Below are positions 1 through 33,605 of a stretch of 33,605 nucleotides of DNA, piece after piece; within the stretch, counting starts at the first letter, position 1; every line of letters begins with the position of its first letter. A model generated the notes under the pieces. That model was not told the origin of the DNA, made no database searches, and saw only the letters and a list, made by a program, of their open reading frames with translations. Source of the DNA: an uncultured Pseudomonadota bacterium. Lineage in GTDB: Bacteria > Pseudomonadota > Alphaproteobacteria > RF32 > CAG-239. The stretch covers positions 1 through 33,605 of the forward strand of contig CASDRW010000085.1 of NCBI GenBank assembly GCA_949283275.1. The letters are read 5' to 3'. A program made the position numbers and the translations under genes.

Positions 1-161
1 GGAAAGTTTTCCGCCCATTGGGCAACATCTTGCCAATCTTTTGGCGAAGTTGCCGCGCAAACTACTTTAACAAAACCCAAATTACGCAAATCGGAAATAA
101 TTTGCTGGGCATCTTTTGCCTTATATGCTTGCAAATGAAGATGAGAATCGATAAATTGCAT
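1..161 (-). CDS. TatD-family hydrolase, N-terminal part (runs off window start)
   Basis: Manual translation from ATG at 161: MQFIDSHLHLQAYKAKDAQQIISDLRNLGFVKVVCAATSPKDWQDVAQWAENF. The N-terminal (I)DSHxH metal-binding motif is typical of TatD. Not in the ORF track. Confidence 0.8.
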   Translation of the reverse strand, partial: MQFIDSHLHLQAYKAKDAQQIISDLRNLGFVKVVCAATSPKDWQDVAQWAENF

Positions 162-211
162 TTTAACTCGTTTAGTTTAATGAAACTTTTGTCAAGGGAT
201 GATAAGCAATT

Positions 212-1303
212 ATGAGTATTTTGACAAGACCGATTTTGGAAATAAATCTTAACAACCTGCTTGAGAACTATTTTATGCTGGCCAAACTGGCTCATACTGC
301 CGTTCCGGCTGCAGTGGTAAAAGATGACGCTTATGGTTTGGGCGCTGAAATCGTGGCAAAGATGCTTTATGATAAAGCAAATTGCCGCCATTTCTTTGTG
401 GCTCATGCCGTTGAGGGACAGAAAATAACCAAGCTTGTACCTGAGGCCACAATCTTTGTCTTACAAGGTGTGGGCGAGGATTCAATTGAGGTTTTTAAAT
501 CATCGCCCAAGCTTATTCCTGTAATCAGCTCGCCTTTGGTGTTGCAATTTTGGCTTAGAAACAGACCTGATGACCGCAAACCGGCAATTCAGATTGAGAC
601 CGGACTTAACCGTTTGGGCTTTAGGGAAGATGAGCTTGCCGCTTTAAGCTCACAAGAGCTTGAGGTGTTTGGAATGGTTATGTCGCATTTGGCTTGCGGC
701 GACGAAAAAGATCATTTTATGAATGCACACCAGATAGAAAATTTTGAAAGGCTTAAAAAAAATTATTTTCCCAATATTTTGGGCAGCTTGTCGGCTTCTG
801 ACGGAGTGTTCTTGGGCGAAAAATTTCATCAGAACATGGTTAGACTGGGAGCGGCAATGTATGGAATTAACACGGCGCCCTATCGTCAAAATCAGATGAA
901 AAACGTGGTTTGTGTTAAAGCACCGGTTTTGCAAATTGCCAATTTGCCCAAAGGTGATTTTGTCGGCTATTCGGCAACATACCGTGCCAGCTCGGAACGT
1001 AAAATCGCCATAGTTTCAATCGGATACGGCGACGGAGTTCCTCGTTCGCTTTCCAATGTCGGCAAAATGTTTTTTAAGAACAATGACCATATTGCCGAAG
1101 CAAGAATTATCGGCAGAGTGTCTATGGACAATATAATTTGCGATGTCAGCGATGTCAAAAATTTGAATGTCGGCGACGTGGCTTATTTGGCCGGTGATTT
1201 CTATACTTTGGACGATGTGGCGCGTGATGCGGGCACCATTTCTTATGAAATTATGTCGAGACTTGGCAAAAATACCCGTTTTGATAAAAAATATATCGGT
1301 TGA
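212..1303 (+). CDS. alr: Alanine racemase
   Basis: AVVKDDAYGLG PLP-lysine motif, ETGLNRLGF, MSHLAC, VGYSATY catalytic Tyr, IGYGDG, GRVSMD, GTISYE. Confidence 0.96.
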   Translation: MSILTRPILEINLNNLLENYFMLAKLAHTAVPAAVVKDDAYGLGAEIVAKMLYDKANCRHFFVAHAVEGQKITKLVPEATIFVLQGVGEDSIEVFKSSPKLIPVISSPLVLQFWLRNRPDDRKPAIQIETGLNRLGFREDELAALSSQELEVFGMVMSHLACGDEKDHFMNAHQIENFERLKKNYFPNILGSLSASDGVFLGEKFHQNMVRLGAAMYGINTAPYRQNQMKNVVCVKAPVLQIANLPKGDFVGYSATYRASSERKIAIVSIGYGDGVPRSLSNVGKMFFKNNDHIAEARIIGRVSMDNIICDVSDVKNLNVGDVAYLAGDFYTLDDVARDAGTISYEIMSRLGKNTRFDKKYIG

Positions 1304-1317
1304 TACTAAAACACAAA

Positions 1318-1339
1318 AGCCCTTGCATTTGCAAGGGCT
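1318..1339. terminator. Intrinsic terminator-like hairpin downstream of alr
   Basis: AGCCCTTGC-ATTT-GCAAGGGCT. The A-run on the left gives the better U-tail on the minus strand. Confidence 0.7.
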
Positions 1340-1560
1340 CTCGTTTATCTGTTCCGGTCATTTGAAAAAAAACAAGCCGCTGAAGTTTATTCGGAGTGTG
1401 ATTATGGCTTGTTATTTAGTAAATGCCTGTTATGACAGATAAAAACTCTATTTTTAACCACAACCCGATTCTAATTTTGTCAAAATTTTGGCTTATTTTA
1501 ATAAATATGTCAACACATAATTATTTTATTATTAAGATATTGTGCTAAAACAACAGCTTA

Positions 1561-2070
1561 TCACTTGCTGACATTTTTGTGCTCAAAAGTGGCCGTGATA
1601 TCTGCTTTATAGGAGTCCAATTCTTCCTCATGTTCGATTTCATCATGCAAAATCTCCAAGGCCATGTTAAAAGTTACAAAATCTTTGCCGAATGTCATTT
1701 CGCAAATCTTTTGATAACGGGCAATCGCGCATCTTTCGGCAACTATGTTTTGCTCAAGCAAATTCATGATATAGGGATTTGTGGGAGCATCATACTTGCA
1801 GGCGGCCTTTTCTTGCCATTCCTTGGGATCTATCAGCGGTGTGCCTCCAAGCTCAATAATTCTTGCGGCTAATTTTTCGGCATGCGAAAGCTCTTCTTTG
1901 GCATGTTCTAAAAATTCGTCGGCTATCTTGGGACGCATCGGACCTATAGCTACTTTGGAGCCAATCCAATATTGATAATAGGCAAGCCATTCCTCGGCAT
2001 AGGCCATATTAAGCGTGGTGAGCAATTCTTCTTGGTCTACTTGTGATATTTTTTGTGCCATTTGTCCCAT
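1561..2070 (-). CDS. DPS-like (DPSL/thioferritin-type) ferritin-superfamily protein
   Basis: EEWLAYYQYW, EHAKEELSHA, RIIELGGTP, AERCAI and DEIEHE di-iron motifs. Cys pair in AACKY and ERC. GGAG RBS. Confidence 0.88.
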   Translation of the reverse strand: MGQMAQKISQVDQEELLTTLNMAYAEEWLAYYQYWIGSKVAIGPMRPKIADEFLEHAKEELSHAEKLAARIIELGGTPLIDPKEWQEKAACKYDAPTNPYIMNLLEQNIVAERCAIARYQKICEMTFGKDFVTFNMALEILHDEIEHEEELDSYKADITATFEHKNVSK

Positions 2071-2213
2071 GGTTTATCTCCTTTATAAAAAATGTTTGCC
2101 ATCAGAGTGCTAGATAATCATGTTTTGCCACAAAACAAGATTAGAGTTGCTTTTATCGGCTTTTACTTTTATGCTTATGGCATAAATTGGTTTAGCTTGC
2201 GGAGGAAAATATC

Positions 2214-2849
2214 ATGGTTAAAATTGCGCCAAGCCTTTTGGCGGCAGACTTTGCCAATCTTAAAGACGAGATTGTAAAGCTTGAAAAATGTGGTGCCGAT
2301 ATGCTGCATTTGGATGTTATGGACGGGAATTTTGTACCTAATCTTACTTTTGGACCATGTGTCATAAAAGCCATACGCCCTTATACCAAGCTTGTTTTTG
2401 ATGCCCACCTGATGGTAAAAAATCCCGATGAAATGTTAGAGTGGTTTGCTTTGGCTGGAGCTGACATAATTACCGTACATGCCGAAGTTTGTCCTCATCT
2501 CGATAAGACAATTGACGCCATCCATGCTTTGGGTTTAAAAGCCGGTGTGGCTCTTAATCCCTCAACCACGGAAAATGTTTTGGAATATGTGCTTGACAAG
2601 CTTGATTTGATTTTGGTGATGACGGTAAACCCCGGGTTCGGAGGTCAAAAATTTATGGATAATCAAGTTGCCAAAATAGCTAAAATTCGTAAATTGATAG
2701 CTAATCGTGATATATTTTTGAGTGTTGACGGAGGAATAAACCCGATGACCGCCTCTGAGGCCAAAGCAGCAGGTGCCGATATGCTGGTGGCAGGTACCGC
2801 CGTTTTTGCCGGAGGCAACTATGCCGAAAACATCAAGGCTTTAAGATAA
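2214..2849 (+). CDS. rpe: Ribulose-phosphate 3-epimerase
   Basis: IAPSLLAADF, HLDVMDGNFVPNLTFG, DAHLMV, MTVNPGFGGQ, VDGGIN. GGAGG RBS. Confidence 0.97.
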   Translation: MVKIAPSLLAADFANLKDEIVKLEKCGADMLHLDVMDGNFVPNLTFGPCVIKAIRPYTKLVFDAHLMVKNPDEMLEWFALAGADIITVHAEVCPHLDKTIDAIHALGLKAGVALNPSTTENVLEYVLDKLDLILVMTVNPGFGGQKFMDNQVAKIAKIRKLIANRDIFLSVDGGINPMTASEAKAAGADMLVAGTAVFAGGNYAENIKALR

Positions 2850-2856
2850 TTTTAAC
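2841..2856 (+). promoter_or_regulatory. CtrA-like binding box upstream of phoB
   Basis: TTAA-GATAATT-TTAAC, an exact TTAA-N7-TTAAC match. The AT-rich context makes a chance hit possible. Confidence 0.35.
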
Positions 2857-2906
2857 AAAACACGTTATAGGCTTGAGGTTATAATTCAACGTGGAGATAC
2901 AACGTC

Positions 2907-3629
2907 ATGAAACATTTGATTATGGTTGTGGAAGATGAAGATGCTCTAGCCTTGATGCTTAAGTATAATCTGGAAAAAGAAGGATATGATGTCTTGGTGG
3001 AACCAAGAGGCAATAAAGCTTTGGCCGAGGTGGAGAAAAACCAACCCTCGGTAATTTTGCTTGATTGGATGCTGCCGGAAATATCCGGGGTTGAAATTTG
3101 CAAACTAATTCGCTCTAAGCCAGATATTAAAAATATTCCTATCATCATGCTGACGGCCAAAGGCGAGGAAGAGGACAAAGTTAAAGGTTTGTCTGCCGGC
3201 GCCGATGATTATGTTACCAAGCCGTTTTCTGTGCCCGAGTTGTTGGCAAGAGTTAAGACCCAGCTTCGACGCGCTCCGGAACCTCAGATTGAAAAAGAAA
3301 TTGTCTTTGAAGATATCAGGATGGATTTGGTTGAGAAAAAGGTGTTTCGCGGTGATAACTATATCCATCTGGGGCCGACCGAATTTCGTTTGCTTAAGAT
3401 GCTGATGGAAACACCGGGAAAAGTTTTTTCGCGCGAGTTCTTGCTTAAAAATGTTTGGGGCAACAATATTTATGTCGAATCGCGTACGGTTGACGTGCAT
3501 ATAAGAAGATTGCGCCGCGCACTCAATGATTTTGGACCGGATTACATAAGAACCGTGAGAGCAACCGGTTATGCCATTGATACCAACTTTGCTGATGATA
3601 CCGGGACAGAGAGCGACGAGGAGGCTTAA
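2907..3629 (+). CDS. phoB: Phosphate regulon response regulator PhoB (OmpR/PhoB family)
   Basis: VVEDE, ILLDWMLP, IIMLTAKGEEEDKVKGL, GADDYVTKPFS, IHLGPTEFRLL, YVESRTVDVHIRRLR, IRTVRATGY. Confidence 0.9.
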   Translation: MKHLIMVVEDEDALALMLKYNLEKEGYDVLVEPRGNKALAEVEKNQPSVILLDWMLPEISGVEICKLIRSKPDIKNIPIIMLTAKGEEEDKVKGLSAGADDYVTKPFSVPELLARVKTQLRRAPEPQIEKEIVFEDIRMDLVEKKVFRGDNYIHLGPTEFRLLKMLMETPGKVFSREFLLKNVWGNNIYVESRTVDVHIRRLRRALNDFGPDYIRTVRATGYAIDTNFADDTGTESDEEA

Positions 3630-3679
3630 ATCCCTTGCTTTTATCTTTTTTTGGTAGCATTATCTATCCTAAAAGATAA

Positions 3680-4816
<1,137 letters not shown>

Positions 4817-4819
4817 TTT

Positions 4820-5731
4820 ATGGAAGAAAATACCAAAAAAAGTAATTTGAGAGTTTGTGTTTCGGGCGGGCATGCTTCGGGCAATGATCCGCTCTATGAG
4901 CAAGAAACCTATGAAATGGGGCGCTTGATTGTCAAAATGGGCTTTTGTCTTGACTACGGTTTCTCCAACTCCGGTGTTATGGGGGCGGTGGCTAAAGGTG
5001 TATTGGACGAGTGGGAAGAAAGAAAAAAGGAGGATTATTCCGATGTCAGCCCGATTATAGGTATTACCACTCAGGAATACTATGATTTGTACGAAAAAGA
5101 CGCCATGCTTGAAAAAGTTACCAATGTGGTGTTGACCGACACTATTGAAAACCGCAAGAAAAAACTGTTTGATGCCGATATCATTGTGTTTGCACCAGGC
5201 GGTGTGGGGACTTTGGATGAGCTCGCCTATGACTGTGTGGCCATGCAAGACGGATTTATCAAGACCAAACCTTTTATCATTTATAATATTAACGGCTTTT
5301 TCTACCATATTTTGGAACATTTGAAAGAAATGGTTAAATCCGGTTTTGCTCAGCCCATTCCTTTTATTGTGGTGGATAACAACCAAGAGCTTGAGATTGC
5401 TTTTCGTCTGTTTAAGTTGCGGTATAATGACTGCGAAAGTTTTAAGGAAGCCTATTATCACGCCAGACAGTTGGCTTATGAGCTGCCCTATTTTATTAAG
5501 AAAAAAGTCGGAGATGTTTGGGTTGAACACATCATTGCCGAAATGTCCGAAATTGAAATGAACGGCACAATAGAGCAAAAAAGAGCCCTGCATGACGAAA
5601 TTGAAAAAGCATATCTTGAAAAAGAGATTGAACGGATGTATGACCGTTTGGCCAAAGCCGGACGTGATACGGCTGTTGTCAGCGACAAGCTTACCAAATT
5701 GAAAAATTCACGCAAAAATAAGCTCTCTTAA
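4820..5731 (+). CDS. LOG-family (phosphoribohydrolase) protein with C-terminal helical extension
   Basis: GVMGAVAKG, IENRK and the PGGVGTLDE signature, then INGFF and ~110 extra residues. Confidence 0.85.
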   Translation: MEENTKKSNLRVCVSGGHASGNDPLYEQETYEMGRLIVKMGFCLDYGFSNSGVMGAVAKGVLDEWEERKKEDYSDVSPIIGITTQEYYDLYEKDAMLEKVTNVVLTDTIENRKKKLFDADIIVFAPGGVGTLDELAYDCVAMQDGFIKTKPFIIYNINGFFYHILEHLKEMVKSGFAQPIPFIVVDNNQELEIAFRLFKLRYNDCESFKEAYYHARQLAYELPYFIKKKVGDVWVEHIIAEMSEIEMNGTIEQKRALHDEIEKAYLEKEIERMYDRLAKAGRDTAVVSDKLTKLKNSRKNKLS

Positions 5732-5784
5732 ACAAATTTTAAGTCAATTGCTTATACACTCTCTTTATAATCGGGGAGAAGTGG

Positions 5785-7008
5785 GTGTTAAATATTATCT
5801 GGGCCGGATTTTTTATCTTTGCAATAGTGTCGGCAATATGGCAATCATTGGCCGGCAACTGGGATGTCTGGCCTAAAATAACCGAAAGTTTGTTTGCCAG
5901 TGCCGATAGCGGATTTAAGATTGCGCTTAATCTTACCGGTGTTTTATGCTTTTGGCTTGGATGTCTTAAAATTGCCGAAAAATCAGGATTGACCGATTTG
6001 TTGGCTAAAGCTTTGTATCCTTTGTTTTATAAAATTATGCCCGATGTGCCTAAAAAATCGCCGGCTTTTGGCTCTATGGTGATGAATATGGCGGCCAATA
6101 TCTTGGGCCTTGATAATGCGGCAACCCCTATGGGGCTTAAAGCAATGGAGCAATTGCAACAAGTTAACCCACACAAAGACCAGGCTTCAAATGCGATGAT
6201 TTTATTTATGGTGATTAACTCATCCTCGGTAACGCTTATTCCGATTACGATTTTGATGTATCGTTATCAGATGGGATCGGTTAATCCGGCTGCGGTATTT
6301 ATCCCTATTTTGCTGGCTACTTCCATATCTACACTTACGGGTTTTTTGGCCACCGTATGTTGGCAAAGAATAAATATATTTAATCGGGTGGTGATGGCCT
6401 ATCTTGGGTGTGGAGTGGCTTTAATTGCCGCTATTGCCTGGGGATTTGCCTTAATGGATGTACAAACCAGAACCCAGGTTTCTTATATTGCAAGCAATGT
6501 TATTTTAGCCTCTTTGGCGGTCGGGTTTATAATTTCCGGACTGGCCCGAAAACTAAATATTTATGAATTATTTATCGACGGGGCAAAAGAGGGATTTAAA
6601 ATTGCGGTGCAAATTATACCTTATTTGGTGGCGATGCTTGCGGCAATAGGAGTATTCAGAGCATCGGGCGGGCTTGATTATATCTGCTCGGCTTTGGGTT
6701 TATTGTTTGAAAAAATGGGACTTAACACCGATTTTGTGGCCGCTTTGCCTACCGCTTTGATGAAACCGTTATCGGGCAGCGGCGCAAGAGCCATGATGCT
6801 TGATACTTTTCAAGCTTATGGCGTGGACAGTTTTGCCGGGTTTACGGCGTCAATCATCCAGGGTTCTACCGAAACGACTTTTTATGTGTTGGCGGTTTAT
6901 TTCGGAGCGGTCAAAATAAGCAAAACAAAAGCGGCGCTTCCGTTGGCTTTGATTGCCGATGCGGCCGGAATAATATCTGCCATATGTTTGGCTTATTTAT
7001 TTTATTGA
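5785..7008 (+). CDS. Fused SpmA/SpmB nucleoside-recognition (Gate) membrane protein
   Basis: AANILGLDNAATPMGLKAM (SpmA half), KPLSGSGA and QGSTETTFYVLAVYFG (SpmB half). Many TM helices. GTG start with GGGGAG RBS. Confidence 0.9.
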   Translation: MLNIIWAGFFIFAIVSAIWQSLAGNWDVWPKITESLFASADSGFKIALNLTGVLCFWLGCLKIAEKSGLTDLLAKALYPLFYKIMPDVPKKSPAFGSMVMNMAANILGLDNAATPMGLKAMEQLQQVNPHKDQASNAMILFMVINSSSVTLIPITILMYRYQMGSVNPAAVFIPILLATSISTLTGFLATVCWQRINIFNRVVMAYLGCGVALIAAIAWGFALMDVQTRTQVSYIASNVILASLAVGFIISGLARKLNIYELFIDGAKEGFKIAVQIIPYLVAMLAAIGVFRASGGLDYICSALGLLFEKMGLNTDFVAALPTALMKPLSGSGARAMMLDTFQAYGVDSFAGFTASIIQGSTETTFYVLAVYFGAVKISKTKAALPLALIADAAGIISAICLAYLFY

Positions 7009-7017
7009 GGATAAAAA

Positions 7018-7458
7018 ATGAAAGTTTTAATACAAAGAGTTTTGGAAGCAAACGTTAGGGTTGACGGAAAAGAAGTTGCGGCGATAAATCAAGGTTTTTT
7101 GCTCCTTATCGGCATTGAAAAAGGCGATGGTAAAAATCAAGCCGAATATCTGGCCAAAAAAATCGTTAATTTGCGTATTTTTGAAGATGAAAACGGCAAA
7201 ATGAACTTATCGATTTTGGATGTGGGCGGGCAAATTTTGGCGGTCTCACAATTTACTCTGGCCGGTGATACCTCAAAAGGAAACCGCCCCGGATTTGACA
7301 GCGCGGCAAAACCTGAGGACGCCAAACCAATGTATGAATATTTCTGCCAATGTTTAAGAAATTTGGGGACAGAGGTTAAATGCGGTATTTTTCAAGCCGA
7401 AATGAAAGTCGGCCTGATAAACGATGGCCCGGTAACTTTTATGCTGGAGAGGAGATAG
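7018..7458 (+). CDS. dtd: D-aminoacyl-tRNA deacylase
   Basis: [33 protein letters not shown] motifs. Confidence 0.97.
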
Positions 7459-7461
7459 TTG

Positions 7462-8229
7462 ATGGATAACGATGAGATAAAAAAACAAACGCGCGAAATT
7501 ATTAATGAATTGGTGGAATATCCTTTTTCTCAGGCTATTGATATTTTGCCCGCCGAGCAAAAGCTAAAAGCTTTGAATCACCAGCTTCCCAATGCCATTG
7601 AACCTTTAATCGGTTTGTTGTTTGTTGATGTTATGCTCGGCAAACGCCAAGAGGCGCTTACTTTGGTTAATACGTTGTGGAGTATAGGCGGAGAATTGTC
7701 ATCTTTTTTTGAGCTGATCTTTGAAGATTGTCTGCTAAATTTGGGAGAAGTCGACAAAGCCGGTATCCTTATGCAATCAAGGCTTGCCAATATTCGTGAA
7801 AATTTGGGACACTTTTATCAAGTGATGGTTAAATATGCTTTGATATCCGGTGATTTGGCTCTTTTGAAAAAAATCGGCGATTATCCCGAAGCTTATGAGC
7901 AGGAAATGGAATTATTTGAGTTTGCCGCCAATCATGCTTTTGATTTGTCGATTAAAGACTACCGCGCAATCTGGAAAATTGTCTTGGATAATTTGAAAGA
8001 CTGTCTATGCGCCTGGGAATACAAACTGCATCCGGGTGATGAAATTGAATTGTTGCTTTATACCTCTGCCGAAAGAGAGCAAAACGAGCAACTGCAAAAT
8101 CAGATGTTTGATAAAATCAACGGCTATTTTGCCAGTATGCAAGTTGAACCTTTGGAGGATTTGTATCTAAAACTTATGAATATAAAACTGCATCCGGCAT
8201 GGATTAAAGAACAAGTCAGTGAGGAGTAA
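7462..8229 (+). CDS. Hypothetical helical (TPR-like) protein
   Basis: Long ORF directly after dtd (ATG 7462, GGAG upstream). No recognised motif. Confidence 0.75.
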   Translation: MDNDEIKKQTREIINELVEYPFSQAIDILPAEQKLKALNHQLPNAIEPLIGLLFVDVMLGKRQEALTLVNTLWSIGGELSSFFELIFEDCLLNLGEVDKAGILMQSRLANIRENLGHFYQVMVKYALISGDLALLKKIGDYPEAYEQEMELFEFAANHAFDLSIKDYRAIWKIVLDNLKDCLCAWEYKLHPGDEIELLLYTSAEREQNEQLQNQMFDKINGYFASMQVEPLEDLYLKLMNIKLHPAWIKEQVSEE

Positions 8230-9184
8230 TCACCGACTTAGACCTTTTATCCAAATTTTCTATCTTGATTTTGGGCAATAATTTTTCTAATCCGGCAGAA
8301 AAGAGTTTTTTGGTCAGATCCGAGGCTACCTTTTGAGCATCATCCTCAGCATTAAATAAAACAAAGCGATTTTGATGTTCGGTTATGGTTTCTGATGTTA
8401 AAGTATCGGTAAGCTCCAATACCGCAACTATCTGCATACGGCTGGTTTGAGAATTAATATTGTCAACTCTGGCTTTAAGTACTTTGGTATTTAGGATATA
8501 ATCGGGATTGTCGAGCCGGGCAATTACTTTGATGCCGGGATTTGCAATCAAATCATGTTCCAGATGCGAGAAAAAACCGTTGGTAGAAGTGCCATCATAA
8601 AATTCTGTTTTATCTACAAAAACCTTGGCAAAAACATCTTTAGAGGCTAAATTTTGTTTATTAACCGGTTTTTCCTCTGCCTGTGGGGTCGAGCTTTCAT
8701 AGGCTATTTCTTGATTGATTACTATCTCGGGTTTGGGCGGAATGGTAATGTTAACCTCTGATGATAAATTTTCCTCTTCAATCGTTAAAGCTTCTTCTTG
8801 GGGAGAAAGCCCTGAAAATACCTCGGCAACCGCTGTTGCCGGAAGATATGCGCTTATTTCGACACAGACAGACGTTTCATCATTGGATGAGGTAATTTTC
8901 ATATCTTCAAGGTAATTGTCAATCAGGCGATAGACCCCGAGATTAAAATCATGAGTAGTTAGGCTATCTTTATATGCACTAAGCTCCGGAATTGTTTCTA
9001 CCGCTTTAAATGAGGTTTTATCAACCGCTCTTATACGCGCTGATGACCTGCTCTCGCCATTTATCATCGGCTCACAGGATGAAGCAAAAACCGATATTTC
9101 TTGCGGATTATCTTCTACCTGAGCTTGAGAAGCAAAGGACGTCAATAAAAAAACAACAAGTAAAAATAGGTCTTGATTTTTCAT
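8216..9184 (-). CDS. Hypothetical exported protein
   Basis: Sec signal peptide ending ASQA, then two apparent domains separated by an acidic/Pro linker. Abuts the upstream lipoprotein gene. Confidence 0.8.
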   Translation of the reverse strand: MKNQDLFLLVVFLLTSFASQAQVEDNPQEISVFASSCEPMINGESRSSARIRAVDKTSFKAVETIPELSAYKDSLTTHDFNLGVYRLIDNYLEDMKITSSNDETSVCVEISAYLPATAVAEVFSGLSPQEEALTIEEENLSSEVNITIPPKPEIVINQEIAYESSTPQAEEKPVNKQNLASKDVFAKVFVDKTEFYDGTSTNGFFSHLEHDLIANPGIKVIARLDNPDYILNTKVLKARVDNINSQTSRMQIVAVLELTDTLTSETITEHQNRFVLFNAEDDAQKVASDLTKKLFSAGLEKLLPKIKIENLDKRSKSVITPH

Positions 9185-9784
9185 CTACCACCAGCTTCTA
9201 TCGTCGTTTTGAACCTGCCTTATGGTATCTTGCCAAAATCCAAGCTTTTTGCCGGCGGCATCATAAAGCTCCATACGATAAATAATGACGGGAAGCTCCG
9301 GTGTGTTGATATTGTTTATTGAACTTTGCAATACATAAGAAGCTTGTTCTTTATCGGCAACTATGTTGAACATCTTTGAGCCGTACAAAATATCTTTAGC
9401 CGCCTTTTCCGCAGCATAGCTTCCTTCCGGCAAATAGCGGTCTATTTGAACCATGTCGGCAATATATAAAGGAGCCTGTTTATCTGAAGCAAAAAGTGCC
9501 GGAGCTTCGGAAAGCATTTTGTTGGCAGTGCGAGTGGCAACAATACTGTAGTCTTGCGGCTTTATGTTTATATCGGCAGCAGCATATCTGTCGCCGCGTT
9601 TGGCCAGATAATAGCCGGATAAGGTTGCGGCATTGTCTTCATAATTGACATATTCGGCTTCGGAATATTGAATATCCGTGCTGTTTTTGCTGCCATTAAA
9701 GAAACTGAGCAACGTTGAATCTGATGTGTTGCTACATCCGGAAAATAACAAAATACTAGTCAAAACTAAAATATATTTTTTCAT
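9185..9784 (-). CDS. Putative lipoprotein
   Basis: MKK + hydrophobic stretch + FSGC lipobox. GGAG RBS. Confidence 0.82.
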   Translation of the reverse strand: MKKYILVLTSILLFSGCSNTSDSTLLSFFNGSKNSTDIQYSEAEYVNYEDNAATLSGYYLAKRGDRYAAADINIKPQDYSIVATRTANKMLSEAPALFASDKQAPLYIADMVQIDRYLPEGSYAAEKAAKDILYGSKMFNIVADKEQASYVLQSSINNINTPELPVIIYRMELYDAAGKKLGFWQDTIRQVQNDDRSWW

Positions 9785-9929
9785 ACAAACACTCTCCTGC
9801 CAACCCCTTATGGATTAAATATAACGATATTGCTAAAAAATGAAAATTATATTTCTTACTTATTCACTATTTGCTTTTTTATTTAATTTGAGTTAGAGTT
9901 TCAATCAAATATGATGGAGATTTGTATTT

Positions 9930-10367
9930 ATGACTATAGCTTTTACCTTTATTCTACTTGGGTTGGCAGCGCTTATCTATCCTTTGCGCAAAAACCGCTT
10001 TTATATTTTAAATTCTGCCATTATTATCGGAATGGCATATTTTATTGAGACACATTATTTCAGAGTGCAAAATATTTTTTCTTATAGAATTCTTCTGCTT
10101 TTTGCAGTGTTTCAAATTATAACCATAAATATTACTACTTTTATCGCTTACGGAATTGACAAGCTGGCGGCAATCAGAAATGATTGGCGCGTGCCGGAGA
10201 GTGATTTGCATATGTTAGAGTTTTTGGGCGGTTGGATCGGCGCTTTTGTTGCGCAAAAATTGTTTCGCCACAAAACAGCTAAAAAAAGCTTTCAAAATAT
10301 GTATAAGTTGATGATTGTATTGGAATTTGTCGCTGTTTGGCTATTTATTAAGTTTCTTAAATTATAG
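9930..10367 (+). CDS. DUF1294-family membrane protein
   Basis: TFIAYGIDKLAA, WRVPESDL, LGGWIGA, FRHKTAK signature. Confidence 0.9.
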   Translation: MTIAFTFILLGLAALIYPLRKNRFYILNSAIIIGMAYFIETHYFRVQNIFSYRILLLFAVFQIITINITTFIAYGIDKLAAIRNDWRVPESDLHMLEFLGGWIGAFVAQKLFRHKTAKKSFQNMYKLMIVLEFVAVWLFIKFLKL

Positions 10368-10904
10368 TCTTTGTCTTTTTAGTAAAACATACATTGCTCC
10401 ATCGCCGCCGTCGGCCGGAACGGCCGGACTTATACTCAAGATAAAGGGACGGATTTCGGCATTATTGAGCCAACCGGGCAACGCATCTTTGATAATACCT
10501 TTGGGCTCATACCAGGTATCATTTTCTTTTTTGATGCCTTTGCCGGTGATAATAAGAACGCAGCGATGTCTTCTGGCATAGCATAAAGGAATAAATTCGG
10601 TTACCGCTGAGAAAGCTTCTTTTTCGGTAAGACCATGCAAATCAAGACGCGCCTCTATCTTAAATTGCCCGCGCACAAATTTTTCGGCTGTGCGCCTGTC
10701 CAAATTTGATGTATCTCCTATTGCCAAGGGAGTAACCGAATTGGCATTATACACTCCTTTTAATCCGGGAGACATTGCAATATCACCAATTATAAGCGGT
10801 GCAGACGGTCTTTCTTCCGGCTGAGGCATGGCCGCCACATCCTCAACCTCTTGCAGCCAGCAATCTATGTCTTGCGGATATTTGCTCTCAGGCAGCTTTT
10901 TCAT
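10362..10904 (-). CDS. Smr/MutS-domain endonuclease
   Basis: ARLDLHGLT, VLIITGKG, GGDGAMYVLL. Sits downstream of mltA, as is typical in alphaproteobacteria. Confidence 0.92.
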   Translation of the reverse strand: MKKLPESKYPQDIDCWLQEVEDVAAMPQPEERPSAPLIIGDIAMSPGLKGVYNANSVTPLAIGDTSNLDRRTAEKFVRGQFKIEARLDLHGLTEKEAFSAVTEFIPLCYARRHRCVLIITGKGIKKENDTWYEPKGIIKDALPGWLNNAEIRPFILSISPAVPADGGDGAMYVLLKRQRL

Positions 10905-11385
10905 GTTCTTTTTCCGCCGTAACTTCTTCTTTTTTATCGGTCATTAAATCGGCATAGTTTAAGATAACAAATTCTTGCCAGTTGCCCTCAGGCGAAACAC
11001 AACTTTTTTGCTTGTCTTCGGCATTTAGCAAGACTATACCTCCCAATTCCCAAAGCTTGGCACAATTTTCGTAGCTTGAGGTAAAGAAGTCTTTGCTTCG
11101 CTCAAACAAACGCTGCTCCAGTTTCTTTTTAACCAAATTGGACGAGAGCATAATCCCTGCTATCATAAAGGCTAAACCCCACAAAATTCCTACTGCCCAA
11201 ATAAATATCAACCCCAACAAAACTGGTATCAGCGCCGGCAACAATACTTCCCACGGATTATAAACCGGAGAAGACGGAACATTGATTTTGGAATTAATTA
11301 AGCAAATATGCAACCGATTATCGGCAATGGCTCGTTGCAGAGCCTTAAATACCAATTTATCAGCTTTATTGATTTTTTTTACCAT
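10888..11385 (-). CDS. Hypothetical membrane protein (2 TM)
   Basis: 165-aa ORF between mltA and smr with a hydrophobic hairpin. Overlaps the smr start. Confidence 0.75.
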   Translation of the reverse strand: MVKKINKADKLVFKALQRAIADNRLHICLINSKINVPSSPVYNPWEVLLPALIPVLLGLIFIWAVGILWGLAFMIAGIMLSSNLVKKKLEQRLFERSKDFFTSSYENCAKLWELGGIVLLNAEDKQKSCVSPEGNWQEFVILNYADLMTDKKEEVTAEKEHEKAA

Positions 11386-11388
11386 CTT

Positions 11389-12528
11389 TTATTTTCCTTC
11401 ATGTTGGGGCAACAAGATATAATAAGTGCCTTTAGAATTCATACTGCCGGCCAAAGATAAAACATCATCTCCGCCGGAGCCCCAAAAATAATCACCCCGG
11501 ACAGCACCTTTAATCGCGCTGCCGATATCTTGCGCCACCATCAATTTATTAAGCGGTTTGTTGCCGGGCAACGTGGTTTCAAGCCACAAAAGAGCGCCAA
11601 GCGGAATAAACTCTTTGTCAACCGCAAGCGAGCGACCTGCAGTTAGCGGCACACCCAAAGCACCAATGGGGCCTTCCGGGTTGCCTAAGCGATGGAAAAT
11701 GTAGCGATCATTCTCGTTCATATTAACATAAGCTTCTTCGGGATTTGATTTAAGCCATTTTTTTATGTTGCCCATGCTGGCCTGCCCGACCTGAAGCAAT
11801 CCTTTTTCCAACAAAATAGAACCTATTCCCTTAAATGGGCGGCCGTTGCTTGAAGCAAAAGCTATTCTTTGCCGAGAACCATCCGGCAGTTTGGCAACGG
11901 CAGAGCCTTGAATCTGCATCACAAAAACATCGACCGCACAGTCGGCCCACAAAATAACCGGGGCTTTGAGCCCATGCTTATTAATCTCGGCCCGGGTATA
12001 ATAAGGTATCAACTTATTGCCCTGTTTGCGGCCGATAATCTTCTTAGCCGGAAGTGAGGCATCAAAATCTTTAAGGTTTACCTCAATCAAATCATTGGGT
12101 ATGCCATATACGGGATATTTGTAAACATCATCTTTGGTATAAGAGGCGTTAATTTCTGCTTCATAATATGATGTAAATTTGCCTTCGCTTGAACCTTTGT
12201 AGGTTACCTGATAGGGGGTAAAATTGTTTTTGACAAACTCCTTAAATTGAGCCTTAGGGGTTTGCCTGGCTTTGGCACAAGCCAAAAGATAATCTTGGCG
12301 GTTAATCTTAATGGCGGAATGCCCCAAAAACTCGCCCTTGCCCTTGGCAACCGCTTCGCAACTGCGCAAAAAAGCAGTTCTTGCCGATGAAAAATCATCA
12401 TCCTCAAAACCGTGGAGTACTGAAAAATCAACCTCTTTTAATTCAACATCGCTTTTTTTGGCCTCTTCCTTGGAACAAGCAGCCAAAACAAGCACAAAAA
12501 CTAAAGTAACAAGTCTTTTTAACATCAT
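11389..12528 (-). CDS. mltA: Membrane-bound lytic murein transglycosylase A
   Basis: LAAC lipobox, FTSYYE, MQIQGS, SLAVD, AQDIGSAIKGAVRGDYFWGSG (3D domain). ATG 12528 overlaps the tim44 stop. Confidence 0.93.
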   Translation of the reverse strand: MMLKRLVTLVFVLVLAACSKEEAKKSDVELKEVDFSVLHGFEDDDFSSARTAFLRSCEAVAKGKGEFLGHSAIKINRQDYLLACAKARQTPKAQFKEFVKNNFTPYQVTYKGSSEGKFTSYYEAEINASYTKDDVYKYPVYGIPNDLIEVNLKDFDASLPAKKIIGRKQGNKLIPYYTRAEINKHGLKAPVILWADCAVDVFVMQIQGSAVAKLPDGSRQRIAFASSNGRPFKGIGSILLEKGLLQVGQASMGNIKKWLKSNPEEAYVNMNENDRYIFHRLGNPEGPIGALGVPLTAGRSLAVDKEFIPLGALLWLETTLPGNKPLNKLMVAQDIGSAIKGAVRGDYFWGSGGDDVLSLAGSMNSKGTYYILLPQHEGK

Positions 12529-13190
12529 TTTTTGGTTGATACTAAAGTCCAATTCAAAGTGTGGGCGTCAAGCGGACGTTCAAAAGTCCAAACATCGGTA
12601 ATGGTTTGAATATAATTCTCGTCGCCTTGAACCACATTGTCGTCTTTGTCACGCAGAACATTTACTTGCTCGCTTACAAACTCAACACTGATAAGAGCTT
12701 TGTTCTTATTATCAATTTGAGCCTTGATTATCTCGGCTTTGTCAAAACAAATAAAATCGGTTTCGGCGGTTATATCATCGGCTTGGCGTTGCTTGATTAT
12801 CTCTTGCAGTTTTTTATAGACCGAAGTGCTTACAAGCATCTTTAATGTTTCGGCATCGGCTTTATTAAAAGCCTCGGTAATGACTTGAAAAGCTTTTTTG
12901 GCACCTTTGATAAACGAATCTTTGTTAAATCCGGGAATTTTTTGCAAAACAGAATCCGTTTCCGATATCGGTTCCTCGTTTATCGGTGTTAAGACTTCGG
13001 CGGTTTGAGCGGCCTCTTTGAGACCCTTTTCGGTCTCGGTTTTCAACAGTTTATAAAGCTTCTCGGCCCCTTCACGGCTAAGCCTAACCTTTTTGGGCTC
13101 TTCCTCGGGCCTTGTGCCCAAAACCCGCCACAGGCGCTGGAAAATAAGTGCGACAACAATCAATAATACGATAATATCCAAACTCATCAT
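12525..13190 (-). CDS. Tim44/TimA-family adaptor protein
   Basis: N-terminal TM then LGTRP, FIKGAKKAFQVITEAF, DVWTFER..NWTLV. Start placed at 13190 from RBS spacing (ORF open to 13199). Confidence 0.9.
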   Translation of the reverse strand: MMSLDIIVLLIVVALIFQRLWRVLGTRPEEEPKKVRLSREGAEKLYKLLKTETEKGLKEAAQTAEVLTPINEEPISETDSVLQKIPGFNKDSFIKGAKKAFQVITEAFNKADAETLKMLVSTSVYKKLQEIIKQRQADDITAETDFICFDKAEIIKAQIDNKNKALISVEFVSEQVNVLRDKDDNVVQGDENYIQTITDVWTFERPLDAHTLNWTLVSTKK

Positions 13191-13332
13191 GATAAACATA
13201 CCCCTTGTAATTGCTATTTAACAATATAACTTTAATACAAATTTTTATCAACTGTTTATTATCATTTGACCTAAACAAATTTTAAGGTTATGAATGTATA
13301 CAATAATTTAATTGTTATTTAGGAGAAAAATT

Positions 13333-13782
13333 ATGGATAATCAACATCCGCAACCGGCTATTTTAATACAAAATCAGTATATAAAAGATTTGTCTATGGA
13401 AATTCCGCATGCACCGCAAATTTTCAAGAAACTGCAGCAAAACGCCCCAAAGGTTAATGTCGAGGTTAATATTGAGGCGCAAAAATTGGAAGAAGAAAAA
13501 ACTTTTAATATTTTGCTTAATATCAGGGTTAACGGCGATGTCGAGGAAGAAAAAGCTTTTATTTTGGAGCTTTCTTACGGAGCAGTCGTATCCTTAAACA
13601 TTAAACCGGAACATGAAGAACCGGTGTTGATGATTGAAGTACCGCATATGATATTTCCTTTTGCCAGACAGATTGTGTCTTCGACAATGGCCAATGCAGG
13701 CCTTCCGCCATTAATGCTTAATCCGATTGACTTTATGGCGATGTATAATGCCAAAAAGACCAAAGAAGCTCAAAAACAATAA
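13333..13782 (+). CDS. secB: Protein-export chaperone SecB
   Basis: QYIKDLSMEIPHAP, IFPFARQIV, GLPPLMLNPIDF. AGGAG RBS before ATG 13333. Confidence 0.96.
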   Translation: MDNQHPQPAILIQNQYIKDLSMEIPHAPQIFKKLQQNAPKVNVEVNIEAQKLEEEKTFNILLNIRVNGDVEEEKAFILELSYGAVVSLNIKPEHEEPVLMIEVPHMIFPFARQIVSSTMANAGLPPLMLNPIDFMAMYNAKKTKEAQKQ

Positions 13783-13790
13783 CTAATCTA

Positions 13791-13827
13791 AAAAAATCCC
13801 CTTTCTGCCAGAGAAAGGGGATTTTTT
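13791..13827. terminator. Bidirectional intrinsic terminator between secB and the large ORF
   Basis: AAAAAATCCCCTTTCT-GCCAG-AGAAAGGGGATTTTTT between convergent genes. Confidence 0.9.
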
Positions 13828-13839
13828 TGACTTGGCTTA

Positions 13840-16800
13840 TTATCTTGACTTATTATTTATAAAAGCGCGCATTTGTGCAGCCTTGGCTTGGTTAAATTGT
13901 TGTTTTAACTGCTCGGTGGTGTACAGCGGCTTTTTAAGATTTTCGGCTGTTGGTTGCAACTTGCCGTCCTCGCCGATTTCAAGCCCGTTTTTAACAAGCT
14001 TTTGGTTGAAGTTCTCAATGAACTTATCCCCGTTAGCAACAGGCTCGCCAATCTCTTTTTGATGCTCAATATGTTGCGCAACAAAATAATCCTTAATTAA
14101 TTGCCTATGTCTATATTCTGCGCCCAACTCATCAACGGCAGTACCATTGGCGCGACAACAAGCCTCGTGTACGGATGTGATATCTTCTTTAGATATTGCA
14201 ATATTTCTAAACTCAATATTACCATTTAATCCACCATCCTCGTTGATACTGTAACTAGGGATAATGTCATCACCATAGTTATAGCCTCTTATCCATCCAC
14301 TTGTTGTAGTTTCATATTCAACTGTAGTAGTTGCTTTTTCAACAACAAGATCTTCGGCTTTAACCGTTGTTTGAGATTCGATTACAATAACCTCAGGAGC
14401 TGCATCCTCGGCTTTGGTCTCAACCGCAGGAGCTACATCCTCGGCTTTGGTCTCAACCTCAGGAGCTTTGGTCTCAACCTCAGGAGCTTTGGGCTCAACC
14501 GCAGGAGCTGCTTTATCAGCAACGGATTCATCGACAACTCGATTGGTATTTCCATTGGCTTCGGCGGTTTTGGCCATTTTTCTTTCTATACCATTTTCAA
14601 GTCTTTCTTTATGGCGGATAAACTTATTATCTTCCACAGTTTTACCAAGATGAGTATTGTTGTTCTCAATCTCTTCGGTTGGAGTTAGATGATAACGGGT
14701 AGTATCTCCCCGCATCTTTTCGGCCAAACTTTGTGCCGTTTCTTTATCCAAGACATACCCTTGTTTGCCGACATAGAAATTTGCCTCACCGGTCTTGGAA
14801 TCAACTTCTACCGTAATGGCATTAGCCCCCTTGCCATATTGGAAAGAAATGGTATCTGCTTCATAGGTAATATTGGGAGTACCAAGCTTTTCAATCGCTT
14901 GGGGATCAATACTTAATGCTACCGGATGTTTAACCTCGACACCGCCAGGCTGACTTATAGCTCCGTCGCTATCTGCCAGTTTAGCGCCTTTTTGCCAGAT
15001 ATGAACTGAACCATCTTTACCTATACGCATAAATTGAGATCCTTCCGGAACTTCGGATGTAACCGCATAATCACTAGCTTGTCCTGAATAGGTGGCGGTA
15101 GCTTTAGAGCCTAATTCTTCCGGTGATTTGAAGTTGATTGCAATATTTCTGATATCTTTTGGTTTATATTCTGCATAAACTTTGATATTGGATTCAACCT
15201 CGGTTATGCTTGAATCTTTAGACATCTCAGGTTCTTGAGGAGCTGCGACAGGTGTTTCTTCAACACGGCCGCCCATTTTCCAATGATTCATATGCCCTTC
15301 ATCGCAATTTTCCCATTGATCGGCCTTTATCATAACATTATCTGTCAAGACCTTATCAGGACCAAGGTAGTCACCTTTATCATCTATCATTGCCAAGGCT
15401 TTATTAATTGCAGCATATTGCTCAGCACTTAATTGCTCACCACAATTCAAAAGATTATTAAGTGCTGTCATTTCTTCTTCATAATGATAGCGTACCGCAC
15501 CTTGGATAGAATTACCTTGAGCGTCGACACGATCTGTCCATGCATCCAATCTTTGATATTTGAACAATATCTCTTCTTTGGTCATATTGCTAAAATTGGC
15601 CATAACCTCATCTGATGACAAATTGGTATACATTCTGTTAAGGTCTTCTGCTGTATACAAACGTTGCAAAAGAGCATATTGAGCTTTGGTAATACCCATG
15701 TCTGCATTATATTCATTAGGAAAGGCATAGGTTTTGGTATCAATAATCTCAGCACCGGTGCCGGCAACTGCGGCTGTACCACCGGTGGCAACGTTTCCAT
15801 CAGTCGGGGCGTGACTTACGCTGTTGGCCGGGTTGTGGAACAAACTATCAGCCGGGTTGCGGAACAAACTATCGACCGGCGTAGTTACTCCTTCTGGTGC
15901 TGCCTCAGCTCGACGTTCAATATAATCAGAAATACCGTTGCCGTTTTTATCTACAAGAGAAACACCTGCTGTACGAACCCCGGTTGTATCAACATTGGAA
16001 TTAACCGTGGTGGTATCGGTTTGGGCTTTGCCCTTGCTGGTCAACCAGCTCCACCATCTTGGAGTGCTTTGATTGCTTGCTGTTGTATCTACCTGATTAT
16101 CGGCTAAATTTGTTGCAGATTGGGTCTTGCTCCGACCGATTAAGCGCTCCAACAGGCTCATCTTTGTGCCGGATGCAGCCGGGGCTTCAACCGAGGATGT
16201 ATCGCTCAAGTCGGTTGCATGACCTGCGGTATGGTTGCCATGGAATAGAGAGCTGAAGAAACCGGCTTCGTTTAATCCTTTTACGGCATCACCTAATGCC
16301 GAACCGGCAACAACGGTCAATAATGTCGTTTTGTCTTTTTTAACATTGTTTTGAGCAGCTTGCAGCTTTTTTTGATAATCAATTGACATTACGCCTTCTT
16401 GGCCTTCTTTTAGCACTTCAGCTTCACGCTTTTGGCTCATTATTAAGGTGCTACCTTTGCCCAAGACCATTACACCCTGGCGTAATAGAGTTTTGCCCCA
16501 GCTACCGGCATTGCCTCCAAAACCAAAGGCTGCCATAATACCACCGGCGGCAACACCCTCTATCGTGCGCGTTATGGCACGACGTCTAAAACCGTCTTCG
16601 GCATAGGTGGCTTTTTTAGCTTCTGCCCAATGAGCTTTGCGATAAGCTTTTCTTGCTTCTTTGTCGGTAATTCCTTTTTGGCGCATCTCGGCTCTGATTT
16701 TGTCATAAACCGGCATTACCCAAGCGTTTACTGCCGTCCAACCGGCATATACTGCCGCACCGGCAGCAATAACGGCTGTAGCGCCGCTGGCGGTTGCCAT

Positions 16801-18108
16801 AGCGGCACCACCAAGTATTGCCATGTTAAGAGCGGCTTTTTTCCAACCGCCTTGTTTGATCATGTTGTCAATAAAGGATCTACTTACGTTCTTAAAGGCA
16901 GTTTTGGCCCTGGTATAAAAAGGAACTTTTTCTTTGGTAATGTTCTTTTGCCCAAAAATACGTTCAATCTTGGCGGTCTCAAGCCCTAGCTGACGCCTGT
17001 CCTCTTCTATCGCCAAGGGGTTGATTTTTAAGTTGCCACTTAAAACATCCTCAATGGCTTGTGACATATCAACACCGTCTTTGTCTTGATAGCTCCAGCC
17101 TTTTTCTTGGTCATAGGTGATGTTGTTTAGCACAATTCCGGCTTCTTTGCTGGTGGAAACACCACAAGCAACAACACTGCGCGTAAAATTGTCATAAATT
17201 TCTTGTTTGTAGGCTTCAAGAAGCGAGTTGACGTCTTTATATTTGAGCGTCATCGCCCTATCTTTTAAGAAATTGTTGGTGGCACGCTGTGAGGCAATGG
17301 TCAACATCATCTCAAGATTGGTTTTTCTTAATCCCTCATCACCGTCAAACTGAATGGTAGCGGCCAAGTCTTTACATTGCTCATAAAGCGGATTTAGCTC
17401 GCCTTTTTCATCATAGACATCAAGCGATTTTATAGCGCTGTCAAGCCTATGGTCGTTGGACATTATCTGCTGACCATCAATCTTGTCCCAGCCCGAAAGC
17501 TCAGCCAAACGAGCAATAAAGGCGTCTTGGGCTTCTTTAGAGACATCATCCAAAGCACCCGACTTTTCGGCTTGGTCAAAGTGGGCAAATTCTGCATCGA
17601 TGATTTCTTCTTTGTTCTCTTTCTTATTGCCTAGGGCTTGTTCAATAGCTGCTTTTTCTTCATTTGCGGCACCTTCAAGGGTTTTGACAGCATCTGTATT
17701 GCCTTCGTTAACTTGTTTGGCTGCCTCCAACAAGGCTTTGCGTTTGAGGCGCGAAATAAGATCGTTTTCCCCTTCAATTATCTCTATTTCTTTACTAACC
17801 GCCTCTTGAATTATTGTTTTTAGGTCGCTATCCTTACCCTCACTTGTGGTAATTTTGATTTGCTCCAAATCTTTGCTATCAATAACTCTGGTATATGCCA
17901 ACAAATCATAAGGATTTGTATCTTCAATAGCTTGAACGGCGTTTTCATCTACCTCGCCTTGAAGCCTTTGTGTCATTATAGCTTTAATCTTTTCAGCTAT
18001 ATCGTCTTTTTTGTTATCTTTAGCGCTAACATAAATCTGATACAAATTAGTTGTATCTTCTGCTTTTAGATTATCTTCATTTTCCCAATCCGAATTCCAA
18101 GCAACCAT
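13840..18108 (-). CDS. Large (1422 aa) hypothetical protein with central Gly/Ala-rich hydrophobic segments and repeats
   Basis: Uninterrupted 4.27-kb ORF with GGGAG RBS, its own candidate promoter and a terminator. No family recognised. Confidence 0.85.
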   Translation of the reverse strand: MVAWNSDWENEDNLKAEDTTNLYQIYVSAKDNKKDDIAEKIKAIMTQRLQGEVDENAVQAIEDTNPYDLLAYTRVIDSKDLEQIKITTSEGKDSDLKTIIQEAVSKEIEIIEGENDLISRLKRKALLEAAKQVNEGNTDAVKTLEGAANEEKAAIEQALGNKKENKEEIIDAEFAHFDQAEKSGALDDVSKEAQDAFIARLAELSGWDKIDGQQIMSNDHRLDSAIKSLDVYDEKGELNPLYEQCKDLAATIQFDGDEGLRKTNLEMMLTIASQRATNNFLKDRAMTLKYKDVNSLLEAYKQEIYDNFTRSVVACGVSTSKEAGIVLNNITYDQEKGWSYQDKDGVDMSQAIEDVLSGNLKINPLAIEEDRRQLGLETAKIERIFGQKNITKEKVPFYTRAKTAFKNVSRSFIDNMIKQGGWKKAALNMAILGGAAMATASGATAVIAAGAAVYAGWTAVNAWVMPVYDKIRAEMRQKGITDKEARKAYRKAHWAEAKKATYAEDGFRRRAITRTIEGVAAGGIMAAFGFGGNAGSWGKTLLRQGVMVLGKGSTLIMSQKREAEVLKEGQEGVMSIDYQKKLQAAQNNVKKDKTTLLTVVAGSALGDAVKGLNEAGFFSSLFHGNHTAGHATDLSDTSSVEAPAASGTKMSLLERLIGRSKTQSATNLADNQVDTTASNQSTPRWWSWLTSKGKAQTDTTTVNSNVDTTGVRTAGVSLVDKNGNGISDYIERRAEAAPEGVTTPVDSLFRNPADSLFHNPANSVSHAPTDGNVATGGTAAVAGTGAEIIDTKTYAFPNEYNADMGITKAQYALLQRLYTAEDLNRMYTNLSSDEVMANFSNMTKEEILFKYQRLDAWTDRVDAQGNSIQGAVRYHYEEEMTALNNLLNCGEQLSAEQYAAINKALAMIDDKGDYLGPDKVLTDNVMIKADQWENCDEGHMNHWKMGGRVEETPVAAPQEPEMSKDSSITEVESNIKVYAEYKPKDIRNIAINFKSPEELGSKATATYSGQASDYAVTSEVPEGSQFMRIGKDGSVHIWQKGAKLADSDGAISQPGGVEVKHPVALSIDPQAIEKLGTPNITYEADTISFQYGKGANAITVEVDSKTGEANFYVGKQGYVLDKETAQSLAEKMRGDTTRYHLTPTEEIENNNTHLGKTVEDNKFIRHKERLENGIERKMAKTAEANGNTNRVVDESVADKAAPAVEPKAPEVETKAPEVETKAEDVAPAVETKAEDAAPEVIVIESQTTVKAEDLVVEKATTTVEYETTTSGWIRGYNYGDDIIPSYSINEDGGLNGNIEFRNIAISKEDITSVHEACCRANGTAVDELGAEYRHRQLIKDYFVAQHIEHQKEIGEPVANGDKFIENFNQKLVKNGLEIGEDGKLQPTAENLKKPLYTTEQLKQQFNQAKAAQMRAFINNKSR
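14389..14509. repeat. In-frame tandem repeats (2 x 33 bp, 2 x 21 bp, plus a partial unit)
   Basis: Units begin AACC(T/G)CAGGAGCT at 14389, 14422, 14455, 14476 and 14497. They encode APAVEPK-APEVETK-APEVETK-AEDVAPAVETK-AEDAAPEV. Confidence 0.92.
15827..15874. repeat. 24-bp tandem duplication in the large ORF
   Basis: GCCGGGTTGTGGAACAAACTATCA / GCCGGGTTGCGGAACAAACTATCG, encoding DSLFRNPA-DSLFHNPA. Confidence 0.9.
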
Positions 18109-18155
18109 GTTTAATCTCCCTTGAAAAAAAAGGTTTTTGTGTCTAAGTTATTTAG

Positions 18156-18184
18156 ATAATACACTATTTTTCAGACACTAGCAA
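18156..18184 (-). promoter_or_regulatory. Putative sigma70 promoter of the large ORF
   Basis: TTGCTA-17 nt-TATTAT on the minus strand, ~50 nt upstream of the start. Confidence 0.5.
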
Positions 18185-18280
18185 GTGTTTTTTGTCAAAA
18201 TTTTGTATTTTTCTTTAAAAACACAAAAATCTTCCATGTTGCCGGTATGATAACAGGCAAAAGTTAATATTTATATAATC

Positions 18281-18321
18281 ATCAAAAAACCCCGCCTTGA
18301 GCCAAAAGCGGGGTTTTTGAT
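18281..18321 (-). terminator. Intrinsic terminator downstream of ileS
   Basis: AAAAACCCCGC-12 nt-GCGGGGTTTTT inverted repeat. Confidence 0.85.
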
Positions 18322-18337
18322 TGAACATGGCCTATTT

Positions 18338-21300
18338 TTAAGCCACTTTGGCATCATAGCAGATTTTTGCCCCCTCAATATCGCCGTTGGTGCCAGATGA
18401 GCAAGTATTGTTGACTTTAACCGCCAATACTTGCTCGGCAATATAGTCCTTATTTTCGCTCAAGGCTTTGGCCAGCTCTTTATCATCGGTCGAATAGCTA
18501 AGCTCGATCCTGTCGGAGATGTCAAAATCTTTGTCCTTGCGCAGGGTTTGAACCATACGAACAAAATCACGCGCCATACCCTCACGTTTAAGCTCCTCGG
18601 TAACAGATGTGTCCAGCATTACCAAAGCCTTATTATCAGCAAAGGCTTTGGCGGCAACGCCTGACTTCATCTCCAGCCTTACCTCAAACAAATCTGAAGT
18701 TAGCTCATGACCGGAAATCAAGAGTTTGCCACCTTCTTTTAGCTCCCAGTTGCCTTGCTTGTAGGCGGCCATAACAGAGCCCATGTCTTTGCCCAAAGAT
18801 TTGCCCAACAATGGGGTATACAAATAAATCTTTTTGTCGGCATAGCTACTCAAATTGTCGTCAAACTTGACTTCTTTGACATTGAGTTCGTCTTTGATTA
18901 TCTCGCAATAGTCCTTATCAAGCTCTTGACCGACAACAGTTAGCGACCTAAGCGGCAGGCGGTTGCGCAAATTCTTTTCCTCGCGGATAAATTTGGCCGC
19001 CGAACACAAATCTTGCAAGAAATCCATGTCAGATACCAATTTCTCATCAAACTTGATGGCTGCCAAGTTCGGATAATCTACCAAATGCACGGATTCCAAG
19101 CCACTTAGGGTCTTATAGATATACTCGCAGACAAACGGCATTAGAGGTGCGGCAATTTTGCTCAAATTAATCAAAACCGTGTACAAAACATCAAAGGCCA
19201 ACGGCTCGCCCTCCCAAAAACGATCGCGGGTGCGGCGAATATACCAGTTGTTTAGCACTTCAATAAACGAGGAGATGGCATTGCAGGCAATTGCAACATC
19301 ATAGGTTTCAAGCCCTTTTCTTACCACCTCGCTCAAGTTTTTGAGCTTGGAGAGGATATAGTTGTCCATTGCCTCGGTTGAAGAATAGACCTCTTTGGCT
19401 TGATAGCTCTCGGCATTGGCATAAAGAGTGAAGAAATAAAACGCATTCCACAGTGGAATTAGCGCCTCGCGCGAGGCTTTGGCTATCTCTTTGCCCTCTT
19501 TGTCAACCGCCAGGTTGCCGCCTTTTAATACCGGAGATGATACCAAAAACCACCGCAGAGTGTCAGAGCCTATTTTGTCCAAAACCTCGTTCGGGTCAGG
19601 ATAGTTCTTTAGCCTCTTGGAGAGTTTTTGCCCGCCTTCGGCCATCAACAGACCGGTGCAAATACAATTCTTGAACGCCGGCTTGTTGTGCAAAGCAGTT
19701 GACAACACGGTCAAGGTATAAAACCAACCGCGGGTTTGATCCATCGCCTCGACAATGAAATCAGCCGGAAAATGGCTCTCGAACCAAGCCTTGTTTTCAA
19801 ACGGGTAGTGCACCTGCGCATAAGGCATGGACCCACTTTCAAACCAGCAGTCAAACACATCGCCAACTCGGCGCATCATGCTCTTGCCTGTGGGGTCGTC
19901 CGGATTAGGATAGACAACATCATCAATATAGGGTTTATGTAAATCTGAAACCTCAAAACCAGTCTTTTCCTTTATCTCGGCAATGGAGCCAAAAACATCA
20001 ACCCTAGGATACGCCGGATTGTCCGACTTCCAAACCGGAATGGGCGTGCCCCAAAAACGGTTGCGCGAGATTGACCAATCCCTTGCACCCTCAAGCCATT
20101 TGCCAAAACGTCCGTCTTTGATATGCTCAGGAATCCAGTTTATCTCTTGATTGTTTTTGACCATCTCGTCCCTAAAGTCGGTTACTTTGACAAACCACGA
20201 CGACATCGCCTTATAAATCAACGGGGTATCGGTACGCCAACAGAACGGATAAGAGTGGGTATATTGCTCTTTTTTGACCAAAAGGTGATTTTCTTTGAGC
20301 CAAAGCATTATCGGCTCGTTGGTTTCGAAAACTTGTTTGCCCTCGTAATCTGGAACTTCGGCCGTAAACTTGCCGGCCTCGTCCACCGGGCAGACAACCG
20401 GAAAATGCTCGTCATAGGCGCGGCATACATCGAAGTCGTCTTGACCAAAACCCGGGGCAATATGAACCACGCCGGTACCGTCTTCGGTGGAGACAAACTC
20501 GCCTGACAAAACCTTGAAACACCCCTTGTCTTTTAGGTGTTTGAAATAGGGGAACATCGGTTCATAGCTAAGGCCAACCAAATCCTTGCCTTTGAGCGAG
20601 CCAACCTCAACCGCGTGCTCCAATTGTTTTTTATAGCGCGGCAACAAGGCGCGGCCAAGAATATATTTTTGGCCGTCTTCTTCCATGATGACATAGTCAA
20701 TATCCTCGCCAACCGCCAACATCAGGTTTGACGGCAAGGTCCACGGAGTGGTGGTCCAAACCAAAATCTTCATGCCGTTTTCGAGCTTGAACAAAACGGT
20801 GATGGCGTTGTCGGTTTTGTCTTGATAGCCTTGGTTGACCTCAAAGTTGGACAAAGGAGTCTCGGCCGCCCAAGAATAGGGCAAAACACGATAATCCTCA
20901 TAAACCAAACCCTTGTCATAGAGTTGTTTGAAATTGCTGATTACACTTTCCATAAACGGCAAATCCATGGTCTTGTAATCATGGCTGAAATCTACCCAAC
21001 GGCCGATGCGTTTGAACATCTCAACCCAAATGCCGGAGTATTTCAAAACATCGGAGCGGCAGAAATTATTAAACTTTTCGACCCCAAATTGTTCTATCTG
21101 CTTGCGGCCGGATACGCCAAGCTGTTTTTCGGCCGACATTTCGGCAGGCAAACCATGGCAGTCCCAACCCAAGCGGCGCTCAACCTTTTTGCCCATCATA
21201 GTTTGAAAACGGGCAACCACGTCTTTGACATAGGACACCATGATATGCCCATAATGCGGGGTGCCGTTGGCAAACGGAGGACCGTCATAGAACACAAACT

Positions 21301-21424
21301 CGGCGGCACCATCGCGGTTTTTAACCGATTTTTCAAAAGTTTTATCCTCGTCCCAAAATTTGAGGACTTCTTTTTCCAATTCGACAAAGTCAGGCTTTGC
21401 CTTTACATCTGCATAATGTTTCAT
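18338..21424 (-). CDS. ileS: Isoleucine-tRNA ligase, type 2 (eukaryote/archaea-like)
   Basis: FYDGPPFANGTPHYGH, GWDCHGLP, WTTTPWTLPSN, DWSISRNRFWGTPIP, DQTRGWFY, KLSKR. Long C-terminal domain (EGMARDFVRMVQTLRK) and no C-terminal Zn finger. Confidence 0.97.
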   Translation of the reverse strand: MKHYADVKAKPDFVELEKEVLKFWDEDKTFEKSVKNRDGAAEFVFYDGPPFANGTPHYGHIMVSYVKDVVARFQTMMGKKVERRLGWDCHGLPAEMSAEKQLGVSGRKQIEQFGVEKFNNFCRSDVLKYSGIWVEMFKRIGRWVDFSHDYKTMDLPFMESVISNFKQLYDKGLVYEDYRVLPYSWAAETPLSNFEVNQGYQDKTDNAITVLFKLENGMKILVWTTTPWTLPSNLMLAVGEDIDYVIMEEDGQKYILGRALLPRYKKQLEHAVEVGSLKGKDLVGLSYEPMFPYFKHLKDKGCFKVLSGEFVSTEDGTGVVHIAPGFGQDDFDVCRAYDEHFPVVCPVDEAGKFTAEVPDYEGKQVFETNEPIMLWLKENHLLVKKEQYTHSYPFCWRTDTPLIYKAMSSWFVKVTDFRDEMVKNNQEINWIPEHIKDGRFGKWLEGARDWSISRNRFWGTPIPVWKSDNPAYPRVDVFGSIAEIKEKTGFEVSDLHKPYIDDVVYPNPDDPTGKSMMRRVGDVFDCWFESGSMPYAQVHYPFENKAWFESHFPADFIVEAMDQTRGWFYTLTVLSTALHNKPAFKNCICTGLLMAEGGQKLSKRLKNYPDPNEVLDKIGSDTLRWFLVSSPVLKGGNLAVDKEGKEIAKASREALIPLWNAFYFFTLYANAESYQAKEVYSSTEAMDNYILSKLKNLSEVVRKGLETYDVAIACNAISSFIEVLNNWYIRRTRDRFWEGEPLAFDVLYTVLINLSKIAAPLMPFVCEYIYKTLSGLESVHLVDYPNLAAIKFDEKLVSDMDFLQDLCSAAKFIREEKNLRNRLPLRSLTVVGQELDKDYCEIIKDELNVKEVKFDDNLSSYADKKIYLYTPLLGKSLGKDMGSVMAAYKQGNWELKEGGKLLISGHELTSDLFEVRLEMKSGVAAKAFADNKALVMLDTSVTEELKREGMARDFVRMVQTLRKDKDFDISDRIELSYSTDDKELAKALSENKDYIAEQVLAVKVNNTCSSGTNGDIEGAKICYDAKVA

Positions 21425-21493
21425 CTTCTTAAAACACCTTAAATTTTAATTTAAATGATTTGTATTTGAAAAATTTTTGATTGTGATATGTGC

Positions 21494-21526
21494 AAAAAAA
21501 AATAACTAACCCCCTTAGGGGATAAT
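21494..21526 (-). terminator. Putative attenuator terminator in the ileS leader
   Basis: RNA AUUAUCCCC-UAA-GGGGG(U)UAGU followed by UA and U9. The loop is the leader stop codon. Confidence 0.55.
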
Positions 21527-21562
21527 ACGCGAAATAATGGATATGATAAACTGAGCGCACAT
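21515..21562 (-). CDS. Ile-rich leader peptide of ileS (MCAQFIISIISRIIP)
   Basis: ATG TGC GCT CAG TTT ATC ATA TCC ATT ATT TCG CGT ATT ATC CCC TAA: 6 Ile in 15 codons, ending 90 nt upstream of ileS. AAAGG upstream. Confidence 0.8.
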   Translation of the reverse strand: MCAQFIISIISRIIP

Positions 21563-21601
21563 ATTAAACTAAAACCTTTTTGATAACTAACTTAATTATG
21601 G

Positions 21602-21630
21602 AATTTAATACATTAAATATAAGGAGTCAA
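21602..21630 (-). promoter_or_regulatory. Putative sigma70 promoter for leader-ileS
   Basis: TTGACT-17 nt-TAAATT on the minus strand. Confidence 0.55.
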
Positions 21631-21887
21631 TTACATTTTGCAGTAAAAAAAACGTGGTTAAAAAAATAACTTTACAAAATTTTCGCATATTTTGTCATTT
21701 TTTTGTTGAAGTTTATAAAAAATTGTTATATAGCAATAAACAATCAATTAAATATTTTTGTGTCTTATTATGTTGGCAGGCTGTCTATTTTCTTGAAATT
21801 TAAGGAAACGACTAACTCAATATGATAGGGCCTTTTTTTTAACACAAGGGAAAGGGTGCCTGGTCTTTTCCTAAAAACAGAAAAATT

Positions 21888-22256
21888 ATGCCTATATTTG
21901 TAATTTTGGCAGCCTTGTCCGGAATTTGGCTGCTGCTTTTGGCGCTGATGATGCTGACAAAAGTGCATCAGTTGTCAAAAGAAAAAAATTTGCTTAAGGT
22001 TCCCAGAAAGGACCTTGTAGCGTTAGTAAAAAAGCACCGCTTTGGTGCCGTGCCCAATACAATATCCGTCATATTGGCGGTGGTAGCTGTCGCTTTGGCA
22101 GGGTTGCTCATTAACGAACAACTGTTATGGCTGGCTATTTTGCTGCCTTTCATTTGCCTGTTTGTTCGCTGGGTGGTTAAATTATTATTCTTGCTGGTAA
22201 TTGCACTGGTAAGGATGGTAGCCAAAATCTATAAAAAAATGGATGGCTACTGGTAG
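21888..22256 (+). CDS. Hypothetical small membrane protein
   Basis: 122 aa with three or more hydrophobic segments, followed by a terminator. Confidence 0.7.
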   Translation: MPIFVILAALSGIWLLLLALMMLTKVHQLSKEKNLLKVPRKDLVALVKKHRFGAVPNTISVILAVVAVALAGLLINEQLLWLAILLPFICLFVRWVVKLLFLLVIALVRMVAKIYKKMDGYW

Positions 22257-22278
22257 TAGTTTCACTAAAAACAAATTT

Positions 22279-22315
22279 ACATCCGCAGTCCTTGATTGGC
22301 TGCGGATGTTTTTTT
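22279..22315 (+). terminator. Intrinsic terminator
   Basis: ACATCCGCAGTC-7 nt-GGCTGCGGATGT followed by a T-run. Confidence 0.85.
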
Positions 22316-22320
22316 AAATT

Positions 22321-22545
22321 TTATTTTATATCTTCCAAGCTAAATTTGAGCTTTTTGCCATAGAACTTCAAAAGGCGCAGGTAGTGGTGAAAGCTCAAGT
22401 TTCCACCTTGCTCCATCAAGGTTATCATGTTCATGGTCAACGGCGTTTGCAAAGCGACATCTTGGAGGCTTAAGCCTTTTTCCTTTCTCAGGGCTATTAG
22501 TTGCGGCGCAAGCTTTTGTCGCATCAGATATTTAAAATTTTGCAT
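22321..22545 (-). CDS. Small XRE/Cro-family helix-turn-helix protein (74 aa)
   Basis: LIALRKEKGLSLQDVA...ITLMEQG HTH_3 pattern. AAGGAG RBS before ATG 22545. Confidence 0.8.
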   Translation of the reverse strand: MQNFKYLMRQKLAPQLIALRKEKGLSLQDVALQTPLTMNMITLMEQGGNLSFHHYLRLLKFYGKKLKFSLEDIK

Positions 22546-22571
22546 TTTTCTTAACTCCTTAATTGTTTGAT

Positions 22572-22737
22572 AAAACAAAACCGCCTTATAAAAACAAGGC
22601 GGGGAGCTGAAAAACTGCTCTAATACAGTCAGGTTTATTCGTCACGCAAAGCATGCTTATTTCACCCACTCCCCATTCAGGAGTTTGTTATTAGAGAGAT
22701 GTTTTTCAGACACCACCAAGGCAACTCGCCTCGGTAA
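22572..22737 (-). ncRNA. Candidate structured leader/antisense RNA (c4-like architecture) ending in a terminator
   Basis: Complementary pairs 22715-22722/22728-22735, 22701-22709/22607-22615, 22689-22696/22618-22625 and 22669-22674/22601-22606. Terminator 22581-22602 followed by UUUUGUUUU. Confidence 0.55.
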
Positions 22738-22742
22738 GGTTG

Positions 22743-22771
22743 AAATTAGAGCAAATTTGCTAATTTGGCAA
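22743..22771 (-). promoter_or_regulatory. Putative sigma70 promoter of the RNA/HTH unit
   Basis: TTGCCA-17 nt-TAATTT, immediately downstream of the eno terminator. Confidence 0.55.
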
Positions 22772-22788
22772 GGGTTTTATTTTTAACA

Positions 22789-22824
22789 ACAAAAGCTCCT
22801 TGAGATAACCTAAGGAGCTTTTGT
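22789..22824 (-). terminator. Intrinsic terminator downstream of eno
   Basis: ACAAAAGCTCCTT-10 nt-AAGGAGCTTTTGT. Confidence 0.85.
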
Positions 22825-22842
22825 TTATTTTAAGACTAAATC

Positions 22843-24132
<1,290 letters not shown>

Positions 24133-24212
24133 CTATTAAATTATAAAAAAGTGTTGCCTCTAAAATCTTTCATTTTTATAATAATGTCAATCATATTTTA
24201 GGAGGTTAGCAC

Positions 24213-24665
24213 ATGTTTTCGGATAAATGGCACAAACGTTTCATGGAAATGGCTCAGCTGATTAAGACTTGGTCCAAAGATCCTTCAACCAAGGTCGGCG
24301 CCGTGGTGGTGGGACCTAATCGGGAAATTCGCTCCACCGGATATAACGGTATTGTCAGAGGGGTTAACGACGATTTGCCTGAACGCTTGGAGCGGCCAAC
24401 CAAATACGACTTTTTTGAACACGCCGAGCGCAACGCCGTGTATAATGCCTGTCTTATCGGCGCATCGCTAAAGGGGTGTGTTATCTATGTTACCTCTATG
24501 CCCTGCCCCGATTGTGCCAGAGCTATAATTCAATCGGGGATTAAGATGGTGGTTACTTACAAGTTTGAACCCCAAGAAGGACAACCTGCCGGTACTTGGC
24601 GCGATAAGGTGGCTTTTTCCGAGCAAATGCTTAAAGAGGCCGGAGTGGAGTGTCTATATTTGTAG
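24213..24665 (+). CDS. dCMP deaminase/ComEB-family zinc deaminase
   Basis: SKDPSTKVGAV, TGYNG, HAERNA, PCPDC. GGAGG RBS. Confidence 0.92.
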   Translation: MFSDKWHKRFMEMAQLIKTWSKDPSTKVGAVVVGPNREIRSTGYNGIVRGVNDDLPERLERPTKYDFFEHAERNAVYNACLIGASLKGCVIYVTSMPCPDCARAIIQSGIKMVVTYKFEPQEGQPAGTWRDKVAFSEQMLKEAGVECLYL

Positions 24666-24768
24666 GCCAAAAATTGTTTCTTGAGTGTCTTTAAATATTT
24701 CTTTTTAGTAATATATGATTGGCAATCGGTTGATTCTTTTTTGAATCACACGCTTTTAGGAGACGGTG

Positions 24769-25386
24769 ATGAAAATTTTGATTGCGGACGATCATGCTCT
24801 ATATCGCGACGGTTTGAGACTTAATTTGAACAACTTGCTGCCTGAAGCTCAAATATTGGACGCGGCTTCTTTTGGTCAGGCAATTGATGTTTTGAAAAAT
24901 AATAAAGATATTGAGCTAATTTTGCTTGATTTGGATATGCCGGAAATGAGTTGGGAAGATGGTATCAAAAATATCAAAGAATTAATGCCGGATTTGCGAA
25001 TTGGCGTAATATCGGCCTTAGAAGATGCCCATATCATAAAAAAAGCCCTCAATCTTGGTGTTTGTTGCTATTTGCCCAAAAATATTAATACCAAAGTGCT
25101 AAACTCTGCTCTTTGCCTGGTCTTAAACGGTGGAACATACTACCCTCCGGCGCTGATCAACCAAGCAGCTGATAATATGAACTTGGCAAACGGCAAAAAA
25201 CTGACCGCGCGACAATTTGAGGTTTTGCGCTATTTGGCTCAGGGTTTGTCCAACAAACAAATCGCCTACCAAATGAGCGTATCCGAGGCAACGGTTAAAC
25301 TGCATATTAATGCTCTGTTGCGCGCAATGGGAGCAACCAACCGTACTCAGGCGGTGATAAAAGCGCAAAAAATGGGGGTTATTTAA
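24769..25386 (+). CDS. NarL/LuxR-family response regulator
   Basis: ILIADDH, LLDLDMP receiver domain, LTARQFEVL..GLSNKQIA..SEATVKLH HTH. Confidence 0.93.
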   Translation: MKILIADDHALYRDGLRLNLNNLLPEAQILDAASFGQAIDVLKNNKDIELILLDLDMPEMSWEDGIKNIKELMPDLRIGVISALEDAHIIKKALNLGVCCYLPKNINTKVLNSALCLVLNGGTYYPPALINQAADNMNLANGKKLTARQFEVLRYLAQGLSNKQIAYQMSVSEATVKLHINALLRAMGATNRTQAVIKAQKMGVI

Positions 25387-25991
25387 AATTCTATCAACGG
25401 ATATTTATCGCTGTTGCCTTCGGGTAGATTGTAGTGCCACCATTCGTGGTTGATGCTTGATAAGCCAATACTTTCCATCAGCCGTTTTAGCTCTTGGCGG
25501 TTTTTTATCGCCGGAGTTTCGGCATCAGCATAGTCATGGTGCGCTTTGGGCAAATATTTCAAAAATCCTTCCGTTTGGCCTGACTGAACCTCTTTGGCAT
25601 AATTGGCGTCAAATGCGTCCATCTTGGTCGGATACTCAAGCTCAACACCTTGTTCATCACACAAACAAACATCTACCGCCGTGCCACGGCAATGTTGTGA
25701 ACGCTCTGGCGATGCGGCAAAAAATCCCGGCTGCGGAATGATCTCTTTGAGCCTTTTGTGCGCCAGCGGCGGACGATAGGCATCGCCAATCTTGAGTTTG
25801 AGTTTGTGTCCTTTCAAATAGGGAATAACTTGTTGCAACCTCTCCCACAAATCACGATGTACAAAAGCACGGTTGCCTAAGCCTATCTCCTGATATACGG
25901 CAACACCGGTCATATTGTTTTTTAATGAAGCATACATCATATCAACAATAAAATAATCGTCGGATTTAATCTCGACCAAGTTCTTATCCAT
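25383..25991 (-). CDS. ddpX: D-alanyl-D-alanine dipeptidase (VanX/DdpX, peptidase M15D)
   Basis: DAYRP, SQHCRGTAVD (SxHxxGxAxD), EWWHY. Confidence 0.9.
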   Translation of the reverse strand: MDKNLVEIKSDDYFIVDMMYASLKNNMTGVAVYQEIGLGNRAFVHRDLWERLQQVIPYLKGHKLKLKIGDAYRPPLAHKRLKEIIPQPGFFAASPERSQHCRGTAVDVCLCDEQGVELEYPTKMDAFDANYAKEVQSGQTEGFLKYLPKAHHDYADAETPAIKNRQELKRLMESIGLSSINHEWWHYNLPEGNSDKYPLIEF

Positions 25992-26835
25992 GTTGACACT
26001 CTTTGATAAATGATTGAAATATGTTTACCGCCGGAGCATAGCCTTGTTTTACAAAATATTCCGGATGCGATTGGATGCCCAAAACAAATTTATGCCATGG
26101 ATTGCAAGGCTCAACCGCCTCAACAACCCCGTCAGGAGAAAAATGTGCAACATTGTTGCCGATGATGTTTTCGCTAACTGCCCAAGTGTGCCAAGAGTTA
26201 ACTTCCATCTCGGATAGCCCTGTGATTTTTTGCAGCAGGCTGTCTTCTTTAATTGCTATTTTGTGGGCAAAGGTTTTGATGGCAACCTCACGATGAGCTT
26301 TAATCCGCTTAATTTTGGCGCCAAAATAGCAAGCCAAAACCTGCATGCCGCCGCAAATGCCAAGCAACGGTAGTTTGTTTTTCTTGGCGTATTCTATCAT
26401 CTCTACATAAACATTACACCTTTTTAGGTCCACCGGATGTTCAGGCTCGCCCTCTTCCCAAGAAAGCGGTACATCAAACGCGCCTCCGGGAAGATAAATC
26501 CCGTCGGGCTTTATTTTTTCTAATTGCTCTGTGGCTTTTTCATAAGAGATAAAGCATGGCCTTCCCCCTGACAAACAAATGCTCTCGACTGTTGCAAGCG
26601 GCATGGAATAGTCCGCCTTATCACGGTCGGGATGTTTGTCTCGAGTAAACATCACCGCAATTTTTGGAGCAGAGGACGCAAAATCTACCCCAGGCAAATC
26701 AAACTCCGGCAAAAGACCGGAGGCCAAAATATTATCAACCTCGGCTTGGGCAACAAAATAGGTCTTTTTGTCATCACCGGGATAGATGGTTTCTTGTAAA
26801 AACAGTTTATTTGTAGAGTTTGGGTAGTGGTTCAT
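25984..26835 (-). CDS. Peptidase C26 / gamma-glutamyl-GABA hydrolase-like class I glutamine amidotransferase
   Basis: DGIYLPGG, LGICGGMQ nucleophile Cys, VNSWH, QSHPE. Start uncertain (ATG 26835 overlaps the batD end). Confidence 0.88.
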   Translation of the reverse strand: MNHYPNSTNKLFLQETIYPGDDKKTYFVAQAEVDNILASGLLPEFDLPGVDFASSAPKIAVMFTRDKHPDRDKADYSMPLATVESICLSGGRPCFISYEKATEQLEKIKPDGIYLPGGAFDVPLSWEEGEPEHPVDLKRCNVYVEMIEYAKKNKLPLLGICGGMQVLACYFGAKIKRIKAHREVAIKTFAHKIAIKEDSLLQKITGLSEMEVNSWHTWAVSENIIGNNVAHFSPDGVVEAVEPCNPWHKFVLGIQSHPEYFVKQGYAPAVNIFQSFIKECQHG

Positions 26836-28516
26836 TTTTGGTTCTCTTATGTTTTTTAATATGTTTGGAAATTTGTTCAAAAATTTTTAAAAACTCTTTA
26901 CTATCCCAATCTTTGGTGTCATCAGAATACAAAGTTTCGCGCAGTTTGTCCAGCTCTTTGTTAAAATTTATATTATCAAAAATATCTGCTACATCCTGCA
27001 AATTGGTAATTTTGTGGCGCGGAAACTCCGATGTTGCCCAAAGCAAAAGTTCATCTCTTAACGTGTGTAAATCCTTGGCTTTGGCCGCAGCAATAACCGC
27101 CTTTTTGTGATTGGAGGACGGATGAGCTACTTTGGCAAATATTTTGCCGAGCACCAATGTCAGAATTATGCCGCAGACAAACGCTATTACCAAATACCAG
27201 ATGACCATTTGATTATTGACTTGCTCGACGGCTTGAACAGGCTGAGCGGCAACGTTTGATGCGGAAGTATCGGCGGTAATGTCTTTTTGGGAAACCGTTG
27301 AAGACGGAGCAACATTAACCGTAACTGCCGGCAAAATAGCTGTTTCAGATGTGTTGGTCTGGGTGTTAAACCACTTGAGCTTTATCTCGGGCAAGGTTAT
27401 TTGCCCTGAGGTCTCAGGAATATAAACATTGCTTATGCGGGCATAAGAGACAACATCATCTCCTTCCAATGCCATATCGGTTACCGGCTTTTCGGGATAT
27501 TGCTTCAAACCTTTGACAGCGGGAAATGAAATTTCCGGCAATTGGCTGTCTAATACTCCCACCGCCTTTAAATATATGGTGCGGGATACCGCCTCGCCAA
27601 CCTTAAACGCCGGTTTGCCTTTTTCAAACTCGGCTGAGAGTTTTACCTCTTTGGCGGGCAGCCACCAACCTTGCGCCCCATCTGCTTGCGGTTTAACATT
27701 TAGTTTGAGGGGCTTGGTATTTAATACCACCGGTGTGCGCGAGGCTAAGACATCATTTAAGCCAAAGCCTGCAAAAAACTGCTCGTCGTCAAAAAACCTG
27801 GCAAAAGGATCGGTTCGGGCGGTTTTGGTTAGATAATAGCCGTTAAACCTCATGGGAGGAATGGTCAACTCGCCGCTTTTTTGTGCAAAAAGAGCATAGT
27901 TAAAGGTTATCTCGCGCAAGGTTTGGCCGTTGACAATTTTGGTCTCAATTTTAGGTTCGCCCAAATTTTTGATGACAAAATCATCCGATGATGACACAAA
28001 CGAAGGAGCATCGCCTTGCAGCCCTCCGGCATCATAAAGCTTGAGCTGATAGTTTATTTGCTCTCCTACGTAAGGCGTGGTATTGTCAACATTGCCCGTC
28101 ATCTTAAATTTGGGGCTGTTGTCGGCTTGGGAGCTAACCAATTGGTCTTCTGATCCCGCCGGAACAACGTTTAAAGTTATGGGCTGGGTCTTATAGCCTG
28201 CAACCTCAAGCGAGGGAATGGTAAGCGAACCGGTTTGGTTGGGCATCAAAACCAAATTCCACTGCCGCGACTTACTTACATTACCATTGATAATATTGGT
28301 GCGATAGCCATTAGAGACGGAAAACGTGGTAAAATCCTTAGATAATCCACTCAAATCGGGCGAGGCATTAGAGTCAATATCTTTTAAATCAAGAGTCAAA
28401 ACAAAAGTTTCGCCCTCGGGAACGGTGGTGCGGTTGACTGTGGCCTCAAAACTTTGAGCCCAAGACTTAATGCTTAAAAAACAACAAATTAATGCAATTA
28501 AAAATATTTTTCTCAT
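26807..28516 (-). CDS. batD: BatD-family protein
   Basis: Signal peptide, ATVNRTTVPEGETFVLTL, TPYVGEQ, WWLPAKEVKL, KQYPEKP and a C-terminal TM. Last gene of the VWA cluster. Confidence 0.88.
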   Translation of the reverse strand: MRKIFLIALICCFLSIKSWAQSFEATVNRTTVPEGETFVLTLDLKDIDSNASPDLSGLSKDFTTFSVSNGYRTNIINGNVSKSRQWNLVLMPNQTGSLTIPSLEVAGYKTQPITLNVVPAGSEDQLVSSQADNSPKFKMTGNVDNTTPYVGEQINYQLKLYDAGGLQGDAPSFVSSSDDFVIKNLGEPKIETKIVNGQTLREITFNYALFAQKSGELTIPPMRFNGYYLTKTARTDPFARFFDDEQFFAGFGLNDVLASRTPVVLNTKPLKLNVKPQADGAQGWWLPAKEVKLSAEFEKGKPAFKVGEAVSRTIYLKAVGVLDSQLPEISFPAVKGLKQYPEKPVTDMALEGDDVVSYARISNVYIPETSGQITLPEIKLKWFNTQTNTSETAILPAVTVNVAPSSTVSQKDITADTSASNVAAQPVQAVEQVNNQMVIWYLVIAFVCGIILTLVLGKIFAKVAHPSSNHKKAVIAAAKAKDLHTLRDELLLWATSEFPRHKITNLQDVADIFDNINFNKELDKLRETLYSDDTKDWDSKEFLKIFEQISKHIKKHKRTKNEPLPKLYK

Positions 28517-28524
28517 CTTTTCAC

Positions 28525-30264
28525 CTATGGTTCGTTATAACGATTTTGACGATATTCTTGATAAATAAATGCCTTTAGGAGGCCGCCGGGGTCTTCCGGT
28601 ATCTCACGATATTGTCTGGCTTTGGCCTGCATTTTTTCATCATATTGCTCTTGCTCGTCGCCTTCTTTGCTCATGGCGCCTTGAGAATTGGAATTTTGAT
28701 TGTCTGAATTGTTTTCATCCAGCATATCTTGCGATGCTGACTGCCGCTCTTGATTGGCATTTTCATCTTCTCTATCAGAGTTTTTGTCTTGCTCGCCGCT
28801 ATCTTGCGGTGAGGCTTGGTCTTGATTGGTTTGACTGTTAGAATCATTATCCCCTTGGGAAGGAGACTGGGTGCTTTCTTGTTCAGATTGATTATCCTGC
28901 CCTTTGTCTTCTTCATTTTGCTGTTGATTGTTGTCGTTGTTGTTTTGCTCGTCTTTATTATCTTGCTGTTGATTTTGCTGGTTTTGCTTATCTTGTTGTT
29001 TTTTCAAATACTCAAGATTGAATTTGGCATCTTCATGATTGGGGTTTAGCTTTAATACTTCCTCATATTTAGCTATTGCCTCTTTGATTTGCCCTGATTT
29101 GGCCAAAGCATTGCCCTGGTTATACAAGCCTTCTTCTGAATTGTCGTTTTGATAGGCCTTAAAAGCCGACTTATAATCGCCCAAACGATAATACGAGGCC
29201 GCTTGCCAGTTGTTGTCCTCAAAATTGGCTGCCGCTTTGGCGTAGTCGCCCTGCCTAAATGCTTTGAGTCCGTCTTGGTCGGAGTTGGTGAAAAAGCCGG
29301 CATAGGCATTGGAACTTATACCAATCAGTAACACAAGCACCAAAATTCCTTTGCGGAAAAACAACAAGCAACAAACAAGAGGCACTGTTATCAGCCAATA
29401 GCCGCCGTCAAACCAAATAGTGCGCATATTTTTGCCGATGTTTAAATCACCCTTATTTTGGCTTAGCTCTTCTGCCAAAGCGGCAATCTTGTCATCGCCG
29501 GTTTGGATAAGCCAATAGCTGCCACCGCCTGATGATGCTACCATGGATAATTTTTCATTGGCCACTGACGAAACGCCTATAATATCAATCTTATAGCCAT
29601 CGGCTTTAGCTTTTTTGGCAGCTGCAAGCGCTTGATCAAATTTTTGCCCGACATCAGCGGCAAAAATTACCAGCTCGCCTTTGGGATAGCCGGCATTTTT
29701 GAGCTTGGATACGGCAAAATCAATCGCCCTGTCCAATCTGTCGCCGTTTGTCGGCATAATATCAACTCCAATTGCCGGAAGCAGGTTTTGTAAAATATTC
29801 ATATCCTCGGTTATGGGCGATATCAGAAAAGGCTCTGATGAATAGACAATTAAGCCGGCTTGATTTCCTTTGAGCAATGATAAAAAGTCTTTTATCTTGT
29901 ATTTGGCTCTCATCAATCGCGAAGGGGTAATATCGGTCTGGTCCATGTCTGATGAAAGGTTGAGCAAAATCATAACCGGATTTTGAGCACTTAACAGCGG
30001 AACTTCAACCTTTTGCCAACTGGGACCTGCGGCTGAAACAATCGCCATCATCATGCCGAATAACGAGGTCAAAACCAACAAGCGCCTTTTGGCCGCCGAG
30101 CCTTTGACCAACAAAAAGTCAAGCAAGCGTTTGTCAATTACTTTTTGCCACGACGACTGCGCGTTAATCCCCCTAAAATAAAAGCCATAAAGCAACAGAG
30201 GCAAAACCAGCAACAGCAAAAGCCACGGTCTTAAAAAATGAAAATTATGCCAAAATTCTGCCAT
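28525..30264 (-). CDS. VWA + TPR membrane protein (BatB/BatC-like fusion)
   Basis: FHFLRPWLLL, AGPSW, degenerate MIDAS NLSSDM, DITPSRL, TPR YNQGNALAKSG, Q/N/D-rich linker, IPEDPGGLLK. Confidence 0.9.
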   Translation of the reverse strand: MAEFWHNFHFLRPWLLLLLVLPLLLYGFYFRGINAQSSWQKVIDKRLLDFLLVKGSAAKRRLLVLTSLFGMMMAIVSAAGPSWQKVEVPLLSAQNPVMILLNLSSDMDQTDITPSRLMRAKYKIKDFLSLLKGNQAGLIVYSSEPFLISPITEDMNILQNLLPAIGVDIMPTNGDRLDRAIDFAVSKLKNAGYPKGELVIFAADVGQKFDQALAAAKKAKADGYKIDIIGVSSVANEKLSMVASSGGGSYWLIQTGDDKIAALAEELSQNKGDLNIGKNMRTIWFDGGYWLITVPLVCCLLFFRKGILVLVLLIGISSNAYAGFFTNSDQDGLKAFRQGDYAKAAANFEDNNWQAASYYRLGDYKSAFKAYQNDNSEEGLYNQGNALAKSGQIKEAIAKYEEVLKLNPNHEDAKFNLEYLKKQQDKQNQQNQQQDNKDEQNNNDNNQQQNEEDKGQDNQSEQESTQSPSQGDNDSNSQTNQDQASPQDSGEQDKNSDREDENANQERQSASQDMLDENNSDNQNSNSQGAMSKEGDEQEQYDEKMQAKARQYREIPEDPGGLLKAFIYQEYRQNRYNEP

Positions 30265-31256
30265 TATAGAGCCCTTTTCATAATAAATGCCAAGCCCAAC
30301 CCCAATAAAATTGCCGCAAGAAGCGGAAGATAGAAAATATCTTTGGTTTCGCGGATGTAGTTTTCGTCGCCTTGAGAGGGCTCTAGTTTATCTATCAGGT
30401 CATAGACTTTTTGCAAATCAGAGGTGTTTTCGGCCCTGAAATATTGCCCCTTGGTTTGACGGGAAAGCTCTTTTAAGCCTTTGTCTTCAACACCTTGAGG
30501 GGCTTAAGACAGCATTTGGAAAAAGACATTTGGAGAGCCGACACCGATGGTGTAGGTTTTGATACCTTCGTCTTTGGCCAGTTTGATTGCCTGAGCGAGA
30601 CTTAGCGAACCATCGTTATTTTCGCCGTCGGTCAATAAAATTATTACCTTGTCGCCTGTTTGGTCTTTTAGGTTTTTTAAGGCCAAGGCCAAAGCATCGC
30701 CAATGCTGGTGGAATCGCCTGCCATGCCGGCTTGCATTGACCACAAAATATCGTTGAGGCTTGCTTTGTCATAGGTGAGCGGCGCTTGCAAATAGGCGCG
30801 TGTGCCAAACAAAATAAGCCCAATTCTGTCATTGGCTCGTTTGGTTGTAAAATCGGAAACTACTTTTTTGACGGCATCAAGCCTGGTTATCCGGCGGTTG
30901 GCAAAACTAAAGTCCGGCTCCAACATCGAGGTTGAAATATCCAAAACCAACATAATATCTCGGCTGTTATTTTGCAGACGCATAGGCTCGCCAACAATTT
31001 GCGGGCGCGCAGCCGCTACGCAAAGCAAGGCCCATACCAAATACAGCCATATAAACGGCTTGGAAATAGTGTTGTTTGAAGATGAGCTTTGGGGTGCCCA
31101 AATACCACCCGAGGCAATTGATATCCTCTCCAAATCGGATAAAAAGGGTACTCTTAAAGCATCACCGTGCATACCTTTGACGGCAGGCAAAAGTTTATAG
31201 ACCAAAAAAGGCACTAAAAGCAGCAAAAACGCATATGGATAGGCAAAAATCATCAT
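30264..31256 (-). pseudogene. batA: BatA-like VWA protein interrupted by an in-frame TAA at 30504-30506
   Basis: MIDAS DISTSM, DRIGLILFG, LLTDGENN. The same frame continues for 79 aa after the TAA (APQGVEDKGLKELSRQTKGQYFRAE...IFYLPLLAAILLGLGLAFIMKRAL) to a stop overlapping the next ATG. Confidence 0.8.
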
Positions 31257-31723
31257 AAGTTTTCTCCTATCCATCGGGCACAAAAACCTTTTAGTTTTTG
31301 CAAATTAGCATGATCAAACAAAGCACTTTCTGATGGCATATAAGGGGCATTGAGCAACAAATCTGCCTCCTTGCCCTCGATTTTTAGCGATTTACTATGA
31401 GTATTTAGAAAATTTATCCAGTCTTGACCATTAAGCACGGCGGCTTGAGGGTATTTATAAACGCAGATACGCCGCAAAATCTCAGATATAGCAGCCGCAG
31501 AATTTACAACGTTTTTGTCATCAGTCGAATTAAGCAGTTTGACGGCATAAAGTTTTTGCGACTTGAGGCGCCAGAGCTTGAACAAATAATACAAGACAAC
31601 TACCCCGATAAGCAAAAGCAGAATAACCCACCAGCCATAACCTAAAGGCCAAGCTGAAACTCCTTCCGGCAAATGAATATCGCGCAATTCGGGCAAATTA
31701 TCCGGCAAAACAAATCTCCTCAT
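31253..31723 (-). CDS. DUF4381-family protein
   Basis: LRDIHLPEGVSAWPLGYGWW, ILRRI, LNGQDWINFL. Precedes the VWA genes. Confidence 0.88.
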   Translation of the reverse strand: MRRFVLPDNLPELRDIHLPEGVSAWPLGYGWWVILLLLIGVVVLYYLFKLWRLKSQKLYAVKLLNSTDDKNVVNSAAAISEILRRICVYKYPQAAVLNGQDWINFLNTHSKSLKIEGKEADLLLNAPYMPSESALFDHANLQKLKGFCARWIGENL

Positions 31724-31787
31724 TCCAACTTTTTTAAAAAGAATCCGCTTTGAGATAATTTAAGGCTTAAAAGTTAAAATATCAATA

Positions 31788-33038
31788 TCAGCCAAGAGTG
31801 ATAATACCAAATTTTTTCTTTCCCAAAGCTATCTTGGCTTGTTGGCTAGAAAAATCACTATCGCTTAAATGGTAGTTTTCATCGGTGATGCTTTTGTCAT
31901 TTAATTTTAGACCGCCTTGCTTGATGAGACGCCGCGCCTCGCCTTTGGAGGCGCAAAAACCAATATTGACAAACACATCCAAAATACCATCACCAATTTG
32001 AGCCTTGACCGAGGGCAAATCGCCGCCGGCTGAGCCTTGTTCAAAGGTTTTTATGGCGGTGTCAAAGGCTGCTTTGGCCTCTTGTTCGCCACGACAAATT
32101 TTGGTTGCCTCATAGGCCAAAATCTTTTTGGCCTCGTTAATCTCTTGATCTTTTAAGGCCTCTAGGCGCCTAATCTCGTCCATCGGCAAATCGGTATAAA
32201 TACGCAGACACTTGCCAACCTCGGTATCGCCGATGTTGCGAAAATATTGATAGTAGTTGTAAGAGGAGAGTTTTTCCTCGTTAATCCAAACGGCGTTGCC
32301 CTCGGATTTGCCCATCTTTTTGCCGGCGGCATCGGTAATAATCGGCGAGGTAAAACCAAACAGCTCAACATCGTATTTGCGACGGCCAAGCTCGGTACCG
32401 GAGGTGATGTTGCCCCATTGGTCGGAGCCTGCTATTTGGGCGCGGCAGCCGTATTTTTGCATCAAAACACAAAAATCATAGCCTTGCAGCAACATATAGT
32501 TAAACTCCAAAAAGCTCATCGGTTGTTCGCGCTCTAGTCTGGTTTTGACAGAATCCATGGTGAGCATGCGGTTGACCGAATAGCAAGTGCCAATATCGCG
32601 CAAAAACGAAAGATAGTTGATGTCTTTGAACCAATCCCAGTTGTCAACCATAAGGGCATCGTTGCCACTGTTACCAAACCGCAAAAATTTGGAAAAAGAT
32701 TTTTTTAGGCCCTCGATATTATGCGCCAAAGTTGCCTCATCCAAAAAAGGACGCAGTTTGTCTTTGCCCGAAGGATCGCCGATGCGTGCCGTAGCACCAC
32801 CCACAAGGGCAAGCGGCTTGTGGCCGCATTTTTGAAACCAACGCAACATCATCAACGGAACAATATGCCCGACATGCAAGCTGTCGCCTGTGGGGTCGGA
32901 ACCAAGATAGCCTACCGCCGGTTTGCCTGATTTTTCGCACTCGTACAAATAGGCATCAAAACCCTCGATATTGGTGCATTGATTGTAAAATCCGCGCTCA
33001 AGCATAATATTTAAGAATTCTGATTTAAATTCCGACAT
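31788..33038 (-). CDS. tyrS: Tyrosine-tRNA ligase
   Basis: DPTGDSLHVGH, IGDPSGK, EFNYMLLQGYDF, GSDQWGN, KMGKS and a C-terminal S4 domain. Confidence 0.98.
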   Translation of the reverse strand: MSEFKSEFLNIMLERGFYNQCTNIEGFDAYLYECEKSGKPAVGYLGSDPTGDSLHVGHIVPLMMLRWFQKCGHKPLALVGGATARIGDPSGKDKLRPFLDEATLAHNIEGLKKSFSKFLRFGNSGNDALMVDNWDWFKDINYLSFLRDIGTCYSVNRMLTMDSVKTRLEREQPMSFLEFNYMLLQGYDFCVLMQKYGCRAQIAGSDQWGNITSGTELGRRKYDVELFGFTSPIITDAAGKKMGKSEGNAVWINEEKLSSYNYYQYFRNIGDTEVGKCLRIYTDLPMDEIRRLEALKDQEINEAKKILAYEATKICRGEQEAKAAFDTAIKTFEQGSAGGDLPSVKAQIGDGILDVFVNIGFCASKGEARRLIKQGGLKLNDKSITDENYHLSDSDFSSQQAKIALGKKKFGIITLG

Positions 33039-33129
33039 TTTTATTGTTCCTTTTCTTATTTATAACCAAATCTTAACGCATATTAGCATATAATTTTTGC
33101 ATTGCAACAAAGGAGTTTGATTTTTTATC

Positions 33130-33605
33130 ATGAATTCAATTGGGGCCTACAAGGTTTTGGGACTGGCAAGCGGTTCGTCTTTGGATGGGGTTAACGCCTC
33201 GATAATCACCACCGACGGAATAGATATATTTTCTTTTGGGAGAACATTTGAAATTCCTTATGATGAAAATATACGCGAAAGCCTGCGCCATATGCAAAAA
33301 AACTTTGTGACCATGAATGATGACGAAAAATTGAGAATCGAAAACGCGCTGACCGAGTTTCATATTGCCGCCGCACGTGAGATTATGTTTGATGTGGAGG
33401 GAATTAACCTCATCGGATTTGGCGGACATGTTGTTTGCCACAAGCCCAAAGAACATATTTTGTACCAAATCGGCGACGGGCAAAAGATGGCCGATGCGCT
33501 TCAAGTAAAAGTAGTTAGCAAATTCAGAGATGCCGATATTTTGGCCGGCGGACAAGGCGCACCGTTGGCGGCAATCTATCACGGAGCTTTGGCGCAAAAA
33601 ATGGA
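33130..33605 (+). CDS. anmK: Anhydro-N-acetylmuramic acid kinase, N-terminal part (runs off window end)
   Basis: Manual translation: MNSIGAYKVLGLASGSSLDGVNAS...LIGFGGH...QIGDG...FRDADILAGGQGAPL. Divergent from tyrS. Confidence 0.9.
   Translation, partial: MNSIGAYKVLGLASGSSLDGVNASIITTDGIDIFSFGRTFEIPYDENIRESLRHMQKNFVTMNDDEKLRIENALTEFHIAAAREIMFDVEGINLIGFGGHVVCHKPKEHILYQIGDGQKMADALQVKVVSKFRDADILAGGQGAPLAAIYHGALAQKM

Follow-up and report, generated by a model that had tools for sequence, protein, structure and literature searches.

Upstream of the ileS gene on the minus strand of the DNA analysed here, a 33,605-nucleotide stretch (the 'window') from an uncultured alphaproteobacterium, lies a short leader element which is real and which is conserved across one family of uncultured Alphaproteobacteria from the gut. 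The element combines a short frame rich in isoleucine codons (uORF), a hairpin (P2) into which that frame runs, and a longer-range helix (P1) over the frame's start codon. We read it, with a probability of roughly 55%, as a ribosome-mediated, Ile-tRNA-sensing transcription attenuator of ileS, i.e., as one in which the ribosome itself would serve as the antiterminator. The leader, so read, probably ties production of isoleucyl-tRNA synthetase (IleRS) to the supply of charged tRNA-Ile. That the uORF is translated, that termination occurs, in which direction the leader responds, and that polymerase pauses for long enough are all things that we infer.

An earlier, sequence-only reading of this DNA had placed the promoter, an AAAGG, the uORF, the hairpin, the T9 tract, the complementarity of ATATGTGC and GCACATAT, and a repeat of GTTAGTTAT, and re-reading of the sequence found every one of those placements to be right (Table 1). 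The leader ahead of the uORF is about 33 nt long and ileS begins 90 nt past the uORF. The IleRS encoded by the latter scores 881 bits against TIGR00392 (cut-off 621) and is MupA/MupB-like over its full length. In the genus alignment the conserved part upstream of the uORF consists of the blocks TTGACTC and TGTATTA. The AAAGG is present as noted earlier, but its distance from the uORF ATG makes for poor Shine-Dalgarno spacing; relatives have purine-rich tracts 5-10 nt 5' of that ATG, with a sharp consensus absent. Taken by itself the window is not striking, that is, the single-sequence fold is not more stable than shuffles (z-score -0.96) and the scan lists 5 promoter-like sites versus 3.3 expected. 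It is the comparison with relatives, rather than the single sequence, which places this element beyond chance.

Table 1. Features of the ileS leader and their positions in the window
Feature	Position	Strand	Remarks
Promoter -35, TTGACT	21630-21625	(-)	Scan lists the pair TTGACT-17-TAAATT
Promoter -10 region, TAAATT	21607-21602	(-)	Inside TGTATTAAATT (21612-21602); 17-nt spacer from the -35
AAAGG, possible ribosome-binding site	21579-21575	(-)	14 nt from uORF ATG
P1 5' arm, ATATGTGC	21564-21557	(-)	Includes uORF start codon; complement of 21493-21486
uORF, 15 codons + TAA, MCAQFIISIISRIIP	21562-21515	(-)	ATG at 21562; TAA at 21517-21515
uORF Ile codons	21547-21542, 21538-21533, 21526-21521	(-)	Pairs ATC-ATA, ATT-ATT, ATT-ATC
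P2 hairpin	21526-21505	(-)	ATTATCCCC (21526-21518), TAA loop, GGGGGTTAGT (21514-21505)
uORF Pro codon	21520-21518	(-)	
T9 tract after P2	21502-21494	(-)	
P1 3' arm, GCACATAT	21493-21486	(-)	Complement of ATATGTGC
A/T-rich spacer, 45 nt	21485-21441	(-)	C-containing, without G in the window
ileS ribosome-binding site, AAGGTG	21440-21435	(-)	
ileS, type-2 isoleucine--tRNA ligase, 1028 aa	18338..21440, including the ribosome-binding site	(-)	ATG at 21424

Relatives were first gathered through the IleRS protein alone (41 genomes). Among the loci so found that have upstream DNA, which are of the same genus or order, the uORF with its hairpin and with its stop codon in the loop is present in 22 of 22, always 13-16 codons long and always ending Ile-Ile-Pro-stop; two loci ending at a contig edge are left out of this count, and two same-genus genomes (G012 and G013) are uninformative, having no type-2 ileS match. 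The sequence-only reading had proposed exactly this, an Ile-rich uORF which ends in a terminator-like hairpin and which is linked to ileS, and had staked itself on the uORF being conserved. The uORF is conserved, and that reading accordingly is not refuted. An exact pattern (core plus CACATA), as sought in one genome per species over 185,579 species (GTDB), gave 42 matches, every one of which sits 72-116 nt upstream of ileS and carries the uORF; 41 of the 42 are titled uncultured Alphaproteobacteria, 'Azospirillum' or proteobacterium MAGs, and one is titled Collinsella. A covariance model of the leader gives a single match in each of 123 genomes out of 151 sampled from the order, representing 17 of 20 genera. 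One genus (g21) has matches in 0 of 19 genomes, and in five of these the type-2 ileS is 73-74% identical but the upstream region is different and leaderless. Outside of the order the model matches 1 of 149 genomes from other families of the class (G214), and, likewise, among 28 ileS upstream regions from other alphaproteobacterial families the element is found in only one (L177, which is from that same genome). None of these conclusions depends on G199, a tallied genome that is flagged as unpublished.

Across copies the uORF is always found 72-123 nt upstream of ileS and on the same strand. The gene on the other side, i.e., upstream of the leader, differs among relatives and is divergently oriented in some (L004-L006). 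P2 thus is not an upstream gene's terminator, and the element instead travels with ileS.

Further comparison employed 112 distinct copies, gathered by motif or model, such that a count of 112/112 is biased and the unbiased figures are the 22/22 and 123/151 already given. With that proviso, 112/112 copies end Ile(ATT)-Ile(ATC)-Pro(CCC or CCT)-stop, with those last three sense codons making up the 5' arm of P2 and its loop being the stop codon. The loop triplet is TAG in 87, TAA in 23 and TGA in 2, but never a sense codon. Length varies only in whole codons, copies of 13, 14, 15 and 16 codons numbering 5, 67, 35 and 2 respectively (n=109). Ile accounts for 6 of the 15 codons of the window's uORF and, across 109 copies, for 33.8% of codons in the uORF frame, the two alternative frames having 8.4% and 5.7%, and the genome-wide share being 7.7% (long ORFs of the genome). 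Of 109 copies, 89 have Ile as codon 6, with ATA in 76 of those 89. Half of the copies have Ile at positions -6 and -7, where ATT, ATC and ATA are used alike. The peptide pattern M-x-x-F-[YF]-I-x-..-I-I-P is kept. These codon patterns are marks of selection on a presumptively translated, Ile-codon-rich frame.

That frame is under some RNA-level constraint as well: C is favored before the codon-6 ATA, with TAC found 18 times and TAT 15 times, whereas the two stand at 1 to 4.5 in the genome. Codons 4-5 of the uORF often hold a T-run, codon 4 being TTT in 70 of 109 copies. In composition, the interior of the uORF has 7.2% G and 19.3% C versus a background of 17.8%. As a separate observation, a T-run followed by ACATA is present within the uORF and again after P2.

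P2 appears in both the MFE and the centroid folds and is called terminator-like by the scan, which finds 2 such sites versus 0.4 expected in shuffles. In the window its 5' arm reads ATT-ATC-CCC and its 3' arm GGGGG(T)TAGT, the general form of the two arms being ATT-ATC-CCY and GGGG(AT). Together with the T-rich tract, P2 looks like what would be a weak intrinsic terminator: its stability is about -8 to -9 kcal/mol, the typical terminators of this genome having stems of 9-12 bp, and a run of at least 4 T no more than 12 nt from P2 is present in 88 of 109 copies but is broken or missing there in the other 21. The sequence-only reading had predicted that this terminator hairpin would covary. It does not, its core being almost invariant among relatives with 0 double changes, and owing to that near-invariance pair counts are uninformative either way; the helix which does covary is the long-range, start-codon-associated P1. 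RNAalifold as applied to 22 leaders recovers solely the 4-bp P2 core, missing P1.

The contention that a separate antiterminator is lacking, by contrast with that prediction, held up. Neither P2 arm has a partner upstream that improves on shuffles (-2.1 vs -2.8 and -5.4 vs -5.3 kcal/mol for the best), and an RNA antiterminator is absent. The GTTAGTTAT repeat to which attention had been drawn is indeed present at both sites (21591-21583 and 21510-21502) but is not conserved, and for this reason was rejected as an antiterminator. Also set aside, in both cases by eye, were a pause hairpin between the start codon and a mid-uORF CATA, which would consist of 4-6 A/T-rich pairs and which is missing without a TATG start context, and the idea that the ACATAAAA / TATATAAAA motif found after P2 is part of a further promoter, for which a usable -35 is absent.

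P1, the pairing of ATATGTGC with GCACATAT, is the best-supported RNA feature of the leader, a predicted helix which covaries. What had been mentioned earlier only in passing, as a complementarity, has in this way gained considerably: 8 of 11 pairs, as named and counted by hand, are altered on both sides, a score which is reached by 0/500 shuffles, with slid controls far lower. An alignment-free test gives the same picture, with cognate P1 arms averaging -10.9 kcal/mol, permuted partners -7.8 (0/2000 permutations reaching the cognate value), and shuffled flanks -5.8. The copies show 69 distinct start contexts. The uORF initiation region is always one side of P1. An attenuator with a covarying start-codon helix is, one may add, less 'minimal' than that which had been proposed.

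The 3' arm of P1 is found in two arrangements. The window is one of 59 copies that have this arm after the T-run, 4-14 nt beyond P2, and in copies of this class P1 therefore cannot join the termination decision; its likeliest role here would be that of closing the uORF start site on read-through RNA. In the other 50 copies the 3' arm abuts P2, with CAT pairing with the ATG just before the T-run. The T-run of these abutting copies can also pair with the A-rich tract that lies 5' of the ATG. The 3' strand in this form is continuous, and the whole resembles an A-tract/stem/T-tract terminator which has the uORF body as a bulge of about 27-30 nt. A minor observation, made by eye, is that the P1 3' arm in some copies, though not in those of the window's class, could pair with the ileS ribosome-binding site (CATCTT/AAGGTG).

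The genome is 1.44 Mb in size and 97.6% complete. Neither ilvC nor ilvD was found in it, which suggests isoleucine auxotrophy and, given such an absence, makes ileS the obvious Ile-responsive target. In a genome-wide screen of residue-rich uORFs ending at terminators, this element ranked first. Nothing comparable to the ileS leader turned up among 184 terminator-like sites upstream of genes, nor among 80 residue-rich uORFs for which a terminator was not required, with downstream genes in both screens judged from their first residues only. There is a possible trace of transcription as well, i.e., a 157-nt contig from a relative's metatranscriptome run which bridges 21539-21374, and thereby the uORF interior, P2, the T-run, the spacer, and the beginning of ileS. 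This was the single RNA run to be found, and was represented by contigs that held 5% of the sampled words. The ending of its cover at 21539 is no sign of a transcript start. The contig is compatible with a read-through transcript, which is a weak hint, as the library may contain DNA.

As an attenuator, the leader would work as follows. Transcription would begin about 33 nt ahead of a uORF that is 13-16 codons long and one-third Ile, with the body of that uORF sitting between P2, as upper helix, and P1, as closing helix. A ribosome awaiting Ile-tRNA at the invariant ATT-ATC would occupy the P2 5' arm. Ribosome footprints extend about 12 nt behind the P site, and because of this a ribosome awaiting Ile-tRNA at codon 6 would still cover the start codon and with it the 5' arm of P1. 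Stalling at either place would block structure, with polymerase then continuing into ileS. Given plentiful Ile-tRNA, on the other hand, the ribosome would reach the stop codon in the loop and leave, P2 would fold, and termination would take place at the T-run. P1 would shut the uORF start site following the ribosome's departure, the empty leader presumably folding into P1 plus P2. This reading would account for P1, for the invariant terminal Ile pair and the conserved early Ile codon, for the location of the stop codon in the loop, and for how little the uORF varies in length. Direct masking of the terminator arm, the mechanism originally put forward, explains the two invariant terminal Ile codons but not the Ile at codon 6, which mostly is ATA, nor that at positions -6 and -7.

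A more particular version of the attenuator is that of a 'ribosome-caged' terminator, which we offer tentatively and consider to be somewhat more doubtful than probable. Here the whole uORF would be a roughly one-ribosome-long bulge inside of a split terminator stem. The start codon, together with the CAT before the T-run, would make up the lower stem (as seen in the 50 abutting copies), the last three codons the upper stem, and the stop codon the loop, such that one ribosome located anywhere in the uORF could act as antiterminator. Two positions could then be tuned as sensors, codon 6, which would be the last from which the start codon is covered, and the ATT-ATC in the upper stem. If true, then amino acids would be sensed here by a minimal architecture of a distinct kind, and one which controls the aaRS of an apparent isoleucine auxotroph.

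The sign of the response depends on timing. By expressome geometry the ribosome A site trails polymerase by roughly 25-30 nt, and consequently the uORF would be unfinished upon arrival of polymerase at the T-run, which is about 25 nt from the stop codon. For the canonical sign, i.e., Ile hunger leading to read-through, this timing requires that polymerase pause at the T-run or ahead of it; without such a pause, faster translation would favor read-through, which is the opposite sign. The case thereby sharpens the question of ribosome-polymerase synchronisation in leaders as short as this. Suppose, then, that the sign is in fact opposite and that the leader is a coupling sensor resembling that of pyrBI. 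A ribosome keeping pace would cover the P2 5' arm and suppress termination, and Ile hunger would make the ribosome lag, particularly at the early Ile codons (codon 6 and positions -7 and -6), with P2 then forming and ileS transcription dropping. Ribosome-polymerase geometry is consistent with this, as is Li 2015 (PMC4824070), in which ribosomes in E. coli repress terminators found just after stop codons and terminators within the first 100 bp of a gene are efficient. The conserved early Ile codons, furthermore, are too far upstream for masking P2, and a pause element was not identified. What a coupling sensor leaves unexplained, by contrast, are the invariant Ile codons in the P2 arm and the retention of P1. 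It would also be a positive feedback, with less charged tRNA-Ile resulting in less IleRS, and every aaRS control characterised to our knowledge, as with the pheST attenuator and T-boxes, runs opposite to that. Response in this direction we view as unlikely.

It is improbable as well that the decisive step lies elsewhere than at P2, i.e., in Rho-dependent termination within the G-poor spacer or in an effect of P1/P2 folding on RNA stability or ileS translation, with ribosome occupancy of the uORF governing Rho loading or folding. The composition is suggestive, since the spacer across 109 copies is 5.3% G and 14.7% C versus 17.8% each in the strand-symmetrised intergenic background, with G depleted in the uORF interior too; rho is found in the genome at 688 bits; P2 is weak, with a flawed T-run in roughly one copy in five; and the Pro-stop ending is reminiscent of tnaC. 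A ribosome on the uORF covers none of that spacer, however, the depletion of G may merely keep the ileS ribosome-binding site unstructured, and among RNA features P2 plus its T-rich tract is conserved most strongly, as well as being ordinary for an intrinsic terminator. A structured RNA built from P1 and P2, whether as a protein- or ligand-binding leader or as a trans-acting small RNA, with the open frame incidental, would be served by the covariation of P1, by the preference for C before the codon-6 ATA, and by the T-run plus ACATA that is found both in the uORF and after P2. We think this very unlikely, as against it stand length shifts that are of whole codons only, a loop that always is a stop codon though of three kinds, synonymous changes in the Ile and Pro codons, fourfold Ile enrichment in just the one frame, and the lack of a match to Rfam families. 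Least credible, in our estimation to the point of being nearly negligible, is that the uORF makes a functional small hydrophobic peptide, with the hairpin its plain terminator. The peptide pattern is conserved, and peTrpL is reported to be a leader peptide with a function in trans (PMC7298713). Conservation nevertheless is highest at the codon or RNA level (ATT-ATC-CCY being invariant), the uORF keeps its distance from and shares its strand with ileS, with a promoter between the two not evident, and 13-16 residues are too short for most known functions.

Leader-peptide attenuation is a textbook phenomenon, the known forms of which use competing RNA hairpins and are found mostly on biosynthetic operons in well-studied Proteobacteria. 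In common with classical attenuators (those of trp, his, leu, thr and ilv, and of pheST), the ileS leader has a cognate-codon-rich uORF followed, prior to the gene, by what seems to be an intrinsic terminator, and the target of classical attenuators can be an aaRS as well, as is the case with pheST. Classical attenuators, however, possess mutually exclusive hairpins (1:2 / 2:3 / 3:4), whereas the two helices of the ileS leader, nested as 1:4 around 2:3, do not exclude one another, with the stop codon found in the terminator loop and the antiterminator absent. The ileS leader thus fails one defining feature of that family, namely the antiterminator. In E. coli pyrBI (and pyrE) the leader frame enters the terminator and the ribosome blocks the hairpin, with an RNA antiterminator unneeded. 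The ileS leader shares with pyrBI-type masking that overlap of frame and terminator. The signal for pyrBI, however, is UTP-dependent polymerase pausing rather than, as proposed here, codon-specific ribosome stalling, and pyrBI is without both the cognate-codon enrichment and the closing helix on the start codon which the ileS leader has. With tnaC, a ribosome that is held at the leader end prevents downstream termination, there by acting on Rho, with free amino acid sensed via the nascent chain. Arrest peptides of this type and the ileS leader both are short and end Pro-stop, but the codon enrichment of the latter points to the sensing of tRNA rather than of free amino acid.

T-boxes on ileS, as found in Firmicutes and Actinobacteria, control the same gene in response to the same signal, tRNA-Ile charging, and also from a 5' leader. 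They bind tRNA directly and are untranslated, however, and the ileS leader is without a T-box match. That is, cmscan with Rfam 15 (4227 families) of positions 21000-22200 gave a best E of at least 4.5, far under the gathering score, with leader and T-box families lacking a match at the site. Seliverstov 2005 (PMC1262725) cites the pheST aaRS attenuator and covers ileS T-boxes in Actinobacteria, and Naville & Gautheret 2010 (PMC2965389) describes His-leader peptides before hisS paralogues. In literature on ileS/isoleucyl-tRNA synthetase or on alphaproteobacterial aaRS leader peptides, to the extent that texts were available, the only related mention is of Caulobacter crescentus CCNA_03934, a small 'ileS leader CDS' that ribosome profiling has found to be translated (Schrader 2014, PMC4117421). 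This too is an alphaproteobacterial small CDS before ileS, here compared by description, as the part of that paper at hand does not give its sequence, uses it only as a control, and does not supply a mechanism.

The combination seen with the ileS leader is unusual, that is, a synthetase which itself would be controlled, the lack of an antiterminator, and a uORF nested between a terminator hairpin and a covarying, start-closing helix, and as a case that is lineage-wide in uncultured gut Alphaproteobacteria it is absent from Rfam 15. Should the leader work as proposed, then the ribosome alone would suffice as the switch, and the element would represent a compact, portable sensor of Ile-tRNA of about 110 nt. 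A further leader, known from the single genome G236 (L195), precedes a type-2 ileS which is 57% identical and which starts about 76 nt after the stop codon of its own Ile-rich uORF, MKYLKINSVIIIKI, with that uORF followed by a 7-bp G/C hairpin and T7. It differs from the ileS leader described here in being unrelated in sequence, in having its stop codon before the terminator, and in having extra hairpins between uORF and terminator, the last of which lend it a more classical look.

Genus g21, which belongs to the same family as the window's genome, retains a type-2 ileS (i.e., the gene for isoleucine--tRNA ligase) at loci L123-L127, 73-74% identical. The attenuator leader was looked for upstream of ileS at these loci and is absent, and what they have in common there is instead another conserved block. 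Judged from these upstream regions, the g21 genomes concerned show either a natural loss of the attenuator or its replacement.

Among relatives' uORFs, the ATA codon is preferentially preceded by C, which is contrary to the genome's codon bias. A T-run followed by ACATA also forms a near-repeat, with one copy inside the uORF (codons 4-7) and the other past the P2 hairpin, either at the terminator tail or beyond it, and this near-repeat is present in many relatives, e.g., at loci L144, L145, and L129. The spacer that then follows (see table) is strongly depleted in G across 109 relatives, that is, 5.3% G and 14.7% C versus a background of 17.8%. Such a G-poor stretch could serve as a Rho loading site or could merely be kept unstructured; rho is present in G000, the window's own genome.

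Features in and beyond the window, with positions where available
Feature	Position	Strand	Remark
Attenuator-to-ileS-ribosome-binding-site spacer	window 21441-21485	minus	equivalent spacers in 109 relatives
1422-aa ORF	window 13840-18108	minus	230 nt downstream of ileS, strand shared
85-aa helix-turn-helix (HTH_3) protein	window 22321-22578	minus	upstream of ileS leader region
Small ORF plus 9-bp hairpin, contig C95 of G000	script coordinates 6845-6867	minus	ORF ends 5 nt ahead of hairpin

As to the genes near ileS, the 1422-aa ORF had no match in NCBIfam or Pfam at the thresholds used, and the predicted product thus is a large orphan protein. The HTH_3 protein weakly matched an antitoxin-type family. 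Elsewhere in G000, which is 97.6% complete at 1.44 Mb, ilvC and ilvD were searched for and neither was found, a result which suggests branched-chain amino-acid auxotrophy.

An Ile-rich uORF, MKYLKINSVIIIKI*, is found as well upstream of the type-2 ileS (57% identical) of G236, a genome of another alphaproteobacterial group (L195/L199, contig C25). This uORF is unrelated to that of the window, and is followed by more hairpins and then by a 7-bp G/C stem plus T7, with ileS starting approximately 76 nt past the uORF stop. As seen in this one genome, the arrangement is possibly an Ile leader of ileS in a different alphaproteobacterial order, the second such leader and a more classical one.

Within G000 itself, contig C95 carries a small-ORF tail, MLWWWWDILYKL..., which contains four consecutive Trp codons and which may belong to a longer ORF as its last part. 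Directly after that tail comes a terminator-like hairpin, with a gene located 90 nt downstream.

Follow-up and report, generated by a model that had tools for sequence, protein, structure and literature searches.

A multicopy cassette pairing a structured RNA with a small XRE-type HTH gene in small-genome gut Alphaproteobacteria

What is encoded on the minus strand at positions 22321-22771 of the window (the whole 33,605-nt stretch of DNA that was analyzed, from an uncultured alphaproteobacterium), and is it a relative of the phage c4 antisense RNAs? The sequence-only reading of this locus had described a promoter, a structured RNA able to switch folds, an intrinsic terminator, and an XRE-type HTH gene, and had likened the RNA to c4. 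Sequence inspection located all elements that had been named from sequence alone at the places assigned to them; this anatomy is borne out, and its coordinates are confirmed on the minus strand (Table 1). The cassette is one copy of a self-contained accessory unit in a large multicopy family of small-genome gut Alphaproteobacteria. No description of this element was found in the literature searched.

Table 1. Features of the cassette and its immediate surroundings, in window coordinates
Feature	Position	Strand	Evidence or remarks
eno gene	22843-24123		Upstream of cassette
Terminator of upstream eno (enolase)	22788..22825	-	Terminator scan and ORF list
Putative sigma-70-type promoter	22743..22771	-	-35 TTGCCA 22771-22766, 17-nt spacer, -10 TAATTT 22748-22743
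Structured RNA, ∼165 nt	22573..22736	-	Fold z, covariance-model score of 191.9 bits, covariation; 5' end predicted, covariance-model match spans 22570-22742
P0, 5' hairpin ACCGAGGC-GAGTT-GCCTTGGT	22715..22735	-	Arms 22735-22728 and 22722-22715
GGUGGUGU, then P1 5' strand CUGAAAAAC	22701..22714	-
First box CTGAAAAAC	22709-22701	-	Exact complement GTTTTTCAG at 22615-22607
P2 5' strand CUCUAAUA, the hypervariable box	22689..22696	-
Second box CTCTAATA	22696-22689	-	Exact complement TATTAGAG at 22625-22618
P3 hairpin ACUCCU-GAAUG-GGGAGU	22668..22684	-	Includes near-invariant GGGGAG 22674-22669
P4 (GGGU/ACCU), conserved internal loop GAAAUAAG / ACGAAUAA, and P5	22631..22667	-
P5, inner hairpin CAUGC-UUU-GCGUG	22655-22643	-	Covariation seen in alignment
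GACUG, P2 3' strand UAUUAGAG, CA, P1 3' strand GUUUUUCAG	22607..22630	-
CTCCCC motif	22606-22601	-	Partner of GGGGAG
CUCCCC and terminator, RNA form CCGCCUUGU-UUUU-AUAAGGCGG, run UUUUGUUUU	22572..22606	-
Intrinsic terminator, DNA form CCGCCTTGT-4-ATAAGGCGG plus TTTTGTTTT	22602-22572	-	Also terminator scan
Shine-Dalgarno AAGGAG of HTH gene	22555..22560	-	11 nt past T-run
XRE-family HTH gene, 74-aa ORF	22321..22545	-	Resembles HipB / restriction-modification C-protein
Palindromic terminator between HTH gene and convergent 122-aa ORF (21888-22256)	22279..22309	.	Terminator scan

The cassette starts ∼17 nt past the eno terminator. Its putative promoter went unflagged in a consensus promoter scan because TAATTT equals TATAAT at only 3 of 6 positions; the case for a real promoter comes from conservation: all 15 paralogues share the -35 (CTTGNC), the -10 (TAAnTT), and the distance between them, and sequence further upstream is unrelated. 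The succession of terminator, ∼10 to 20 nt, Shine-Dalgarno sequence, and start codon is likewise kept in 14 of the 15 copies in the source genome, and in the window the ATG of the HTH gene lies 27 nt past the T-run. TATAAG in the terminator loop occurs in only 5/15 copies, and the interval between the terminator and the HTH gene appears to hold no conserved promoter. Homology among the paralogues begins at the -35 and stops with the stop codon, and no terminal inverted repeats are visible at the ends. The palindromic terminator beyond the stop codon is probably local and outside the repeated unit, since it is different in every paralogue.

The ∼165-nt structured RNA is real, beyond chance. The window RNA has a minimum free energy (MFE) of -62.8 kcal/mol, compared with -40.25 ± 3.78 kcal/mol in 200 shuffles (z = -5.97), none of which was as good. 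Compensatory pairs were found in paralogues, in relatives, and in metagenome sequences. Thus, an independent MAFFT/RNAalifold alignment of the 15 paralogues shows compensatory changes at 25 of 41 pairs; a set of 57 distinct sequences carries double changes at 28/41 pairs, and 97.4% of its cells pair, compared with 78% in shuffles and 41 to 51% in slid registers; and 66 distinct metagenome sequences carry double changes at 33/41 pairs, with 95.8% of cells pairing. The architecture consists of P0, a long closing stem made of P1 and P2 in which the sequence can vary freely, a three-way junction from which P3 and an arm of P4, internal loop, and P5 branch off, and finally the terminator. Double changes occur in all 7 modeled pairs of P0 and, among the 57 sequences, in 7/10 pairs of P1 and 7/8 pairs of P2, the latter with all four pair types present (8/8 in the metagenome set); P4 covaries at 4 to 5 of its 7 pairs. 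The terminator stem is near-invariant within the genus and covaries at 5/5 pairs in metagenome copies. Enclosed by these covarying helices is a conserved unpaired core; the conserved unpaired motifs of the RNA are GAWAUAAG / CGAAUAA, GGGGAG, and CUCC, and the internal-loop residues by P4 are invariant or nearly so. The RNA paralogues are 59 to 86% identical, whereas the synonymous sites of the adjacent HTH gene are near-saturated.

No small ORF inside the RNA is conserved across the aligned copies, because loop indels break every frame, and Tandem Repeats Finder returned no tandem repeats in 22300-22860. In the window copy, P0 resembles the arms of the terminator; a role of P0 as an anti-antiterminator was rejected because changes in one P0 strand are balanced by changes in the other (C71, for instance, has GAGAU/AUCUC), with the terminator not tracking them. 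Another RNA type, whose core differs within the same outer frame (closing GGAG/CUCC, P1, a variable P2, and CUCUCC plus terminator), also precedes the same HTH family.

The full cassette (promoter, RNA, terminator, and 72- to 76-aa HTH gene) is present in 15 diverged full copies in the 1.44-Mb source genome. A family of this size is not visible from the reading of a single locus. When 151 genomes of the order were sampled, the covariance model of the RNA gave 812 matches, with 113 genomes positive, and metagenome contigs contain at least 119 RNA matches, with many of the record names saying gut; among the species of one genus, the copy number ranges from 0 to 29. Of 36 loci reached via the protein, 25 have the RNA immediately upstream of the gene and in the same orientation, and in relatives, small HTH ORFs follow the RNA even at low protein identity. 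The neighbors of 17 loci are housekeeping genes, and most downstream genes are convergent. These neighbors contain no phage, integrase, or transposase domains, in agreement with the original placement of the cassette outside any prophage, and the core RNA pattern had 0 matches among 2.9 million viral contigs. The copies are accessory in placement. At this site, the closest genomes have only eno and its terminator in common with the source genome, homology with the closest relative, G018, stops right after the shared eno terminator, and among 30 loci of the genus, 2 have the eno site occupied. The cassette was recovered at the eno site in contigs from 4 runs of 3 studies, and none of the DNA contigs compared at the locus contained a joint skipping it.

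The protein looks like a small XRE-type DNA-binding repressor that is similar to HipB or to C-proteins. In Pfam, the window HTH falls just below the cutoffs (HTH_25, 22.4 bits with a cutoff of 24.6; HTH_3, 21.9 bits with a cutoff of 23), and paralogues rise above them, such as L009 with 30.4 bits for HTH_3; a PDB profile search with the window protein reached an HTH_3 regulator at an E value of 1e-7. The AlphaFold2 model (pLDDT, 92.6) was matched best by HipB in Foldseek (TM, 0.72 to 0.78), and C.AhdI and C.Esp1396I gave TM values of 0.67 to 0.70. The substitution pattern among the paralogues (median dN/dS, 0.14; median pS, 0.71; 47 of 120 pairs saturated) indicates that the gene is under purifying selection. 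PADLOC and the defense and phage libraries assigned the window protein to no defense family, and no HipA or HigB toxin or restriction-modification partner adjoins the 17 loci; the exception among the neighbors is a tandem pair, on C48 only, beside an N6_N4 DNA methyltransferase. Promoter alignments searched for an operator gave AT-rich near-palindromes only, none of them convincing. Furthermore, in genomes G024 and G031, the promoter is near identical across diverged HTH subfamilies, which argues against each HTH protein recognizing its own operator. Across 14 cassettes of the source genome, RNA similarity does not track HTH similarity (Mantel r, -0.20; equaled or exceeded in 4416 of 5000 permutations); therefore, the two halves are shuffled, and no given RNA is tied to its own protein.

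The proposed relationship to c4, c4-a1b1, or P4 CI found no backing. Rfam 15 gave no match at gathering score in the window or in 8 variant loci, and at an E value of ≤10, the region 22200-22900 returned chance-level rows only, with no C4-type family and C4 itself not listed. The boxes and the exact complements described downstream of them simply make up the opposing sides of helices P1 and P2. Within 300 nt downstream of the 15 copies, the best candidates for a third box copy match 4 to 8 of 7 to 9 bases and are scattered. Because there is no such third copy, membership in the c4 group fails.

The claim that folds compete stood in one part and was weakened in another. Alternative, mutually exclusive pairings, GGGGAG/CTCCCC among them, exist and have some covariation support, which comes from few evolutionary events in mostly invariant sequence. 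Alt-5' is a local hairpin of GGUG(U) with (A)CAUC (22702-22698) that places the P1 5' strand in its loop; its 4 bp are present in 54 of 55 sequences, with a U-A to A-U change, and the hairpin is also found in 62 of 64 metagenome sequences, a GAUG/CAUC variant included. CUCC, the rival distal partner of the Alt-5' strand, never changes, and the distal closure GG.G:C.CC of the MFE fold was rejected: it shows no covariation, and mismatches occur in it where the local pairing stays intact. Alt-3', the local hairpin ACUG...CAGU with the P2 3' strand in its loop, forms 4 bp in 54/57 sequences, with ACAG/CUGU compensated in 3, and a GCUA/UAGU variant was also seen. Finally, helix X pairs GGGGAG (22674-22669) with CUCCCC(G) (22606-22600) to the exclusion of P3 and reaches at least 6 bp in 56/57 sequences; GGAGGAG occurs only with CUCCUCC (6/6), and GAGGGAG only with CUCCCUC (5/5). 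When helix X was forced in folding, both Alt hairpins appeared. The weakened part is the competition with the terminator, of which helix X takes only the first 2 to 3 nt of the stem, leaving a 7-bp stem in the window copy; this competition is predicted to be weak, at a cost of ∼2 bp. The alternative fold lies 6 to 15 kcal/mol above the MFE in 14/15 copies (2.3 kcal/mol in the recombinant C6), and given this lower stability and the 7-bp stem that is left, regulated antitermination by helix X would be thermodynamically weak.

What, then, might the cassette do? Tentatively, and with a confidence somewhat short of even, we favor a leader or attenuator RNA that sets read-through into the repressor gene. 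We infer the following course, from transcription start and end through dependence on read-through and switching to autoregulation and any effector. A constitutive-looking sigma-70 promoter would drive a ∼165-nt RNA ending at a strong intrinsic terminator, and the HTH gene would be made only by read-through past this terminator, since it begins 27 nt beyond the T-run and appears to have no conserved promoter of its own. The RNA would set, and probably switch, the amount of repressor. In state A, the RNA would take the nested fold, with P1, P2, and P3 formed and the terminator complete; in state B, Alt-5' and Alt-3' would show the variable boxes in loops, and GGGGAG:CUCCCC(G) would open P3 and remove the bottom 2 to 3 bp of the terminator. 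A candidate factor that shifts the balance would likely bind at the conserved junction and internal loop, and the HTH protein, a small dimeric XRE repressor, would most likely feed back on the cassette promoter. This reading is favored by the conserved leader layout, the alternative pairings, and the second RNA type in the same frame. Against it stand the lower stability of state B, the shuffling of RNA and HTH halves, and the near-identical promoters of diverged HTH subfamilies in G024 and G031; a riboswitch-like sensor duplicated 15 to 29 times before near-identical small repressors would also be unusual.

Under a different reading, the RNA would be the main product, a trans-acting or protein-binding stable RNA that ends at its own terminator, and the HTH protein, produced by leaky read-through, would serve only as a dedicated regulator of its transcription. 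No part of the cassette is more conserved than the promoter and RNA, the terminator has a U-run and looks strong, the unpaired motifs look like binding surfaces, and the decoupled histories of RNA and HTH would fit as well; moreover, in G024 and G031, near-identical promoter and RNA stand before very different ORFs, including a non-HTH ORF. We nevertheless consider this reading unlikely, because a small and apparently promoterless regulator ORF almost always follows within ∼30 nt after the RNA and because the conserved alternative pairings would be superfluous for a simple stable RNA.

The boxes themselves suggest another possibility. The combination of P1 and P2 is unique in each of the 15 copies of the source genome, with copies that have the same P2 differing in P1, and state B shows the boxes in conserved hairpin loops or single-stranded beside them. 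The phage c4 and P4 CI mechanisms use short boxes that pair on the same transcript, and a similar function might exist without homology: the RNA released at the terminator, or a 3' fragment processed from it, would act in trans by pairing, via its paralogue-specific P1/P2 boxes, with nascent transcripts of its own cassette and would force the terminating fold, with the hypervariable boxes insulating 15 to 29 parallel circuits. Covariation is blind to the distinction between intra- and intermolecular pairing. However, there is neither an Rfam C4 match, nor a third box copy within 300 nt downstream, nor a phage context; the mature MFE fold locks the boxes in 17 bp of helix; and hypervariability is more simply explained as saturated divergence (pS, 0.71) with pairing alone constrained, all of which makes trans pairing improbable. 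A new class of self-recognizing bistable RNA switch, in which the terminated RNA of each cassette would recognize its own paralogue-specific P1/P2 "address" boxes on transcripts still being made and thereby govern read-through to the repressor, is a similarly long shot. If true, it would mean up to ∼29 orthogonal RNA-repressor circuits in a 1.5-Mb genome, in effect a chromosomal counterpart of phage immunity RNAs on a massively parallel scale, with the swappable core (type 1/2) as the sensor.

Less probable again is an addiction- or defense-like selfish module with the architecture of a type III toxin-antitoxin system, in which the RNA and the HipB-like protein would neutralize each other. No toxin gene lies nearby, the RNA lacks tandem repeats, and the protein, which is no nuclease, has no match among the defense families; furthermore, RNA and protein do not covary, and the orthologous cassette copies shared by G024 and G031 point to stable inheritance. 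What speaks for such a module is the gene order, which is that of ToxIN-type loci, the nearest folds, which are those of antitoxins (HipB and HigA) and restriction-modification C-proteins, and the behavior of the copies, which vary from 0 to 29 within one genus, are ancient paralogues at unconserved sites (as at eno), sit in neutral, convergent intergenic spots, and include decayed fragments. Finally, a MITE- or REP-like dispersed palindrome without RNA function, or an assembly artifact, is very improbable: the cassette is multicopy, intergenic, and often beside terminators, adjoins REP-like palindromes in G024 and G031, and has several copies at contig ends, but it is no simple palindrome (it has a three-way junction, invariant unpaired loops, and covarying helices), it always comes with a promoter and a terminator, its ORF is intact and kept by purifying selection, its homology ends at the promoter and the stop codon without visible terminal inverted repeats, and its recovery at the eno site from several runs and studies speaks against an artifact.

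A large RNA family without a match in Rfam 15 fills a noticeable share of the very small genomes of uncultured gut Alphaproteobacteria, and it makes an unusual pairing of a complex RNA that has conserved alternative folds with the commonest type of small repressor. If the switch proposed in the attenuator reading is true, the cassettes would amount to a compact, naturally diversified set of RNA-repressor modules, and a conserved regulatory module offers a handle on regulation in bacteria not yet grown.

Among known systems, P1/P7 c4 (RF01695, c4-a1b1, c4-2) and P4 CI resemble the cassette RNA in being short structured RNAs from the leader of the operon that they precede and in having two short boxes complementary to boxes of the same transcript, and a terminator-based outcome is plausible. 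Unlike c4, however, the cassette RNA has no covariance-model match to that family and is about twice as large, its boxes are strands of closing helices without a downstream target copy, and it is chromosomal, among housekeeping genes with no ant, icd, or other phage genes, in 15 to 29 copies per genome and with no core match in the viral contigs searched. Type III toxin-antitoxin loci (ToxIN, CptIN, and TenpIN) have the same order of promoter, RNA, intrinsic terminator, and protein gene, a terminator that sets the RNA-to-protein ratio, and accessory, multicopy behavior; in the cassette, by contrast, the RNA is a single complex fold, not tandem repeats, and the protein is an XRE HTH protein, not a ToxN/AbiQ-type endoribonuclease. 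HipB and HigA antitoxins and C-proteins are likewise XRE-type HTH proteins of 70 to 80 aa, built of four helices plus a C-terminal tail, whereas the cassettes have no HipA, HigB toxin, or restriction-modification pair alongside. With riboswitches and protein-dependent attenuator leaders, the cassette shares a conserved core, covarying closing helices, a terminator directly before the ORF, and alternative pairings; it differs from them in that no known aptamer class matches its RNA, the gene that would be regulated is a small repressor rather than a metabolic or transport gene, there are up to ∼29 copies per 1.5-Mb genome, and the overlap with the terminator is only 2 to 3 nt. Leader-derived small RNAs such as GraL of greA offer a further likeness, namely, that a terminated leader may persist as a small RNA. 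Lastly, in the survey of human microbiomes by Fremin and Bhatt 2021 (PMC8040213), HTH_XRE is reported as the domain encoded most often right behind the candidate structured RNAs, with 15 motifs; the relevant passages give no function or multicopy behavior for these HTH_XRE-linked RNAs. The likeness lies in structured leaders of XRE genes that recur in gut bacteria, and for that observation, as those passages present it, the cassette described here is a concrete case.

The promoter, 5' hairpin, boxes with exact complements, terminator and HTH ORF described in the sequence-only reading are all present on the minus strand (see the table). The cassette promoter was left unflagged by a promoter scan because its -10 element agrees with the consensus at just 3 of 6 positions. 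The neighboring 122-aa hydrophobic ORF, which has no Pfam match, varies independently of the cassette: a contig of run X7 has 28 other bases in place of its region (window 21667-22276), which is diverged in run X4. The segment upstream of ileS, for which no Rfam match was found in the window, may be an ileS leader element; it is conserved in front of ileS in three more genus genomes (loci L051, L057 and L061), despite very different eno-ileS spacers.

Features of the cassette locus in the window and of the second RNA type
Feature	Position	Strand	Remark
Enolase gene (eno)	22843-24123	-	directly upstream of cassette
eno terminator	22788-22825	-	cassette elements begin 3' of it
Cassette promoter TTGCCA-17 nt-TAATTT	22771-22743	-	
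5' hairpin of cassette RNA, ACCGAGGC/GCCTTGGT		-	
Boxes CTGAAAAAC and CTCTAATA		-	exact complements TATTAGAG and GTTTTTCAG farther 3'
GGGGAG and CTCCCC motifs		-	
Inner hairpin CATGC-TTT-GCGTG		-	
Cassette terminator CCGCCTTGT-4-ATAAGGCGG + TTTTGTTTT	22602-22572	-	
AAGGAG		-	between cassette terminator and ORF
74-aa HTH ORF	22545-22321	-	
122-aa hydrophobic ORF	21888-22256	+	between cassette and ileS
Leader segment with palindrome TTATCCCCTAAGGGGATTTA	~21430-21580		upstream of ileS
ileS	18338-21424	-	
Second RNA type, L024 (contig C94)	1875-2110	-	also at L088, L092, L094
Second RNA type, L025 (contig C98)	1650-1885	-	

The minimum free energy (MFE) of a 171-nt stretch is -62.8 kcal/mol, against -40.25 ± 3.78 in shuffles (z = -5.97). 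In the MFE fold, the boxes pair with their complements as the stacked helices P1 (9 bp) and P2 (8 bp). This stack closes a three-way junction whose other arms are P3 (ACUCCU/GGGAGU) and P4-P5, the latter interrupted by an 8x8 internal loop. Covariation, proposed earlier as a check, was found in three alignments. Both-side changes occur at 25 of the 41 pairs among 15 distinct paralogues (MAFFT/RNAalifold; paired cells not counted), an alignment that was not fitted to the model. The two alignments that were fitted, and are thus biased toward the model, show such changes at 28 of 41 pairs (426 cells; 97.4% of cells paired) among 57 distinct sequences from this genome, relatives and MAG loci, and at 33 of 41 (650 cells; 95.8% paired) among 66 from metagenome contigs, where the terminator stem also covaries. 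In controls on the 57 sequences, 78.0% of cells were paired in shuffles and 41-51% in slid registers, and none of 500 shuffles matched the observed values on any measure. The nested structure, as predicted, is supported by covariation. Unpaired positions hold invariant residues (GGUGG, GGGGAG, GAWAUAAG, CGAAUAA, GACUG/CAGU and CUCC).

Conservation extends to three pairings incompatible with parts of the nested fold, each with compensatory variants, which represent few evolutionary events. Alt-5' pairs GGNG(U) with a local (A)CNYC, so that the P1 5' strand lies within the loop; its 4 bp are formed in 54 of 55 sequences (62 of 64 in the metagenome set). Its variants include U-A to A-U and GAUG/CAUC, and the distal MFE-fold partner CUCC never varies, being mismatched when Alt-5' varies. 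Alt-3' (ACUG with CAGU) encloses the P2 3' strand and is formed in 54 of 57 sequences; variants are ACAG/CUGU (3 sequences, costing one P4 base pair) and GCUA/UAGU. Helix X, GGGGAG with CUCCCC(G), extends to 6 bp or more in 56 of 57 sequences, GGAGGAG occurring solely with CUCCUCC (6/6) and GAGGGAG solely with CUCCCUC (5/5). It is incompatible with P3 and uses the initial 2-3 nt of the terminator stem, which bears out the overlap with the terminator read from the sequence. When helix X is forced in folding, both Alt hairpins form; the resulting fold is less stable than the MFE by 6-15 kcal/mol in 14 of 15 copies (by 2.3 in the broken copy on contig C6) and leaves a 7-bp terminator in the window copy. 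The RNA likely has two states, with a possible link to termination.

BLAST of the assembly (1.44 Mb, 138 contigs) found 18 places, and a longer query showed that the entire unit, from promoter to stop codon, is repeated. Genomic copies, which the sequence-only reading advised counting, were searched for with R1, a covariance model trained on 15 of them; it recovers 15 full copies (139-195 bits), 3 partial ones (58-75 bits) and 1 marginal match. In the MAFFT alignment, the paralogues are homologous from the -35 element through the stop codon of the HTH ORF; neither the flanks nor the downstream terminators are related. An intact 72-76-aa ORF with a conserved SD is present in 14 of the 15 copies, and in the fifteenth, on contig C125, a different 170-aa HTH_3 protein lies 3' of the RNA. 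This protein matches PADLOC models named RmrA. C125 (L020, 49-987) also carries, upstream of the full copy, a truncated RNA copy without 5' boxes and terminator, and the sole RNA copy of genome G002 (L043) precedes a truncated relative of the 170-aa ORF. At L031 (G024), L033 (G023) and L137 (G031), a small ORF (MTETQTFYNDIPS...) without a Pfam match replaces the HTH gene after the RNA; at L034 (G028), a ~140-nt insertion with repeated short palindromes (GGGCTTGACCCGAGGATGAC...) lies between RNA terminator and HTH gene. On contig C48 (L013, 1958-2869), two tandem cassettes sit between a CcrM-like N6_N4 DNA methyltransferase gene, which they follow directly, and a thrS gene in convergent orientation.

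HTH paralogues have a median pS of 0.71, with 47 of 120 pairs saturated, and a median dN/dS of 0.14; RNA identity among paralogues is 59-86%. By these measures the paralogues are old and under selection, and the P2 box looks "hypervariable" because of saturation with constraint on pairing alone. RNA and HTH similarity are uncorrelated (Mantel r -0.20), and the two halves are shuffled among copies. For example, the C6 RNA is a recombinant whose P1 and P2 are mismatched and whose 3' half equals that of L105, and C6 and C70 (L016) have identical promoters and 5' hairpins (P0) and differ downstream. The 5' boxes of C6 (L009, 586-766, minus strand) derive from other paralogues.

R1 matches occur in 27 of 36 other genus genomes, at 0 to 29 copies per genome. 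In a sample of 151 genomes from the order, 113 had matches (111 of the 149 family members; 18 of 20 genera), for a total of 812 when no more than 18 candidates per genome were scored. Only weak matches were seen outside the family, and the relatives are uncultured Alphaproteobacteria MAGs. HTH counts per genome track RNA counts, and the 9 genus genomes without an RNA match likewise lack an HTH match. The RNA core pattern has at least 119 matches in metagenome contigs and none in viral_contigs.

Seventeen loci of this genome adjoin housekeeping genes (eno, alaS, thrS, fba, smpB, ftsK, rplO and others), and no phage, integrase or transposase domains were found among their neighbors, in agreement with the location outside a prophage stated earlier. 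The cassette lies downstream of eno at 2 of 30 genus loci, here and, in reverse orientation, in G024; at other loci the eno-ileS gap is as small as ~215 nt or is filled by other small genes. Being so sparse there, the cassette is accessory at the eno site. It is present here in contigs of 4 runs from 3 studies, and the sole joint deleting a sizeable block of the interval removes the 122-aa ORF and keeps the cassette. The downstream gene is convergent at 28 of 31 relatives' loci and, by eye, at every locus of this genome with a visible neighbor, consistent with selection against a strong outward promoter firing into a gene. In G024 and G031, REP-like GC-rich palindromes (e.g., CCAGGCAAGCGCCTGGAGGCA, GCTGCCGAAGCCGGCAGGGGCA) accumulate beside many cassettes, with arrays 60-250 nt upstream of the promoters (L112, L117, L119, L121, L127 and L128), which are nearly identical despite diverged HTH subfamilies.

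The HTH protein has weak Pfam matches to HTH_25, HTH_3 and HTH_31, and a PDB profile search matches XRE regulators (HTH_3, DdrO, HipB, HigA and C.AhdI). Its AlphaFold2 model (pLDDT 92.6) has four helices and a C-terminal tail, and the protein is predicted to be a small repressor. The HTH gene seems to lack space for its own conserved promoter, and its expression is therefore predicted to depend on terminator read-through. Given this predicted read-through, the strong RNA constraint, the conserved alternative registers and the repressor-type protein, we tentatively prefer to read the RNA as a leader or attenuator that sets or switches repressor synthesis: it would govern read-through and with it the amount of repressor made, and the repressor would probably feed back on the cassette promoter.

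Upstream of two further HTH paralogues of the same family, on C94 and C98, and also at three MAG loci, lies a different RNA of ~235 nt, without a Rfam match and with its own TTGACT promoter. Its outer frame is that of the first type (closing GGAG/CUCC, P1 around UUCGAA, a variable complementary P2, and CUCUCC plus terminator), and its core differs. A common frame with a swappable core is consistent with a regulatory leader made of sensor and expression platform.

Alternatively, the RNA could be a stable product that acts in trans or binds a protein, with the HTH protein as its regulator, a reading we consider unlikely. The c4 antisense-like switch proposed from the sequence did not hold as a family assignment: Rfam 15 gave no match at gathering score for the window or 8 variant loci, and at E ≤ 10 returned chance-level rows only, with C4 absent, so membership in C4 is rejected. 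Self-recognition of the c4/CI kind without homology is improbable, and a TA-like selfish module slightly more so. Foldseek ranks HipB antitoxins first for the HTH model (TM 0.72-0.78) and C-proteins next, and no defense or phage family matches the window HTH protein. A functionless repeat is barely credible for paralogues under selection. The cassette RNA, for which we found no description in the literature, may coincide with a candidate motif of a human-microbiome RNA survey, in which HTH_XRE is reported to be the commonest domain directly downstream of candidate motifs (PMC8040213).
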